A stretch of 64,000 nt of DNA. It comes from Candidatus Bathyarchaeota archaeon. GTDB lineage: Archaea; Thermoproteota; Bathyarchaeia; Bathyarchaeales; Bathycorpusculaceae. Within the stretch, counting starts at the first letter, position 1. Each line of letters starts with the position of its first letter. The stretch spans positions 64,001-128,000 of the forward strand of contig CAWDYC010000004.1 in assembly GCA_963806535.1 (NCBI GenBank). The letters run 5' to 3'. Below, in pieces: positions 1 through 64,000 of the stretch. The position numbers were made by a program, and so were the translations under genes. The notes beneath the pieces were generated by a model. That model was not told the origin of the DNA, did no database searches, and saw nothing but the letters and a program-made list of their open reading frames with translations.

Positions 1-210
1 ATGGAGAGCGGAGATTTTCTTACCTACATGCTAACAGCTAAAGGTGACATCCGCGCAGACATCATAAGTGGACAATTCAGTTGCGGAATAAATGACGATA
101 CAGATGCTAAAAGAGACCTATTAATTGACCAACAATTTTTAGAACTTGAAGCAATTAAAGAAAAGCGCAAAAAAGAGTTTGCAGAAAAGGCGCTATCAAA
201 CCATGATTAA
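1..210 (+). CDS. Hypothetical protein (possibly 5'-partial)
   Basis: ORF track; overlaps start of next ORF. Confidence 0.5.
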   Translation: MESGDFLTYMLTAKGDIRADIISGQFSCGINDDTDAKRDLLIDQQFLELEAIKEKRKKEFAEKALSNHD

Positions 211-307
211 CTGTGTCGTATGTAACTCTCAATTTGTGCCGATTGAGGGAGAAGATGTTTGCTCAAAATGTCGGCATGATTTCCGAGAGTTTGTTAAATC
301 TTGGTAA
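203..307 (+). CDS. 34-aa zinc-finger microprotein
   Basis: Hand translation MINCVVCNSQFVPIEGEDVCSKCRHDFREFVKSW, two CxxC pairs. Confidence 0.6.
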   Translation: MINCVVCNSQFVPIEGEDVCSKCRHDFREFVKSW

Positions 308-325
308 TCTTTAAGCTGTGAGATT

Positions 326-526
326 ATGACATACGAACAAGTAGTAAATCATAAAAAAGACCCTATAGAACATGTTAGAAATTTAGAATATTGTCCCAAG
401 TGCGGACGTACATTAATGGAACTGGATTTGAATGCTCCAAACGGAATCATAAACGACAAAAACGATGAGTTCCCATCTCTTAGATGTACAAGCTGCGGTT
501 TTGTAATCGCTCCAAAAATTTACTAG
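326..526 (+). CDS. Zinc-ribbon protein
   Basis: CPKC...CTSC. Confidence 0.65.
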   Translation: MTYEQVVNHKKDPIEHVRNLEYCPKCGRTLMELDLNAPNGIINDKNDEFPSLRCTSCGFVIAPKIY

Positions 527-537
527 GTTGATAAAAC

Positions 538-1078
538 ATGACTGAAAATTTTGATAATCCCAATAAAGTAACAATTAAGGTGGACACCTCATTAATTGAG
601 GAAAAATTTGAGGCTAGTAGAAGCTTTGCTTCAAAAGGAAGTTGATGAATTGAAAGAGTACAAATTGCAATCACGTAAAAGCGCTTTATTACCCAAATAC
701 CAGGATGAAGCAACAATTCAAAACATTGATACACTAGAAGCAATAAGCGAAAAAGAAAGGTTAGAACAACAATCAATTCCTAAAAAAGTATATGGTAACG
801 TACCGCCAAATTCAACTCAAGGCGGTCAAGGCGCTCCACAGAAAGGTTTTGAATCATACCCAGAAATGTATCTTAGCTTAAAAAATAAAGAAGCCATTGG
901 AGACCCAGAAAGCAAAGCAATTCTTGATAAGATGTTTGGTAAAATGCTTCAAGAAACCAAACAGTCAGGTATGCCCCTTAACATAGGTGACTTATCAGGT
1001 TTTAGCGACTTACCACTATCTCAATTACTGACAGAAAATTTTAGGTCAAAAATAAAACTATCAGGTGTTTTAGAATGA
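538..1078 (+). CDS. Hypothetical coiled-coil protein (start 538 needs one indel in A-run near 602; track ORF 596-1078)
   Basis: ATG at 538 just after previous stop; heptad-like L/E/K-rich segment. Confidence 0.55.
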
Positions 1079-1449
1079 AAGATATGAATGGAAAATATTA
1101 TATAAACTCGGTTGATGCACAAAACAATCAATGTAAAGATTACGCGCTTGAAAAGCATGGTTGGGTGGAAAGTTTTTCATCCTATGTTGTCATTGAGGGT
1201 GAAACTCCAGTCTGGATTCCAGAGAAAGGTTTTCCTTCAAAGTTGCGGCAGAAATCTAGCTATTTGAAACGCGTCTTTTCTGTTTCTGCTCCTAAATGCC
1301 CAGTTTGCGCCGAGAAAGCCGAAAGAAAATTAATTAAAACGGCTGACTGTGCAAGGCTCAGAACGCTTTCATTGAAAACTGGTATCTACGTTCGATTTTT
1401 CTGTGGGGGTAGCAACGGCGGCGGCGATTTCGTAACTTGGCTTAGGTAA
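1075..1449 (+). CDS. Hypothetical Cys-containing protein
   Basis: ATGA overlap with upstream ORF; CPVC motif. Confidence 0.6.
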   Translation: MKDMNGKYYINSVDAQNNQCKDYALEKHGWVESFSSYVVIEGETPVWIPEKGFPSKLRQKSSYLKRVFSVSAPKCPVCAEKAERKLIKTADCARLRTLSLKTGIYVRFFCGGSNGGGDFVTWLR

Positions 1450-1623
1450 TACTGATTCACCATGCTATCATTTAATCAGTGAAACTTTAATCTCTAAAGA
1501 AGAAATTTTCAATTTGTATCTTGAAGGCAAAATAGATTGGATTCGTGATTTTGCAATTTGCTTGATGATAGAGGAAAGGTTAGGAATCAACTTATGACCT
1601 CTACAGTCTAAAAATTAACGGTT

Positions 1624-1740
1624 GCGGGGTAGTCAAGTTTCTTCAGCTATCCCGCGCCAAGTCCTTTCTCTTAAGCTGTAGGTAGGATTACGGCACATCG
1701 TCATACACCACCTTTTGCCGTAATTCCTACCTTAAGCTGT
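1624..1740. repeat. Two GC-rich hairpins, the second flanked by 10-bp direct repeats CTTAAGCTGT
   Basis: GCGGGGTAG 1624-1632 / CTATCCCGC 1647-1655; AGGTAGGATTACGGCA 1680-1695 / TGCCGTAATTCCTACCT 1716-1732; DRs at 1670-1679 and 1731-1740. Confidence 0.8.
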
Positions 1741-1778
1741 TGAAAAAATTGACTAATGTAAGACAAAAGAAATTAGAT

Positions 1779-1883
1779 ATGCCTAAAGATTCAACATGTC
1801 CTTATTGCGGAAATGAAATTAGCCCAGCTGAATTTAGGAACTTAGGCGTTTGTAAAACTTGCTCAATTTTGAATTTCAGTTAA
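1779..1883 (+). CDS. 34-aa zinc-finger microprotein
   Basis: Hand translation MPKDSTCPYCGNEISPAEFRNLGVCKTCSILNFS. Confidence 0.6.
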   Translation: MPKDSTCPYCGNEISPAEFRNLGVCKTCSILNFS

Positions 1884-1891
1884 TTTCGCGG

Positions 1892-2068
1892 TTATATATA
1901 CTCAAGTTGTTTACCGCACATAGGGCAAACTATTGGATATGTGGTTTGTTTCATCATTAATTCAAATGTGCAAAGAAAACATAAGTAAATTTGGCATTTA
2001 GGACAATACTTGAAGCCACCGCCAATGAATTTTCCACATGCGTCACATGGACGCGTTAAATCTACCAT
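1892..2068 (-). CDS. C4C4 RING-like zinc-binding protein
   Basis: C-x2-C-x10-C-x2-C-x4-C-x2-C-x14-C-x2-C with final CPMC. Confidence 0.65.
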   Translation of the reverse strand: MVDLTRPCDACGKFIGGGFKYCPKCQIYLCFLCTFELMMKQTTYPIVCPMCGKQLEYI

Positions 2069-2291
2069 GCACATTTTGGCATTTATATATCATTTAAATT
2101 AGGCGTTGAAACGATATTCTTGAGGAGCGGAGAGCTAAGTGAAAGTGAAAGAGTGGCAAAAAAGCAAATGGTGGAGAAGTTATGATAAAGTCAAATCTCT
2201 TGAACAATCAATTGATCTCTTAATGTAGTGCCTGAACCTACGAAAGGGTCAAAAACCTTTTTAGTAAAATCAATGTTTATAATATTTTAAG

Positions 2292-2365
2292 CAGGGGTGG
2301 CGGGATTTGAACCCACGTCATAGGCTTAGCATGCCAATAGTCTGTCCGAGCTAACCTACACCCCT
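2292..2365 (-). tRNA. Atypical tRNA-like gene, anticodon GCT (nominally Ser) with a 4-nt variable loop
   Basis: Cloverleaf: acceptor AGGGGTG/CACCCCT, D stem GGTT/GACT, anticodon arm TTGGC-ATGCTAA-GCCTA, T arm GTGGG-TTCAAAT-CCCGC, discriminator G; CCA not encoded. Confidence 0.8.
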
Positions 2366-2510
2366 GCATTTCTTCTATTTGAACTCTTTTTTTCAGTCCT
2401 TCTGACTAATTTAAGCGATATTGTGTTGGGATTATTTAAAACAACCGAAATTTGCAAAAAAAGCGCAAGAGAGCAAAAACTAAAAGCTGAATTGCTCATA
2501 CTCGTTATGC

Positions 2511-3020
2511 TTGGCAGGTTGGAGAGAGAAGGTATCATTGAAACTTGACGATAACTATCTTTTGAGTCTTTTCTGCGTGACAATCTTTCTAATTCTGTCA
2601 TATAACTTACTTTTGTTTTCAGAGTTAGGGTTACTTGTAATTCCAGCAACTTTTGTTTTATTTGGTTATGTTCTTACGCTCATTTCTGCAACAAGAGCGA
2701 TTTATCCACAAGTCAGGAATCATAAATCTTACAAAATGCTAATGCTATTTGATGTTACGGCACTTGCTCAAATAGTTAGAAAGAAAATGAATGAAGTAAC
2801 GGGAGAAGGAAGAAAACATCGGCAAGATGCGATGGTCTATGGTACTGGTCTGCTTCCTTTTAGTGCCTTTTTCATAGCTACTTCAACTGAGGAAAAGACA
2901 AACGCCTTTTATTTCATTTTTTCAATTTCTTGGATTCTGTTTGGCTTCTCTATTCTTTTAATTGGTTATGGTTTTTATGATTCTGAAAAGTGCAGAAAAT
3001 GGTTGCATATTGACAGTTAG
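2511..3020 (+). CDS. Hypothetical membrane protein (about 4 TM)
   Basis: Hydrophobic segments in ORF. Confidence 0.6.
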   Translation: MAGWREKVSLKLDDNYLLSLFCVTIFLILSYNLLLFSELGLLVIPATFVLFGYVLTLISATRAIYPQVRNHKSYKMLMLFDVTALAQIVRKKMNEVTGEGRKHRQDAMVYGTGLLPFSAFFIATSTEEKTNAFYFIFSISWILFGFSILLIGYGFYDSEKCRKWLHIDS

Positions 3021-3144
3021 AATCAAAAGCTTCAAGAAGAAAAATATTAGATGCAAAAACTTAAAATCGTATATCAAAAATTCATCAAATATAAATACTT
3101 AAACAGATAATATCGTGAAACTAACAAGATAGGGGTAGATAAAA

Positions 3145-3642
3145 TTGAAAAAATCCGTCTTACTAATTATTATTGGGCTATTGACAGTAATTTTATTTTC
3201 ATGTAGTGTACTAAGTGTAAATGCCTTACAATCGAATGAATGGAGTTGGACATATACTCTATCAAGCACAACGTATTATCAAGGAGATAGCGGAACTATC
3301 ACTATTACTTTTACAAGCAATTGTCCTGACCAATTGCAATTAAGTTCTTTAAGCGTTCAATTTGACTGGATGACAACACCAATCACTGAGACAGTGAATT
3401 CACCATACATTGCAACTGGCAATCAATATACTTTCTCTGCCATTAGTTTCAGCATTCCTTCCGATGCAACCGTAAAAATAAAATTAGGAATTATTTTTAG
3501 CTCGAAACCGCCTTATGTATTGCTTTTTGGTGTTTTTGCATGTATTTATAAGAAAAATATGGCAAAAAGCGTAATTATTCGAAGCAATTGTTTAAGTTCA
3601 TTCATATTTTCTATATTACACACTAGTTTAAGATGGAAGTGA
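3145..3642 (+). pseudogene. Secreted Ig-like protein, apparently truncated near 3473
   Basis: Signal peptide plus S/T-rich beta sequence, then run-on through promoter-like AT-rich DNA. Confidence 0.5.
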
Positions 3643-3646
3643 AAAA

Positions 3647-4686
3647 ATGAGCAACCAAAAACCGAAAGAAGCATTGAATTACAATTCATTGATAAAAAAA
3701 ATTGCTGAAAATGGGGATTTGTGCGTTTTAGGCATGAAAGGCTGTTGTAAAACGACTTTGTTAATGCACTTAGCGCGGACGATAAGAGAAGATAGCAAGA
3801 ACCGTTTAATCATATTTGAGACCTTCCCAAAATGGTGCAAGGAATTTGATAAAATAGCCTACATGACAATAAGAGACAGTGACATTCAAGAAAAAGAGAA
3901 TTTGCCGTTCTTGGAAGAAGACAAATCTTATATCATGTGGTCTAAGGATTTTACAGTTTCAAACGCTGAAGGAATAACGGAATTTCTGAAGACAAACAAA
4001 GACGTTCTTTTCTTAATCGAAGCTGAAGACATGGAGCGCATAAGCGCTTTCATGACGTTCATTATTTATAGCATCTACAGAAAGCAATACTTGAGAGCTA
4101 AAGCTGGAAACTTAGAGATCGTAATGAGAATTATTAGTTTATTTGTGAGGAAGCGCATAATTTACTTGATTCAACAGTTCTAGCTAAGAAGACTTTCAAC
4201 CGCTTAAGAAAGATGCAGGCGGAATTTAGAAACTTGAAAATGCATTTAATTTGTGTGACCCTTCGCTTACAGTCTCTTAGCCCTAAGATAAGAAGCACAA
4301 TGTCAATTTTATGCTCAAGAGTAAGCCTAGATGACTATCAGCTTAAAGTTCGTAATCTCTTAAGAAACAGCGAATACAGAGATGTTATTACAGAATTGCC
4401 AAAAGGTCAATTTGTCTTTCCAGAATTAGACCTTCTTTTGACTACAGAACCCTTTAAGCAAGTCGGCGCGCCTTATGAAGTTAAAGCACAGATTCAACAG
4501 TCACAACCACAAAAGAAAGTAGGCTTTTGGAAAGCTTTATGGAATTTCGAGAAAGCCAATTATGAAGCGGGCAAAAGAAAGTATGAAGCTACACACGGCA
4601 ATCGAGAACCCTTACAAAGTGAAGAAGAGCAAGAATCTGAAGACGAGGAAATGGACGATTTACTTCTTGGAGAAGTAGATGAATAA
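3647..4686 (+). CDS. FtsK/HerA-superfamily P-loop ATPase (one frameshift near 4120)
   Basis: Walker A-like GMKGCCKTT; in second frame Walker B ICEEAHNL and FRNLKMHLICVT (Arg-finger/sensor region); acidic C-terminus. Confidence 0.7.
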
Positions 4687-4887
4687 TTCAAGAGTTTTTT
4701 GTTACGTAACATTAAAAAAGGATGTATGAAGAAACATGAACCAAAACAACCAAAATAGAAAGCAGAATAGAAGGTAAAAGTATGATATTTGCTGAAGCAT
4801 CAAATATTAAAAACATAAATCTTTGCTTTAGAAATATCTTTAAATATAAAATTATTGGTGACTAAAGTGCACAGAAGGTTAACCTGT

Positions 4888-6516
4888 ATGCGAAGCGACG
4901 AAATAAAAAAAGGAATAGAAAAAGCGCCCCACCGAGCGCTCCTAAAATCATTAGGTTTACAAGACGATGACATAGCAAAGCCACTAATCGGTGTAGCAAA
5001 CAGCTACACAAACATCGTTCCTGGGCATATCCATCTCCGAACTATAGGTGAAGCTGTAAAAGAAGGCATCCTATCTGCAGGAGGAATACCATTCGAATTC
5101 AGCACAATCGCAGTATGCGATGGCATTGCAATGGGGCACGAAGGCATGCGTTACTCCCTACCTTCAAGAGAAATAATCGCTGACTCCGTAGAGATTATGC
5201 TTCAAGCCCATAGCTTAGACGGGCTGGTCATGATTTCAAATTGCGACAAAATCACCCCCGGCATGCTCATGGCAGCTGCAAGAGTCAACGTTCCATCTAT
5301 AATGGTTACAGGTGGACCAATGGCGGCAGGCCATCACCATGGGAAAAAAATAAGTTACTCAAATATGCCCGAAGCGCTTGGGCAAGTAGCCGCTGGAAGA
5401 ATGTCCAATGGTGAACTGCTTGAGATGGAAGAAAACGCTTGTCCAGGATGCGGTTCCTGTAGCGGAATGTTCACTGCAAACACGATGTCCTGTATGACCG
5501 AAGCACTTGGTTTGTCGTTGCCTTACTGCGCAACTTCTCTTGCAAATAGTGCATTCAAGCTTCGATTATCCAGAGCTACAGGCAAACAAATCATAAAACT
5601 AGTCAAAGATGACCTTAAACCTTCACAAATCCTGACCATGGAAGCCTTTGAAAATGCCATTGCACTGGATATGGCACTAGGAGGTTCAACCAACACAACT
5701 CTGCATCTGCCAGCCATCGCCAAAGAAGCAGGCTTAACTCTGCCGCTATCAACCTTTGATGCAATCGGCAGAAAAGTTCCCCACCTATGCAGTATGATTC
5801 CAAGCGGAGACTTTGCGCTTGAGGATTTGGATGCAGCAGGTGGAGTTCCAGCAGTTATGAATGAACTCAATGGTTTGCTTCACTTAAAACTACCCACCGT
5901 GTCAGGTAAAACTGTCGGCGAAAACATCAAAAACGCACAGGTTCTTGACCGAAATGTCATCCATTCCTTAAAAGACCCTGTTCACAAAGAAGGTGGCATC
6001 GCCATCTTAACGGGTAACCTCGCACCAAAGGGTTCAGTTATCAAGACTGCAGGTGTATCACCTAAAATGCAGAATCACACAGGTCCAGCCAAAGTCTATG
6101 ACTCAGAAAAAGAAGCCCTGACTGCTATCCGCGCCAACGAAATCAAACCAGGCGACGTTGTGGTCATTCGCTATGAGGGTCCCCGTGGCGGACCCGGTAT
6201 GCCTGAAATGCTATTTCCAACAGCAACCATCGCAGGGATGGGGCTTGCCGAAAGCGTTGCCTTAATCACGGACGGACGCTTCTCAGGCGCAACCCACGGC
6301 GGAAGCATCGGACACGTTGCCCCAGAAGCTTTCGATGGTGGTCCAATCGCGGTTCTCAAAAATGGAGACACAATAACTATCGACATTCCGAACCGAACTC
6401 TAAGAGTTGAGTTAACCGACAAAGAGCTAAACACACGTCTAGCAGCTTGGAAACCCAGATTACCAAAAATAACAAAAGGCATTTTGTCCAGATACAAGCC
6501 AATTTCAATTGAATAA
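4888..6516 (+). CDS. ilvD: Dihydroxy-acid dehydratase
   Basis: CDGIAMGH, NCDKITPG, CSGMFTANTM, YEGPRGGPGM, TDGRFSG motifs. Confidence 0.97.
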   Translation: MRSDEIKKGIEKAPHRALLKSLGLQDDDIAKPLIGVANSYTNIVPGHIHLRTIGEAVKEGILSAGGIPFEFSTIAVCDGIAMGHEGMRYSLPSREIIADSVEIMLQAHSLDGLVMISNCDKITPGMLMAAARVNVPSIMVTGGPMAAGHHHGKKISYSNMPEALGQVAAGRMSNGELLEMEENACPGCGSCSGMFTANTMSCMTEALGLSLPYCATSLANSAFKLRLSRATGKQIIKLVKDDLKPSQILTMEAFENAIALDMALGGSTNTTLHLPAIAKEAGLTLPLSTFDAIGRKVPHLCSMIPSGDFALEDLDAAGGVPAVMNELNGLLHLKLPTVSGKTVGENIKNAQVLDRNVIHSLKDPVHKEGGIAILTGNLAPKGSVIKTAGVSPKMQNHTGPAKVYDSEKEALTAIRANEIKPGDVVVIRYEGPRGGPGMPEMLFPTATIAGMGLAESVALITDGRFSGATHGGSIGHVAPEAFDGGPIAVLKNGDTITIDIPNRTLRVELTDKELNTRLAAWKPRLPKITKGILSRYKPISIE

Positions 6517-6890
6517 ACCAAAATTAATAAACAAATATGAGAAAGGGCTGCCACATGCTCCCTTTTTTTACCAGAGGCTGCACATGCCCCTGCCATAGAC
6601 GTATTGGTAACTGTTCTGCGTTGAACCGAAGGGTTCTATTTTTGCTGTGGGTAAACGTCGTTTGTTTTTGTGTTTCCTTTGCTTTGTTTGAAATGTAATG
6701 TTGTTAATACATTAGTTTGTGCCCCCAACTCCAGATGTCACGTTTCCCTTCTCAACATGCCTAGCAGTTGTTGTAGTGCTGTAACTACTGCAAACACTTT
6801 TACAATTAAAAACTTCTATTTCTTGTGTACGCTTAAATCCAAGAACGTTACGATTCTTGATGAAAAAAATATCGGGTTGGAAGTGATTTT

Positions 6891-7241
6891 GTGGTTTGCG
6901 TTGAAGGTTTCCAATTAGATGCTACACAAATAAACGAAAAAAAACTCATTAAGGCATGGAAGACTATATCGAGCAAGCCACTGCCTAAAATTAAAGCACT
7001 CAAATTAAGCGATGAGGATTTTGAGCACATAATTCATCAGAGGCGCTGCATCGAAGATGAATGTCGAGAAATTGAAGAGTGGGGCAAAATTCTTCCAGCC
7101 AAAGGCACAGATGCCTGCGTCTTTAATGCTCAAGAAACCAAAGACGCCGAATACATCATACTGGTCAGGGAAAATCCATATCACAGTTTAGATGAAATTA
7201 TTGTCCACGAATTATCGCATATTGCGCGCGGAGACCTCTAG
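6891..7241 (+). CDS. Hypothetical protein with C-terminal HExxH motif
   Basis: IIVHELSHIA. Confidence 0.6.
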   Translation: MVCVEGFQLDATQINEKKLIKAWKTISSKPLPKIKALKLSDEDFEHIIHQRRCIEDECREIEEWGKILPAKGTDACVFNAQETKDAEYIILVRENPYHSLDEIIVHELSHIARGDL

Positions 7242-8212
7242 CTCATTTTGTCAATAACCTCTTCAGCAAATAGTTTAAGCCCATCGAGCTTTGGCAACTC
7301 ACTGAAAAACAGCATAAAGCAGGTCACACCTAAATCGACATAAACTTTTAACTGCTCAATGCATTCATCAGCCGTTCCAGCCAAGACGTTTTTTCTAAAA
7401 TCTTCTAACTTGACATTTGCAGGCTTTTGCTCAGAAATCTTTTCATTTAACTCTTTATGGTTATGTGCAATTATCACTTGCCCGCCAGGCCAGCAGGATT
7501 TCTCAATGTTATTAAAATTTCTGCCAACTGCTTCGCATTGTTTCTTCAAAACCCCGAGTTTACGCTTATACTCTTCAGTAGATGGCAAGAAACCCCAATC
7601 AAACCTATCAGCATACGGCGCAGTCGCTTTCTGCATTAACAATTCACCGCTGCCGCCAACAGTTATAGGTGGATATGGTTTCTGCAACGGTTTAGGCTCG
7701 CAAACCGCATTTTTCAGTCGGTAATATTTTCCTTGATAATTTGATTTCTCTTGCGTCCAAAATTGCCTTATTACTTCCAACGACTCTGCTAATCGCTCAA
7801 TTCTAACTGTGGATGTTGAAAAATCAAAACCATACGCGTCGTGCTCGGCTTGTTGAGTGCCTGCTCCAATGCCGAATTCTAACCTGCCGCCTGATAAGAA
7901 GTCAAATGTTGCAGCCATCTTTGCAAGCAATGCTGGATTTCGGTGTGCGGTGCACGAGACCATCGTTCCCAATCGAATCTTGCTGGTTAATGAGGATAGT
8001 GCGGAAAGGGTTGTCCAGCACTCAAGAATAGACCAATCATTGTACATTAGATGGTCGTCTAGCCAAATTGAGTGATAGCCTAAACGTTCACACTCTAAAA
8101 CAATGTTGTGGATGAGATGGAAATGTTCGTTGGGCTCTTTAGCTTGGAATGTGTAGAATGGAAGGAACACTCCGAATTTGAGTTTGCCCAAGCCATGCCT
8201 CCAAGCTGACAA
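7238..8212 (-). CDS. LLM-class (probably F420-dependent) oxidoreductase
   Basis: SIWLDDHL, RNPALLAKMAAT, SGGRLEFGIGAG, PKPLQKPYPPI. Confidence 0.9.
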   Translation of the reverse strand: MSAWRHGLGKLKFGVFLPFYTFQAKEPNEHFHLIHNIVLECERLGYHSIWLDDHLMYNDWSILECWTTLSALSSLTSKIRLGTMVSCTAHRNPALLAKMAATFDFLSGGRLEFGIGAGTQQAEHDAYGFDFSTSTVRIERLAESLEVIRQFWTQEKSNYQGKYYRLKNAVCEPKPLQKPYPPITVGGSGELLMQKATAPYADRFDWGFLPSTEEYKRKLGVLKKQCEAVGRNFNNIEKSCWPGGQVIIAHNHKELNEKISEQKPANVKLEDFRKNVLAGTADECIEQLKVYVDLGVTCFMLFFSELPKLDGLKLFAEEVIDKMS

Positions 8213-8268
8213 TTTATAAATTAAGGTTAATTGGGGGGCAGGAAAGTAATTAGGCTTTAGATAGCTGC

Positions 8269-9726
8269 TTAAGATTTAGCGGGTGCCTGTTTTCTTACGT
8301 CCCTTCCCCTAATGTAGGAGAATACCCCCGCAATCGCCAAAATAGCTATAGAAGCGTAAAACGCATGGTCTATGCCCGATATGAAGGCTTGGCTTACGCT
8401 GCCCGATAGGCTTTTTGTTCCGACAAACACTTCAAAAGCAACTTGCCTAGGTATCGACGCTGCAGCAACCGAGATTGCTAAAACATAGCTGCCGACTAAC
8501 CCAATGTTTTGTACGGTTCGCAATAAGCCAGAGATGCTGCCATATGAACCTGCTCTTGCATTCGCCATTACAGCACTGTTGTTGGCTGGGAAAAACATAG
8601 AGGTTCCAATGCCTGAAATTGCTGAAGCGAGAAGCACAATATAGAGCGGGGAAGTGGCTCCCAGAGTCAAATAAACGAAGACCGCTACGGCTAAAAAGAA
8701 TATTCCTAATGTTGCGATTTCTCTTGAACCGTATTTGTCAGACAGTCTGCCCATTATTGGACCAAGAAAACTGCCTGCGACATACCCAGGAACCAATAAC
8801 AATGAGGCGTTGAGCGGTGTGAGAGCTCTTATTCCCTGCAAATACATTATTACAAGAAATATCACAGAGAAGTAGCCAACGCTGGTGAAGAAAGCTGACA
8901 AGATGGCGTTCCGCAAAACCTTGATTTTTAAGGCTTCAAAATCAATTAAGGAATTTTCAATACTTCGGTCATACAATATGAAGACAGGTATCAGGGCTGC
9001 TCCAATAACCGCTAAAATAATGCTTAAAGCGCTGATTCCGTTTGCTGCGAAATCTACCAATCCAAAAGACAGTAATACTAATGCTGACGCAAGCAGTCCC
9101 ATTCCAACAAGGTCTAGTTTGGTTGCGGGTCTTTTTTCTATATCTTTGAGGTATTTTAATCCCACAATTACTGCGACTATGCCGATTGGAATGTTTATGA
9201 AGAAAATGAATTGCCAGCTGATATAACTGGTAATTATTCCGCCTAGTACAATGCCAAGTAATGCTCCGGCTGTGAAGCCCAGTGAGTTGTAACCGTAGGC
9301 TCTGCCGCGTTTTTCCCTGGGAAAATAATCCGCTATTATTGCACCGCTGGTTGCTTGCATGATGGCTCCACCTACCGCCTGCACAACTCTGAAGCCAATT
9401 AGTGAGTAAATGTGAGGTGAGAAGCCGCATAGTGCTGAACCAATGGTGAAAATTACAAAGCCTGAGTTGAATATTTTGCTTCTGCCGTATATGTCTCCTA
9501 TTCTTCCCATCTGAGTGGTTGCAACGGCAAGGACGAGTAAATAAGCAAGAATAATCCACAGTGACGTGGCTAGGTCTGATTTTAGGCTGTCATTTATGAC
9601 TGGAAAGGCAAGTAGAACGATGGTGCTGTCCAATGCCCCCATAAGCGTTCCAAGCATGACAATACCTAACACTATGTTGCTATGTTTGGGCGAATTGGAA
9701 ATCGGTACATTAGGTGCTTGTTGCAT
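8269..9726 (-). CDS. MFS transporter, DHA2 (EmrB/QacA-like)
   Basis: LDSTIV, GRIGDIYGR motif A, about 14 TM. Confidence 0.9.
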   Translation of the reverse strand: MQQAPNVPISNSPKHSNIVLGIVMLGTLMGALDSTIVLLAFPVINDSLKSDLATSLWIILAYLLVLAVATTQMGRIGDIYGRSKIFNSGFVIFTIGSALCGFSPHIYSLIGFRVVQAVGGAIMQATSGAIIADYFPREKRGRAYGYNSLGFTAGALLGIVLGGIITSYISWQFIFFINIPIGIVAVIVGLKYLKDIEKRPATKLDLVGMGLLASALVLLSFGLVDFAANGISALSIILAVIGAALIPVFILYDRSIENSLIDFEALKIKVLRNAILSAFFTSVGYFSVIFLVIMYLQGIRALTPLNASLLLVPGYVAGSFLGPIMGRLSDKYGSREIATLGIFFLAVAVFVYLTLGATSPLYIVLLASAISGIGTSMFFPANNSAVMANARAGSYGSISGLLRTVQNIGLVGSYVLAISVAAASIPRQVAFEVFVGTKSLSGSVSQAFISGIDHAFYASIAILAIAGVFSYIRGRDVRKQAPAKS

Positions 9727-10058
9727 TTCGTTCACTGAACTTTTAAACGTTGTAAACAAAATGGACGAGTTGTTTAATAAATAGCTGTTTAAAACACTGA
9801 AGGCAAATGAACATTTAGAATATTCCTTCAATGCTTTCCGGTGTTGTCCTCGTAGGTGTAAAAATCTGATGAAACCGTTTGGTTTATTTTAATAGAAAAA
9901 GTTTCAATTAAGGTGCAAACAATCCTAATAAACTTTTTCCCGTATTTATGCAAAATTATAAATACAGTTAATTTGATATAGCCGCCTGAACGGAAGTGAG
10001 GGCTTGATTAGAAAGCTTGCTTTTCCGTTTAACAAAACTTAAGGAAAGAAAAACAAAA

Positions 10059-12777
10059 ATGAAAACATTAAACTTTAAAACAATAAAAAATAAAACCGCG
10101 ATTGCTTTGATTTCTATATTACTAATGCTCTCGATGACTATAGTTACAATTCCATTAATACATGCAGACGCCCTTCCCGCACCAGGTACTCATATGACCA
10201 CTTATTCATATCTCAACGTGTTTCCGAATCCCGCAGGCATTGGCCAACAAGTAACTCTTGGCATATTCCTTTCAAATGTCTTTCCGACCAACGAAGTCGC
10301 GAAGAACTTCTATGTTGACATTACGGACCCCAATGGAAAACTAACCACGCAAGGACCATATACTTCCGACCTTACTGACGGTACAGTTGCTTACTTTACC
10401 CCTGACACAATTGGGAACTATACAATTGTATTCAGATACGGAGGACAAATGCTGACCAACACCATGGGCTACGTTAATATCACCCAAGACCCTAGCCAAA
10501 GCTTGCCAACTACGCTGGTAGTGCAACAAGAACCCGCAGTACAACACGTGTTTCCGTTCACTCCGCTTCCAACATCATGGTGGCAGACACCAGTATCAGC
10601 TGAGAACTCTCAAAACTGGTACACTTTAACAGGAGCTTGGCTTGGATTACGTGGAAACGATTTTGCATCAACTGGAGGGTACAACGCCTCTGGCTACTAT
10701 AACCCATATACCGAATCGGTAAATGCTGGGCACGTCCTTTGGACGAAGCCTTGGCTAGCGGGCGGTGTAGCAGGAGGAATAAACGGTGGAGGAGAAGTCA
10801 CAAGTCACTATTGGTCAACGTTCCAGTACACACCAAGGTATGCACCAGTCTGCATCAACGGAATACTCTACTCAACGCAGTATAGCTTCGGCATGAGCTC
10901 TGGCGCTAATAACGGCATCGTTGCAATGAACTTATACACTGGAGAAACTCTATGGACAATAAACACTACTAACGCGTTGCGCTGCGGTAGCATATTCTAC
11001 ATGTATACGATTAATGACTATGGTGTTCGTGGTCCGTGGCTTTGGACTACAGGCACTCTTCCAGCATGCGACACGGGTGGAAACTTTCATTGCTGGTCCA
11101 GGTCAATCATCAACTTATATGAACACTACAGGAACGCAATGGAACCTCTATGATGGCGTAACTGGGCAATACGTTATGAGCGTAGTCAACGGCTCCTCTC
11201 TGACACTCGGACAAGATCCCAATGGCGACTTGATAGGCTATTTCACGAACAGCACTGCTGGCACACAAGTCATCCATCCGACGGCTGGAACAACAGCGTT
11301 GGCAACAACCACTGGAACCCACGTGACAGCTGTCAACCTGACGACATGCATGGGAGTAACCGCCGCTATGAGTCCGACCAACCTTAACAGGAACACCGTA
11401 CGAGCCATGCAAACAGGATACATATTTGACGTAAATGTGCCAACAAACATGAGCGGCGTAGTATTTTCCCCAGCTCTGGGCTTGTCTTCAGTAACTGGCG
11501 ATGCTTTAGTATTCACTGGAGGATCTATTATGGCTGGAACAATGGGCTTCGTCACTATGGCAAGCTTGGATGCCTTTACTGGTCAATACTTAAGCGCGAC
11601 AAACATAACGTATCCTGGAACGAAAGCGCTGCTCCCATACACAAGAGAGATGTCAGGAGCCGGCGACGGACTATATATTATGGGCAACGACGTTAACATG
11701 GACATTGTAGCTTACAACGCACGCACCTGTACTAAAGCATGGGACACACAATTGTTTGGAACCAATGGCGCTACACCTAACATCTACGACCTATTCCAGA
11801 TAAAACCCTACTTTGGAAAGGGTCTTAGCATCTGGGAAGCTTTAGGAGGCGATATCTGGGCAATAAATACTACAACAGGAGCCGTGGTTTGGTATGCAAA
11901 CACGACAATGTGGAGCGGTTCATCTGGAATTGAGACTCCCTACAACGTATGGCCAGTATGGGTCTTCAGTAGCAGCTGCGTTTCTAACGACGTTGGATAC
12001 TTTGCTGGAGGACATGAATATAACCCGCCGCTATTCCACGGAGCACAACTATATGCAGTAAACATGACTGATGGCTCGCTGGTATGGAAAGAACTAGACA
12101 CAAGCGTTACTTCGACGATTATTGCTTACGGAAAGGTAGTGTCTCTAAACGCTTATGACAACCAGTTGTATTGCTTCGGCAAAGGTCCAAGCGATTTGAC
12201 TGTGGAGGCTCCAAGCGTGGGAATTACAACGGCTGCACCAATAACTATCACAGGCACAATAACCGATGCGTCTGCGGGCACAAGCCAACTGTTGGTCAAA
12301 TCTAACTTCCCCAACGGTCTACCATGCGTCTCTGATGCAAGCGAAAGTCAATTCATGGAAGCTGTCTACCAACAACAGACAATGCCAAATAACATAACTG
12401 GTGTACCAATAACAATTAGTGTTCTTGACTCCAACAACAACTATAGGGTTATCGGCACAACGACGAGCGATTATACAGGACACTTTGGCTTAAATTGGAC
12501 ACCGGACATCCCTGGCAACTACACAGTCATTGCTAACTTCCAAGGTTCGAACAGCTACTATCCATCGTCTTCTTCAACTTACTTCAGCGCTATCTCACCA
12601 GCGACAGTAACATCCACACCGCAAGCAGTTCAACTAGGCTTAGCAACAACTAACGACTTAATGATGTACATGACAATCAGCGTTGTCGCCATCATAATTG
12701 CAATAGCAATAGCCGTATTATTGATACTCAGGAAAACAACCTTAAACACAAAACAATTTTCCTTTTCTTTTTTTTAA
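10059..12777 (+). CDS. PQQ-like beta-propeller cell-surface protein with Ig-like domains and C-terminal TM anchor (frameshift near 11080)
   Basis: Signal peptide; TG(E/A)xxW propeller repeats; LNAYDNQLYCFGKGPS; WTPDIPGNYTVIANFQGSNSY; TM tail. Confidence 0.85.
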
Positions 12778-12920
12778 AGCCAAATCAAAACTTTAACCTT
12801 AAAGTTGCAGCCCTAAGCTTAAGAAATATGTATTATAAATCGAAAACTATGGGGATAAGTAATTATAATTCATAAAGCGTATTTTTAAAACAAATCCATT
12901 TCCAGTTGGGATTCCCCTAA

Positions 12921-13481
12921 ATGCCAGAAAAAAACGCTTCTGCCATCGACATATTCGGCATGCTATCAGAAGACAGTCCTGAAGAGGCAAAAAAGAAGCG
13001 TAGGCAAGAACTTTTGGCACCAACAGGCGTAAAAGAACTTTTCAAAGAAGGCAAAATAAACATAAACAAATTTACTTGCGTTGGCGGCCAATGCAGGTTA
13101 TGCGTTAATGCTTGCCCAACTAACGCTCTCTACTGGGGAACAGGAGAAGTAGGAATCAGCGAGGACTTATGCGTTTACTGCGGTGCATGCGTTTCTAACT
13201 GCATGGTTGATGACTGCATAAAAATCGAGCGAAAACGGGAAGACGGCAAAATTGAAAAATTCAGCAAGCCAAACGATGTCGTCATGCTTGACGAAAAAAT
13301 AAGCGGAAAAAAACGTTTTGACCGTGTAAAAGCAATTTTTCCAACTATATCAAAGTACTGTGAAAATTATTGTAATACGCCAAAGGATGAACATGATTTT
13401 TTTGGTTACGTTAATAAAAGCACTAAAAAGCAAACGCAAAAGCAACAAAAACTAAGGCGGCATAATCGAGGCAACCGTTGA
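12921..13481 (+). CDS. 4Fe-4S dicluster domain protein
   Basis: CVGGQCRLCVNACP and CVYCGACVSNC. Confidence 0.85.
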   Translation: MPEKNASAIDIFGMLSEDSPEEAKKKRRQELLAPTGVKELFKEGKININKFTCVGGQCRLCVNACPTNALYWGTGEVGISEDLCVYCGACVSNCMVDDCIKIERKREDGKIEKFSKPNDVVMLDEKISGKKRFDRVKAIFPTISKYCENYCNTPKDEHDFFGYVNKSTKKQTQKQQKLRRHNRGNR

Positions 13482-14607
13482 GCTTCGGGTAGAAAGCTCC
13501 ATTTTGTCCCCGTACCCCTTTTTCACAAAAACATTTTCTAAACGCAGTTTATCTCCAATCTTTAATGCATTAAGGGCTTCTGCATGTTGTCGCCAAGCTG
13601 AAACTCTGATTATTGCCTGACTCATCTTTTAGTTCAAAAACCAACAACTTCACTGTTTCGCCTTTCGCTGTGGTTACTTCTTTGCTTTCAAGAATCGCTG
13701 AAACAACGCCTTCAACATTGGCGCTAAGGTTCTCAGTTAAACTGTTTATTTTCGCAAACTTCATCTCAGCAGCTTGAACATTAACAAAACTTGTGAAATC
13801 AACATGGACTTCTATGCCACCGTTTTTGGTTTCTTTCACTTTAGCGTTACCCAACTGCAAACATGCGTTTGCTTTGAGGGTTTTTTCAAGTTCTTGTGCT
13901 TTTTCATTCCAAGCAACCACAGTCACTTCTCCCGAATCATCGGCTAAAGTGAACCGCATGACGGTTCCGTCGCTTTGATCGCTTCGAGTGAATTTGGTTA
14001 ATCCTAAAACCGCTTTTACTGTGCCTGAAAGATGTACATTTCCAGATGTTTTGTTTAGGCAGCTTATTTTGGTGGCAAACTTGTCGATGGCTACGTATTC
14101 GCAGGCTTTTTCTTGAGGCTCCACTTCAATTTGGCTTTTACCGCCAATATGCAACTCAACTTTGCCGTACAGATCCTGCCGAGTATACCCATGAAGAAGC
14201 CGAATTGCTTGTCCAACTTTTAACTCGCCCTTCTCAACTAAATCAGCTTTATCATTCCACAAAACCACCCTTAAAATGCCATCATTATCCGCAATCATTA
14301 AAGTGGCAAATTTACCTGGTTTTTCTCCTTCAAAAGTTCGAGCTGGAAAAACAGCAACTAATCGACCCGCCACAGTAACATCATTTAGTCCAGCAAACAA
14401 ACGGCTTATGGATAAATTTCCATCATTATGAATTGTGTTTTGCTGCACTTCAACGCCGTATTTTGCTGCAATTAACCTCAAAAGCGTTTCATCGCCAAGC
14501 AACCCGCCTGTTCTGGATTTTTCAGCTTGGAGCTTTTCAAGCACCTGCTTTTCTGTAATTTCAGGGTTTTTCGCGAGAATGCTGTCGATGATTTCTTGAG
14601 TGGTCAT
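13452..14607 (-). CDS. Replication protein A-like multi-OB-fold ssDNA-binding protein (frameshift near 13612)
   Basis: Three OB repeats (IADNDGILRVVLW, LADDSGEVTVVAW, LKDESG.IRVSAW). Confidence 0.85.
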
Positions 14608-14705
14608 TTTGCGCCGACACGATAAAGATATGCTGGCGCTTTTAATTTTTTGCATTTTATGCCATTACTTATTATGTTTATTAAAAACGCTGTTTCTTTT
14701 TTAGT

Positions 14706-14990
14706 TTGGATCGCTGGAGGAAAAAACGGGTGGACGCAGCAATTTTTTATTCACTTGGCGTGGCGTTAATTGCTGTTGGAATAATCATTATTGTTGTAGC
14801 AATCATTTTAGCGTCGATGCGTGGTGCTGGGAAGGGAAAGGTGAAGGGTGCAGGTGTAATTATGATTGGTCCTGTGCCGATAATTTTTGGAACAGACAAA
14901 AAATCGGTCAAAACCGTTTTGGTGCTCGCTTTAGCCCTTACTGTAGCTGTGATTATTGCCATGGTAATTTTCTATTGGCTATTGAGGTAG
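14706..14990 (+). CDS. DUF131 (TIGR00304) membrane protein
   Basis: GAGVIMIGPVPIIFGT signature. Confidence 0.85.
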   Translation: MDRWRKKRVDAAIFYSLGVALIAVGIIIIVVAIILASMRGAGKGKVKGAGVIMIGPVPIIFGTDKKSVKTVLVLALALTVAVIIAMVIFYWLLR

Positions 14991-14996
14991 AACGGC

Positions 14997-15317
14997 ATGT
15001 TACGAAGCACGCAAGAAAATGAAGATGAAGGCATTGAAGTGTCTAGCAGGCTTTTCGGCTTTTTGATTTTAGGGGTAGCTTTGATTTTTATTGGCATAGT
15101 CGTTTTGGTAGTTGCTTCAGTGGTTTTAGGCGGTTCAGGAAGTGTTGGAGTTGTTATTTTTATTGGGCCATTTCCCATTGTTTTTGGTAAAGGACCTGAT
15201 GCTGTTTGGCTAATTTTGATTGGAATAATAATTGCTGTTTTGAGCATTGTGCTCTTTTTAATAATGAATAGAAGAATGGGACGGTTTCGGCGATTAGAAG
15301 TAAAGGAAATTTATTGA
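14997..15317 (+). CDS. DUF131-like membrane protein (tandem paralog)
   Basis: GVVIFIGPFPIVFG. Confidence 0.8.
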   Translation: MLRSTQENEDEGIEVSSRLFGFLILGVALIFIGIVVLVVASVVLGGSGSVGVVIFIGPFPIVFGKGPDAVWLILIGIIIAVLSIVLFLIMNRRMGRFRRLEVKEIY

Positions 15318-15436
15318 GTCTCTGTCTCTTCTTCTTCTTTGCCGTAATACACGTAAAGGAAGATCAGGGTTAATGCAATAAATATTGAGCCCATGAGGAC
15401 ATATTGTAAACTTACGAAGTATGCGCCTAAATCCAT
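15311..15436 (-). CDS. 41-aa single-pass membrane microprotein
   Basis: Hand translation MDLGAYFVSLQYVLMGSIFIALTLIFLYVYYGKEEEETETQ; AAGGATG upstream. Confidence 0.65.
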   Translation of the reverse strand: MDLGAYFVSLQYVLMGSIFIALTLIFLYVYYGKEEEETETQ

Positions 15437-15482
15437 AGAGATTCATCCTTACATTTTGTCATATTCTTATACCTCTTAATAT

Positions 15483-15895
15483 TTAAGGAGTAGCTTTTTT
15501 CCACTCATTCATCAACATATCATAAGTATCATCATTTTCATCTATTGTTTCAAACCAGTTTAGGTTCTGCGCAACCTTCTGCGTTAACAAATGATAACAC
15601 ATATGCACTTTTTTATCTAAAACCCGAAAGTAAAAATCATCACACGTACAGAATTCGGCTTCAGGCATAATCAAATAGTCCCGCTCTCTTCCAACAACAA
15701 TCCAAACAATTCTCCCACTTGGCTTGAAAACATACTTTTTCACCCGATTCTCTTTTAGATGCATCTAAGGCTTTTGTGAATCTTGACCCAAAAAGCTCAT
15801 AGAGTCTCCGTTATGTTGGTTCCTGACAGTTTGCCTTCTGCCTTTGCTTCTCGACAAATATCGTTTAACGTATCTATTTCTGAATTGCCGCTCAT
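15483..15895 (-). CDS. SWIM zinc-finger protein (frameshifted)
   Basis: FCTCDDF...CYH motif. Confidence 0.8.
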
Positions 15896-15940
15896 TTCTA
15901 CACTCGCTACTGAAAGATAGGTGGAAAGTGAATTTAGCTT

Positions 15941-16536
15941 TTAGCCTATGTCGATTGGTTCGCCTTTCGGCTTGTTTTCTGTTTCGGCCTTAGGAAGCAC
16001 TACTTCCAAGACGCCGTTTTTGTAGGTTGAATTTGCTTCTTTAACCTTTACTTTTGACTGGCAACTCAACTTCTTTGAAGTACTTGTATTGAGGAGTATC
16101 AACTGAAATTGTTAGTGAATCTTCTGTGCCGTAAAGTTTTATGTCGGTTTTTTCTACTCCTGGCAACTCCGCAACCACATGAACATCTTCGTTTGTTTCA
16201 ACAATATCTACAAGTGGCTCGCGTTCTTCCTTAACCTGAGGTGCCCCTTTCAAGTCCTTTTTTTATGTTGCCGAACTCTTGAATTTCAGGTTTGCCGTCA
16301 GGACCAATCTTCATGCTGTAACCGTAAACGAAGGGTCCAAGCTCTTTGACGGTGCTTCCGTCGGGAAGTTTGCGTTCCTTAACGTATTCTTTAGGCACTT
16401 TGTCCGTGAAATTTTTTAGTTCTTCATCCATCATTTTTTCCATTTCACGGAACATGTCATCTATGTCACCGAAAAACGGGTCTTTATCCCGCCGTTTCTT
16501 TGACCATTCAGGATAATCCTCGTTATCTGAAGACAT
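15941..16536 (-). CDS. hsp20: Archaeal small heat-shock protein Hsp20 (two frameshifts)
   Basis: GPFVYGYSMKIGPDGKP, EPLVDI, AELPGVEK, YKNGVLEV. Confidence 0.92.
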
Positions 16537-17122
16537 TTACACTCACCAACCCTAGTTTATGTTTTCGCTCCAATAAGTTTTATGTAAAACAAAATGCCTA
16601 TTTTATGATGCAGAAAGGTACTTTTGACGATGGCACGCTTCCGAGAATGAGATTGAGACGAAGAAATTGCCTGCTTCTCATAGAACTGCATCTGGAACAT
16701 ACGTGACCCAATCAGGAACAAGGAAGCATTAAACTTTCACAAAAGGTCAGATTTTCAAAAACTCATTAAATTGCAGAAGTACACTCGTGCTCGATACTTT
16801 CACGGCATAAAAACGTCGTGCAAGTTCAATCGCACATAAAATTCATGGAAAAATGGTTCAAAACTTCACACTGCTCCAAGCCATTTCCACAAAGATTTAG
16901 TAATTCTAAGCCTTTTTTAGACGTTTTCCAAGTTAAAAAATAAGAACTTTTTGAACCCTCAGGTTCAATTTAGCCCAGCAATGCTTCTCAAACTTCATCC
17001 ACGGCAAACTACTTGCGACCTACTTAACGCAGCAAGCAAATCTTTGAGGTCTTTTTAAAAGTTTAAATGATGGAAAACAAACTAAATCTCTTCAGCCACC
17101 AAAAAACGGTGGCAATTTGTGT

Positions 17123-17231
17123 GCCGGGGTAGCCTAGCCTGGCTAGGGCGCCAGACTCATAATCTGGAGTTTGTAAGGGGCAAGCGCCTTACGACCAGAA
17201 GTCACGGGCTCGAATCCCGTTCCCGGCACCA
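17123..17231 (+). tRNA. tRNA-Met(CAT), elongator type, 31-nt intron at position 45/46 (17170-17200), CCA encoded
   Basis: Acceptor GCCGGGG/TCCCGGC, anticodon arm CCAGA-CTCATAA-TCTGG intact; intron removal restores variable loop AGGTC. Confidence 0.9.
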
Positions 17232-17321
17232 ATTTTTACTATTTCCCACCTGATTTTGCGAGAAACCAAAAATCTTAAACCAATGACATCTCAAATAACT
17301 TTTTAACGGTTGAAGTGAAAC

Positions 17322-17678
17322 ATGAAAGACTACGATAACTTTTTTCTTCCAAGCAGCGACTTAAAAAAGGGCAAAGAATTCTACCAAGACATGCTAGGAA
17401 TGCCTGTTAAGTTTGATTTCTCAGACATGGGCATGGTCGCGTTTAAAGTCGGCGATAATGAGCCTGCAATTATCTTAAAAGACACCGCCAAGTTTCCAGA
17501 AACAAAACCGACCATCTGGTTCGTGGTTGACAATGTGCAGGAAGAATATAAGCGCCTTAAAGCGAAAGGGCTACAGTTTCTGTCTGAACCTTTTGAGATT
17601 CACACTGGAATGGCGGTTGAGTTTGAAGATCCATTTGGCAACAGATTGGGCTTTACAGATTATACAAAAAGAAAGTAG
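17322..17678 (+). CDS. VOC/glyoxalase family protein
   Basis: KEFYQDMLG, IWFVVDNV, FEDPFGNRLG. Confidence 0.9.
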   Translation: MKDYDNFFLPSSDLKKGKEFYQDMLGMPVKFDFSDMGMVAFKVGDNEPAIILKDTAKFPETKPTIWFVVDNVQEEYKRLKAKGLQFLSEPFEIHTGMAVEFEDPFGNRLGFTDYTKRK

Positions 17679-17689
17679 AGTCAGTAAGT

Positions 17690-18928
17690 TTATGACGAAT
17701 TAGTTCTTCTGCGTGTCGCCCGATACACAACTAATATGGCTACAATGACAATAATCGCAATTACAATGGCAATATAAATTACCAAATTAGCGCTAGGACC
17801 GATCGACCCCGGTATTGATGTGTGTGTTGGTGTTGGGCTTGGAATTGGGGTTGAGCTAATGACGAGACTACTAGTACCGGTACTCGACAAATAATCGGTG
17901 CTACCACCAAACGATGCACTTATAACGCAAGTTTGAGGATCGATATTAACATTATATGACATTACTGCTTTTCCTGAAGAGTCGGTGTTTGATAAGCCTA
18001 AATCTGTTTGAAATATAGAGAAACTTATTTGCTGATTGATTAATGGGTTACCGTTATCATCTAAAAGCTGGGCAGTTATCAGAGTCGAGTCCCCTTTCTC
18101 GGTCACTGATGGATTTACATTAACGGTGATTTTTGTTCCTAAAGGTGTTATATTTACCGGAGCATTCACATTTTCGATGTGCGATGTTCCCCTAAAGTCG
18201 TTGTATGTTATTGTAAAACTGACAGTGGCAGTGCCTATTGATAATGTACTTGGTGCTACAACTGAAAAGCTTGTGGATTTCGTTCCCTGACTTGATATAT
18301 CCCCTAAATCGGACGACATGGGCAATGTTTGTAGACCGCTTGAATCAACAATTGAGATGGAAGCCTTATACATAACATCGTTTCCGCCATTTTGGAAGCT
18401 GACGGACCAATCGGTAGCTGATGTTTTTCCTTTTTCAGTGGAAATCTGGGTTGGTTGCCAATTTGCCACGAAGAGTTTTACAACTTGAATACTGAAAGTT
18501 TTGGAGTCTTCCAAATAGTTTGTTCCAGAACTATCCCACCATAATTCTACTCTGCAGTTTAAAGTGGTGGGGCCAGACGGATTAAATGTCCATTGTCGTC
18601 CATCGGCGGTTCCTCTAAGGTCATAGTTTTCATTAGAGGTATAAAACAAAGCATTGTTTTCATAAAATTTAATGTAAATATTAGCTCCTAAAACACCACA
18701 TTTACTATTTTGATATGTTGCATGTATTGTGGTAAGTTGTCCATCATAAACTTGAGTAGTTCCACCATTCAAAATATTAATTGAACTATTGCCATTGGTA
18801 ACGTTTATGCCGTTAAAGGAAGCGTCATAATAAGGCTGAGCATAAGCAAATTGCACTATGCCAAAAACTGAACTTAACGTGATTAATGAAATTATTATGA
18901 TTGCTGACGTTAACAATTTGCGTTTCAT
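17690..18928 (-). CDS. Secreted Ig-like/CARDB-like surface protein with PT linker and C-terminal TM
   Basis: Signal peptide, beta-rich repeats, PIPSPTPT, TM then basic tail. Confidence 0.75.
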   Translation of the reverse strand: MKRKLLTSAIIIISLITLSSVFGIVQFAYAQPYYDASFNGINVTNGNSSINILNGGTTQVYDGQLTTIHATYQNSKCGVLGANIYIKFYENNALFYTSNENYDLRGTADGRQWTFNPSGPTTLNCRVELWWDSSGTNYLEDSKTFSIQVVKLFVANWQPTQISTEKGKTSATDWSVSFQNGGNDVMYKASISIVDSSGLQTLPMSSDLGDISSQGTKSTSFSVVAPSTLSIGTATVSFTITYNDFRGTSHIENVNAPVNITPLGTKITVNVNPSVTEKGDSTLITAQLLDDNGNPLINQQISFSIFQTDLGLSNTDSSGKAVMSYNVNIDPQTCVISASFGGSTDYLSSTGTSSLVISSTPIPSPTPTHTSIPGSIGPSANLVIYIAIVIAIIVIVAILVVYRATRRRTNSS

Positions 18929-19133
18929 TATATTTGCCCTATTCTTTATTCGATAGAACTTAACTTAAAACTTGTGAAGCGCAAATATGTAAAATGCTAA
19001 AGTTTTAATTTAATATATGATGTGGGTTTTCATATTAGACAGTATAGGTCCATGTAACTTAAAACTAACATAATTGCTATTTAAGCCAAACTCTTTTTTT
19101 ATTTCTAATCTTTAACTAATTAGGCGGTCTGAA

Positions 19134-20753
19134 TTGCACATCAAAAACAAGATTTGGCTTAATGCCTGGCCTGCCGAGGTGCCCAAGCACATAGATATCC
19201 CGCGAGTTTATCTCCAAGATATCCTGCAAAAAAGTACTAAGGAATTTCCACAAAAAATCGCCATTGTTTTCGGTGACCGAGAAATTTCCTATGCTCAGTT
19301 GGATTTGCTCTCAAACAAATTTGCTAATTCCCTTGTTAAGTTAGGCGTAAAGAAAGGTGAGAGAGTTGCGATTTTTCTGCCCAATATCCCGCAGTTTATT
19401 GTTGCTTATTTCGGAATTCTCAAGGCAGGCGGGGTGGTAACAGCCATAAGTCCGTTGCATCGAGAGCGCGAAGTTGAGTACCAATTGAAAGATTCAGGCG
19501 CACAAAGCATTGTGGCGCTGGATTCCCTTTATCCGATTATAGCGAAAGTTAAACAAAAAACACAGCTCAAAAACATCATAATAACAGGACTCGACGAGTA
19601 CTGCTATAAAAAAACGCCTCCCCCAGACGTTCCACACACTTTTCCTTTTCAGGTTTTGTTAAAAAAAGCCCTCTGTAGCTCTCCCAACGTGAAATTAAAT
19701 CCGAATGAAGACTTAGCAGCATTGCAGTACACAGGCGGTACTACTGGAACAGCCAAAGCCGCCATGCTGACCCACACAAACCTCGTTTCAAATGCTCTTG
19801 CCTTCGCCGCTTGGATAAAAGGTACAGCCGCCCAAGAAACCTTTCTGACGGCGTTGCCCTTATTCCACATTTACGGCATGACTACCAGCATGACCGTGCC
19901 CATCAGTTTAGCCGCAAAAATGGTGCTTATGCCAAGGTTTGAGCCAGCAAAAGCGTTAGAAGCGATTCAGAAGCACAAAGTCACGGTTTTTTGCGGTGTC
20001 CCAACCATGTACGCAGCGCTACTAACCAACCCCGAATTAGGGAAATACGACTTAACATCGATTCGCGTATGTATTTCGGGTGCTTCTGCTTTGCCGCCAC
20101 AAATCCAAAATCAATTCATGCAAATTACAGGCGGATTCCTCGCGGAAGGCTACGGGTTAACCGAAGCGTCTCCAGTTACACACTGTAGCCCCGTCGACAG
20201 GACCATGAGAACTGTGAAGGTTGGTTCAATCGGCTTGCCGCTGCCCGACACAGACGCGCGGATAGTTGATTTGGAAATAGGCGAAAAAACGCTTGGCGTA
20301 GGAGAGACGGGTGAGTTGGCGGTGAAGGGTCCACAGGTGATGAAGGGTTACTGGCATAAATCCGACGAAACCGCTTTGGTTTTGCATGACGGGTGGCTTC
20401 TAACAGGCGACATCGCTCACATGGATAAAGACGGCTACTTCTATATCACCGACCGCAAAAAAGACCTTATAAAAACCAAAGACTACAGCGTTTACCCACG
20501 CGAACTTGAAGACATCTTCTACGAGCATCCAGCCGTGAAACTGTGCGCGGTCGTAGGAAAACCAGACAAATGGGCAGGCGAAGTGCCAAAAGCTTACATC
20601 GTGCTCAAAGAAGGCATGGTTGTGTCGGCAGAGGAAATAATGGCTTTTGTTAACGATAAAGTTGCACCTTACAAGTCAATCCGAGAAGTCGAATTCAGAA
20701 AAGAATTACCTATTAGCTCAGCAGGCAAAGTTCTGAAGCGTTTGCTTAGTTAA
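19134..20753 (+). CDS. Long-chain fatty acid-CoA ligase
   Basis: YTGGTTGTAK AMP-binding loop, EGYGLTE, TGDIA, LPISSAGKVLK. Confidence 0.93.
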   Translation: MHIKNKIWLNAWPAEVPKHIDIPRVYLQDILQKSTKEFPQKIAIVFGDREISYAQLDLLSNKFANSLVKLGVKKGERVAIFLPNIPQFIVAYFGILKAGGVVTAISPLHREREVEYQLKDSGAQSIVALDSLYPIIAKVKQKTQLKNIIITGLDEYCYKKTPPPDVPHTFPFQVLLKKALCSSPNVKLNPNEDLAALQYTGGTTGTAKAAMLTHTNLVSNALAFAAWIKGTAAQETFLTALPLFHIYGMTTSMTVPISLAAKMVLMPRFEPAKALEAIQKHKVTVFCGVPTMYAALLTNPELGKYDLTSIRVCISGASALPPQIQNQFMQITGGFLAEGYGLTEASPVTHCSPVDRTMRTVKVGSIGLPLPDTDARIVDLEIGEKTLGVGETGELAVKGPQVMKGYWHKSDETALVLHDGWLLTGDIAHMDKDGYFYITDRKKDLIKTKDYSVYPRELEDIFYEHPAVKLCAVVGKPDKWAGEVPKAYIVLKEGMVVSAEEIMAFVNDKVAPYKSIREVEFRKELPISSAGKVLKRLLS

Positions 20754-20815
20754 TCTTTGACTGTGAGTGTGGGTGTAAACTGGTTCATTGCGGCAATTTT
20801 TAAATTTGAGGGCTT

Positions 20816-21085
20816 TTGTTAATTATTGGGGATTTAGTGTCGGTTGTAGAAATTGATGAAAGAGGCAGAATGACTATCCCAAAAAAGATAGGCGTAAAAA
20901 AGTCCAGAGCTATCGTTATACCTGCAGGCTCATTTTTCATAACCATACCCCTTTCAAAGGCACCAGAAAAAGAAGCACAAAACTGGTTGTCTACCGAGAA
21001 AGAAAGAACGGAGTTAAAGATCGAAGCTGAAAAACTTGCCAGAAAAGATGCAGTAAATAGAGCAAAAAGGCGACGACAGCTTTGA
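20816..21085 (+). CDS. vapB: AbrB/MazE-type antitoxin
   Basis: IDERGRMTIPK; overlaps PIN gene. Confidence 0.85.
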   Translation: MLIIGDLVSVVEIDERGRMTIPKKIGVKKSRAIVIPAGSFFITIPLSKAPEKEAQNWLSTEKERTELKIEAEKLARKDAVNRAKRRRQL

Positions 21086-21498
21086 TTATTGAGACAGATA
21101 TGTTGTACGCTTATGTTAAGAAAGAGGACTGGCTTAAGGAAACAGCAAACAATCTGATCTCTCGGATAATTAACGGAGACTTTGCACAAGTCTACGCTTC
21201 GAGAGACTGTCTTCACGAATTATATTATGTCTCAAAAGAGGAAGGCGTAACAACTGATGAAATAATTGCTCGATATGCTGCACTCACTGCCATCCAAAAC
21301 CTTACTTTTCTTGAAACCACTTCAGAAATAGACCTCTTGGCGCTAGTATTAATGAGGCAATACAGCTTCGGCTCTATTTTCGACGCTTATTACGCTTCCA
21401 CAGCACTCAACCAAGTAGAGGATCACACAATAGTCTCAACGGACAAAGTGTTTGACTGCATCCCAGGATTAATTAGAATAGATCCACGAAAAATTTAA
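21082..21498 (+). CDS. vapC: PIN-domain toxin
   Basis: IIETDMLY, FDAYYASTA, IVSTDKVFD. Confidence 0.88.
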   Translation: MIIETDMLYAYVKKEDWLKETANNLISRIINGDFAQVYASRDCLHELYYVSKEEGVTTDEIIARYAALTAIQNLTFLETTSEIDLLALVLMRQYSFGSIFDAYYASTALNQVEDHTIVSTDKVFDCIPGLIRIDPRKI

Positions 21499-21539
21499 TC
21501 GAATATTAGCCCAATAAAGAAAACCGCCGATGATTAGAT

Positions 21540-21749
21540 CTACAATTTTTTATTTCGTATTTTTAAAACGATTTTTTCACCTATCCACGCAAAAAACAGT
21601 AAAACAAAAAATGGACCTAGGAAAAACCCGAAAACAAATTCGTTATTGTAAGCTGCTGCTTGTCCCAGAATGTTCGGGTAGAGCGCAACGCCGCCTATTA
21701 CAAAACAAGCTGTTAAGATAAATGCGATTGCAAATGTTATGCCCTTCAT
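21540..21749 (-). CDS. Small 2-TM membrane protein
   Basis: Two hydrophobic segments, basic C-terminus. Confidence 0.6.
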   Translation of the reverse strand: MKGITFAIAFILTACFVIGGVALYPNILGQAAAYNNEFVFGFFLGPFFVLLFFAWIGEKIVLKIRNKKL

Positions 21750-21955
21750 ACATATCTATGCATGTCTGTTTGTTTTAAATGTTGCCGGAAATTCTTCGAA
21801 ATGTATAAGAGAAAACTTCAATGTTGAATAAGGTAAGGCAGCTATCTTTGCGCGTTGCTTATTAGTTCTGCCGGCAAGGTTTGAGGCGTTTGCTGATAGA
21901 GAAGGCTTAACTCACAATTTTTGTTTCGAATTTGAGAAATATTTTTGTTCAAAAA

Positions 21956-22037
21956 GCGCAAAAACGTCAAAAACACGCAAAAACACGTCAAATATGCGCA
22001 AAATCACGTCAAAACAGCGCAGAAACACGTCAAATTT
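21956..22037 (+). repeat. Degenerate 21-bp tandem repeat, 4 units, core ACGTCAAA
   Basis: Units start 21956, 21975, 21996, 22017. Confidence 0.8.
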
Positions 22038-22229
22038 CTTCACAACTTCAAAAACATAAAGCCCTCATTTCCGAGATTTTACAAAACTAAGCCTAAACCA
22101 AACCCCTTCAAAAATGATGAGCTGCAAAAATTGAAGAATTAACTTCAAAATAACAAAAATAATTTGCAAATTATTCTTCGAAACATATAAGAGAAAAACC
22201 TGTTTCTCAAATAAAGCAGGCTTTGGTCT

Positions 22230-24520
22230 TTGCGCGTTAAAATCAATGTTACTGGTATTGTTCAAGGTGTCGGTTTTCGACCGTTCATCTATCGGATTGG
22301 CAGTGAAAAATGGTTTGGCAGGATACGTTCGCAACAGGGGTGATGCAGGAGTCGAAATTCTTTTGGAAGGCGAAGCGCAAAACATTGAAAATTTTAAGCA
22401 TGATTTGAAGGAGAAGAAGCCGCCGCTAGCCCAAATAGATTCGGTTAAATCTGATTAGAGCTTTCAGGCAAAAATGAATATGACAAATTTACAATTATCA
22501 AAAGCTCTGAAGAAGCGGAGCTTTCTGGATCAATTATTCCGCCAGACATAGCCATATGCAACGAATGCCTCGCTGAACTTGCGTGACCCAAAAAACCCAC
22601 GATACGAATACTTCTTTATCACCTGCACCAATTGTGGTCCACGCTTCACAATTATCGAACGACTTGCCATACGACCGCGAAAACACCACCATGCGTGAGT
22701 TTCCACTCTGTGGTTTCTGCCAAAAAGAATACAGTGACCCATCGAACAGGCGGTTTCACGCGCAAACCGTGGCTTGTCCACCATGTGGTCCAAAAGCCTA
22801 CTTAACAACAAAAACTGGCGAACCAATCAATGTCAGAAGATCCTGTGCGTGAAGCTGGCAAACTGTTGTCTGAAGGAAACGTGCTTGCCATAAAAGGGTA
22901 CGGGGGCTTCCATATTGCATCCTCAGTTATGCTGGAGGCTCCTTTGGAGAGGCTTCGAGCAACGAAGCATAGGCGCGAAAAACCTTTCGCAATCATGGCA
23001 AAAAGCTTAAAGGCTGCAAGAAGTTTTGCCGAAGTAAGTTCGAAGGAGCAGGAACTGCTATCTTTCCTCAGCACGCCCAATTGTTTTGCTAAACAAAAGC
23101 CCAAACTACAATTTGTCGCCTCTTGTTGCGCCGAACCTGCATAACGTCGGCGTCATGTTGCCCTATACAGGCTTGCACTACATGCTCTTTGACCAAGTTG
23201 ATGACCCAGCGTTTGTGATGACCAGCGCCAACCCGCCAAACCAACCCATCGTAAAAGACAACGACCAAGCACTCAAAACATTAGGTGGAACAGTTGATTA
23301 TTTTTTGTTTCACAACCGCAAAATCGCCCATCGATGCGACGACTCGGTCATGCGTGTTCATGGAAACCGCCCAGTGTTTCTTAGACGAAGCCGAGGCTAT
23401 GCTCCAGCACCAATCAGGCTCAAAGCCAAATCGAAACGGTGCGTCGTCGGTTTAGGCGGCGAACTAAACAACACAGCCTGCGTACTGCTTGATGACAAAG
23501 CCTTCATCAGCCAACACATCGGCGACGTAGAAAACGTGGAAACCCGAACATTTCTGCAAGAAGCAACCAATCACCTCTACCACTTAACCAATTGCCACTC
23601 CGAAATTGTCGTTTGTGATTTGCACCCGAAATTTACAACAACTTTGCTTGCCCAAGAAATGGCTGAAGCAGACGGTTCACCCCTCATTCAGGTGCAACAT
23701 CATCATGCACATGCTGCGGCTTTGATGGCTGAGCATAACTTGGAAGAAGCTGTTACTGTGGTTTGCGACGGGTACGGCTACGGAACCGACGGTGGTGCTT
23801 GGGGTGGCGAAGTTCTATTTTGTAATCGTGAATCACGCGAATTCATGCGTCTTGGGCATCTGGAACCTCAGCCACTTTTAGGCGGAGATGTGGCTAGTCG
23901 TTTTCCCGTTCGTGTAGCCGCTGGAATGCTCGATAAAGCAGGGGTAAACGTTGAACCTTGGCTGATGCAGAACCGAGGGCATTTGCCGTTTGGCGAAACT
24001 GAAGCTAAATTGATTCTGGACCAACTTGAAAAAGGAATTGGAACAGTTGAAACTACGAGTTGTGGCAGAGTTTTAGATGCTGTTTCAGCTGTTTTAGGCG
24101 TTTGTTTCGAACGAAGTTATGAGGGGGAGCCAGCTATGAAACTTGAATCAGTTGCCTTAACTGGAAAAGATGTGTTAAAACAAAATCCCCTTTTGCATGA
24201 CGATATGCTTCATACTTCTAATTATGTTGAGGGCAATTTTTGAAAATAAACAAAAATTTTCTATTGCAGATTTGGCTTATTCTGCACATGCTTATTTGGC
24301 AAGAGGTTTAGCTGCCTTGGCAACTGAAAAAGCCCAAGAGCTCGGTGTTAAAGATGTTGGGTTTTCAGGTGGCGCTGCCTGCAACCAGATACTTGCAAAA
24401 GTCATGCGTGAAGCTGTTGAAGCGGCTGGGCTGCGGTTTTGGGTTCATGAGGCTGTTCCAGCAGGCGACGGCGGAGTATCATTTGGTCAGGCAGTTGTAG
24501 GTGGATTTTCACGGTTTTAA
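22230..24520 (+). CDS. hypF: Carbamoyltransferase HypF (several frameshifts)
   Basis: [50 protein letters not shown]. Confidence 0.95.
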
Positions 24521-24569
24521 ACCAATTTCTTTTTATCGCCCTTTCAAGCCTCCTTATTAATTGATAGTT

Positions 24570-24794
24570 ATGTGTTTAGCAATTCCCGCTAAAATAATGA
24601 ATATTGACGGCACCAAAGCCAACGTGGATTTTGGTCAAGGCGTTTTAAGAGAAGTTAACGTGTCGCTTGTTGAAGCCAAAGTCGGCGACTACGTTTTGGT
24701 TCATGCGGGATACGCCATTACAGTTATTGAAGAACAAGAAGCCAAAGAAACCCTAAGTTTATGGAATAGCGTTCTTGAAGCTGGCCAACAATAA
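24570..24794 (+). CDS. hypC: Hydrogenase maturation chaperone HypC
   Basis: MCLAIPAKI, GDYVLVHAGYAI. Confidence 0.96.
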   Translation: MCLAIPAKIMNIDGTKANVDFGQGVLREVNVSLVEAKVGDYVLVHAGYAITVIEEQEAKETLSLWNSVLEAGQQ

Positions 24795-24815
24795 ACGGCA
24801 AGTTGAGCGGTCAAC

Positions 24816-25904
24816 ATGGCTGAAAACCTAAAATTCAGAAACCCCGAATTAGCGCAGAATATAGCGTCAAAAATCAAAAGCTTGGCGCCGAAGGCTGGAA
24901 AAATCAAGATTTGCCATGTCTGCGGAACGCATGAATGGACGATAACGCATTTTGGTTTGCGTAGTCTTTTGCCAGAAAACGTTGAAGTTATTGCTGGTCC
25001 AGGCTGCCCTGTTTGTATTGTTCCTGCAGCTGAAATTGATGAAGCTGTACAGTTAGCGCAGATGGGCAATGTGGTTACCTGTTTTGGCGATGTGTTGCGT
25101 GTTCCAGGCAGCAAAATGTCGCTTCTAGAGGCTAAAGCGGCAGGCGCTGACGTCCGAATTGTCTATGCGACTTCGGATGCGGTTGAAATGGCTAAACGTG
25201 AACCGAACAAACAGTTTGTGTTTTTCGCGGTTGGTTTTGAAACTACTGCTCCTTCAACAGCGGTTGAAGTGCTTGGGAACCCGCCGAAAAACCTCAGTTT
25301 CTTGGTGTCTCATCGTCTGATTCCTCCTGCCATGGAGCTTCTGCTTGGCGTCGGTGACTTGGAGATTGACGGTTTCATTGCGCCAGGGCATGTGAGCGCG
25401 ATTATTGGCTTGAAGCCTTATGAGTTGTTTCCACGGGTTTATCGGATGCCAACTGTTGTGGCTGGTTTTGAGCCCATTGATGTGTTGATGTCGGTTTACA
25501 TGATTGTTAAGCAGCATGTCGAAGGGTCACCTAAGTTGGAGAATGAGTATCCCCGTGTGGTTAAGCCTGAAGGCAACCTTCGAGCGCTTGAGGTGATGAA
25601 TAAAGCCTTCACTGTTACAGGCGGCAACTGGCGCGGAATCGGCAGACTTCCAGACTCAGCACTGCAACTACGCAAAGAACTTGCAGATTTCGATGCACGA
25701 TTAAAATACAATGTCCACGTAGAACAGGGCAAAGACATCCTGCTTGGCTGCGAATGTCACCTTGTAATCATCGGAAAAATAAAACCCAACCAATGCCCAA
25801 TGTTTCTGAAGGCTTGTACACCCGAGAAACCTGTTGGCGCATGCATGGTCAGCAGTGAAGGCACCTGCAGGGTTTGGGCAAAAAACGTGGCTGTCCAGGC
25901 TTAG
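24816..25904 (+). CDS. hypD: Hydrogenase maturation protein HypD
   Basis: CGTHE, GPGCPVC, GFETT, PGHVS, GACMVSSEGTC. Confidence 0.97.
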   Translation: MAENLKFRNPELAQNIASKIKSLAPKAGKIKICHVCGTHEWTITHFGLRSLLPENVEVIAGPGCPVCIVPAAEIDEAVQLAQMGNVVTCFGDVLRVPGSKMSLLEAKAAGADVRIVYATSDAVEMAKREPNKQFVFFAVGFETTAPSTAVEVLGNPPKNLSFLVSHRLIPPAMELLLGVGDLEIDGFIAPGHVSAIIGLKPYELFPRVYRMPTVVAGFEPIDVLMSVYMIVKQHVEGSPKLENEYPRVVKPEGNLRALEVMNKAFTVTGGNWRGIGRLPDSALQLRKELADFDARLKYNVHVEQGKDILLGCECHLVIIGKIKPNQCPMFLKACTPEKPVGACMVSSEGTCRVWAKNVAVQA

Positions 25905-26974
25905 CAGATTCTTGGCACTGGGTCACCGATCGGGTCTTGCAATTATTCTTTTGCCGCCAACCTCTGTTTGCATGGCTACTCCTTTGAATTCTGATGTTGC
26001 TTCCCCGATTATCTGCGCGTTTTTGCCTTCTTCTGTTTGCTTCAAAAATTCCAATGCCTCCTCAGCTTTTTCGGTGAACAACTCCGATGATGTATTTGCC
26101 TTCATTTCCAACTTCTAAGGGGTCTAAACCAAGCATGTCGCATGCAGCCTGAACGTCTTTTCGAATTGGCACTTTGTCTTCTTGAATTAATATGCCAACT
26201 TTGGATTTTTCAGCCCACTCATTTAAGGCATCAGCTAAACCGCCGCGAGTGGGATCTTTTACAGAAATAACCCCCCCTATCTTCAGCAAATAATCGTTGA
26301 AGCATGCGATTTAATGGTCTAACGTCAGATTTTATTTCGCTGCCAAACTTTAATCCCTGCTGGGCTGAGAGCACGGCTAATCCGTGGTCGCCAATGGTTC
26401 CTGTTAAAATGATTTTGTCTCCTAACGGCAAGGTTTGAGTCCAGCGTCCAGCGAGCAGCATTACTGTTCGGTACTTGCCTTGCCACTGCTAAGATTGCTT
26501 TCTAAGGCTGCTGTTCTTTTGCCGATTCCTGAAACATTCATGACAAGTCCACCTAAACTGCCCTTCTCCACCACCTTCGTGTCGCCAGTAACAATGCCGA
26601 CACCTGCTTCAACGCATGTGTCATGCATGCTGACAAGAATTTTTTCCAAATCACTAATGGGCAAGCCTTCTTCTAAAATAAACCCGCAAGCCAAAGCGTA
26701 AGGCTCTGCTCCCATGGCTGAAATATCGTTTACGGTGCCTGAGATTGATAAGCGTCCGATGTCTCCGCCTGGGAAAAAATATCGGTTTAACCGCGTGGGA
26801 ATCACTTTTAAATACTATATCGCCAATTACTGCGGCGTCATCCATGGCTTCCAATGGAACTTCTGCAATGTTGCCCAAGCCGCCGAAATATTTTACGATG
26901 TAATTTTTGACCAAGTTGTGCATGACTGTGCCGCCAGCGCCATGCAGCATGGTAATTTTTTCGTTTGTTGACAT
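25901..26974 (-). CDS. hypE: Hydrogenase maturation protein HypE (several frameshifts)
   Basis: HGAGG, FFPGGDIG, GDTKVV, DPTRGG, ANEG-like GNEG, C-terminal PRIC. Confidence 0.95.
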
Positions 26975-27049
26975 TTAGCTGCTTCCGTTTAACAAATTCT
27001 AATAGCACAATGAAGTAAAACATAAACAAATCGCAGAAGCGTCTTATCT

Positions 27050-27260
27050 TTTTGCTGGGCACACTGTAACCAACAATTCCCTCAGGGCACCATATTAAAA
27101 AGCAGAAGAAGAAGTGTGCCCCTGCAGGTTTTCTTCTTCTTTCTGAAACTGGGATAGAAGTAGGATGGTGCTATTTCCAGCCTTCCTTCTTCTTCTACCA
27201 GAAAAGAACAACAACAGCTGCCATTAGCAACTGTTGTTATTCTCTATAAATAACAAAGAT
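27050..27260 (-). ncRNA. Structured leader/sRNA candidate, copy A, with micro-ORF MAAVVVLFW (27195-27224)
   Basis: Homologous to 47760-47880; several hairpins built from AGAAGAAG/CTTCTTCT blocks. Confidence 0.55.
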
Positions 27261-27485
27261 TTTCAGCTGTCGAGTATCCTTTTTCATTAACTTATTAAAT
27301 AGCATAATAGACTGCTAAGTTTCAAAAACGGCTATTAAGTCAATTAATTTTCTAGTCATAACTTTTCTTTGGAAAACTATAAAAGGGAAAAGCTATATCC
27401 AAAACTGTACACCTCACGCGTTCGAATTGTTCCTTCGCAGGAACGTTAACTAGTCAATTTAATCGAAACTTTTAGTTTTGATACG

Positions 27486-27500
27486 GAAAGCCATATAAAT
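27486..27500 (+). promoter_or_regulatory. BRE/TATA promoter of ribosomal protein cluster
   Basis: GAAAGCCATATAAAT about 40 nt upstream of rpl22 ATG. Confidence 0.6.
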
Positions 27501-27538
27501 TGCTTTTACGTGTTTGATTGCGCATCGGAGATGTAAAA

Positions 27539-28024
27539 ATGCCAAAATGGGGATACTCAATAATCGAAGAAATGCTTAATCCAGAAAAAACAGCGAAAGC
27601 CAGCGGAAGAGAACTTAAGGTATCCCATAAAGCAGCCAGAGAAGTCTGCAAAGCCATCAAAGGCATGATGCTAAACGATGCAAAACAGTATTTACGGGAT
27701 GTTGCAGCTAAAAAGAAAGCTGTACCCTATACACGATACAATAAAAAACTGCCTCATCGTCATGGACTTGTAAACGCTTTTTGTGGCAGGTACCCAGTTA
27801 AGCCATCTGAACAAATTTTAGATGTCTTACAATCGGCTCAGGCAAACGCTGAAAATAAAGGTTTAGACGTGGATCGATTGCGCATAATTCATGCAGCAGC
27901 TTATCCCGGCATGAAACAGAAACGTTACACTCCAAGAGCCCACGGCAGTGCTTCACCAAAATTTGAAATCACGACACATGTCGAAATAGTCCTCGACGAG
28001 AAACCGACCCAAGGAGAGCAATAA
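27539..28024 (+). CDS. rpl22: 50S ribosomal protein uL22
   Basis: SHKAAREVC, GRYPVK, PRAHGSA. Confidence 0.96.
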   Translation: MPKWGYSIIEEMLNPEKTAKASGRELKVSHKAAREVCKAIKGMMLNDAKQYLRDVAAKKKAVPYTRYNKKLPHRHGLVNAFCGRYPVKPSEQILDVLQSAQANAENKGLDVDRLRIIHAAAYPGMKQKRYTPRAHGSASPKFEITTHVEIVLDEKPTQGEQ

Positions 28025-28795
28025 ATGAGTATAGTTAAACGTTTTATAACTGAATCTATTAAAAGAACAGAAATTGATGAATTTTTACAGAAAAAACTTG
28101 ACCGAGCTGGATACGGCGGAGTCAACATTTCTAAAACCCCGCTTGGCACGCACGTCGTTATTTACGCTATGCGTCCAGGCTTAGTTATTGGCAGAGGCGG
28201 AGAAACCATAAAAGAACTCGCTTCAGCCTTAGAGCAAAACTTCAAAGTTTCTAATCCTCAAATTTCAGTTTCAGAAATTGAAGTTCCAGAATTCAATGCT
28301 TATGTCATTGCGTCACGAGTCGCCTCAGCACTTCAGCGAGGTGTTCACTTTAGGCGCGCAGGTTTTTGGGCATTAAACCAAGTTATGGAAGCAGGTGCAC
28401 TTGGCGCTGAAATAGTTATTAGCGGCAAATTAACAACCGAACGTGCACGCTTCGAAAAGTTCCGAGCTGGATACTTCCCAAGATGCGGAGAACCAGCATT
28501 AGTTTCTACAAGAAAAGCCGAAGCTCATGTTCAACTAAAACCAGGCATTATCGGCGTAAGAGTAAAAATAATGCCGCCAGACGCATATTTCCCAGATAGA
28601 ATCACAGTTGCCACCGCAATGCCTGAGGAAGAAAAAGTCGCCGTTCCAGCGCCACCACCGGCAGCTGCACCAGTAGCACCTAAACCGGCAGAACCGCAGG
28701 CACAAGTTCCAGCTGAAAAAGCACCAGAGCCAGAACCTGAAGTAAAAGCAACAGAAGTAACAGATCAACCAAAAACTGAGGAGAAAAAAGAATAA
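28025..28795 (+). CDS. rps3: 30S ribosomal protein uS3 with P/A/E/K tail
   Basis: RPGLVIGRGG KH domain, GAEIVISGKL. Confidence 0.97.
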   Translation: MSIVKRFITESIKRTEIDEFLQKKLDRAGYGGVNISKTPLGTHVVIYAMRPGLVIGRGGETIKELASALEQNFKVSNPQISVSEIEVPEFNAYVIASRVASALQRGVHFRRAGFWALNQVMEAGALGAEIVISGKLTTERARFEKFRAGYFPRCGEPALVSTRKAEAHVQLKPGIIGVRVKIMPPDAYFPDRITVATAMPEEEKVAVPAPPPAAAPVAPKPAEPQAQVPAEKAPEPEPEVKATEVTDQPKTEEKKE

Positions 28796-29121
28796 TGGCA
28801 ATAATGCGGATTAAAGAAATCGTTTCCATGTCTTCTGAGGACAGAGCATCAAAACTTGTGGATTTACGCGCAGAATTAGCCCGCATAAGAACCATGATTA
28901 ACGCAGGCGGCGCTGTTGAGAACCCAACACGCGTTAGAGAACTGCGCAAAACAATTGCTCAAATATTAACAGTTGAAAACGAAAAGAAATTGGGCATTAG
29001 ACAAGTAGTTGTGGAAGCGAGTGAAAAGCCAAAAAAGAAAACGGAGAAAGCTCCTGCTGCAAAGAAAGCAGCAGCAAAAAAGGTTGAAGCTAAAGAAACT
29101 GAGGAGACAGCTACCCAATGA
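28795..29121 (+). CDS. rpl29: 50S ribosomal protein uL29 with K/A/E tail
   Basis: ENPTRVRELRKTIAQILT. Confidence 0.95.
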   Translation: MAIMRIKEIVSMSSEDRASKLVDLRAELARIRTMINAGGAVENPTRVRELRKTIAQILTVENEKKLGIRQVVVEASEKPKKKTEKAPAAKKAAAKKVEAKETEETATQ

Positions 29122-29399
29122 AAATAACTCCAGATATTATCCGATATGAGTTTATTGGCAGCGGCGCTGAAATCACAAGAAGTCCCCATGGGGGCTATGT
29201 TGGTTTAGGCGGCATAGTTGTAGGTGAAACAAAAAATACTTTCACTTTGATCAGCCAAGGTCAAACAAAGAATGTAATTAAAGATCAAGCCGTTTTCAAC
29301 TTCCAGTTTAGCGACGGCTCAGTTGCAGAAATTGACGGTAAACTTTTGGTTGGAAGACCAGAGGATCGGCTTAAAAAAAGCATTAAGAGGTTATGGTAA
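29118..29399 (+). CDS. rnp1: RNase P protein component 1 (Rpp29)
   Basis: EFIG, GIVVGETKNT, GRPEDRLKK; operon position. Confidence 0.93.
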   Translation: MKITPDIIRYEFIGSGAEITRSPHGGYVGLGGIVVGETKNTFTLISQGQTKNVIKDQAVFNFQFSDGSVAEIDGKLLVGRPEDRLKKSIKRLW

Positions 29400-29720
29400 A
29401 TGTCTCTATCTTTCAAGCAACCTAAAAAAACATGTGATGACCGAAACTGTCCATTCCACGGAACTCTTGCAATAAGAGGACGTGTACTAGACGGTATAGT
29501 TCAGACAGCAAAAATGGATAAAACCGTTATAGTTGACAGAAAATTCTTAGAGTTCTCATCAAAATTCCAAAGATATGAACGAAGACACGGTCACATTGCA
29601 TCTCACAACACACCATGCATCGACGTTAAAGAAGGCGACAGAGTAAGAATCGCCGAATGCAGGCCAATCAGCAAAACTGTTTCTTTTGTTGTTGTTGAAA
29701 AATTAGGAGAGGAAAAGTAA
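29400..29720 (+). CDS. rps17: 30S ribosomal protein uS17
   Basis: CDDRNCPFHG, ECRPISKTVSF. Confidence 0.96.
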   Translation: MSLSFKQPKKTCDDRNCPFHGTLAIRGRVLDGIVQTAKMDKTVIVDRKFLEFSSKFQRYERRHGHIASHNTPCIDVKEGDRVRIAECRPISKTVSFVVVEKLGEEK

Positions 29721-29721
29721 A

Positions 29722-30163
29722 ATGGCGGCGAAGGCAAAACAGAGAGCACTCGTAGCAAAAGGAATGCTTTCACACGGACAAAAAATTAGTCGAGGTCTAT
29801 TATCAGGTTCAGAAATGAAATGTGCCGATAACACTGGTGCACGAGTATCTACGTTTAATTCAAGCTATGGGCTATAAAGGTCGACTGCGACGTTACCCAT
29901 CTGCAACAGTAGGCGACAAAGTAACAGTTTCAGTTAGGCAAGGCTCACCTGACATGAGGAAAAAGATTTTCCAAGCAGTAATTGTTCGCCAAAGAAAAAC
30001 CTTCAGACGCATCGACGGTGTTTGGGTTCAATTTGAAGATAACGCAGCAGTAATCATTACTCCAGAAGGCGAAATGAAAGGCTCTGAAATCAGGGGTCCA
30101 GTCGCAAGAGAAGCAGCTGAAAGATGGCCAAGAATCGCAAGCGCTTCAAGCATAATAGTGTAG
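29722..30163 (+). CDS. rpl14: 50S ribosomal protein uL14 (frameshift near 29845)
   Basis: [27 protein letters not shown]. Confidence 0.96.
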
Positions 30164-30173
30164 GTGCAAGATA

Positions 30174-30895
30174 ATGCAAGAAACTAAACGAATAAAAAAC
30201 CCGAAGAAACAGCGTAAAAGACTTTTTAACGCTCCTGCTCACATTCGCCACAAACTTATGGCAGCTCACTTATCAAGCGAGCTTGCTGCTTCAAGAGGCG
30301 TAAAAACTCTTCCAGTAAGAAAAGGCGATACAGTCCGAATTGAACGTGGCGATAACAAAGGCTTTGAAGGCAAAGTTTCACGTGTTGACCTAAGTAATTA
30401 CCGAATATATCTTGAAGGATTAACACGCGAAAAAACCGATGGAACAAACATCTTCATCTCAGTACACCCATCCAAAATTCAAATAAGAAACCTTAACCTC
30501 GACGACAAACGCCGAAAAGATATCCTTGGCAGAAAGAAAGAAATAGAAAAGCCTGAGCGCGAAGAAAAACTAAAGGCAAAAGCAGCAAAGAAAGCTGAAA
30601 AACCAAAAGAAAAGCCAGAAGCAAAAGTTGAAGAAATCACAGAGAAAAAACCTGTAGAAGCAGCGCAGTTGAAGAGAAAGCAATGCCGGAAGTTGTAGAA
30701 GAGCAAGGTCCAATTGCAAAGAAACCAGCAGGCAAGAAATCTGCAGCCAAAAAAGAAGCTGCAAAGGAAGAAGTTCCTGTAGAAGAGGAAAAGGCACCTG
30801 TTAAGAAAGTAGCAGCAAAGAAAACCGCAGCATCAAAAGAAGCACCCGCGAAAGAAACAGCAGAGAAGAAATCGGCTTCTAAGCCTCGTGCGTAA
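30174..30895 (+). CDS. rpl24: 50S ribosomal protein uL24 with long K/E/A/P tail (frameshift near 30670)
   Basis: PKKQRKRLFNAP, VRKGDTV KOW, IHPS-like VHPSK. Confidence 0.94.
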
Positions 30896-30927
30896 ACGTA
30901 AAACTTCTGAAGAAGGAGGACAATAAT

Positions 30928-31692
30928 TTGGGTAAAAAAGGAAAAACTGCAAGGATGAAACGTAAGCCAGCTCCAAAGTTCTGGCCAATTCATAGAAAAG
31001 AAATGCCTTGGATAGTGAAGCCCTCAGCTGGTGCTCACTCGCAAGATAATTGTCTATCATTAGCTCTTGTTCTTCGAGACATGCTTGGTATTGCACAAAC
31101 AAGAAGAGAAGGCAAACTGATACTTGCTCAAGGCAAAGTGTTAGTTGACGGTAAAGTTGTTGCAAAAGATGATTTTCCAGTCGGTATAATGGATGTTATC
31201 TCCATGCCTGACGCAGGCAAATATTACCGTATAATGCCCTCCAATAAAGGGTTGGTTTTGAGTCCAATAAGCAAGGAAGAGGCAGCCTTCAAACTAGTTC
31301 GAGTTGAAGATAAAACTACTGCTCAAAAAGGCGTACAAATTGCCCTTCATGACGGCTCAAACCTGTTTGTTAAAGTTGCAGACCCAAAGCACCCTGATGA
31401 AGTTACCTACAGCTCATTTGATATCCTAAAGATGACATTGCCAGAAAAACAAGTGGTTCAAAGCATAAAAACCAAGGAAGGAAACTTGGCAGTGATTACT
31501 GGCGGAAAAAACATTGGCAAACAAGGAAAAATCGTGGAAATCGAAAAGACTGTCGCTAAAAAACGTCGTCAAGCCCTAGTCGTAATTGAAGACGCGAATG
31601 GTGCTCGTTACCAAACAATCTTAGACTTTATCTTTTCCATAGGCGAAGCTGAACCGCTTATAGCTGTACCGGAGGCATCTGAAGTTGTCTGA
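30928..31692 (+). CDS. rps4e: 30S ribosomal protein eS4
   Basis: APKFWPIHRK, FPVGIMDVI, TGGKNIG. Confidence 0.96.
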   Translation: MGKKGKTARMKRKPAPKFWPIHRKEMPWIVKPSAGAHSQDNCLSLALVLRDMLGIAQTRREGKLILAQGKVLVDGKVVAKDDFPVGIMDVISMPDAGKYYRIMPSNKGLVLSPISKEEAAFKLVRVEDKTTAQKGVQIALHDGSNLFVKVADPKHPDEVTYSSFDILKMTLPEKQVVQSIKTKEGNLAVITGGKNIGKQGKIVEIEKTVAKKRRQALVVIEDANGARYQTILDFIFSIGEAEPLIAVPEASEVV

Positions 31693-32227
31693 AGAAGAAG
31701 CAATAATTAAGACTTGGGAAGAGCATCCGATGCTTAAGCCCAAAATTGAAAAAGTTGTGGTTAACCTTAACGTTGGAAAATCAGGAGAACCACTTGAGAA
31801 AGCTAACAAAGTGCTTAAAGAAATAACAGGTCAGACACCAGTCAAACGAAAAGCCAAAAAAACTATCCGTGACTTTGGCATACGCGAAGGAGAATCAATC
31901 GCCGTTGTCGTAACATTGCGAAAGCAAAAAGCAATTGATTTCCTCAAAAAAGTCTTGCCAGTTGTCGATAACAAAGTTTCAAAAAACTCCTTTGACGTAC
32001 ACGGAAACTTTGCTTTCGGATTAAAAGAACACATCGAAATTCCGGGCGTAAAATATGACCCAGAAATTGGCATATTTGGCATGGACGTTTGTGTATCTGT
32101 GAATCGTCCAGGGCAACGAGTAAAGATTCGCAGAAAAGATCAGCAATCTATCGGTCGCAAGCATATGTTAACACCTGAAGAATCAATAGTCTTCGTCAAA
32201 CAAACATTAGGAGTCCAAATCGAATAA
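31685..32227 (+). CDS. rpl5: 50S ribosomal protein uL5
   Basis: [26 protein letters not shown]. Confidence 0.97.
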
Positions 32228-32243
32228 ACCTGAGGATGAATGT

Positions 32244-32408
32244 ATGGGAAAACAGCAACTGAAAAAAGAACGGAAATATGGCAAAGGCTCAAGACCATGT
32301 GTAAGATGCGGCGCTTATGGGCCAGTTATTCGACGGTACAATTTATATTTATGTAGGCACTGTTTCAGAGAGGCAGCCCCAAAACTTGGGTTCAAAAAAT
32401 ATGAGTAG
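32244..32408 (+). CDS. rps14: 30S ribosomal protein uS14 (below ORF-track cutoff)
   Basis: Hand translation [11 protein letters not shown]...LCRHCFRE...GFKKYE. Confidence 0.96.
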
Positions 32409-32420
32409 GAGCTAAAAAAT

Positions 32421-32804
32421 ATGGACACTTTAACAAACGGTTTGATAACTATCAAAAATAATGAAACGCGAAATAAGCGTGAATGCATAATTAGCCCTGC
32501 CTCTAAACTTCTGGGGCGAGTCCTACGCATAATGCAACTTAACGGTTACATAGGTGAATTCGAGTTCATAGACGATGGGCGCTCTGGAAAATTCAAGGTT
32601 CAACTCTTAGGCAGAATCAATAAATGTGGACCAATTAAACCACGATACCCAGCCAAAGTAGGCGAGTTCGAAAATTGGGAAAAGAAGTATTTGCCCTCCA
32701 GAGACGTCGGCATAATGGTTGTTTCCACTTCAAAAGGCGTAATAGCACACAAAGACGCTGAAGAAAAGAATCTTGGAGGAAGGCTCTTAGCCTTCGTATA
32801 TTAA
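32421..32804 (+). CDS. rps8: 30S ribosomal protein uS8
   Basis: [24 protein letters not shown]. Confidence 0.97.
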
Positions 32805-32816
32805 GGAAGTGTAATT

Positions 32817-33363
32817 ATGCGGCTCCCAGAAATCTCTAAAACTATTCAAGTTCCAGATAACGTAAATGTAAGTCTAGATGGCAAAAAAGTCAACGTTAAA
32901 GGCGCCAAAGGATCTTTAACGCGCGACTTCTCTTTCGCTACAATATGCAATCGAAGGCGACGGCAAAAATATTCGTATTTGGGCAAAGTGGCCTCGCAAA
33001 AAGGAAGCCGCTCTAGTAGGAACGATAGCCTCACACATTCAAAACATGATTACAGGCGTCACAAAAGGATACACATACAAGCTAAAAATCGTGTTTTCCC
33101 ACTTTCCAATCTCCGTAAAACTTCAAGGCAAATCTATTTTGATTGAAAACTTTACTGGGGAACGAAGAGCACGCAGCATAGATATAATTGGCGACGTCAA
33201 GGTGAAAATTGAACCTGACGACATCATTGTTGAAGGCATAAACTTGGAACATGTAAGCCAAACTGCCGCCAACATTGAACAAGCTACAAGAGTAAGAAAT
33301 AAGGATCCAAGAGTTTTCCTTGACGGCATATACGTTTACGAAAGAAATGAGGGTATTGCTTAA
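32817..33363 (+). CDS. rpl6: 50S ribosomal protein uL6 (frameshift near 32945)
   Basis: SHFPISV, NFTGER, DPRVFLDGIY. Confidence 0.96.
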
Positions 33364-33947
33364 TGGCCACTGAAAAGATCGAAAAGAAACCATCATTATC
33401 ACAAAAAGCACTTAAAGTTAGAGCTCGCGCTAAAAACAAGAAACCTAAATTCGTTAGAGCTGAAAGCTGGAAGTATGATAGATTCAGCGTAAGTTGGCGA
33501 AGACCCAGAGGATTAGACAACAAGATCCGACGAAAAATTAAAGGTTGGCCAGCTGGCGTAAGCGTTGGCTACAAAGGACCAAAAATTGCCAGAGGTTTAC
33601 ATCCATCAGGATACCGAGAAGTCTTAGTTTACAATGCCCAAGACATATCTACAGTTGACCCTACTACTCAAGCCGCACGCATCGCACATACAGTCGGCAA
33701 AAGAAAACGCGCATTAATTATTGCAGAAGCCAAGAAACTTAACGTTAAAATCTTAAACGTCAAAGTTTCAGCCGAACCTGAAGCAAAAGAAGAGGAAGCA
33801 GCCGAAGGGAAGAAGTCACAGAAGAACAACCGCAAACAGAAGAAGCCGTTGAAGACGAAAGAAGTCAAGGAAGAGAAGACAAAAAAGAAAGAGAAAGCAC
33901 CAAAGAAAACCAAACCTAAAACAAAGAAAGGAGAAGAAAAACAATGA
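33363..33947 (+). CDS. rpl32e: 50S ribosomal protein eL32 with K/E tail
   Basis: WRRPRGLDNKIR, RGLHPSGY. Confidence 0.95.
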   Translation: MATEKIEKKPSLSQKALKVRARAKNKKPKFVRAESWKYDRFSVSWRRPRGLDNKIRRKIKGWPAGVSVGYKGPKIARGLHPSGYREVLVYNAQDISTVDPTTQAARIAHTVGKRKRALIIAEAKKLNVKILNVKVSAEPEAKEEEAAEGKKSQKNNRKQKKPLKTKEVKEEKTKKKEKAPKKTKPKTKKGEEKQ

Positions 33948-34400
33948 CCGACCTAAAAAGCCAAAGACGTTTAGCAGCTCAAATTTTAAAAATTGGGCAA
34001 AACCGCGTTTGGATAAATCCTGAACGTATGAGCGATGTTGAAGGTGCAATTACACGTGAAGAAGTAAGAAAACTTATTCACGAAAAAATCATTGTTTCAC
34101 AGCCTGAGAAAGGCGTAAGCCGATCCAGAGCAAAAGTCATCAGAGGGAAAAAGCTTCAAGGGCAGACGCAGTGGACCAGGCAGCATCACAGGTGCTGGCT
34201 ACGCAAAAGTCACAAAGAAAGAGGCTTGGATGCTAAAGATTCGCTCTCTAAGACGCAAACTTCGTGAGTTGAAAGCAAGCAGAATCATAACTGAAGAAAC
34301 ATACAGCCAATATTACAGAATGGCTGGCAGCGGCAGGTTCCAATCTATAGCTGAATTGGAACGTAACTTGAAAGCTAATGAATTATGGAGGAAACGTTAA
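33944..34400 (+). CDS. rpl19e: 50S ribosomal protein eL19 (frameshift near 34158)
   Basis: QRRLAAQIL, RVWINP, AITREEVR, GRRSGPGS. Confidence 0.95.
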
Positions 34401-35281
34401 TGGCAAAAAGCAGCAATTACCGAGTAAAATTAAGACGCAGACGCGAAGGAAAAACTGATTACCAAGCACGTAAGGCACTAGTTGTTTCTGGAAAGCCTAG
34501 GCTTGTTACTCGAACTGCAAACAGAAACATTACAGTACAAATATCAATTGCTAAATCGCATGGAGATGAAGTTTTAGCTGCAGCTAACAGCCGTGAACTC
34601 GTCAAAAGTTACGGTTGGAAAGCAGCAACTGGAAACATTCCAGCAGCTTACCTTACCGGTTTCCTTTGCGGTTTAAAAGCCAAAACTAACGGCATTAAAG
34701 AAGCAATCTTAGATATTGGTTTAGTTGCTCCAACGAAAGGCGCCAAAATTTTCGCTGCTTTAAGCGGAGTTTTAGATGCTGGTGTGGATGTTCCTCACAG
34801 CGAAGAAAAGATTGTTAAGGAACGCATGAAGGGCGAACACATAGCTAAATATGCTAAGAGTTTAGGTGCCGGCTCCGAAGAATACACAGCTAAATTCTCA
34901 AAGTACAATGCTCAAGGTATTGCACCTGAAAAAATCTCTGAGCACTTCGCCAAGGTTAAAGCCACAATTACAGATTCATTTAAGACTGGAAAACAGGTAA
35001 TTCCAAAGATAGAGAAAGAAGCACCTGCAGAAAAAGTTCCTGAGAAAAAAGCGGAAAAGGCAGAGGAGTTACCAGCGAAAGCTCCTGAACCAAAGAAACC
35101 AGAAGCAAAGAAAGCAGTAACCAAGAAGCCTGCCGCTAAAAAAGAAGCTGCAAAAGGAAGAAGCTCCAGTAGACAAAGGAAAAGGCGCCTGCTAAGAAAG
35201 CAGTCAAAGCCAAAAACAGCAGCAAAGGAACCAACTGCACCAAAAGAAAAGGCAAGTAAGAAAGGTGGAAAGAAAGCATGA
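34400..35281 (+). CDS. rpl18: 50S ribosomal protein uL18 with long K/E/A/P tail
   Basis: RRRREGKTDY, GNIPAAYLTG. Confidence 0.96.
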   Translation: MAKSSNYRVKLRRRREGKTDYQARKALVVSGKPRLVTRTANRNITVQISIAKSHGDEVLAAANSRELVKSYGWKAATGNIPAAYLTGFLCGLKAKTNGIKEAILDIGLVAPTKGAKIFAALSGVLDAGVDVPHSEEKIVKERMKGEHIAKYAKSLGAGSEEYTAKFSKYNAQGIAPEKISEHFAKVKATITDSFKTGKQVIPKIEKEAPAEKVPEKKAEKAEELPAKAPEPKKPEAKKAVTKKPAAKKEAAKGRSSSRQRKRRLLRKQSKPKTAAKEPTAPKEKASKKGGKKA

Positions 35282-35936
35282 GTCGAACTGGGAAATCGAC
35301 ATGGGAAGTGACAGAAAACCTAACTTAGAAGAATGGGTTCCTAAAACCCGTTTGGGCAAAATGATTCAGGAAGGCAAAATAACAACTATTGAAGATGTCT
35401 TCTTAAGCGGGATAAAGATTTCTGAATCCCAAATAGTTGATTCATTAATTCCTGACCTTCAAGAAGAAGTCATCAACGTTAACTTGGTACAGAAACAAAC
35501 TGACGCTGGCGAAAAATCTCGATTCAAAGCTATAGTTGCAGTTGGAAACAGAGACGGCTACATTGGCTTAGGATCAGGAAAAGCCAGCCAAGTGCGAAAT
35601 GCAATTGAGAAGGCTGCTGCGAACGCTCGCTTAAACATTGTTCCAGTAAAACGCGGATGCGGAAGTTGGGAATGCGGTTGCGGTAAACCACATTCAGTTC
35701 CATTCCAAGTTGAAGGAAAATGCGGCGGTGTCCGAGTAGTTATTGTTCCAGGGCCAAGAGGCTTAGGCTTAGTTTCAAGTGAAGTTGCAAAAGTCATCTT
35801 AGGTTTAGCAGGCGTTAAAGACCTGTGGATGAGAAGTTACGGATCAACAAGAACAGTTCCCTCTTACGCATGTGCAATCTTTGACGGATTAAGAAAAACC
35901 TATAATTTGATTACTCAAGTGGACTGGGTGAAGTAA
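35278..35936 (+). CDS. rps5: 30S ribosomal protein uS5 (N-terminal indel)
   Basis: WVPKTRLG, RGCGSWEC, PGPRGLG. Confidence 0.97.
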
Positions 35937-35937
35937 A

Positions 35938-36427
35938 ATGGCGCAGAAAACAGAACAATGCAGAAGCCTAGTCGTCGTCAAAATCAGAGGAACAGTGCGT
36001 GCACAAAAAGAAACAAGAGAAACCCTTGAGTTCCTCCATTTAGTTCACACAAACCATGCCGTACTCATAGACAGCCGCGCAGCCTACATGGGAATGCTGC
36101 AACGCGTAAACAGCTACATTACCTATGGCGAACCAACAAAAGAACTCGTTGCCATGATGCTTCAGAAACGCGCAAGATTAGAAGGCGACAAAAAACTAAC
36201 AGACGAATACATCCAGAAAATAGGCTACAAATCAATCGATGACCTCGCAGAAGCAATCGTAAATTGCAAAGTGCAATATCCAAAAGCTTCCAGACATAGA
36301 GCCACGATTTAAGCTACATCCACCAAGCAAAGGCTACAAAGGCAAAACCAAAAAGGGCTTCAAAGCAGGTGGCGAAGCAGGCTACCGCGGAGAAGCAATC
36401 AACGACCTAGTAAAACGCATGGTCTAA
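35938..36427 (+). CDS. rpl30: 50S ribosomal protein uL30 (frameshifted)
   Basis: [33 protein letters not shown]. Confidence 0.95.
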
Positions 36428-36722
36428 GACCTGCTTTACTTTCAATTTGTTTTCTTTATGTTTCTTAATCATTTTTGGCTTAGGCATATTTTCTTGAAAA
36501 ATTAATTCAAATTAGTTAATGAGTAAATCACTCATTTTATTGTTTTTCAATTCTGTTTAAGGCATAGTAGAGCCGTGTTCTCTGCGAAATATGCGTTTAA
36601 TGATCATTTTCATGGACAGATTGCTTGGGAGGAATTGAGTGTTTTCTCACCCTTTATGTGCGATACATTTTATAATACCTCTGAAGAAATCCGTTAGTTA
36701 ATTGGAGGGGGAAAGACCACAT

Positions 36723-37181
36723 ATGAGCGCAAAATGGCGAAGAACTACCAAAAACCGCAAATGGCTAGATTTTAAACAAGAACCTGCAAAAAGTAAAAAA
36801 CCAAAAGTAACCAAACCCGAACATGCATACCATGTAAAATCAATAGCTGTTCCCCCGAGTTTTCGGCCATCCAAAAACTATGCAGAACGTAAACTGCAAG
36901 AGCCAAAACCATTAATAGATATATTCCAAGAGAACAACTTTATCACTATAGTTGCGGAAATAGCTGGTTTCAATAAAGAAACTCTTAAAATTCACGTAAA
37001 AGACCAGAAACTTACGCTTTCGGCAAAGTCAAAAGACCGCAGATACTATAAAAGTTTAAATCTTCCGAAGGTAGTGATTCCAGACGTTATGTACACCAAA
37101 TTCAAGAATGGTGTGCTCGAAATCAAGCTTAAAAAAGCTGAAACTGCAATAAATAAAGAAGCTGATCAAAATGCCACATAA
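36723..37181 (+). CDS. Hsp20/alpha-crystallin family protein
   Basis: PLIDIFQE, VAEIAGF, FKNGVLEIKLKK. Confidence 0.85.
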   Translation: MSAKWRRTTKNRKWLDFKQEPAKSKKPKVTKPEHAYHVKSIAVPPSFRPSKNYAERKLQEPKPLIDIFQENNFITIVAEIAGFNKETLKIHVKDQKLTLSAKSKDRRYYKSLNLPKVVIPDVMYTKFKNGVLEIKLKKAETAINKEADQNAT

Positions 37182-37596
37182 ACTTAGAAAAATACGAAAA
37201 TTTAGAGGTTCAAGAACACAGGGTTACGGTAGGATAGGTCAACATCGAGACAGTGGCTCCAAAGGGCATAGAAAAGTTGGAAGACATAAGCACTTGTGGA
37301 GTTGGGTTGTAACCCATGAGCCTGACTACTTTGGCAAGAACGGATTTACTTCACGCCAAAGCATTCACAGTCACGAAAAACCGATAAACCTGATAAAGGT
37401 AGAAGAAATTGCGCGAACAAGCCAGGGGGAAAAACCACAGATTAATCTGACCGCCTTAGGTTACACAAAACTTCTTGGCACAGGAAAAGTCACAAAACCC
37501 CTAACCATACATGTTGCCACATTCTCGAAGTCAGCAGCTGAAAAGATTAAGGAAGCAGGCGGAGAAATCATAAGCTCCCAAGCTAACGGAGAGTAA
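37171..37596 (+). CDS. rpl15: 50S ribosomal protein uL15
   Basis: RGSRTQGYG, YFGKNGF, KLLGTG, KIKEAGG. Confidence 0.96.
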   Translation: MPHKLRKIRKFRGSRTQGYGRIGQHRDSGSKGHRKVGRHKHLWSWVVTHEPDYFGKNGFTSRQSIHSHEKPINLIKVEEIARTSQGEKPQINLTALGYTKLLGTGKVTKPLTIHVATFSKSAAEKIKEAGGEIISSQANGE

Positions 37597-37605
37597 AGCT
37601 GCTAA

Positions 37606-39025
37606 ATGCCCGGAAGATTCCTCGGTCTCTTTAAACCACTTGGTAGAGTTCTGCCTGAAGTTAAAAAGCCCGAGCGAAAAGTTAGTTTTAACGAAAAAAT
37701 CTTCTGGACAGCCCTTGTCTTAGTTATTTTCCTTGTAATGACTCAAATCCCGCTTTTCGGGGTTGCCCAATCAGCGCAAGACCAATTTGGCTCATTAAGA
37801 GTTATTTTTGCTTCTAACCGTGGAACACTAATGGAGTTAGGCATTGGACCTATAGTCACGGCTGGTTTGATTTTGCAGTTACTTGCAGGTTCAAACATTA
37901 TCGAATGTGACATGTCAAATTCTGAAGACAGAGGACTATTCACTTCTGCAAGTAAAGTCTTCACAGTTGTTCTTACTGGTATTCAAGGTGCAGCCTACAT
38001 CATAAGCGGCATGTACGGGGCAATTTCGGGGCCAGTGTCAATTATAATATTCTTCCAATTGATAGCCGCAGGCATAATCGTTATGTTAATGGATGAACTT
38101 GTTCAGAAAGGCTGGGGTCTTAGGCAGTGGAATCAGCTTATTCATCATGGCTGGTGTTGCCCAATCAGTTGTCTGGGACACATTTTCACCGACTACCGGC
38201 TTGTTGGTTGGTTCTCTTTCAAATTTCCTGCAAGGCGGACAGACAGCGATTACAATGGGCGTTTGGCCAAGTTAACGGAATTTACCCATCTTTGCTCGGA
38301 TTCTTCGCCACAATCGGCGTCTTCTTACTGGTTATTTATTTGAACGGTATCAGAATTGAGCTTCCAATGAGTTACGCAGGATACAAAGGCTTCAGAAGCA
38401 AATATCCAATTAAACTGCTGTACGTGTCAAACCTTCCAGTCATATTTGCGTCAGCATTATTTGCAAACGTTTACTTCTTCGCACAATTGCTCTGGAGCAC
38501 CAATGGGACGACCTGTACCTGGAACAAATCTTTTATTCCAGATAATAGGCGACTTCAGCTACAACGCCACATCAGGTGCAGTTAAACCTGTAGGCGGCAT
38601 CACTTACCTTGTCACTGCACCAACAAACATCCAGCAAGTTGCACTTGACCCATTAAGAGCCGCAGCTTACCTGGGAATTATTGTCGCTTTCTGCGCCGTC
38701 TTCTCTTTAATTTGGCTTGAAGTCGGCGGTTTAGGTCCTGCAAAAGTTGCAAAGCAACTTATGGATTCAGGCATGCAGATTCCAGGTTACCGCAGATCAG
38801 GAAGACCAATCGAAGCTGTCCTTAAACGGTATATTCCTGTAGTCACAGTATCTAGGCGGAATCATTGTAGGGCTTGTGGTTGGCATGTCAGATTTCCTTG
38901 GCGCGTACGGTACCGGCACAGGAATCTTGCTGTCAGTGGGTATAATTTACCAGTATTATGAGTTGCTAATGCGTGAGAGAGCAGCGGAGATGTTCCCGGC
39001 ATTCCGAAGAATCATTGGAGACTAG
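37606..39025 (+). CDS. secY: Preprotein translocase SecY (several frameshifts)
   Basis: GTLMELGIGPIVTA, YPIKLLYVSNLP, IPGYRRS, GTGTGILL. Confidence 0.97.
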
Positions 39026-39189
39026 TGTACCAACTCCTTAAACAACAATCAAAATTTCTTTTTTTAATAATTTTGGTTGAATTTAGATTAGTCTCTAATT
39101 TGAACTCTCTTTTCAAGCTCTCTTAAAATGTTGTTCTCTCTGTTTTGGGTTGCTTTTTTGTGGCAAAGCTTAAACCGTTTGCAGGTTGC

Positions 39190-39262
39190 GGTGTAAAAAG
39201 GTTCGAAAGGGTCCAAAAAGGTTCAACGAGGTCCAAAAGGATCTGGAAAGGTCTGTTGAGGT
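39190..39262 (+). repeat. Degenerate 10-bp tandem array, about 7 units, consensus GGTYCRAAAR
   Basis: GGTTCGAAAG GGTCCAAAAA GGTTCAACGA GGTCCAAAAG GATCTGGAAA GGTCTGTTGA. Confidence 0.75.
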
Positions 39263-39585
39263 TATTGCTAAATTAATATGTTATTTTCAAAATTTTTACT
39301 GCAGCAACCAGATCGCTTGCAAGTGCCCAGGTTTTTCCAAGTCAAAATTTAAGTGAAAATTAGCTTTGGTTTTAAAAGCCAATGTGACTAATTATCATTG
39401 CTTTTTTATTTATTTAATCCATTGTTACAAAGTTTTTATGAAGGTCCTTGGGAGGTAACCTGAAAAATACGTTTTTATTAACTAAGTTCTAAGCCTAGAA
39501 GCAAAAACGGTTATTAACAAGGAAACAAGATACGCATACGCATAAGTCAAGAGGAAAAATGCGATGTCTTTAGCAATCACTTCGA

Positions 39586-40095
39586 TTGCCTTTGGCAACA
39601 ATCATAATTATGGTTATTGCAGCGGCCATTGCGTTCATAAACTCTGGAATAAACAGGGTTTTAATCAATTATTTCGTTGGTTGGGAACAATACCGAGTTA
39701 TGCAGAAAGAAATGTCTGAATACCGTTCAGAAACCATGAAAGCGATGCGCGCAAATGACAAAAAACAGGTTGAGAAACTCAAAAAGAAAGAGTCACAAGT
39801 AAAAAATATGCAGGCCAAAATGGTTAAGCCTCAAATGGTTCAGTTCGGCATCTCTTTCGTTTACTTAATTGTGTGGTTTTTAGTCTTAACTCCAACTTTT
39901 CACACAGCTCCGATGGCTTACATACCTGGTATCGGAACAATTGCTGGTGCAATACACTGGGATTTCGTTAAAAATGTCACTGTTGGATCGGCAATTCCAA
40001 ATGCAATTCCTGTGTTCTACTGGTACCCCATCTGCTCGTTCTTCTTCGGCTTGCTCTCATCACGTGTACTAGGCATAATGCCCATTGAACCTTAA
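39586..40095 (+). CDS. DUF106 / EMC3-TMCO1 (Oxa1 superfamily) membrane protein
   Basis: TM, coiled coil, KPQM, WYPICSF; conserved position between secY and cmk. Confidence 0.88.
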   Translation: MPLATIIIMVIAAAIAFINSGINRVLINYFVGWEQYRVMQKEMSEYRSETMKAMRANDKKQVEKLKKKESQVKNMQAKMVKPQMVQFGISFVYLIVWFLVLTPTFHTAPMAYIPGIGTIAGAIHWDFVKNVTVGSAIPNAIPVFYWYPICSFFFGLLSSRVLGIMPIEP

Positions 40096-40118
40096 TGCAG
40101 AAAGCAGGGTGGCACCTA

Positions 40119-40727
40119 ATGGATAAAAACACAAAATTCTGCTCCACTGGCAAAAAAACAGTAATCTGCATTTCGGGAATGGCTGGAACTGGAAAAAGCA
40201 CTTTATCTAAAAAACTTGCAGAAAAATACCATCTGAGTTGTTATTCAGGCGGTGACGCTCTCAAAGAACTTGCCAACGCAGAAGGATATGATGCTTCCCG
40301 CCAAGGCTGGTGGGAAAGCCCTGAAGGCTTAAAATTTCTTAACGAAAGAGTAAATGACCCTAAATTTGACAAAGCAGTAGACGCCAAGCTCATTGAATAT
40401 GCGCAGCAGGGAAACGTGCTCTTGGATAGTTGGACTATGCCTTGGTTGCTTAAAGAAGGCTTTAAAATTTGGTTGCTGGCTTCGCCTGAGAAGAGAGCGG
40501 CAAGAGTTGCTGAACGCGATAAGATAACTTTTGATGAAGCACTCAAAGTGTTGAAGGAAAAAGAAGATAGAACAAAGGCAATTTACAAGAAGCTTTATGG
40601 TTTTGCTTTAGGTGAAGATTTAGCGCCGTTTGATTTGATTTTAGATACTGATAATTTAAGTGCAGATGAGGTTTTTGAGGTTCTTTGCAAAGTAATAAGT
40701 AATGTTGTTCTTTCTGTTCCGTCCTGA
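40119..40727 (+). CDS. cmk: Cytidylate kinase (archaeal type)
   Basis: ISGMAGTGKST, RAARVAERD, FDLILDT. Confidence 0.88.
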   Translation: MDKNTKFCSTGKKTVICISGMAGTGKSTLSKKLAEKYHLSCYSGGDALKELANAEGYDASRQGWWESPEGLKFLNERVNDPKFDKAVDAKLIEYAQQGNVLLDSWTMPWLLKEGFKIWLLASPEKRAARVAERDKITFDEALKVLKEKEDRTKAIYKKLYGFALGEDLAPFDLILDTDNLSADEVFEVLCKVISNVVLSVPS

Positions 40728-40849
40728 TCAAGTTTTACGCAAAATTTCTTTATTGCTTAAAAATACAACTTACAAATTTTGACTCCCCACTCCAAAAATG
40801 TTCTCTAAAAGATTGGGAGTCAAATTTTGTAAACTGGGAGGGCTCAAAT

Positions 40850-41896
40850 TTATTTGAAAAGTAACTTTGCGTTTTTCCACTGGTCCAAAGCCAACGATAA
40901 ATAACCAGTTGGGCTTCCCTGAAGTGAATAGAAAACATAGCAGAGATAGCTGCATTGTGTACAATTAGAATAAGTTTCTCGTAATTGCTTGAATTCTTGG
41001 CTGTTCCATTTCTTAGGCAAATCAAATATTGATGCTGCAGAATTGTGGCTATGGCATCCTGCAATTCTGCCTAAATGATCAACAACTAAAAAGTTACTTA
41101 GCGCTTTGCATTTCCATGTTCTTCCATCTTCCCCATAGAAGCTTCTTACCGTTTTCAGAAGCTTGTTTGTCATGAGAATTTTTTTATTTTTCTTTTTCAT
41201 TTCAATTAGAGAATTGCAAAGTTTAACCATGGCTTGATTATCTTTTATGACGAATTCATCGTCTGCTTTGCCAATCCTGAAAAGCTGTTTTTCATCCATT
41301 GAAAGATCATAGGAGTAAAGACAGTACCAGACTGGAATTCCTTTTTGAGTAAAATAATTAGTAATATCAACTATTTCATACATGTTCTTCTGTGAAATCG
41401 TTGGAGTAACACTAACGCTGATTCCCTCGTTTTGAAGGATTTCAACGGCTTCCATTGCTTTTTTCCATGCACCTGGCACAGCTTTTATGGAATCGTTTTT
41501 TGCTTCATCTAAACTATCTATCGAAATTGCCACAAAATCGACGTTTCGCAAAGAATCAATTTTTTCTGCAGCCAGGCTTCCATTATCACAAACGGTTGTG
41601 ACAAAACTCTTTGAGGCATAATCAAGTATTTCGCCGATGTCATCCCTCAATAATGGCTCTCCGCCTGATAAAACAAGATCAACTACACCCATTTTTTTTA
41701 GAATATCTAATCCTTTTTTTATTTCAGATGTTTCAAGTTCTCTTGGATCTTGTTCCTTCCAGACATTGCAGCCTGCACAGCGGTAGTTGCATTTTCTTGT
41801 GATTAACCATTGAGCATGGTGAGGCTTACCGGGAGCAAGTGCACGTGTTGCTATTGATGCTGCTTTTTTCATACCTGTCGTCAAATAAGTTGTCAC
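40850..41896 (-). CDS. Radical SAM protein with SPASM/Twitch-like C-terminus
   Basis: CNYRCAGC, SGGEPLLR, ISIDS, C-terminal Cys cluster. Confidence 0.92.
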   Translation of the reverse strand: MTTYLTTGMKKAASIATRALAPGKPHHAQWLITRKCNYRCAGCNVWKEQDPRELETSEIKKGLDILKKMGVVDLVLSGGEPLLRDDIGEILDYASKSFVTTVCDNGSLAAEKIDSLRNVDFVAISIDSLDEAKNDSIKAVPGAWKKAMEAVEILQNEGISVSVTPTISQKNMYEIVDITNYFTQKGIPVWYCLYSYDLSMDEKQLFRIGKADDEFVIKDNQAMVKLCNSLIEMKKKNKKILMTNKLLKTVRSFYGEDGRTWKCKALSNFLVVDHLGRIAGCHSHNSAASIFDLPKKWNSQEFKQLRETYSNCTQCSYLCYVFYSLQGSPTGYLSLALDQWKNAKLLFK

Positions 41897-42048
41897 TAGC
41901 CGATTTATTGTGTTAGTGTATCTTCAGTTGGAACTATAAAAACCATTATCCGCAATAAAACAAAATATTTTTTTTGGTCGCAAGACTGATTTTGTTTAGA
42001 TGTTTGCAAGGAACTGTTTTTAAGAATGTACTTCTGGTATTGCTATAG

Positions 42049-45000
42049 ATGGTTTCACTCTTGTTGAGTGAGCAATGGCGGAGAAAACCGTGGCAGATCG
42101 AGCTTCAGAAAAATCCAGAAATATTCACTGTTAAAGAGAATGTACCTGTAGCGAAGCCTCCTATAACCGCTGAAGAAGCATTAACTCTGCCCGCAACTGA
42201 AGTGCTTTCTCGTTTGGCGACTTCAACGCAAGGTCTTAATTCGGAGGACGCAACTGAGCGTTTAAACGTTTATGGTACTAATGAGCTGGCGCATAAACAA
42301 AAGCGTACTGGCATAGTTAGTTTTCTTTTGCATTTTAAGAGTCCTCTAATCATAATTCTATTAATTGCCGCTTCTATAGCTGGAGCTTTAGGTGACCTTT
42401 CAGATTTTACCATCATTTTCGTTATCGTCATCATCAGTGTAAGCATCGATCACTACCAAGAATCAAAAGCTGAAAACGCTGCTGAATTGCTTAAAGAAAA
42501 AGTCTCAACCACAGCCACAGTGCTTCGAGATAACACCAAACATGGAGATTAAACTATCACAAATTGTTCCTGGAGACATAATATCTCTTTCAGCTGGTGA
42601 CATTGCCCCTGCAGACGCAAGAATTATTGCAGCGAAAGATTTTTTCATAAATCAAAGCTCGTTAACTGGCGAATCTTTTCCAGTTGAAAAAAATGCTAAT
42701 CCCTTAACATCTTTGAATTTAGCAAATAGCTCCATCACTGAATGGAACAATTACCTGTTTATGGGTACCTCAGTTGTCAGCGGATCCGCTAATGCGGTTG
42801 TAGTTAAAACTGGCGGCATGACTGAATACGGGAAAATCGCTAAGAAACTGGTTGCAAAGCCTCCTGAAACCGAGTTTGAACGAGGCATAAAAGGATTCAG
42901 CTATCTCATAATGCAAATCACTTTCATATTGATAATTTTTGTTTTTCTTGTAAATGCTTTGTTTAGGCATGGTTTAGTTGATTCATTGCTGTTTGCTGCC
43001 GCTCTTGCAGTCGGATTAACGCCTGAACTTCTGCCCATGATCATTACGATGAACCTTTCAAGAGGCGCCATAAACATGTCGCGAAAAGGTGTCATCGTTA
43101 AGCATTTGCCTTCCATAGAAAACTTTGGCAGCATGAACGTTTTGTGCACAGACAAAACAGGCACACTTACTGAAAACCGAATCACTTTGGTTTTGCATGT
43201 TGATTGGGAAGGACACGATGATGACAAAGTCTTATTGTATTCCTACTTGAACAGTTACTATCAAACAGGCTTGAAAAGTCCACTTGATGAAGCAATCCTT
43301 GTCCATAAGGAAACGGGTATGGAAGGATATCAGAAAATCGATGAGGTTCCATTTGACTTTATTCGAAGAAGAGTTTCTGTTATCGTTGAAAAAGATAGAC
43401 AACGATTTTTAATAGTTAAAGGTGCACCAGAAGAAATTTTGAAGGTTTCAGAATTTTGCGAGCTAAACGGTTTAGTTTCTGACGTTAGCGAGGAACTGCG
43501 CAAAAAAATTGAGCAGAAATATTTTGACTTAAGTTCTGAAGGCTTAAGAGTTCTAGGAGTTGCTTACAAAAAACTTCGAGAAGAAAAAACTACTTACTCA
43601 GTCAATGACGAAAAAGACATGGTTTTTCTTGGCTTTGTTGCTTTTCTTGACCCGCCTAAACAAACCGCTAAAGAATCATTGGAGCTTTTAGCTAAAGAAG
43701 GCATTGAGCTAAAAATTCTAACTGGTGACAATGAACTTGTTACCCGAAAAATCTGCGAGCAACTTGGCTTTGAAATAAAAGGTGTAGTTCTTGGAACTGA
43801 TATTGCCCAGATGCATGATGATGCTTTAGCTCGTGTTGTTGAGGAAGCTAATGTTTTTGCAAGGGTAAATCCAGTTCAAAAAGACCGAATAATCAATTTA
43901 CTAAAAGATAACGGGCATGTTGTCGGGTTTATGGGTGACGGCATCAACGATGCTCCTTCACTTAAAACCTCAGATGTCGGCGTTTCAGTCAATAATGCGG
44001 TTGATGTTGCAAAAGAATCAGCAGATATTATTTTGCTGGAAAATGACTTGACCGTTCTTGCCCAAGGTGTGTTGGAAGGAAGGAAAACTTTCGGCAACAC
44101 CATGAAATATGTTATGATGGGCATAAGCTCCAACTTCGGAAACATGTTCAGTGTAGCTGGCGCCTCGCTGTTTTTGCCTTTCCTTCCTATGTTGCCTGTT
44201 CAAATTCTATTAAACAATCTGCTTTACACGCTTTCTCAGACCACTATAACATCTGATAACGTTGATGATGAGTACATTGAACGACCAAAGCGATGGGATA
44301 TTTCATTTATCAGAAATTTCATGATTGTTGAGGGACCAATTAGCTCGATTTTTGATTATCTTAACATTTTTCCTTATGCTGTTTGTCATCGTTCCTATGT
44401 TTGCGTTTTTGCCTCAGCTACAAAGGGAGCATTTGTTCCAGACCGCGTGGTTTGTGGAGTCTCTGTGTACTCAGACTTTGGTTGTGTTTATCATTCGAAC
44501 AAGGACTTCGCCGTTCTACAAGAGTAAACCTGGCAAGTACTTGGTCTTTAGCTGTCTTGCTGTTGTTGCCATAGCTTTAATTCTACCTTACACAGAGGTT
44601 GGCAAAATATTCAGCTTCTATCCTCCTCCACTTGCTTTCTACGCTGCTTTGGCGCTTATGATAGCGGCCTACCTGTTTCTAGCTGAAGTTGTGAAAAAAT
44701 GGTTCTACAAACGATTTGCTTTCAGAATTGAGCAGGCTTTGGTTCCCAGAAGAAAAGGCTTCTATCTAAGCAAGAATGCACGGTTGGTGCAGGATATAGC
44801 TGCAGTTGTGTGTTTGCGTGAAGAAAACGAAATTTCACTTGATTCTCTGCTTGAAGATCTATCCAGAAGCTTAAACTATCCTATTGATTCAGACCGAGTT
44901 TACCAAAATCTTCAGCATCTTCGCCGAGGCGGCTTAATTGACGTAGACTGGCATAATCGAGTAATCAAAAGAACCGGACCAATCAAAGAATACATTACAA

Positions 45001-45131
45001 AACAGGTTGTTTCCAGCCGTATGTGGCCTTTAATTTCAGATGATTGGATACGCATAAACAAATCGATTCAAGACAAATACGGCAAAGTCAACCCTGACTT
45101 CCAAGACCTTCTATCGCCAAGAAAAAGTTAA
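42049..45131 (+). CDS. mgtA: Mg2+-importing P-type ATPase with extra C-terminal domain (frameshifts near 42545 and 44370)
   Basis: TGES, LTPELLPMI, DKTGTLT, PFDFIRRR, GDGINDAP, SSNFGNMFS, WFVESL. Confidence 0.92.
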
Positions 45132-45470
45132 GCAGCTGCGTGCGAATTACGGATTTTATTTGTTTCATTTGATAAGCTGAAATGATACTTTTTGTGTTAC
45201 TGTTTTTCAAAATAGGTCAAATGGTTTCATGATCTGGGAGTCTAGTGTTTTTCTATTTTGGTGTGGTTTGGTCGTGGTAAACTATCTTTTCAGTTTCATT
45301 TGAGAGTTTTTGATTTTCTTATGTTAAATTATCTTCATTTTGTCTTCCTTGAAATTCAAAATAAGAGGGAGCATATGGGCGGTTGATTATTCTTTGTAGG
45401 TAATGAAAACTGAGTGGCATTACAAGTAAATTTATCTACTTGCATACATGTTCATTGGGTGGTTATTTTG

Positions 45471-45679
45471 ATGCCAGAAACAACAACAATTCGAGTTTCA
45501 AAAAAACCGCCGAAGCCCTTGTGCAACTTAAAGAAAAACTAACCGCAGAAAGCCTCGACGAAGCAATACAATCACTAGTCAAGAAACAACGCAACACAAT
45601 TTTAGAAAAAGCCTTCAGCATAGATTCCACAAGAATATCGTCTTTTTCGGAGGAAGACCGCGGTGAAGACCGTAATTGA
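45471..45679 (+). CDS. vapB: VapB-type antitoxin (indel in A-run at 45500)
   Basis: MPETTTIRVSKKTAEAL; overlaps PIN gene. Confidence 0.75.
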
Positions 45680-46068
45680 CTCATACGCTTGGATCGAACT
45701 CTTTATCGGAAGCACAAAAGGCAGAAAAGTCAAAGAAATAATAGAAAATGCTGATGAAATTTACAAGACTGACACTTCTTTGGCAGAGATAGCCCGCAAA
45801 TACATTCGAGAAGGCATTGAAGAAAAAATAGTCACCGCGCGGCTAAATCAAATAGTTAGGGCTTCAACCATAACTTGCTTGGATGCTAAACTGGCGTTGA
45901 AATTCAGCTAGATGCTATATTGAGCTTGCAGATAATGCTCGAAAAACAAAGTTAAGTACGTCCAGTCTTTTTGATGCAATAATTTTAGCAATCGGCAGGT
46001 CGCTTGAAGCAAAGATTGTGACTGGAGATGAGCACTTTAAATCCTTGCCCGAAACAATTTGGATATAG
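45663..46068 (+). CDS. vapC: PIN-domain toxin (frameshift near 45903)
   Basis: VIDSYAWIE, SLFDAIILA, IVTGDEHF. Confidence 0.88.
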
Positions 46069-46103
46069 CCAAAACTAAAACAGAAAAAGTTAAATGCAAA
46101 TTG

Positions 46104-47112
46104 CTAACGCGCCAAAGCAATCCATAAATGGTCTGAAACTGGTCTTGGCAGCATCTCAGCCGAATCGTCACTATGCATCAAAATGCGTTTGTTTGGGTTC
46201 GGATTGAATTCGCCTATTACGTCAGCGTAAATATGCTCTTGACCTAAAGCATCCAATATTTTGTCTGCAGATTCCGGCTCAGCAGCTATCAGTAGCGCGC
46301 CTGAACTAATCAGTTGCAGCGGGTCAATCTCGTAGTATCGGCAAATTTTGGCGGTTTCAGGTTCAACAGTTATTTTTTCTTGAAAAACTCGGATGCCTAA
46401 GCCCGCAGCGTCTGCCATCTCGTGAATGCCATTTAATATTCCGCCTTCAGTTGGATCATGCATGGCGTGGACTCCGCCTGTTCTGTAAGCGGTTAAGGCA
46501 TCTTTCACTACGCTTATTTGATTAAAGAAATGTTTGGCGCTATCAAGCATTTCAGGGTTAAAGACTTTTGAAAGTTGTTCTTCACGATCAGAAGCCAAAA
46601 TTGCTGTGCCTTCAATTCCAGCGCTCTTCGTTAAGATCAGTTTGTCTCCTGTTTTAGCGCCTGCCGCAGTTACGTATTTGCCTTTTTCTGTTAAGCCCAT
46701 GATGCAGCCGACAACGATGGGATTAGCTAAACCAGGTGTTGATTCGCAGTGTCCACCCACGATGGCTATTCCAAGTTCTTTTGCTGCCATATGCATTTGC
46801 GTGCTTATGGTTTCAACTATTTTGCTGTCCGCGTTTTCTGGCAGAAGGAGGCATGAGAAGAAAAAGGCTGGTTCAACCCCGAAAGTGGCAACGTCGTTAG
46901 CGTTTATGTTGATGGCTTCCCAGCCGATGCGTTCAACTGCCCCCGTGATGGGATCCATTGAAACAATAGCGTTTTTGTTTCCAACATCTAAAACAGCGCC
47001 ATCTACTCCAGCGGCTGGACCTAAAACGACTTCGCCACGTTCGTGCGCCTAAGTTTTTGAATACAACTTCTTTTAGAATATCTATGGGGATTTTTCCAGG
47101 CGGCAGCTTCAT
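46104..47112 (-). CDS. AIR synthase/HypE-related protein (frameshift near 47045)
   Basis: DPITG, NANDVAT, VGGHCE, HDPTEGG, SSGALLI; no C-terminal PRIC. Confidence 0.88.
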
Positions 47113-47125
47113 AACTTATCCTCTG

Positions 47126-47687
47126 TTAAATCGAGCTTTTAAGCTGTGGGAAAACGCGCAAAACCGCATGCATCACTGGTACAGCAACTACTAAGCCAAT
47201 TAGCATCTGAACAATGTTGAAGGGAACTTCAATCGCCGCCAAAGCGAAAGGATAACCCAGGACAAGAGTTTCGTAGAGGAAGTATCCTAAAACCATCTCA
47301 AAACCGGCAATAACAATTGCTATTGTGGCGCTGATCGTGATGTTTTTGATTTTTTGGTTTATTTTCTTATATAGAAAGCCGACAAGAAAGCCTTCGATAG
47401 CTTTAATTGTAAACGTGCCGGGTGCAAACTGTGCTGCTACAAGGGCGTCGGCGATCGTTGCTCCGGCACCTGCTACGGCGCCAACTAATGGTCCAAACAA
47501 GCAAGGCTGCTACATAGATGAGTGTCTCGCCAAGATTGAAGTATCCGCTGGTAGCGGGAATTGGAACTACAAACAAAAGTGTGGCTGCCGCGACGAGTGC
47601 TGCAAAGATGGCGGCTGCTGCAATCTTGAATGCTGCTGATGGGGCAAAGCCTGTGGAATCGGTGCTGGGCTTTTGTTTGTTACTCAT
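47126..47687 (-). CDS. ECF transporter S component (frameshift near 47500)
   Basis: IPATSGYFNLGE, FGPLVG, APGTFTIK. Confidence 0.85.
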
Positions 47688-47759
47688 TACTTCACAGCCT
47701 AAGGTTTCAGGGGCTATTTTATTTGACAGGCGCATATAAAAGTATAATCGCCGACTTGC

Positions 47760-47880
47760 TTGAAACTTTAATGTTTTTGAAAGAACAACAGTTACTGTTG
47801 GCTCCGGGTATTATTCTTCTTTGATAGAAGAAGTAGGAAGGCTGGAATTAGCACCTGTGCCCTACTTCTTCTAAGCTTAG
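47760..47880 (+). ncRNA. Structured leader/sRNA candidate, copy B, with micro-ORF (M)APGIILL (47798-47824)
   Basis: Homologous to reverse complement of 27150-27260; GAAACTTTAAT promoter-like box 31 nt upstream of the TTG. Confidence 0.55.
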
Positions 47881-47967
47881 GTTGAAATGCATCTAAAAAC
47901 CAAACAGCAAAAGAGGAAAATCTAAATGGAAGTTCACGGCAAAATAAACACGACAGAGTGACAAGTC

Positions 47968-48370
47968 ATGACCGAAAGAGAAGACCCAATAAAAATGCAT
48001 AAACAAGGAATTTCCCTAATGGAAAACGGCAAATATGAAGAAGCCAAGAGACATCTTCATCAGAACCGCTGAACTATACTATAAAGGACAAAACTATTTT
48101 GGCGCAGCAGAAATGTACTACAAAGCCGGCGAAGCAGCTGTAGCCCTAAAAGACTGTGCGAAAGGTGCCGAGCTCTTTATGAAATCCGCTGAAGTCGCGT
48201 TTAGCAAAGCCTTTGACAGATACGGCTTAAGCGGACTTGAACAAGCTAGAGACTGCCAAAAAACTTTGGGTAACACGAAAGAAGTAGAGGAACTTAAAAA
48301 GAAAATCAAGGAAATCAACGACAAACAAAAAGAACCCGAAGGCGAATCAACATTCTCAGTATTCTCTTAA
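47968..48370 (+). CDS. TPR/SNAP-like helical repeat protein (frameshift near 48047)
   Basis: Repeated A-E-x-Y/F-x-K-A/S-A helices. Confidence 0.7.
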
Positions 48371-48479
48371 AATCTCTATTTGCCAATAGAGATCGTTTAA
48401 GCTTAGTTTTACCCCAAATTTTCATTATTTTAGTTTTAGAGAAACAGCTTGTTTGATGGTTTTTTGTACAGTTTTTTAT

Positions 48480-49019
48480 AAAAAACCTAGCAGAATACCT
48501 GCCGCGTTAGCGGCAGGATGAATGCGTCTAACCCGCAGTTCTATTAGTTCTACCAAACGATAGGTCTGTCACCATTAGATAAGGAGGTGAGAGACCTGGA
48601 GAAAGCAAGATCATGTGCCTACCAAGCCAACTACCACCTTATCTGGGCCACTAAATACCGGCGCAAGGTACTTTTGGGCTCAGTTGAGGTTAGATTGGAG
48701 GAAGTACTTAAAACGATTGCTACTAATCACGGCTTTCAACTGCTAGCTGCTAAAGTTCATCATGGCGATCATATTCATGTGTTTGTTTCTGCTCGTCCAA
48801 AGCTTTGTATACCTGAGATGGTGCGTGTTTTGAAGTGTAATTCTTCTAAACTGCTGTTTGAGGAGTTTCCTGAAATTAGGTTGCAGCTTTGGGGTGGGCA
48901 TTTGTGGTCTGAGGGTTATGCTGTAAGGACTGCAGGCGTTGTTACTAGTGCGAAAATAGAAGAATATATCAACAAAAATTAGATGTGGATGCTCGCCTCG
49001 GAAGAGGCGAGTACTTCAC
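48480..49019 (+). mobile_element. IS200-group element (IS200/IS605 family, no tnpB)
   Basis: Left hairpin CCTGCCGC-GTTA-GCGGCAGG 48498-48517, right hairpin CTCGCCTC-GGAA-GAGGCGAG 48992-49011 flanking tnpA. Confidence 0.9.
48587..48982 (+). CDS. tnpA: Y1 HUH transposase
   Basis: YHLIWATKYRR, DHIH, LWSEGY, IEEYI. Confidence 0.95.
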   Translation: MRDLEKARSCAYQANYHLIWATKYRRKVLLGSVEVRLEEVLKTIATNHGFQLLAAKVHHGDHIHVFVSARPKLCIPEMVRVLKCNSSKLLFEEFPEIRLQLWGGHLWSEGYAVRTAGVVTSAKIEEYINKN

Positions 49020-49248
49020 TTTTTAAGTTGCTTTTTTGTAACAGATTTTAGTTTCTTTGCAGGTTGAGTCAAAAAAAGATCAAGGCAAATTGTGAGGAAG
49101 CAAAAGCCAACAACAGGATAATTCTGTTTTTGCAGCAAATTTATGGAACTGTTTTTTCTAACCAAAAGGATTGACCGAGTCAGTATTTGAGATTCATAAT
49201 GGATTTATTGCGAGTTTCAACAACAGTGTTTAAATTGGAGCCTTAGCT

Positions 49249-49597
49249 GTGCAAAAGTCTCAACAAAATGATAGAATTAACGTTAATATTGCAGAGTTAG
49301 AATCTTCAAACAAACAGAAAAGAATACGTGTTTTGCATGTTGACGATGACCAATGCATACTTGAAGTCTCAAAACAAATCCTAAATGATACGGGAAACTT
49401 TGAAATTGACTCAGCCAACAGCGTCGACGAAGGCTTCAAGAAACTATCAGCTGATCAATATGATGTTGTAATTTGATTTTCACATGCATCAAAAGGACGG
49501 TTTGCAATTTCTAAAAGAGTTACGCGAACAAAACAACGATATCCCCTTCGTATTGTTCACTGGAAAAGGAAGAGAAGAATTAGCAATAACAGCGCTC
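49249..49597 (+). pseudogene. Truncated response-regulator receiver domain
   Basis: VLHVDDD, YDVVI then stop/frameshift at phosphoacceptor, DGLQFL, FTGKGREE; ends after AITAL. Confidence 0.8.
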
Positions 49598-49822
49598 TAC
49601 GTCTCCTTCGACGTATTTTGCAACTTTCGCAGGATCAAAGTTATCAATTGCTTTTCTAAAAGCGTCTCTCTTCTTGAGTATTATCAATCAAGAAAGTCCT
49701 GCTTGAAAGCAGTCTAAAACCAAAAACTCAAACAACTTGTTATCGTCGTGGACGGGAACACCCCACTCTTTGTCATGGTAATTTATGTAAAGTGGATTGT
49801 CAGTGTTCCAGCATCTATTCAA
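49591..49822 (-). pseudogene. tag: 5' fragment of DNA-3-methyladenine glycosylase I
   Basis: Hand translation YHDKEWGVPVHDDNKLFEFLVLDCFQAGLS*LIILKKRDAFRKAIDNFDPAKVA; TGA at conserved Trp (49688-49690). Confidence 0.88.
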
Positions 49823-50140
49823 TTTAGCATTCAGGGACTATTTTCACATCACTCTATACTGCATACAATCGTTTTCAACAATCATTTTCTAACTAGATTT
49901 TGATTTAAATGTTTTTCATGATTGAATTGGACTTGTAATGCGCGCGAATATATCCCATATGCGATGGAGGATTTGAGTGAAGCTGGAAAAATTCAGGTTT
50001 CAAAACTTTCGAATAAGAAACAGATGACTTTCGACATATTCCGATTCTGGAAATACCCTTCTTAAGCTAGACAACCGACTTCTTGTTTGAGGAGAAAGGG
50101 GAGCTTCTCACTCAAAGAAACATATTGAGAGGTAAGACTT

Positions 50141-50239
50141 ATGATCGAAGAAATCTTTAACGAAATATTAGACAGTGAAGACGGGGACTATATCATCAAA
50201 GCTCAAGTGCTTGCAATTATGAAACCGGATGGCTGGTAA
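50141..50239 (+). CDS. 32-aa acidic microprotein
   Basis: MIEEIFNEILDSEDGDYIIKAQVLAIMKPDGW with GAGGT RBS. Confidence 0.45.
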   Translation: MIEEIFNEILDSEDGDYIIKAQVLAIMKPDGW

Positions 50240-50461
50240 CACTTTACTGATACTCTAAAAGTGTTCACACTGCAAAATAGGCAGACAAGTTACTTTTATG
50301 ATACTTAATATTAATAGTTTCATCAATACTTCGTCAAATTCTCTTTGTTAGTTAAAAAACTAAAACTTCGTTCAGACCAAAAAAATATTGCTTCAAGTTG
50401 AAGTAAAAAACACCATAATTTACTTTATCTATTCTTGAAATGACTTAATCTTTCATCTTAA

Positions 50462-50584
50462 TTAAGCATGAATTTGTTGAGGTTCCATGCATGAGTAATG
50501 CTTAATATGGCATTCTTCTTTTGGGCATCCTTCACAGCTGCTAAAGTTTGCTTTCTGGCACGGTAATGTATAAGCGCGGTCCAT
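50462..50584 (-). CDS. 40-aa Cys-rich microprotein
   Basis: MDRAYTLPCQKANFSSCEGCPKEECHIKHYSCMEPQQIHA. Confidence 0.45.
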   Translation of the reverse strand: MDRAYTLPCQKANFSSCEGCPKEECHIKHYSCMEPQQIHA

Positions 50585-50745
50585 GATTTTTGTCACTTCC
50601 CTGTTTTTGTATTATATAGTGTGTCTTGATATATGAAGTTGCTTAAAAGTTTTACTAAAAATTGCTAAACAAACATTTTTCAATAATTAATTAAATAAGG
50701 AGCCTGCACGCTATTTCTAATAGAGAAAATTTTTCGGTTACTTTT

Positions 50746-52446
50746 ATGCCTGCACTATTCAAATCTCTCTCTGAACTTCTCGAAAAAGTAGAAGCAACAA
50801 AAAAACGGCTTGAAATCATAGATTTAACCGCAAACTACCTAAAAACGCTCAGTCCTGACGAAATCGAATCAGCCACAAACATGATGGTTGGCAGAGCCTT
50901 CCCAAAATACAGCCAAAAAACTTTGGATGTAAGCTGGTCAACCCTGACCCAAGTTTTAGAGCGAACAAGCCAGTTTGACTGGAACCTTTGGCGCCAAGCC
51001 ATGGCAACTACAGGCGACATCGGCTCAGCAACTAAAACCGTTCTTGAACAAACCAAAGCAAAAAAACAAATGCAACTCACAGAAAAATCCTTAACCATAA
51101 CCGAGGTCAGACGAGCCCTTGAAGCCATCGCTCAAGCCTCAGGCGCAGGCTCAAGAACAAGAAAAGAACGCCTAATAACTACTCTTTTTAGCCAAGCCAC
51201 TCCCGTTGAGGCCAAATATCTTGTCAAAATTTTCACAGGCGAAATGCGCACAGGACTTCATGAAGGACTTGATGGAGCAAGCCGTCGCCAAAGCCTTCGA
51301 TGTGCCTCTTCAAAAAGTGCAGCATGCAAGCATGGTACTAGGCGACATAGGCGAAGTAGCAGCAACGCTCAAAACCCAAGGCTTAGACGGCTTGGATAAA
51401 GCAGGCTTTAGCGTTTTTAGACCGGTTAAACTTATGCTTGCTCAGACAGCCCAAACAGTTGCTGAAGCGTTGACAGAGCATGGCGGCAAAACGGCTTTGG
51501 AATACAAGTACGATGGTGCAAGGGTTCAAATTCACAAGCAGAACGGCGAGGTGCAGGTTTTCAGCAGAAGACTTAGCAATGTGACGGAAAGTCTGCCAGA
51601 AATCGTTGAAATTATTAAACGCAACATCACAGCTCCTTCCGCGATTGTTGAAGGCGAAGTAGTCGCTATTGGACAGTGCTGGTTTCCCGATTGCGTTTCA
51701 ACATTTAATGCGCCGCTTCAAACGAACACGCGGCGTCGCAGATATGGCTCAGAGAATCCCATTAACTCTTTACCTGTTTGATATTCTCTACCTTAACGGT
51801 GAAAGCCTAATCGCAAAACCCTACATTGAGCGCAGAAAAATCTTAGCAGAAAACGCTGGAAAAATATCTCTCAAGCAAACAAATCATCACCGATAAAATC
51901 GAAGAAGCAGAGGGTTTTCTTAAAGAAGCCACAGCCGCGGGGCACGAAGGATTAATGGCGAAAAAACTTGACAGCCCATACACGCCTGGACGCAGAGGAA
52001 AAAAATGGTTGAAAATCAAAACAGTCCTCGAAACCTTAGACCTCGTAATCACGGCCGCTGAATATGGATATGGGAGACGAAAAGGCTGGCTCTCCGATTA
52101 CTACTTGGCGGCAAGAGACCCAGAAACAGGCGAATTTTTGAATCTGGGCAAAACTTTCAAGGGTTTAACCGACGCCGAAATCATCGAGATGACTAAGCAA
52201 TTAAAGGCTTCTGCAGTTGAGCAGGAAGGGCATCGTGTTGTGGTTATTCCCAAAATCGTGGTTGAAGTCACTTACAACGAGATTCAGAGGAGCCCCAAAT
52301 ACAAAAGCCAAATGGCGCTTCGGTTTGCACGAATCACCCGAATAAGAGACGACAAAACACCAGAAGAAGCCGACACAATCAACAAAGTTAAGGAAATCTA
52401 TGAAAGGCAGTTCAAGACAAAAGGCAATTTCCCAGAAATATATTGA
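50746..52446 (+). CDS. lig: ATP-dependent DNA ligase (several frameshifts)
   Basis: EYKYDGAR motif I, FDILY, EGLMAK, WLKIK, ALRFARI..IRDDK. Confidence 0.96.
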
Positions 52447-53363
52447 TTTTGGTCAAGAGAATTTTGAATCAATAAAAAATTGAGAAAAGCTCGCGTTTTT
52501 CATTCCGTATTGAAATTTAACTTGCAGCATTGACATTCACGTTGTCGATTATGAAACCTGTGGCACCTTAAACTGCAGGAGGCAGATCAATCTCCGCTAA
52601 GTTGAATGGTTGACCTCCGGAATTAAGCGCCAGTATGCCTTCTGGATAAATATCCATGTCGTTTCAATGCCATTTGCAGTTGTTGGCGTTCCTATTATAA
52701 TCGAATTGGAATTAAGATACGCAGTAAGTCTCATTGTGCTCCTATTTGTTACGCCGCAACCAAATCCCAATTAACTAGGTCAGTATTAACAAAAAAATCT
52801 ACAATAACTCTGGGATGCAGAATCGAAATCTGTAATGTTTGAAGATTCATTAAAGTGTAAATTAAGAATCCTAATAGAAAAAGCTAATCAACAGAAAAAT
52901 TGTACCAAAGTTCTTTTCTGTTTCAACATCATATTGAGAATTAAAAAAGGAAAAAAGGAATTAAGTATATTGATACTTTGCTTTATAAGGATTGCAGAAA
53001 AAGAGATTTTGCTCTTCATTAGCTAACTTAGAATTTCTCGTTATGCGATAAAACGAAAACATTAAGATTCATTAAAGCAAAACCAACCATCCATAATAAT
53101 ATTGCATAAAACATTAAGTCGAAATAAGCAGGTAAACACCCTAAAGTCAGAAACATAACAGCGAAAGTACCCAGGATTTTTCCATTTTTTCGCAATTTGC
53201 TTCAACAATATTTAGCTGAACAATGAAAATAAGTCTTGTTAACAGAAAATATAGATTCTAAATATGTTTGCCTTTTTTCTAATGCTAAGATTTCACGATT
53301 GGGATACGATCTAATACAATCCAGATGATGCAGAGCAGAGATATATATTTGATATGGTCCTAA

Positions 53364-54169
53364 CTATTGAGTTGTTTCTGTTTCATTATGTGAGATTTTC
53401 ACATCGGGATGGTGGTATCGGCTTTTGTTTACAGTAATTCTTCCAGCTTGTATCGATTCTTTTGGACACCACTGAAGTCATGCGAAGCACAAAGTACAGT
53501 TGCCCCCCAAAATGGTTTACCCTCTTTAAGTGTGATGTTATTCATTGGGCATATTTGCACGCAGGTTCCGCATTGGTTGCAGTTGCTATCTGATGCAAAA
53601 GCGAAGGATTTCCATCCGCGGAGTACAACTTCTTTTGCTAAGCCTAATAGTTTTGGCGTAGCCCTGATAAACAAACCATTTAGGATTAAATGGGTTAAAA
53701 CGTTGCTTGTTTCGATTTTGCCTTCTTTTCGAGCACTCACATAGTTATTTATTTTTTTAAGTTTAGCGTTCCATTTTTCGTGCATTTCTTTTTGTCTTTT
53801 TGCAGTTATTTTTTCGGTTATTATTCCGTTGTTAGGCATTGACACTATAAATGCTCCAGAAAGCTTGCCGCCGCAGGATTGAAATGTTTTTTCAAGGCTT
53901 TCATAGGCATAAACCCATAAGTGGCAACGACAAACACATATTTTGAGTCAAGTTTAGATAATTTTTTCACAAACGACTGAATTATCGGGGGTGCCTTAAA
54001 GTCGTAAATGGAAAAAACTACGCCAATTACTTGAGCGTCTGTTTCAATAATGTCTTTCTTACAGGGGCACTATTGCTATCAGTTTTCCGCAAAGTTTTTC
54101 GGAAAGGTCTCTTGCAACAACCAAAGAATTTCCCGTTCCGGAGAAATAGTAAATCTCAGTTCTTATCAT
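53364..54169 (-). pseudogene. EFR1-family flavodoxin-fold/ferredoxin protein, disrupted
   Basis: IYYFSGTGNS, MPNN, CNQCGTCVQICP, CTLCFA*LQWCP, RYHHP; three frameshifts plus in-frame TGA. Confidence 0.8.
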
Positions 54170-54316
54170 ATTGGTATGATATGTCCTTTTGAGATATGTG
54201 GGTTGTTATACGGATAAGAAAAAAACCCACGTGAGATTTTAACGGAAGAATTCAACAATTCTTTGATAGAATTATAATACCGATTGACGTTCATGTAGAC
54301 AAGTGGATGATTAAAC

Positions 54317-54490
54317 ATGACTAAAAAAGAATCTTGCGTTAATACCAGTTATACTGACGGCTTTAAGATTACGGTAAAGCCTAATGGAACTTTCATTGGG
54401 GTTAAAGGGAAAAATAAGCTAGAGGCTGAATCGGCAGAAGAACTGTACGAATTGATAAAAAACTTTAACAAAGAAAAAAAGAAAAATTAA
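54317..54490 (+). CDS. 57-aa hypothetical protein
   Basis: Hand translation MTKKESCVNTSYTDGFKITVKPNGTFIGVKG...; GGATGA RBS-like site. Confidence 0.5.
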   Translation: MTKKESCVNTSYTDGFKITVKPNGTFIGVKGKNKLEAESAEELYELIKNFNKEKKKN

Positions 54491-54574
54491 CAAAGGATAT
54501 AACAGGATAATGTAATTTTATAAAACCTTTTAAAGGATAGCCACCAACTTTGAATGTACAGGCTTCTGGTAAAG

Positions 54575-55039
54575 ATGAAGAAAACGTTGATAGCCTATTC
54601 TAGTAAAAGTGGGGCAACTGAACAAGTAGCTAAACTTATTGAAGAGGTTTTGAAAGAAAAGCCTGGACTGGATGTTGAGCTTGTAAATTTAAGGAAAGAC
54701 TCACCAAATATTGCTCAATACGAAAATTTCATAGTTGGGGCAGGTGTACGTGCAGGCAAAGTCTACAGTGAAGCTTTAGACTTTCTAAATCAAAACTTCA
54801 GTAACAAAAAAGTTGCGTTTTTTGTATGTTGCGGCGGAGCTGGCGATCCCAAGAAATACGATGAATCATGCGCCAATTATATAACAAATGTGTTGGCAAG
54901 GTATTCCAACTTGAAACCAATTGCGACAGAAGCGTTTGGTGGACGAATGAAAATGCTTGGAAAAACACTTTTCGATAACGTTGACCCTGCTAAAGTTCGT
55001 GCTTGGGCAGAAAATCTTGCAAGCAAACTCGCGGAATAA
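54575..55039 (+). CDS. Flavodoxin-domain protein (HemG-like fold)
   Basis: IAYSSKSGAT, KVAFF, FGGR. Confidence 0.85.
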   Translation: MKKTLIAYSSKSGATEQVAKLIEEVLKEKPGLDVELVNLRKDSPNIAQYENFIVGAGVRAGKVYSEALDFLNQNFSNKKVAFFVCCGGAGDPKKYDESCANYITNVLARYSNLKPIATEAFGGRMKMLGKTLFDNVDPAKVRAWAENLASKLAE

Positions 55040-55183
55040 ATTATTGAAATTCCAGCCCGATAAATACTCAGTTTGACCTTCAAACGAGCGAAGAATACTA
55101 GCGTCAAGGTTCTTTTAACACACATACAAATGTTTTTCTTTCGTGCAAAAGATTATTAACGAATCCTGACTTGCACACCAATT

Positions 55184-55300
55184 ATGTCCTATTCCTTCAA
55201 ATGTCCAAATTGCAACGAAAGGTTTGCCGACCCTAAACAACTCCAAGAGCACAGCGTGAAAGTTCACAAAGGGCAAACATCGAAAAGAATAGCTTTCTAA
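55184..55300 (+). CDS. 38-aa stand-alone C2H2 zinc-finger protein
   Basis: FKCPNCNERFADPKQLQEHSVKVH fits F-x-C-x2-C-x3-F-x5-L-x2-H-x4-H. Confidence 0.8.
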   Translation: MSYSFKCPNCNERFADPKQLQEHSVKVHKGQTSKRIAF

Positions 55301-55774
55301 ATTTTTGTATTTGTACTATCGAGAATTATCAGTCCCATTCAAAGTTAATGTTCACTATAGATTCTGTGATAACTATAATCTATTTGGAAATAATACATAA
55401 GGAAAGTCCAGCAATATTTTTTCGGTGATCGAACTGAAAAGAGAGAAAAAAGCTAAAGAAGAAGAAAAGAATCAAAGTGAAAAACCGTTTTTTTTTAAGC
55501 GAATTTAATTTTTTGGAACATAAAGAGGGGAGAAGATGAGCAACAAAATAAAGGCAAAGAATGGGAATTCGGAATTGTCTTACTGGATGTTAGCCATCGA
55601 TTTTGACCCAGCCAAATACAGATGCTCAAAAAAAACACGCCAATTTGCTTGCCGACATCCTTTCATTGTAAGTCTGAGCTAATTTGGCATTATTTCCACT
55701 GAATATAAGGTAAATTGCTTTTTAATCAGTTAGCGCTAGTTGCAAAGGGCATTTTTATAGTAAATATTTAGTCT

Positions 55775-55978
55775 ATGGAGCCATATGAAGACGAGAAGTA
55801 CGTATTTCGAGTTAACAAGACTTTTATTATAAACAAGCAACTAACATTCCAAGAAAAAGAGTGGATGTTAGAGGTTGAAAACTTACCAAACAAGCATAAA
55901 TACGAATATCCCGTTTTCGAAGCCTTCTCCTTTCTCCTCGAATACGGAGTAGCTGTTTGGAAAGCCAACAAACAATGA
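55775..55978 (+). CDS. Hypothetical protein
   Basis: ORF with TTTTATA box about 25 nt upstream. Confidence 0.5.
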   Translation: MEPYEDEKYVFRVNKTFIINKQLTFQEKEWMLEVENLPNKHKYEYPVFEAFSFLLEYGVAVWKANKQ

Positions 55979-56255
55979 AAACAGCCGCTCACCCAAAAAC
56001 CTTAGCTATGTGCAATTGATAGTGTATTAAGCCTTAAGTATGCCTATATAGAATATGCTGGGTATCCCTAAGAACAACAGTGCCTTTTTAGAAGTCCTAA
56101 AAAGATGGAGAGACCTTAAATGTGCAATTTAATCGTTCAACTTCAAAATAATAGTCAAACAACAGCCGTTAAAGACAAAATGTCTAAACATAATTATGTA
56201 AAAACAATAGAGTCATGTTCGCTGTTTCCTGCAACCTTATTAGAGGTCTTTTGGT

Positions 56256-56375
56256 TTGTATAAAACGATAGTTTTAGATTGCCAAAATACGGCTGTTGTT
56301 ATTTCTTGTGATGATTGCTTTGCCTATAAGAACTGCAAAATGTCGAAGAAGAAAGAAAAGGAACTCAAACGATAG
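56256..56375 (+). CDS. 39-aa Cys-rich basic microprotein
   Basis: (M)YKTIVLDCQNTAVVISCDDCFAYKNCKMSKKKEKELKR, GAGGT RBS, TTG start. Confidence 0.5.
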   Translation: MYKTIVLDCQNTAVVISCDDCFAYKNCKMSKKKEKELKR

Positions 56376-56574
56376 TCCCTTTGGAGAAATTTTTGTGTCA
56401 CTAGCGGAAAGAGCAAAAACTCTCGCAAAAGCTAGTTCATTTCTCTACGATTGGCATTTCGGTGTTTGATTTTACATTATGTAACAAATAATAAATCAAA
56501 TAAGCTTTGTATGATTTGTTAATGAAAGATTTTCATCTCGTTTCTATATTAAAGCTAAGTAGAAGAGTGTTTTT

Positions 56575-56837
56575 TTGGATATAACAGGAGACTTTTTGTT
56601 TGCCCAGAATGTGGTAAACAGAATTTGTCGATTCATCGAAAAACATACGAGCAAATAATAATGGTTTTTTGTAGTAGTTGCAACTTTAACTCACCATTTG
56701 AACCCTCAATCGAAGCACATTTTGACAAAAACAAATCTTTGGCGGAGTTCACTGCAAACCATAGAATGGTTCACGGGCGTCCAAATAAGAACCTGCAAAA
56801 AACGGTTCACTATAGGTTGGAAGAAGTAAACCTTTAG
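56575..56837 (+). CDS. Elf1-like zinc-ribbon protein, paralog 1 (start uncertain)
   Basis: FVCPECGKQNLSIHRKTYEQIIMVFCSSC. Confidence 0.65.
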
Positions 56838-56941
56838 TTAAGCTGATTTTCTTATCAATTGACGTAAAATTTAAACTCTGTAATAATGCTATTAGCAAAT
56901 CCGGTTCTCAACTAAAATCAATAAACTCTATAGAGTATACG

Positions 56942-57409
56942 TTGGCAAGCAATATTAAGCCAATTACCACTTTTGAATTCTTCCAAGTGTCAATAATGTC
57001 TGTTTACAAGTTGAAAGTCTTTGAACCCTTTGGCAAAAACGATTATTCGAGAAAATATCGTTTTGCAGTAATTGATCCAAACAACTTCAAAGGCTACCCA
57101 GCGAATTTTGTGTGTGTTTTGCCGAGAAGAATTTTCGAGTCTGGAAAGCCAGTTAGTGCCTTTGGAAGAATGTTTGGCGATAAGAGTTCAGAGTTTGCCA
57201 CTGAATTATTAAAGGAAGCAATCATCCAAGAGAAAGACGAACAAGTAAGAACAGAACTAGGAAAAAGACTCAAGCTTCTTGAATCACAGAGACCTAAATT
57301 GATATGCAGTTACTGCAACCAAGAATTTGAAGAGTACAGCAAGATAAAGTACAGAAACAAATTATGCAAAAGTTGTCTAGAATTAAGAATGCGTCAAAAA
57401 CGAAACTAG
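56942..57409 (+). CDS. Hypothetical protein with C-terminal zinc finger
   Basis: CSYC...CKSC. Confidence 0.7.
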   Translation: MASNIKPITTFEFFQVSIMSVYKLKVFEPFGKNDYSRKYRFAVIDPNNFKGYPANFVCVLPRRIFESGKPVSAFGRMFGDKSSEFATELLKEAIIQEKDEQVRTELGKRLKLLESQRPKLICSYCNQEFEEYSKIKYRNKLCKSCLELRMRQKRN

Positions 57410-57543
57410 ATTTTTAAACCAGCACAGCGACTTCTCTCGTTTTCAAAAGCCTAGAATTGCAGCAATAAATTATAAATCGAATATGTATTATTCGAGTTAT
57501 CCTAGAAAAGCTTTAATTGCAATTCTGTTAAATTGGCAAGCAG

Positions 57544-57765
57544 TTGAGTGGTGTGCTTACCGGCAAACTCTATATTTGTCCGCAGTGCGGAAAAGAAAAT
57601 TTATCGATTCATAGGAAAACGTATGAGAAAATAATTATTGTTTTCTGTAATAATTGTCATCTTAATTCTTCGTTTGAACCCTCGAAAGACGCTTATAATG
57701 ACGTAAAGAAATGTTTGGATGAATTTACTGTAAATTATAAAACGGTTCAGACCTACACACACTGA
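57544..57765 (+). CDS. Elf1-like zinc-ribbon protein, paralog 2
   Basis: YICPQCGKENLSIHRKTYEKIIIVFCNNC. Confidence 0.7.
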   Translation: MSGVLTGKLYICPQCGKENLSIHRKTYEKIIIVFCNNCHLNSSFEPSKDAYNDVKKCLDEFTVNYKTVQTYTH

Positions 57766-58211
57766 CATCCTATCCAACGATAAATACTAAGATGGCAATC
57801 CATTGCAATTACAAGAATTGGAAATCGCTCTTGAAAACATCAAGCAGCGTTCCTTGACTTGAAGGGTTTATCGTACATCTTTTCAATAGGAATGTGTCTT
57901 AGCTTCCTGTTTCCATCCGCGGTTACCCATAAGAATGTACATCCACTGAGGTGTCCCACGTTTAGACATTAGGACTACTGCTTCTTCGAGTATAACTTCT
58001 CCTTTCGTCAAAGATTCGGCTGCGAGTTCTAAAGATCTCTTCTGATTACGAACCATGCCTCCGAGTTCGGCGATAGGTTGACCTGATATCATTCCGCCTC
58101 CACCATCGCGAGCCCACCTGACATGTGAAACCCACTTGTTTGGCAAAGCTACGGCAAATAACTTAACTGATTCAAAAATTTAGTGTCGATTTAACTTCTT
58201 TTAATAAGACT

Positions 58212-58659
58212 TTAGCTTGAGGTGGCAGTTCGGGCTTGTTTCTTCGGCTTATAAGTCAAGAACAAGGACCCAATAGAAATTAATGCTATCCCGAAAAACG
58301 CTACACTCTCTTTCGGTAAAATTCCATAGCTCAAGTCCGACAGTGAAAAATACCATTGCAATTCCCATAACAACCATTATCGTGTTACTCATGGCAGCTG
58401 TTGAATACAAAGCAAATTCCTTCTTGCCTGTATCAGTAACAAGAAAATGACCCTGTTTTTCCTCAATCATACCTGCATTCATTAAGTAATTCCAGTCGTA
58501 ATGAAAATGACCATCAGACTTGTAGCCCAATGCAGAACTTATGCTTGATTTTACGCCTGGTTCAGCTTTAATTTTACTGTTTGGGGCAGAATAAATGAAG
58601 TAAAGCAGTTTAGTTCTTGGTGACTGAATATCCGCGCTTATTCCCCGTGATTTTGTCAT
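58212..58659 (-). CDS. Winged-helix protein with two C-terminal TM helices (frameshift near 58327)
   Basis: LMNAGMIEEKQGHFLVTDTGK wing motif followed by hydrophobic helices. Confidence 0.7.
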
Positions 58660-58767
58660 CGTATCAACTCCCTTTTACAAAATAACAAATGGTAGCGAGT
58701 GCTCTGCAGCTTAGGTCTGTTTGCATAATTTCACCAATAATTGTTTGTTTGCTTATGAATCTATGTC

Positions 58768-58828
58768 TTAGAGTTGCTACTCTAAATGTTAGAGCTGTTT
58801 TAGAGTTGTTATTCTAAATGTTAGGGCT
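58768..58828. promoter_or_regulatory. Two tandem 29-bp operator-like repeats, each with inverted repeat TTAGAG-N6-(C/T)TCTAA
   Basis: TTAGAGTTGCTACTCTAAATGTTAGAGCT 58768-58796 and TTAGAGTTGTTATTCTAAATGTTAGGGCT 58800-58828. Confidence 0.75.
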
Positions 58829-58876
58829 ATATCCGTTCACGCACTTAGTATGTTTCAAAAAAATGGAGGCAAAAAA

Positions 58877-59484
58877 ATGAATGTAAATTTACAATACAGC
58901 AAGACTCTGGCTGGCGAAGGCGCAATACTTCTTTTACTAAGCCTTGTTCCTTACGCTGGCTGGATATTAGGCATAATCGGTGTAATCCTGTTACTCAGGG
59001 CTATGAAAGAACTCTCAAACTACTATCAAGATGAAGAAATCTACAAAAACTCACTCACAGGAGTGAAATTCTACATAGTAGCTTTGGTAGCGGCTGGAGT
59101 TGCCATTGCATCATTAGTAGTTGGTGTTTGGATCCGCAACAGGTTTTACATTTACAACAGGACTTTGTACCCACAATAGGCTTTGGAGTTGGCTTAATAG
59201 CTTTCTTCGCAGGGCTTATCGTTGCTTTCGTATTCTACATACTTGCAGCATCGCACTTAAGAAGAACCTTCAATACACTTGCACAGAAATCAGGTGAAGC
59301 ATCGTTTACAACTGCTGGCAATTTGCTCTGGTGGGGATCCATACTGTCAATCGTTCTTGTCGGCTTTGTACTGATATTAATCGCTTGGATATTTGCTACA
59401 ATAGGATTCTTCACAATGAAAACTCCACAACAGCAATCATACAATCCACAACAATATGCCCACTCCCCCTTCTTCACAACCTGA
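58877..59484 (+). CDS. DUF996 family membrane protein (frameshift near 59127)
   Basis: KTLAGEGAIL, LSNYYQDEEIY, F.TAG.L...G.IL, IAWI...IGFF. Confidence 0.85.
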
Positions 59485-59566
59485 GCAAGGAAACATGACC
59501 GCAGAGTAAAGGAATAAGCAACAATAATAATGCACAATTGGAAACGCTAGGAAGGAGAGGAATTTA

Positions 59567-60136
59567 ATGACTGAGGAAATTGGAATTGAAAAAGGTTCTG
59601 ATTGGAGAAAATTCTTAAGAAAACACTGGAAAATATTTGCCGTGTTTGTAGTAGCAGTTATTTTGGCGTTCGTAGGTGCAGTCTATGTCTTTCTCTGGTT
59701 CACAGGAAACGCACAATCAACAGGTCTAGTACCATCAACTTTAGGTCTATGGACAATGAGCCATTTAGTGTCGTTTATTCTGCATGCGATTTTCTGGGAG
59801 CTTCTCTTCATAGGCATTCCAGCAATTATCGCAGCTGTAGTAGGTTGGCAATGGTGGAAAAGACTGCCCGCTGAAGAAAAGCAAGAATATCATCTCTTTG
59901 GCAAAGGCTCACGGTCAAACAGAGCAGGAGGAGCAATCTCGCCATTACTTTTCATCGCATTCGCAATCAAAGTCTATATCGACGGAAACTGGAATACTGC
60001 CATTTCAAGCTTTACACTAGACTATGTCGTAGGTTCCATGTTTACAATACTGCTTTGGATAGTTGCCATCGCCGCAATTCCTGCAACAATAGGGCTCATC
60101 TGGTGGATACGCCACGAGATGAACAAAAAACCCTAA
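59567..60136 (+). CDS. Hypothetical 4-TM membrane protein
   Basis: Trp-rich hydrophobic helices; GAGG RBS. Confidence 0.75.
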   Translation: MTEEIGIEKGSDWRKFLRKHWKIFAVFVVAVILAFVGAVYVFLWFTGNAQSTGLVPSTLGLWTMSHLVSFILHAIFWELLFIGIPAIIAAVVGWQWWKRLPAEEKQEYHLFGKGSRSNRAGGAISPLLFIAFAIKVYIDGNWNTAISSFTLDYVVGSMFTILLWIVAIAAIPATIGLIWWIRHEMNKKP

Positions 60137-60282
60137 CCTTTTTTTGATTTAGTGTGGGTTATGAAATTGCTATTAGGAAAACCCACGTTGTTAGCAAAAA
60201 AGCTATTGATCTTTTTGTTATTGTTCAATGCCAGTCACAAACCTTGAAATAATCTGAATAGCAAGAGCAGAACGGATGTTTT

Positions 60283-61333
60283 ATGAAAGCTTTTGTCATG
60301 AAGGAAATAGATAATGTTGCATTTATGGAAAAGCCCATTCCTGAAGCCGGACCATATGATGCTATTGTAAAGACAAACGTTGCCTTGGTTTGTACTTCTG
60401 ACTCACATACAGTGCATGGGGCTATTGGTCAACGTAAGAACTTGACCCTTGGACATGAAGCCACGGGCACAGTGTACAAGGTGGGAAGCCATGTGAAACT
60501 CTTCAAGCCTGGTGACAGAGTCTCTGTTGGCGCCATAACGCCTGATTGGGGCGATATCGCTTCTCAAGCCGGCTATCCATCTCAATCTGGTCAACCTCTC
60601 GGAGGTTGGAAATTTTCCAACAGTAAAGACGGAGTATTTGCAGAATATTTTCACGTCAATGAGGCAGACGCTAACATGGCTAAAATTCCTGATAATGTCC
60701 CTGACAATGCTGCCGTTTATGTTTCAGACATGATGTCAACAGGTTTTGCTGGAGCCGAAGCCGCTGACATACCAATAGGTGGAACCGCTGTGGTGTTTGC
60801 TCTGGGACCTGTAGGTCTCATGGCGGTTGCTGGAGCCAAATTCAGGGGAGCAGGAATGATAATAGGGGTAGATTCAATAACTAAGAGACAAGACCTTAGC
60901 AAGTTTTACGGTGCAGATTTGATTGTTGATCCCACAAAGGAAGACACAGTATCTAGAATAATGGACCAAACAGCTGGGCTAGGAGTAGACAGCTCGATTG
61001 AAGCGCTTGGTGCAGACAATCACATTTGAAAACGCAATAAAGGTCACAAAAGCAGGCGGAACAATATCAAACGTAGGCTACCACGGTATCGGCGAATGTG
61101 TTTGTATTCCTAGAATAGACTGGGGTGTAGGGATGGCTCAAAAAACAATAAAGACTTCATTATGCCCGGGAGGACGCTTGAGACTGCAAAGACTACTGCT
61201 TCTGTTACGGAATGGAAAAATTGATCCGACACTTATGACTACTCATACATTCAAGTACGACCAAGCAGATAAAGCGTTTGAAATAATGGATAAGAAACTC
61301 GACGGTGTCATAAAACCACTAATCAAGTTTTAA
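60283..61333 (+). CDS. adh: Zn-dependent NAD(P) secondary alcohol dehydrogenase (frameshift near 61020)
   Basis: CTSDSH, LGHEA, GWKFSN.KDG, DMMSTGF, CPGGRLR, IKPLI. Confidence 0.9.
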
Positions 61334-61394
61334 CACATATTTAGCAACTAAAAATCTGGCGCTGGAAAATTTTAAGAATATTAAGGGCATTTCG

Positions 61395-61585
61395 AAAGAC
61401 CACAGAAATGGGGTCTGCCGCCTCCACGGAAAAGAGGGATTCGCGGGTTACAAACCGGTGACATAACACGCTTGAAAGGAGAACGGTTCTAGCGTGGTTT
61501 GTTATCCGTTGTTGTGGAGGCGGCTTTTTGGCACGGCTGTTTCGATTCTGGCACTCTTCGGCTCTTATTTTCACCTTCGCTTGCT
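61395..61585 (-). ncRNA. Structured non-coding RNA candidate
   Basis: Perfect 11-bp stem GCCGCCTCCAC 61417-61427 / GTGGAGGCGGC 61514-61524 enclosing a second stem; minus-strand BRE/TATA GAAAACGTTTATAG at 61610-61623. Confidence 0.5.
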
Positions 61586-61605
61586 ACTATTGATGATAGT
61601 AGCTA
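61581..61605. promoter_or_regulatory. Palindromic operator 1, TTGCTACTA-N7-TAGTAGCTA
   Basis: Direct reading; second copy at 61721. Confidence 0.75.
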
Positions 61606-61720
61606 ACCTCTATAAACGTTTTCCCAATTAACACCCATTTCATTCCCGATTCAGAGAGGTGGAATTGTTGCATTGTTTCGAGGGTCCCGTGCTGGTGGCA
61701 GGATTTGTTTAGCTTACTAA

Positions 61721-61745
61721 TTGCTACTACCTTAAATAGTAGCAA
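61721..61745. promoter_or_regulatory. Palindromic operator 2, TTGCTACTA-N7-TAGTAGCAA, overlapping a TATA-like CTTAAATA
   Basis: Perfect 9-bp arms, 30 nt upstream of the wHTH gene. Confidence 0.8.
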
Positions 61746-61775
61746 TGACAATACTTACAGCTACGGGTAACCTCA

Positions 61776-62090
61776 ATGATAAACCAGCAACCACTCCCCC
61801 AAGTGCTAAAATGGCTGCTAATAACAACAAAAGGCGGCAAGACTCGAACCCAAATAATCAAAACTTTAAAACAAACTCCGCAAAACACAAACCAACTAGC
61901 CACAACACTCAAAAAAAGCTACAAAACATTGAGCTATCAACTTAGTGTCCTGAAAAAATATAACATGGTAATATCGGTTGGTGACAAATACGCTTCAACC
62001 TACTTCCTATCAAATTCAATGGAAGAAAACTACAGAGTGTTTCAAGAAATAATAAATGAAAAAAAAGCAATAGAAATAGTTCAAAAATAA
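61776..62090 (+). CDS. ArsR-like winged-helix transcriptional regulator
   Basis: WLLITTKGGKTR..II..L, NTNQLA..L...YKT, GDKYASTYFLS. Confidence 0.85.
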   Translation: MINQQPLPQVLKWLLITTKGGKTRTQIIKTLKQTPQNTNQLATTLKKSYKTLSYQLSVLKKYNMVISVGDKYASTYFLSNSMEENYRVFQEIINEKKAIEIVQK

Positions 62091-62447
62091 TATTTTTGAT
62101 TTGTAGAGCTTCAATCATTTTAACATTTGAGTGCAGGAGTAGATTTGTCATTCATCCTCAATTGGAACATGTCTGACTTGATCATTATTTTGGGAACATT
62201 TTTCTTCTTTTTCTTTTCTCTTGAAGTTGAGGAAATTTTTGTTATTGATATTTCATCGGTTATTCATTTTTGAGCAAATAATTTCGTGTGACTGTTAGCA
62301 TCCAAAAATGAACCAACTGGCAATAATGCGCCTAAAAATGATCACAATTATTAAAGAACTAATGATAACCACGTTTATATCCGCTAAAGTTGATATCAAA
62401 AGCAAATATAACACTGATTAACAACACAACATTGGAGAATGATTAAT

Positions 62448-63494
62448 TTGGATGCGCCAGAAAAGAAAGCGTTCGCTAAAGAATTCTACAGTCGCCAAAT
62501 CACAATGAAAGAACTTAGGCGAAAAAGGGCAAGCGCGTTTGGCTAAGTCCAAAGTGGCAGTTGTCGGCGCAGGTGGTTTGGGCACGGTTTCTTCGCTTTA
62601 TCTTGCTTTAGCAGGTGTTGGCTATATTCGCTTAATTGACCAGGACACGGTTGAGCTGCAGAATCTTCACCGCCAAATCCTCTACACCAACGCTGATTTG
62701 CATTATCCCAAAGCTGAAATCGCCGCAAAACGATTGCAAGAACTAAATCCGCTGATTCAGACTGAAGCATTCACCGAAAACGTAAACGCCAGCAACGTCG
62801 AACGGCTTTTGAAGCGGCGTGGACTGTGTTGTTGATGGTTTAGATAATATGGTGACTCGTTACCTTGTTAACCGTGCCTGCGTAAAACTAAAAATTCCCT
62901 ATGTTTTCGGCGCAGCCATCGGCATAGAAGGCAACCTGTCGGTTTTTGCTCCGCCTGAAACGGGTTGTTTGGAATGTTTGATGCCTAACCTCTCTGACAA
63001 CGACTTGCTGACATGCAGCACCCGCGGTGTGATTGGAGCGACGCCTGGAGTGATTGGCGCCTTGCAAGCTATGGAAACCATAAAACTGTTGGCTGGAGTG
63101 GGGCAGACTTTGAAGGGCAAACTGTTGGTCTGCGACTTCAGCGACATGGACTTCACCACCATTGACATATCTAAGAGCACTCGCTGTCCTGTTTGCCACG
63201 GCGACTTATCTGAGGGTTGCTGGCGGCGAACGGCTGGTTTGGCTTTGCGGAAGAGACACAGCCAACATTAACCCTGAAAAACCAATGCGACTAAACCTTG
63301 AAGAAGTTTATCCAGTCGTCAACAAGCACTTTAACGTCCGTTTGAAATCGCGTTTAGCGCTCATGTTCAACTATAAAGAATACGAAGTTAGCCTCTTCAA
63401 CGGAGGACGCATGCTAATAAAAGGCGTAACAGATGAAAAAAAGGCGTTGTCAGTTTATCGAGAGATACTAAAAAAGCTTGAATCCTGCACTTAA
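62448..63494 (+). CDS. HesA/MoeB/ThiF-family adenylyltransferase with C-terminal extension (frameshifts)
   Basis: YSRQ, VVGAGGLG, NLHRQILY, CLEC, CPVC. Confidence 0.9.
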
Positions 63495-64000
63495 TTCTGC
63501 CCATAAAACTCAATGAAGCAATAGCAACTTGCGCAATTGACAGTACGGCACCAACTTTAAGGTATTCTTTCAGGCTAAGGTTAACGCCTTTCCGCCTCAT
63601 CATTTCCATCCACATCAAAATCGCCAGCGACCCAAGAGGGAAAAAGTGTGGACCCAAATTGTTTCCGATGACATTGCTGAAAATCAAGTTTGTCAAGGTT
63701 GTTCCAGTAACTGCTGCATGTTGGATGCTTAGCAAACCCAGAATTGTCATTGGCCAATTATTCATGAAACTTGCCCCAACCGTAACAACCATGCTTGGCC
63801 CAAAAACTCCAAGGCAGACGGAAGCTTGCTTGTAGCTACCAGGGCAGAAGCTAACAGGTTTGTGACGCCTGCCGTTTCTAATCCTTGAACCACCAAGAAG
63901 ATGCTAAGCATGAACAACACGATATCCCAATTGATTTCTCTTGCCAAACCTGTGAGCCCTTTCTTTTCGCCGTTTACCGAGCCATTATGCTTCAACGTAA
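63468..64000 (-). CDS. ArsB/NhaD-family transporter, 3' part (frameshifts)
   Basis: WDIVLFMLSIFLVVQGL, MNNWP, IGNNLGP...PLGSLA.LMW. Confidence 0.85.

Follow-up and report, generated by a model that had tools for sequence, protein, structure and literature searches.

A tRNA with the serine anticodon GCU and no long variable arm raises the question of which amino acid, if any, it delivers, and what it could do for the element that carries it. Such a gene lies in the window analyzed here, a stretch of 64,000 nucleotides from a Candidatus Bathyarchaeota archaeon (contig CAWDYC010000004.1, C4 below). Both Rfam and ARAGORN detected a 74-nt tRNA gene on the minus strand at 2292-2365. The Rfam tRNA model RF00005 scored 55.2 bits, above its gathering score of 29, with an E-value of 3.6e-9 for the entire window and all 4227 families, well beyond chance, and ARAGORN named the gene tRNA-Ser(gct) at 2291-2365. 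It is confirmed as a real tRNA gene.

Analysis of the sequence, of the two program predictions and of nine related tRNAs described below revealed a class I cloverleaf for positions 1-73, running from A1 at 2365 to U72 at 2293 and G73 at 2292. The acceptor stem (AGGGGUG/CACCCCU) ends in the A1-U72 pair and is followed by the D stem (GGUU/GACU) with the D loop AGCUCGGACA, A20 being located at 2345. The anticodon stem (UUGGC/GCCUA) contains a U28xU42 mismatch at 2336/2322 and carries the loop A32 U33 G34 C35 U36 A37 A38, with GCU at 2330-2328. The variable loop, UGAC, has 4 nt, which makes this a short-arm (class I) tRNA; this length is ordinary among class I tRNAs and is found in several host tRNAs. 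The T arm (GUGGG/UUCAAAU/CCCGC) has a stem of 5 bp, and the CCA end is not encoded. The universal tertiary positions are complete (U8, A14, G18, G19, A21, U33, G53-C56, A58, and C61). The features on which a first-pass annotation had drawn, namely a minus-strand cloverleaf with U33, GCT, A37/A38, G73, a TGAC variable loop, A32, a T:T mismatch and A1-U72, were thus all borne out. A single-sequence energy fold gave no cloverleaf and was only slightly better than that of shuffles (z -1.86, 10 of 200 shuffles folding equally well), and the case for a tRNA rests on the covariance model and on comparative pairs, not on folding energy. The gene is of full length with a single internal mismatch and no partial copy in the genome, unlike a pseudogene or an attachment-site remnant.

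The same annotation had singled out a 9-bp acceptor stem. The leader bases G(-2) and C(-1), at 2366-2367 on the minus strand, can indeed pair with G73 and C74 (2292-2291). Pairing at -1:73 is possible in 28 of 43 host tRNAs, however, and at both -1:73 and -2:74 in 15 of 43, so that the extended acceptor is a common property of this genome and not distinctive. A tRNA-Sec or an allo-tRNA of the long-acceptor form was rejected, given the 5-bp T stem, the 4-nt variable loop and extra pairs made of leader and trailer bases. A recent copy of a host tRNA was also rejected: none of the other 43 host tRNAs agrees with it at more than 55 of 75 bases. Upstream, a BRE/TATA-like promoter-like motif, CGCTTAAATTA, is located at 2407-2417 on the minus strand, 41 nt before position 1. 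Many host tRNA genes have near-identical motifs of the GCTTAAATT type, but 23-26 nt upstream, a difference in spacing that would imply a leader of about 17 nt. Two T runs 3' of the gene (2269-2266 and 2255-2251, within 2251-2269 on the minus strand) are, from their sequence, possible archaeal termination signals.

The gene had been proposed to be element-borne, and comparison with relatives upheld this, since it sits in a 7.9-kb insertion absent from syntenic relatives. This island (C4:60962-68839, window -3038 to 4839, of which 1-4839 lies inside the window) was delimited by composition and by comparison with relatives. Its GC content is 0.30-0.38 against 0.40-0.50 in the flanks, and it carries a split integrase, seen as integrase-like ORFs. 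In 5 of 11 relatives' loci, leuA and ilvD are divergent neighbors with no insertion between them; the remaining six gave no leuA match within the stretch examined. Homology to relatives stops at C4:60961 and resumes at 68840. A repeat search showed that the island is bounded by imperfect direct repeats of 17-19 nt, with the right copy, TATCTTTAAATATAAAATT, at 4835-4853 on the plus strand and the left copy, TAGCCTTAAATATAAAGTT, outside the window at C4:60943-60961. The single copy of this stretch in relatives aligns to either side of the island. To the right, the island borders on the host gene ilvD (dihydroxy-acid dehydratase, 4855-6516, plus strand, Pfam ILVD_EDD_N 4.1e-138), which is not part of the element and is conserved in 29 of the 31 genus genomes searched.

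Within the window, the ORF list and profile searches gave little indication of function for the island genes. On the plus strand, a 66-aa ORF with zinc-ribbon-like cysteine pairs (326-526, sub-threshold zinc-ribbon Pfam hits only) is followed by two ORFs of 160 and 124 aa (596-1449) and by four ORFs of 169, 165, 178 and 157 aa (2511-4686), all six with no family above cut-off. Two of the latter four resemble membrane or secreted proteins and one contains a degenerate P-loop-like motif, AAA/STAND hits being weak. Downstream of the tRNA on its own strand, at 1892-2074, lies a 60-aa zinc-ribbon-like ORF, again with sub-threshold hits only. A PHROGs search of 11 island ORFs pointed to no virus affiliation, returning nothing but one marginal zinc-ribbon hit, and no synthetase gene was found within the island. 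The best explanation is that the gene is an intact accessory tRNA, cargo of a small integrated element.

Short-arm GCU tRNAs form a recurrent class. Ten were parsed, of which one comes from an Archaeoglobaceae MAG and the other nine from Bathyarchaeia. When 101 relatives were searched at the DNA level without regard to the anticodon, two homologs of the window tRNA emerged (83% and 77% identity), each with GCT. Six more parsed Bathyarchaeia members came from pattern scans of 401-genome draws, made for the class and for the order, a further one in genome G335, with a D-loop insert, being left out of the ten, and a scan of one genome per species over 185,579 species added the Archaeoglobaceae case. 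Because eight of the ten were found by patterns containing GCT, the conservation of this anticodon is partly by construction. All class members have tRNA scores of 41-61.5 bits. In viral contigs, three narrow scans gave no GCU homolog. A broad viral scan matched at least 120 loci, and among the matches listed 53 lay inside ARAGORN tRNAs and 34 were called Ser-gct; these matches are heterogeneous, and many are intron-bearing genes or 3' fragments that resemble ssrA. Three of them were noted as compact cloverleaves whose D loop contains GGA.

The nucleotides shared by the class point to arginine. Arginine identity is given as A20, C35, U/G36 and A/G73 in the accessible part of a review (PMC9976931), in whose table the archaeal arginine determinants are given as untested by mutagenesis. 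The dependence on A20 is stated for archaea, including the Pyrococcus horikoshii enzyme, in the available portion of PMC8975779. The window tRNA has this arginine set: A20, C35 with U36, and G73. Across the class, A20, C35/U36 and A38 are present in 10 of 10 members, A37 in nine and G73 in seven. In a reference set of 82 class I tRNAs from three Bathyarchaeia genomes, A occupies the position-20 column in all 11 arginine tRNAs compared to 6 of 71 others. G73 is likewise common to these 11, and among them A37 accompanies U36 wherever the latter occurs. An anticodon-free pattern built from three members gave at least 120 metagenome matches which, among the matches listed, were all tRNA-Arg, with the anticodons CCG (72), GCG (47) and TCG (1); as the pattern contained GGA, and hence A20, this result is not independent of the A20 argument.

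The body as a whole gave a less sharp answer. Isotype profiles that we built with the anticodon masked were correct in 71 of 73 leave-one-out trials. They placed arginine first for the window tRNA, but weakly and with a negative score (-17.4 versus -25.8 for the runner-up). Arginine was first for six of the ten members, or seven with the acceptor masked; for G125, G142, G660 and the Archaeoglobaceae member it ranked only between second and fifth, and most profile scores were negative. By plain identity, the window tRNA is equally near Gly, His, Pro and Arg. In a maximum-likelihood tree, which was poorly resolved, only the G660 tRNA fell beside Arg(CCU), and the window's group of five fell near initiator-Met/Gln rows. 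The body of the window tRNA does not appear close to host tRNA-Arg. It shares with canonical archaeal tRNA-Arg (CCU/UCU and NCG anticodons) A20, C35, U36 with A37, G73, the class I form and a D loop of the AGC-N-CGGA type. It differs from it by G34 which, with U36, gives an AGY (Ser) anticodon instead of AGR/CGN, and from the host tRNA-Arg by its acceptor stem, its 4-nt instead of 5-nt variable loop and the mismatch at the anticodon-stem base. Since G34-C35-U36 reads AGC/AGU and not, as an NCG or YCU anticodon would, an arginine codon, we do not file this gene as an ordinary tRNA-Arg: it combines identity elements of one amino acid with the anticodon of another.

We therefore favor, with a probability of about one half, the reading that this is an AGY reader charged by the host ArgRS, which would cause Ser-to-Arg mistranslation. 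The window tRNA would be transcribed from its own TATA-like promoter, and host enzymes would trim the transcript and add CCA. The single host ArgRS may then charge it with arginine. If used on the ribosome, the charged tRNA would vie for AGY codons with the true tRNA-Ser(GCU), which in its class II form was detected in 8 of the 10 carriers checked, and a low level of Ser-to-Arg substitution would follow. The recurrent mismatch at the base of the anticodon stem may damp this activity, and any benefit would presumably go to the element. Against this reading, proteome-wide Ser-to-Arg errors are expected to be costly, and mobile genes were present in only 4 of 11 contexts, the G637 and G660 tRNAs having housekeeping genes within 1.5 kb. 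The earlier suggestion of charging with another amino acid is the one that best fits the arginine nucleotides A20, C35, U36 and G73, but its corollary, a recoding of the element's own genes, did not hold up: on limited data, AGY codons in island genes occur at expected serine sites, and catalytic arginines are on normal Arg codons.

The first alternative to weigh is a role outside decoding. The RNA, made and perhaps charged, could be a decoy or sponge that occupies ArgRS or an anticodon nuclease of the host or of a rival, it could supply a tRNA-dependent transfer as donor, or it could be a regulated "toxic RNA" that has a repressor as its partner. In G013, G090 and G489, the tRNA is preceded on its own strand by a conserved repressor-like gene of the ribbon-helix-helix (RHH) type, whose end lies 6-13 nt from it. 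This gene gave a sub-threshold VapB-antitoxin hit, its homologs are named Arc/MetJ-type regulators in public sources, and no viral relative of it was found. Defense-type genes are also among the neighbors: G013 has a TIR domain, G090 has AbiEii and a Cas4-like nuclease, and a PIN/MazE pair lies some 7 kb away from the window tRNA. The recurrent mismatch at 27:43 could disfavor use by the ribosome. No nuclease or transferase is consistently linked to the class, however. The RHH gene has no homolog in the window island, and its more distant homologs lie at element ends beside tRNA-Glu, not beside a GCU tRNA, so that it may be no more than a gene typical of the ends of one element family. A tblastx comparison of the island with ten other loci found no match between proteins at E 1e-6 that would indicate a common element backbone. 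The only neighbors shared among carriers were the RHH gene in the three genomes above and an IS transposase in G335 and the Archaeoglobaceae genome. An intact, A37-bearing anticodon loop presents no bar to decoding. We consider a non-decoding role rather unlikely.

The gene might also be a neutral relic, a mobile-element tRNA-Arg of the GCG or YCU type whose anticodon changed and which, unexpressed or inert, hitch-hikes until it decays. GCU is one change away from GCG, UCU or CCU, and every member has a small blemish: U28xU42 in the window tRNA, C33 in G026, G37 in G013, and one stem mismatch in G142 and in G660. The distribution is sporadic (the strict pattern matched 3 of 120 genus genomes, and the order draw gave 8 of 401). 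Host genes have their TATA-like motif closer than the window tRNA does, and the anticodon kept in the two homologs at 77-83% identity is alone not statistically compelling. The mismatches are not scattered, though. Of the 21 stem pairs, 20 are standard in nine or all ten members, and all of these except the invariant G52:C62 and G53:C61 occur as 2-5 pair types. The acceptor stems are wholly different among members and still paired, and A20, A37 and A38 are retained even where these stems share almost nothing. The exception, 27:43, is unpaired in 7 of 10 members versus 3 of 82 normal tRNAs, and this weakness looks kept instead of being random decay. The compensatory changes that preserve every stem pair but 27:43 argue against decay, and with it against the decaying anticodon-shifted tRNA which the first-pass annotation had entertained; we regard a neutral relic as unlikely.

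A tRNA that SerRS or some other route still charges with serine, carried by the element to boost AGY decoding, is less probable again. G73 is the serine discriminator as well, including in the host genome, short-arm GCU tRNAs are also present in viral contigs, and the AGY share of codons, 4.0% in island genes versus 2.6% in long host ORFs, fits a supply role; AGN codons overall are likewise richer in island genes than in host genes. The host genome, however, has a normal class II tRNA-Ser(GCU) of 87 nt at C11:164111-164197 with a variable arm of about 17 nt, and every host tRNA-Ser is long-armed, with 87 nt or more without introns. The window tRNA shares GCU, A37 and G73 with this canonical form and differs from it by the D arm and by a variable loop of 4 nt in place of the long arm (more than 10 nt), which agrees with the earlier view that it is not a canonical tRNA-Ser. 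The SerRS N-terminal arm domain grips the long variable arm, and the carriers have one ordinary SerRS with this domain, no second or methanogen-type SerRS being found above cut-off. A20, which every class member has, plays no part in serine identity and is essentially confined to arginine tRNAs in the reference genomes.

That the anticodon of an ordinary class I tRNA was altered by a sequencing or assembly error, or that the gene is a chimeric attachment-site product, is highly improbable. The assembly is of metagenome type (12 contigs) and related genomes contain tRNA 3' fragments resembling attachment-site remnants, but the same anticodon occurs with similar bodies in independent assemblies of other members, which makes a read error unlikely. 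The acceptor halves match in every member, unexpected for a recent chimera, and no partial copy of the tRNA was found anywhere in the genome nor its 3' part at the island ends. The island repeats consist of promoter-region rather than tRNA sequence.

Among known systems, one close to an arginine-charged AGY reader is the tRNA-ProX/ProRSx pair of Streptomyces and Kitasatospora. According to the accessible part of its description (PMC11415595), tRNA-ProX is likewise an accessory tRNA with the identity of one amino acid and the anticodon of another, with odd structural details and a sporadic distribution. That part describes a bacterial system of Ala/Thr/Asn-to-Pro substitution with its own synthetase paralog, whereas here the setting is archaeal, the gene lies in an integrated element and the Ser-to-Arg change is predicted from sequence. 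One ArgRS reading frame was found in 8 of the 10 carriers searched, with a second, partial match in G489 and none in G090, and no dedicated ArgRS or SerRS paralog was found in the carriers searched. A single ArgRS may suffice because C35 and U36 already satisfy the normal enzyme.

Isotype disagreement between body and anticodon is also documented for tRNAscan-SE 2.0, where the portion consulted (PMC8450103) gives a human tRNA-Leu-CAA-5-1 with a Met body and fungal Ser-UGA repeats with a Thr body. Like the window tRNA, those genes have a short variable loop in place of the expected long arm, and their bodies score as another isotype, but in that portion they are single genes or repeat-derived pseudogenes, unlike a covarying class in several archaeal lineages. 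The mitochondrial AGN box, with tRNA-Ser GCU/UCU reading AGR, offers a similarly blurred Ser/Arg split, together with the problem posed by C35-U36 anticodons, which invite ArgRS (PMC9976931 and PMC4615739, as far as accessible). It is organellar and turns Arg codons into Ser, while in this free-living archaeon Ser codons would become Arg. Virus- and element-encoded tRNAs, linked to codon supply and evasion of anticodon nucleases, resemble the window gene as extra tRNAs carried as cargo, here in an AGN-rich island. In the cargo tRNAs known to us, body and anticodon match; here they disagree, and the element genes read AGY as serine.

More tentatively, the arginine reading may extend to mobile elements of Bathyarchaeia, perhaps also of other archaea and some viruses, which would possess an attenuated, arginine-accepting AGC/AGU reader giving ambiguous Ser/Arg decoding through the ordinary ArgRS, with one subgroup perhaps repressed by the RHH protein in a toxin-antitoxin-like arrangement in which the tRNA is the toxin. 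The literature searched, subscription journals lying outside it, contained neither an Arg-type tRNA with a GCU anticodon nor a reassignment of AGY. To our knowledge, no genetic code assigns AGC or AGU to anything but serine, and we know of very few systems of natural mistranslating tRNAs, chiefly tRNA-ProX in actinomycetes. Were this wider proposal true, the class would provide the first natural exception to a purely serine reading of AGY and the first mistranslating tRNA from archaea, and it would work without a dedicated synthetase.

For annotation, tools that consider only the anticodon call short-arm GCU genes tRNA-Ser, and even if the class proved inert it would be a clean example for scoring isotype on body plus anticodon. 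If ArgRS does charge the class, moving one tRNA gene on a mobile element could make a sense codon ambiguous. ArgRS ignores position 34, so no new enzyme would be needed. The class would then bear on the evolution of split codon boxes, on the manipulation of host translation by elements, and on the design of orthogonal and suppressor tRNAs.

Read on the minus strand, window positions 2292-2365 form a complete cloverleaf. It comprises an acceptor stem AGGGGUG/CACCCCU (A1-U72), U8 and A9, a D stem GGUU/GACU with the D loop AGCUCGGACA, A26, an anticodon stem UUGGC/GCCUA in which U28 and U42 are mismatched, the anticodon loop A32 U33 G34 C35 U36 A37 A38, a 4-nt variable loop (UGAC), a T arm GUGGG-UUCAAAU-CCCGC and G73, CCA not being encoded. 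Every feature described in the first-pass annotation is present, but two of them are ordinary: class I tRNAs normally have a 4-nt variable loop, as do the host Glu, Gln, Pro, Gly, Asp and His tRNAs, and the two extra pairs lengthening the acceptor to 9 bp can form in 15 of 43 host tRNAs (-1:73 and -2:74 both pairable; -1:73 alone in 28 of 43). ARAGORN called Ser(gct) at 2291-2365, its sole tRNA for the window, and the Rfam tRNA model scored the gene at 55.2 bits (E 3.6e-9). Folded alone by minimum energy, the sequence does not give the cloverleaf, as is usual with single tRNA sequences, and its energy is barely below that of shuffles (z -1.86; 10 of 200 equally good); the argument therefore rests on the covariance score and comparative data. 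A second window tRNA (17123-17228, plus strand, anticodon CAU; Rfam 53.8 bits, without an ARAGORN call) has a ~32-nt insert in the variable region, likely a non-canonical intron; C21:18148-18253 of a related genome, G013, matches with the same score, 53.8 bits.

The tRNA had been proposed to be element-borne, and its location bears this out. Eleven loci of relatives were compared: in five of them (G012, G011, G002, G010 and G001) the genes leuA and ilvD are divergent neighbours, and in the other six leuA was not seen within the 1.5-kb flank covered. In the host, similarity to these five relatives ends at C4:60961 and restarts at C4:68840; a single ~14-nt stretch of the relatives aligns with both sides of this 7.9-kb island, which is bounded by the imperfect repeat copies TAGCCTTAAATATAAAGTT and TATCTTTAAATATAAAATT. 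The window tRNA lies within the insert, whose right end is 2.5 kb away, and is thus part of a segment missing from syntenic relatives. GC content is 0.30-0.38 over a stretch that begins ~3 kb to the left of the window and reaches window 4839, versus 0.40-0.50 outside. The island encodes two abutting ORFs that weakly match tyrosine recombinases and contain the R...HxxR...Y residues, small zinc-ribbon-like proteins, membrane-like proteins and a degenerate P-loop protein, with no recognisable viral genes in the 7.9 kb. The element's integration site is not a tRNA.

Just left of the window, in stretch L031, the N-terminal part of leuA is out of frame with the rest (~14640-14960; C4:60640-60960). 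The gene reads straight through in relatives, and the host copy beside the island looks frameshifted or reflects an assembly error. The same stretch carries a ParA/NUBPL-type P-loop ATPase in two ORFs (10342-10686 and 10767-11207, plus strand) covering profile positions 1-69 and 111-245, where a frameshift or assembly error is also possible, and a PIN-domain/MazE-type toxin-antitoxin pair (12686-13289, minus strand), ~7 kb left of the window tRNA and outside the island.

Searching the DNA of 101 related genomes without regard to the anticodon returned two long matches, in G026 (83%) and G013 (77%), both short-arm tRNAs with anticodon GCT; the next-ranked were the genus core tRNA-Gly(GCC). The host has two tRNA-Gly(GCC) genes 1.7 kb apart on contig 8 (46355-46431 and 48103-48180), the first being the core gene, with an A/T-rich acceptor and a pattern that most of the 120 searched genomes contain. 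A strict pattern without mismatch occurred only in the host, G026 and G013 among 120 genus genomes and, over 185,579 species (one genome each), in one Archaeoglobaceae MAG besides the same two Bathyarchaeia contigs. With a looser pattern (TGCT-N-A, 12-13 N, GGTTCRAATCC), 12 and 18 genomes matched in two overlapping 401-genome draws, from the class and then the order, with 3 and 6 hits for the reversed-pattern control. On inspection, seven were real short-arm GCU tRNAs (G090, G489, G125, G142, G637, G660 and G335), the others being coding sequence or attachment-site-like tRNA 3' fragments. Every member of the class scored as tRNA, at 41-61.5 bits. Three IMG/VR loci (L368, L370 and L400) also carry compact short-arm tRNAs that combine a GCU anticodon with GGA in the D loop, and a 73-nt tRNA called Ser(gga) by ARAGORN lies on a viral contig (L068); many further viral matches were intron-bearing tRNAs or, at prophage ends, ssrA-like 3' fragments. 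Isolated tRNA-Ser(GGA)/tRNA-Arg(CCU) 3' fragments near intact genes (L239, G026:C174; L240, G019:C13; L251, G031:C25) resemble remnants of elements integrating into tRNA genes.

Mobile genes lie near four of 11 members: the window tRNA is in its island, the G090 gene has two integrases around it, and the G335 and Archaeoglobaceae genes adjoin IS240-type transposases. A TIR-domain gene is found on the G013 contig, and housekeeping genes flank the G637 and G660 tRNAs within 1.5 kb. The motif CGCTTAAATTA stands 41 nt upstream of position 1 of the window tRNA (window 2417-2407) but 23-26 nt upstream of host tRNA genes; TATA-like boxes at the usual spacing precede the G026, G637 and Archaeoglobaceae genes, and T runs follow the window gene. 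In G013, G090 and G489, the gene of a conserved 93-120-aa, ribbon-helix-helix-like protein lies on the same strand as the tRNA and stops 6-13 nt before it (L054 252-614; L246 8139-8420, minus strand; L247 1589-1891; three genomes, two families). This protein has at least 130 metagenomic homologs, called Arc/MetJ-type ribbon-helix-helix regulators by some sources, one sub-threshold VapB-antitoxin match and, in G008 and G117, more distant homologs that adjoin tRNA-Glu at element ends. A non-decoding role, with the RNA acting for instance as a decoy or as a toxic RNA under repressor control, would suit such a neighbour; the window's island contains no ribbon-helix-helix-like gene, and we consider this role rather unlikely.

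On contig 47 of G335, ARAGORN called a 'tRNA-Stop' of 93 nt, a long-arm tRNA that has the anticodon UUA and G73 (L248 6331-6423, minus strand), 8 nt upstream of the GCU tRNA and, like it, beside the IS240-type transposase. Absent from the Rfam gathering-threshold list, it could be a serine-type ochre suppressor.

Ten members were parsed, G335 being left out for the D-loop insert in its gene. Of the 21 stem pairs, 20 are standard in nine or ten members, with two to five pair types at every pair except the invariant G52:C62 and G53:C61. Acceptor stems are almost wholly different, yet fully paired apart from one G-G in G142. Pair 27:43 is open in seven of ten members; among 82 ordinary class I tRNAs, drawn from three Bathyarchaeia genomes, it is open in 3. 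In the window tRNA it is closed and 28:42 is open, as in none of the 82. This concentration of mismatch at the anticodon-stem base therefore denotes a class trait rather than scattered decay. Taken together, these comparisons indicate that the stem structure of the class is under selection. The earlier suggestion of a decaying, anticodon-shifted tRNA is not supported, since the stems are kept through pair changes, and the homologs display paired, varied stems instead of unconstrained decay; an inert relic is unlikely.

All ten members have G18 G19 A20, C35, U36 and A38, and nine have A37; position 73 is G in seven, A in two and U in one. The only host tRNAs with A20 are the five for Arg and the initiator. 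Across the 82 reference tRNAs, the column for position 20 shows A in 11 of 11 Arg tRNAs versus 6 of 71 others; all 11 Arg tRNAs have G73, and those bearing U36 have A37. Arginine identity is given as A20, C35, U/G36 and A/G73, the archaeal determinants being without experimental test (Giege and Eriani, PMC9976931), and the A20 requirement is said to hold in archaea, citing the Pyrococcus horikoshii enzyme (Igloi, PMC8975779). As position 34 is absent from this list, GCU offers ArgRS the same C35-U36 as the true arginine anticodons CCU and UCU. A metagenome pattern of positions common to the first three members, with the entire anticodon loop free, matched at least 120 stretches, all those listed being tRNA-Arg (CCG 72, GCG 47, TCG 1), although the pattern contains GGA and is therefore not independent of A20.

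Position profiles for each isotype, built with masked anticodons on the 82 references, served as a stand-in for tRNAscan-SE isotype models (leave-one-out accuracy 71/73). The body-versus-anticodon comparison proposed earlier gave a qualified answer: Arg was the top profile for the window tRNA, but with a negative score (-17.4, versus -25.8 for Pro). Arg led in six of ten members, or seven with the acceptor also masked, and its rank for G125, G142, G660 and the Archaeoglobaceae member was between second and fifth; the mostly negative scores place the class bodies far from host tRNA-Arg. By plain identity, Arg was inseparable from Gly, His and Pro for the window tRNA, and a poorly resolved maximum-likelihood tree kept the window tRNA's group of five together but outside Arg, with only G660 beside Arg(CCU). 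We therefore claim an arginine identity set and not membership of the tRNA-Arg family.

The window spans bases 64001-128000 of contig 4 in the host assembly. This assembly (2.95 Mb, 12 contigs) has 44 tRNA genes by ARAGORN, with all five arginine anticodons and, on contig 11, a normal long-arm tRNA-Ser(GCU) of 87 nt, so that the window tRNA is an extra reader of AGC/AGU. A recent copy of a host tRNA was ruled out, top identity being only 55/75 bases. A long-arm tRNA-Ser(GCU) was found in eight of ten carriers; G637 and G335, 89% and 87% complete, gave no clear match. In each of five carriers, SerRS is a single ordinary enzyme that has the N-terminal arm domain, and no methanogen-type SerRS was above cut-off. 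Against this background, a tRNA still supplying serine is distinctly unlikely. An artefact is very improbable. ArgRS was a single reading frame in eight of ten carriers searched; G489 had an additional partial match, and G090 yielded no ArgRS. This survey reveals no dedicated enzyme, and none is needed, in contrast to tRNA-ProX, which has its own ProRSx (PMC11415595).

Recoding of AGY within the element's own genes had also been considered, and the codons speak against it. Recombinase-motif arginines use normal Arg codons; one G090 integrase has an AGY serine at a box I position usually occupied by serine or glycine; and the AGY serines of an island membrane-like protein fall in a signal-peptide-like hydrophobic stretch and Ser/Thr-rich strands. 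AGY makes up 4.0% of island codons versus 2.6% in long host ORFs, an excess consistent with the island's low GC. On the evidence available, the element genes do not appear to use AGY for arginine.

The first-pass proposal of charging with another amino acid thus survives in a specific form, the arginine identity nucleotides being present in bodies far from host tRNA-Arg. Dual-identity tRNAs (PMC11415595) and anticodon/isotype disagreements (PMC8450103) are known kinds. What appears new is the combination of arginine marks with an AGY anticodon, recurrent in archaea, on an integrated element and without its own synthetase, which was not found in the literature searched.

The best-supported account, to which we give a probability of about one half, is a functional element-borne tRNA. 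Host ArgRS would charge it with arginine, and the charged tRNA would read AGY in competition with tRNA-Ser(GCU), giving Ser-to-Arg substitution. Changes at 27-43 alter decoding in E. coli. The weak 27:43 or 28:42 pair may, by analogy with a yeast study on the damping of mistranslating tRNAs (PMC6827378), limit the activity of this tRNA.

Follow-up and report, generated by a model that had tools for sequence, protein, structure and literature searches.

The repeats closest to those analysed here are the BOX elements of pneumococci and the ERIC elements of enterobacteria, which a review presents as short, non-coding, mostly intergenic and multi-copy, with stable stem-loops and a modular build (PMC10969869). 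The same review describes the Sulfolobus SM1-SM4 MITEs, non-coding archaeal elements present in tens of copies per genome, as well as Rickettsia palindromic elements, in which a palindromic repeat is read in frame within a protein (PMC10969869). For Bathyarchaeia, none of the titles listed by full-text literature searches concerned such small structured repeats. Sulfolobus SM1-SM4 derive from IS elements and share IS ends. In P22, SPP1 and P1, pac sites lie inside small-terminase genes, and pseudo-pac sites occur in host chromosomes.

Here, we analyse two related stretches, copy A and copy B, in the window, by which we mean the whole 64,000-nt stretch of bathyarchaeal DNA. Its genome of origin, G000, comprises 2.95 Mb on 12 contigs. 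Copies A and B are members of a lineage-restricted, non-coding, dispersed DNA repeat family. The original prediction, made from the sequence of the window, had proposed two options: a cis-regulatory RNA or small RNA that includes a hydrophobic micro-ORF, and a repeat of the non-autonomous kind. The latter option is supported by a multi-copy family with a patchy spread in the genus, by orthologous sites that are filled, decayed or empty, and by flipped hairpins, tandem copies and microsatellite expansion.

A lineage-restricted family of hairpin repeats

Two exact occurrences of the 20-nt motif GGAAGGCTGGAAWTAGCACC are present in the window, one in each copy and on opposite strands (Table 1), compared with 0.02 expected occurrences; none of 100 shuffles contained two or more matches. 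Regions of 261 nt around the two copies can be aligned, with a conserved block of ~100 nt, which bears out the shared sequence that had been reported for the two stretches. Two further features described in the original prediction are present in both window copies, namely short V/L/I-rich ORFs that each end right before the AGAAGAAG arm and alternative AGAAG/CTTCT pairings. The apical motif had been called almost invariant, and this holds between copies A and B but not across the family, where position 4 is C or T in most copies; in two family copies an A-rich loop replaces the motif loop.

The full unit of ~145 nt consists of three tandem hairpin modules, each of which follows TGAAAGAAG or a close variant of it. 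Copy B is complete and scores 147 bits with the family covariance model, and its fold contains three hairpins (-60.5 kcal/mol, z = -7.1). The model matches copy A at 47781-47895 with 63.4 bits (E = 2.6e-12). This copy diverges from the family alignment immediately past hairpin 2, and its two hairpins give a fold of -28 kcal/mol (z = -1.8), a stability that 6 of 200 shuffles also reach.

Table 1. Positions of the two window copies, their parts, neighbouring features and related loci.
Feature	Position	Strand	Description
Copy A	window 47780-47873	+	two hairpins; truncated family member without hairpin 3
Copy A hairpin 1	window 47780-47822	+	AACAAC/GTTGTT-type arms, partly degenerate; RNA fold
Copy A micro-ORF	window 47798-47824	+	TTG..TGA, 8 codons and stop, MAPGIILL; judged not a gene
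Copy A hairpin 2	window 47825-47873	+	arms AGAAGAAGTAGG / CCTACTTCTTCT; loop holds the motif at 47836-47855
Copy B	window 27103-27245	-	three hairpins; complete member
Copy B hairpin 1	window 27203-27245	-	long stem, near-perfect
Copy B micro-ORF	window 27195-27230	-	11 codons from TTG, 9 from ATG; judged not a gene
Copy B hairpin 2	window 27149-27201	-	holds the motif at 27167-27186
Copy B hairpin 3	window 27103-27145	-	arms AGAAGAAGAA / TTCTTCTTCT, loop with GGGGCACAC; same type as the provirus HTH-gene hairpin
Module 1 arms			AGAACAACAAC / GTTGTTGTTCT
Module 2 arms			AGAAGAAGnAGGA / TCCTnCTTCTTCT
Module 3 arms			AGAAGAAGAA / TTCTTCTTCT
AIR-synthase-family gene by copy A	window 46104-46958	-	second gene leftwards
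AIR-synthase-family gene by copy B	window 26461-26805	-	adjoins copy B, beside HypD at 24816-25904
Third AIR-synthase-family gene near a repeat copy	G000:C7:186276-187172
IS200-like element	window 48475-49024	+	550 bp; tnpA 48587-48982, Pfam Y1_Tnp, E 2.3e-35; outside the repeat family
Degraded provirus fragment	G000:C3:304390-306409 (L170:2718-4737)		frameshifted HTH gene, then large terminase split in ORFs of 120 and 358 aa
HTH gene family example	L322:1510-1950
HTH gene family example	L321:1513-1971
HTH gene family example	L345:4004-4534
Promoter/operator-like module, six copies	G000:C3:153430-153514; C7:336145; C7:254722; C5:37062; C4:572034; C11:89318

Across its own genome, the motif was found with at most three mismatches at 14 places, 13 of them real and one spurious, against none for a reversed control. 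An nhmmer profile detected 17 copies at E <= 3.6e-19 and two fragments. Tallied by eye from the alignment, 11 of the 17 copies have three hairpins, copy A and three others have hairpins 1 and 2, and two have hairpin 1 replaced or missing.

A covariance-model search, which had been suggested along with the original prediction, did reveal further homologues. The model was built from 13 copies and, at E <= 1e-3, matches 54 of 120 species-representative genomes of the genus, leaving 66 without a match. Ten high-copy genomes have at least 13-22 matches each, counted among at most 26 candidates scored per genome. Of 151 genomes sampled from the order, 5 were matched. Outside the genus, we found only three weak single matches, all in one sister genus, and none in 115 genomes from eleven other families.

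The elements do not correspond to a family in Rfam. At the gathering threshold, Rfam recognised only two tRNAs in the whole window; at E <= 10, copy A had two weak matches and copy B 21, the best reaching 22.4 bits against a threshold of 60. Searches of phage and plasmid collections (blastn, E <= 1e-3) and of viral contigs (exact pattern) gave no match to the repeat. Separately, a tRNA match in the window (17123-17228, +; Rfam 53.8 bits) spans 106 nt, longer than a plain tRNA, and is therefore probably intron-bearing; tRNA introns are common in archaea.

All 17 own-genome copies are intergenic, with flanking genes that are divergent in six cases, tandem in seven and convergent in four. The element points towards the next gene in eight cases and against it in nine. 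According to Pfam, the neighbours include ribosomal proteins, HypD/HypE, catalase, IF-2, QueC, NucS, Cdc6 and topoisomerase VI, along with many other unrelated housekeeping kinds. The proximity of AIR-synthase-family genes to both window copies, another element of the original prediction, is confirmed by Pfam. Such a gene lies within two genes of 3 of the 17 copies, compared with nine domain matches in the genome as a whole, which suggests an excess above chance. The AIR-synthase ORF beside copy B is only 114 aa long and comprises the N-terminal domain alone, so hypE may be split there.

A promoter/operator-like module of 55-75 nt, with a TATATAC repeat and a GTACAnTTGTAC palindrome, occurs in six copies of 88-93% identity, and a stretch similar to it was found inside a ~200-nt repeat of G079. 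An ORF of 111 aa (window 48035-48370, +), situated between copy A and the IS200-like element, has no Pfam match at E <= 1e-5. In G105, G112, G013, G096 and G049 this ORF is conserved at the corresponding site.

Orthologous sites range from filled through decayed to empty, or carry another repeat. At one site between two conserved genes (C4:153k), the three-hairpin repeat is present in G000 and G013. This same site (orthologous to G000:C4:153.3k) carries a different repeat of ~200 nt in G079 and G004 (L091:2385-2632; L092) and other DNA in G096; it is empty, with a spacer of ~50-75 nt, in G095, G130, G003, G117, G098 and G124. The ~200-nt element is itself dispersed (15 BLAST hits in G079, 7 in G004, none in G000) and unrelated to the three-hairpin family. 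Since two unrelated repeats fill the site, it represents an insertion hot spot. Decay is graded at the copy A site, where G105 retains hairpins 1 and 2, G112 only the 3′ arm of hairpin 2, and G013 almost nothing. At the copy B site, weak copies remain in G049 (38.9 bits) and G013 (36.2 bits), with 14 bits in G105 and none in G112.

Full-length paralogues within G000 are 83-95% identical, compared with 53-84% for orthologous copies, whose flanks are mostly 70-97% identical (14 pairs). Paralogues are thus more alike than orthologues, which argues for within-genome homogenisation or re-insertion and not for purifying selection on fixed loci. The hairpins are also rearranged individually: reading the sequences of 85 copies by eye, we found seven with hairpin 1 and two with hairpin 3 in reverse-complemented form, and another flipped hairpin 3 lies beside L124. 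Tandem and nested copies occur. In several copies (L093, L094, L096, L097 and L104; G105 and G112), the 3′ arm of hairpin 3 has grown into a (CTT)n tract of up to ~9 units, unaccompanied by growth of the 5′ arm, and this one-sided expansion points to slippage at the repeat.

The provirus HTH gene and its embedded hairpin

One own-genome fragment is a lone hairpin 3 inside the ORF P0001 (G000:C3:304390-304914), which precedes a split large-terminase gene. Relatives of P0001 are found in 55 of 120 genus genomes, and three of these (G117, G010 and G023) have 11-15 matches, often isolated genes or fragments with no terminase gene nearby. The gene lies directly before the large terminase in G000, G097, G014 (L344, L345) and G117 (L335, L337), and in G010 (L342) its reading frame runs into the terminase N-terminus; at six other loci it has no adjacent terminase gene. 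Tail genes are located upstream of it. The HTH gene occupies the usual small-terminase position in tailed proviruses.

Intact HTH proteins are 146-176 aa long, or up to 218 aa with a C-terminal tail, and start with M-x-K-G-K-P-W. They are predicted to carry a three-helix HTH of the Myb/GcrA kind at the N-terminus, then a disordered linker and finally a long helix at the C-terminus (mean pLDDT 74, pTM 0.38). A profile search of the PDB returned only Myb/GcrA-type HTH domains (E 4.9e-5). P0001 itself has no family in Pfam or PHROGs; its relatives match no known small terminase in Pfam, and in PHROGs only phrog_323, a 'transcriptional regulator, D5-like' (E down to 1e-12). A Foldseek search with the model against PDB and BFVD returned nothing at E <= 0.001, including no small-terminase fold.

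In 17 of the 19 HTH genes that could be anchored, the DNA that encodes the linker forms a hairpin in an unchanged position. The stems differ between homologues yet stay paired, with GAA-run/TTC-run (E..S), CAA/TTG (Q..C), GTA/TAC (V..T) and GAT/ATC (D..S) types. When 48-nt windows are ranked by stability, the linker comes first in 10 of the 19 genes and first or second in 12. Since the hairpin is kept in one position across many proviruses while stem sequence and encoded residues change together, we consider it a likely functional nucleic-acid signal beside the terminase, and a candidate packaging signal of uncultured archaeal viruses.

The repeat hairpins are homologous to these gene hairpins. 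Hairpin 3 is up to 98% identical to the E/S-type gene hairpin over 53 nt, loop included, and hairpin 1 is 77-82% identical to the Q/C-type over 43-48 nt; hairpin 2 resembles the V/T-type hairpin of G067 by eye, a similarity for which BLAST gave no link. The homology extends beyond the stems. In G127, G101 and G009, ~45-60 nt on each side of the repeats match coding sequence flanking the linker, and alignments of repeat flanks with gene flanks reach 82.5% (63 nt) and 73.8% (103 nt). Furthermore, the TGAAAGAAG before each module corresponds to the '..L-K-E' codons just before the hairpin in the HTH gene. Taken with the hairpin and flank matches, this leads us to read the repeat as an HTH-gene fragment in which a single hairpin has become three.

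The family probably consists of virus-derived hairpin repeats that are dispersed at the DNA level and are largely neutral or selfish. The three-hairpin repeats would have originated from a segment of the provirus HTH gene; we infer the direction from gene to repeat because the hairpin sits at one fixed position in the gene homologues, including those in genomes without repeats. The repeats would then have spread and been homogenised at the DNA level, through illegitimate insertion together with gene conversion or re-insertion among copies, with the hairpin arms acting as recombination-prone inverted repeats, and would subsequently decay, for the most part as neutral or selfish DNA. If neighbouring genes were affected at all, for instance by RNA hairpins forming in an untranslated region, this would be incidental. 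A resident HTH gene is not needed for the repeats to persist, since G127 has at least 20 repeats with gene-like flanks yet no P0001 match. By hand count, 39 of the 54 model-positive genomes are also P0001-positive, against ~25 expected; we do not treat this overlap as evidence, because a single model match may simply have picked up the hairpin of the gene, and because related genomes are non-independent.

The position of the HTH gene raises a further, more speculative possibility, namely that its hairpin is a virus pac site bound by the HTH protein and that the chromosomal arrays serve as pseudo-pac sites in transduction or as small-terminase decoys in defence. Many pac sites lie within terS genes, and the small-terminase position of the gene, the predicted architecture of its product described above (Myb/GcrA-like HTH, linker, helix) and the conservation of the hairpin at the nucleotide level while the encoded residues change would all suit this role. 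The three modules also represent three stem types that occur as alternatives among the gene homologues (hairpin 3 as E/S, hairpin 1 as Q/C and, by eye only, hairpin 2 as approximately V/T). However, the HTH protein matches no known small terminase in sequence or fold (Pfam, PHROGs, Foldseek), the orthologous copies decay fast and hairpins occur flipped, which fits poorly with strong selection for function, and in G000 the provirus HTH gene is frameshifted and its terminase gene split. On balance we regard this possibility as unlikely. It is equally doubtful that the arrays, carried by the host, mimic packaging signals used by its resident tailed viruses, with each hairpin copying another allelic type and recruiting or soaking up the viral DNA-recognition protein. 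If they were, host DNA might be packaged from ~20 chromosomal sites, amounting to built-in generalised transduction, or the arrays might serve as decoys that weaken several virus lineages simultaneously.

RNA-level and transposon readings

The folding of the repeats could alternatively reflect a multi-copy family of independently transcribed sRNAs of ~145 nt, with three hairpins that each carry an RGCAC loop motif, acting in trans, for example as a protein sponge. The predicted folds are strong, both for copy B and for a canonical copy (-51.7 kcal/mol, z = -4.9). In an alignment of 87 rows that was fitted to the covariance model and whose copies are related, stem pairing is kept in 92.5% of cells, against 45-77% when the partners are slid, and double, compensatory changes are found in 24 of 36 stem pairs. 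On the + strand, G-U exceeds A-C by 275 to 61, and by 82 to 43 outside five fixed G-U pairs. The G-U excess and the kept pairing hint at selection on a + strand transcript; alternatively, they could be inherited from the sense strand of the gene. One copy and its G013 orthologue sit right behind the conserved promoter-like module. Contigs from four sequencing runs, two of them labelled metatranscriptomic, covered conserved ribosomal-protein genes of relatives, and in those two runs the bin with copy B stayed uncovered, which speaks neither for nor against transcription.

Several observations count against an sRNA family. The reverse strand of the canonical copy folds about equally well (-50.5 kcal/mol). 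The original prediction had also noted a promoter-like box upstream of copies A and B, a feature that does not hold beyond these two: with hairpin 1 as the anchor, 57 copies show no AT-rich box at a fixed distance, and no conserved box is seen more than ~5 nt upstream, the information content being near zero upstream of position -5. Orthologues are less alike than their own flanks and than paralogues, truncated, flipped and tandem copies are common, and the family is missing from more than half of the genus genomes. We consider independently transcribed sRNAs improbable.

Mobilisation in trans offers another explanation, in which the repeats would be classical MITEs or non-autonomous elements derived from IS200/IS605 and moved by a genome-encoded transposase. 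The repeats do have MITE-like traits, being small, non-coding, multi-copy and intergenic and showing presence or absence at orthologous sites, and an IS200-like element lies downstream of copy A, starting 547 nt beyond the nhmmer match, which ends at window 47928. The ends of this 550-bp element are defined by three genome copies of 99.5-100% identity, which suggests recent activity, and both carry GC-rich hairpins. However, these end hairpins are unrelated to the repeat-family arms. An IS-end match, which the original prediction had named along with an Rfam match as speaking against it, was not found, and neither was an Rfam family.

The distribution of transposases and the repeat junctions also speak against such an origin. 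Y1_Tnp occurs in 39 of 120 genus genomes, but six of the ten high-copy genomes (G049, G009, G101, G105, G094 and G123) yielded no Y1 transposase gene, and such genes are abundant in genomes free of the repeat (8 in G095, 7 in G016 and 10 in G002). The genomes represent one per species, so that repeat junctions are compared across divergence that blurs them; among 62 copies, the longest direct repeats between the flanks had the same length distribution as those in mismatched flank pairs, giving no target-site duplication above the control. The repeat ends resemble each other only via the purine-rich hairpin arms, with terminal inverted repeats judged by eye. We found no parent IS with repeat-family ends and no mobilising enzyme or mechanism for the three-hairpin repeats. 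A MITE or IS200/IS605-derived origin is very unlikely. An IS200/Y1 transposase or a REP/RAYT system was likewise rejected as the mobiliser: the end hairpins differ, Y1 does not track the repeat, and there are few lone hairpins outside the composite unit.

The micro-ORF shows no coding signature. Among 85 non-redundant copies from six genomes, a 10-codon ORF is intact in 24, a start codon is absent from the aligned position in 32, and the remaining ORFs range from 2 to >45 codons. The 24 intact ORFs differ at 19, 16 and 17 sites over codon positions 1, 2 and 3, with no third-position bias; of their codon differences, 33 are non-synonymous and 15 synonymous. The hydrophobic 'peptide' is therefore a reading of the GTT/CTT-rich 3′ arm of hairpin 1. 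Although both window copies combine V/L/I-rich ORFs with alternative pairings and the 10-codon ORF recurs, this lack of a coding signature, the variable length and frequent loss of the start, the even split of orientations and the functionally unrelated neighbours make a cis-regulatory leader with a hydrophobic, attenuator-like peptide, or a type I toxin with a structured mRNA, barely credible, and the riboregulator part of the original prediction is not supported. As specific candidates, a leader-peptide attenuator was discarded for want of both a conserved ORF (24/85) and a fixed co-directional upstream position (8/17), and a type I toxin-antitoxin system because the window ORFs, of 8-11 codons, are not of membrane-spanning length and elsewhere vary widely. 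A peptide of 9-11 residues is insufficient to span a membrane. For annotation, three-hairpin elements should not be called riboregulators or small-protein genes.

Comparison with known repeats and packaging sites

Compared with BOX and ERIC as the review presents them, the three-hairpin family is similar in being short, non-coding, multi-copy and mostly intergenic, in its stem-loops and variable module number, in clustering or nesting with other repeats, and in a copy number that varies between related taxa. It differs in being archaeal, in having no sequence relation to them, in modules that appear traceable to a provirus-gene hairpin, and in the lack of target duplications among the 62 copies. 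With Sulfolobus SM1-SM4, as outlined in the same review, it shares an archaeal host, tens of copies per genome and a non-coding nature; in contrast, no parent IS was found for the three-hairpin family, and the nearby IS200-like element is unrelated.

The Rickettsia palindromic elements are comparable in that a hairpin is read in frame, here in the linker of the HTH gene (E..S, Q..C, V..T, D..S). Whereas those elements insert in many genes, the hairpin described here is confined to a single position within one gene family, to which it appears ancestral, and the dispersed copies are intergenic. As with the pac sites of P22, SPP1 and P1, structured or repeat-rich DNA lies in the gene just upstream of the large terminase and has look-alikes in the host chromosome; in contrast, the HTH gene has no detectable similarity to known small terminases. 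To our knowledge, pseudo-pac sites have not been described as multi-copy arrays of three modules.

Bacteria are well known to carry small structured interspersed repeats. If the repeats in Bathyarchaeia do go back to a specific virus-gene hairpin, they provide a rare view of how such families arise.
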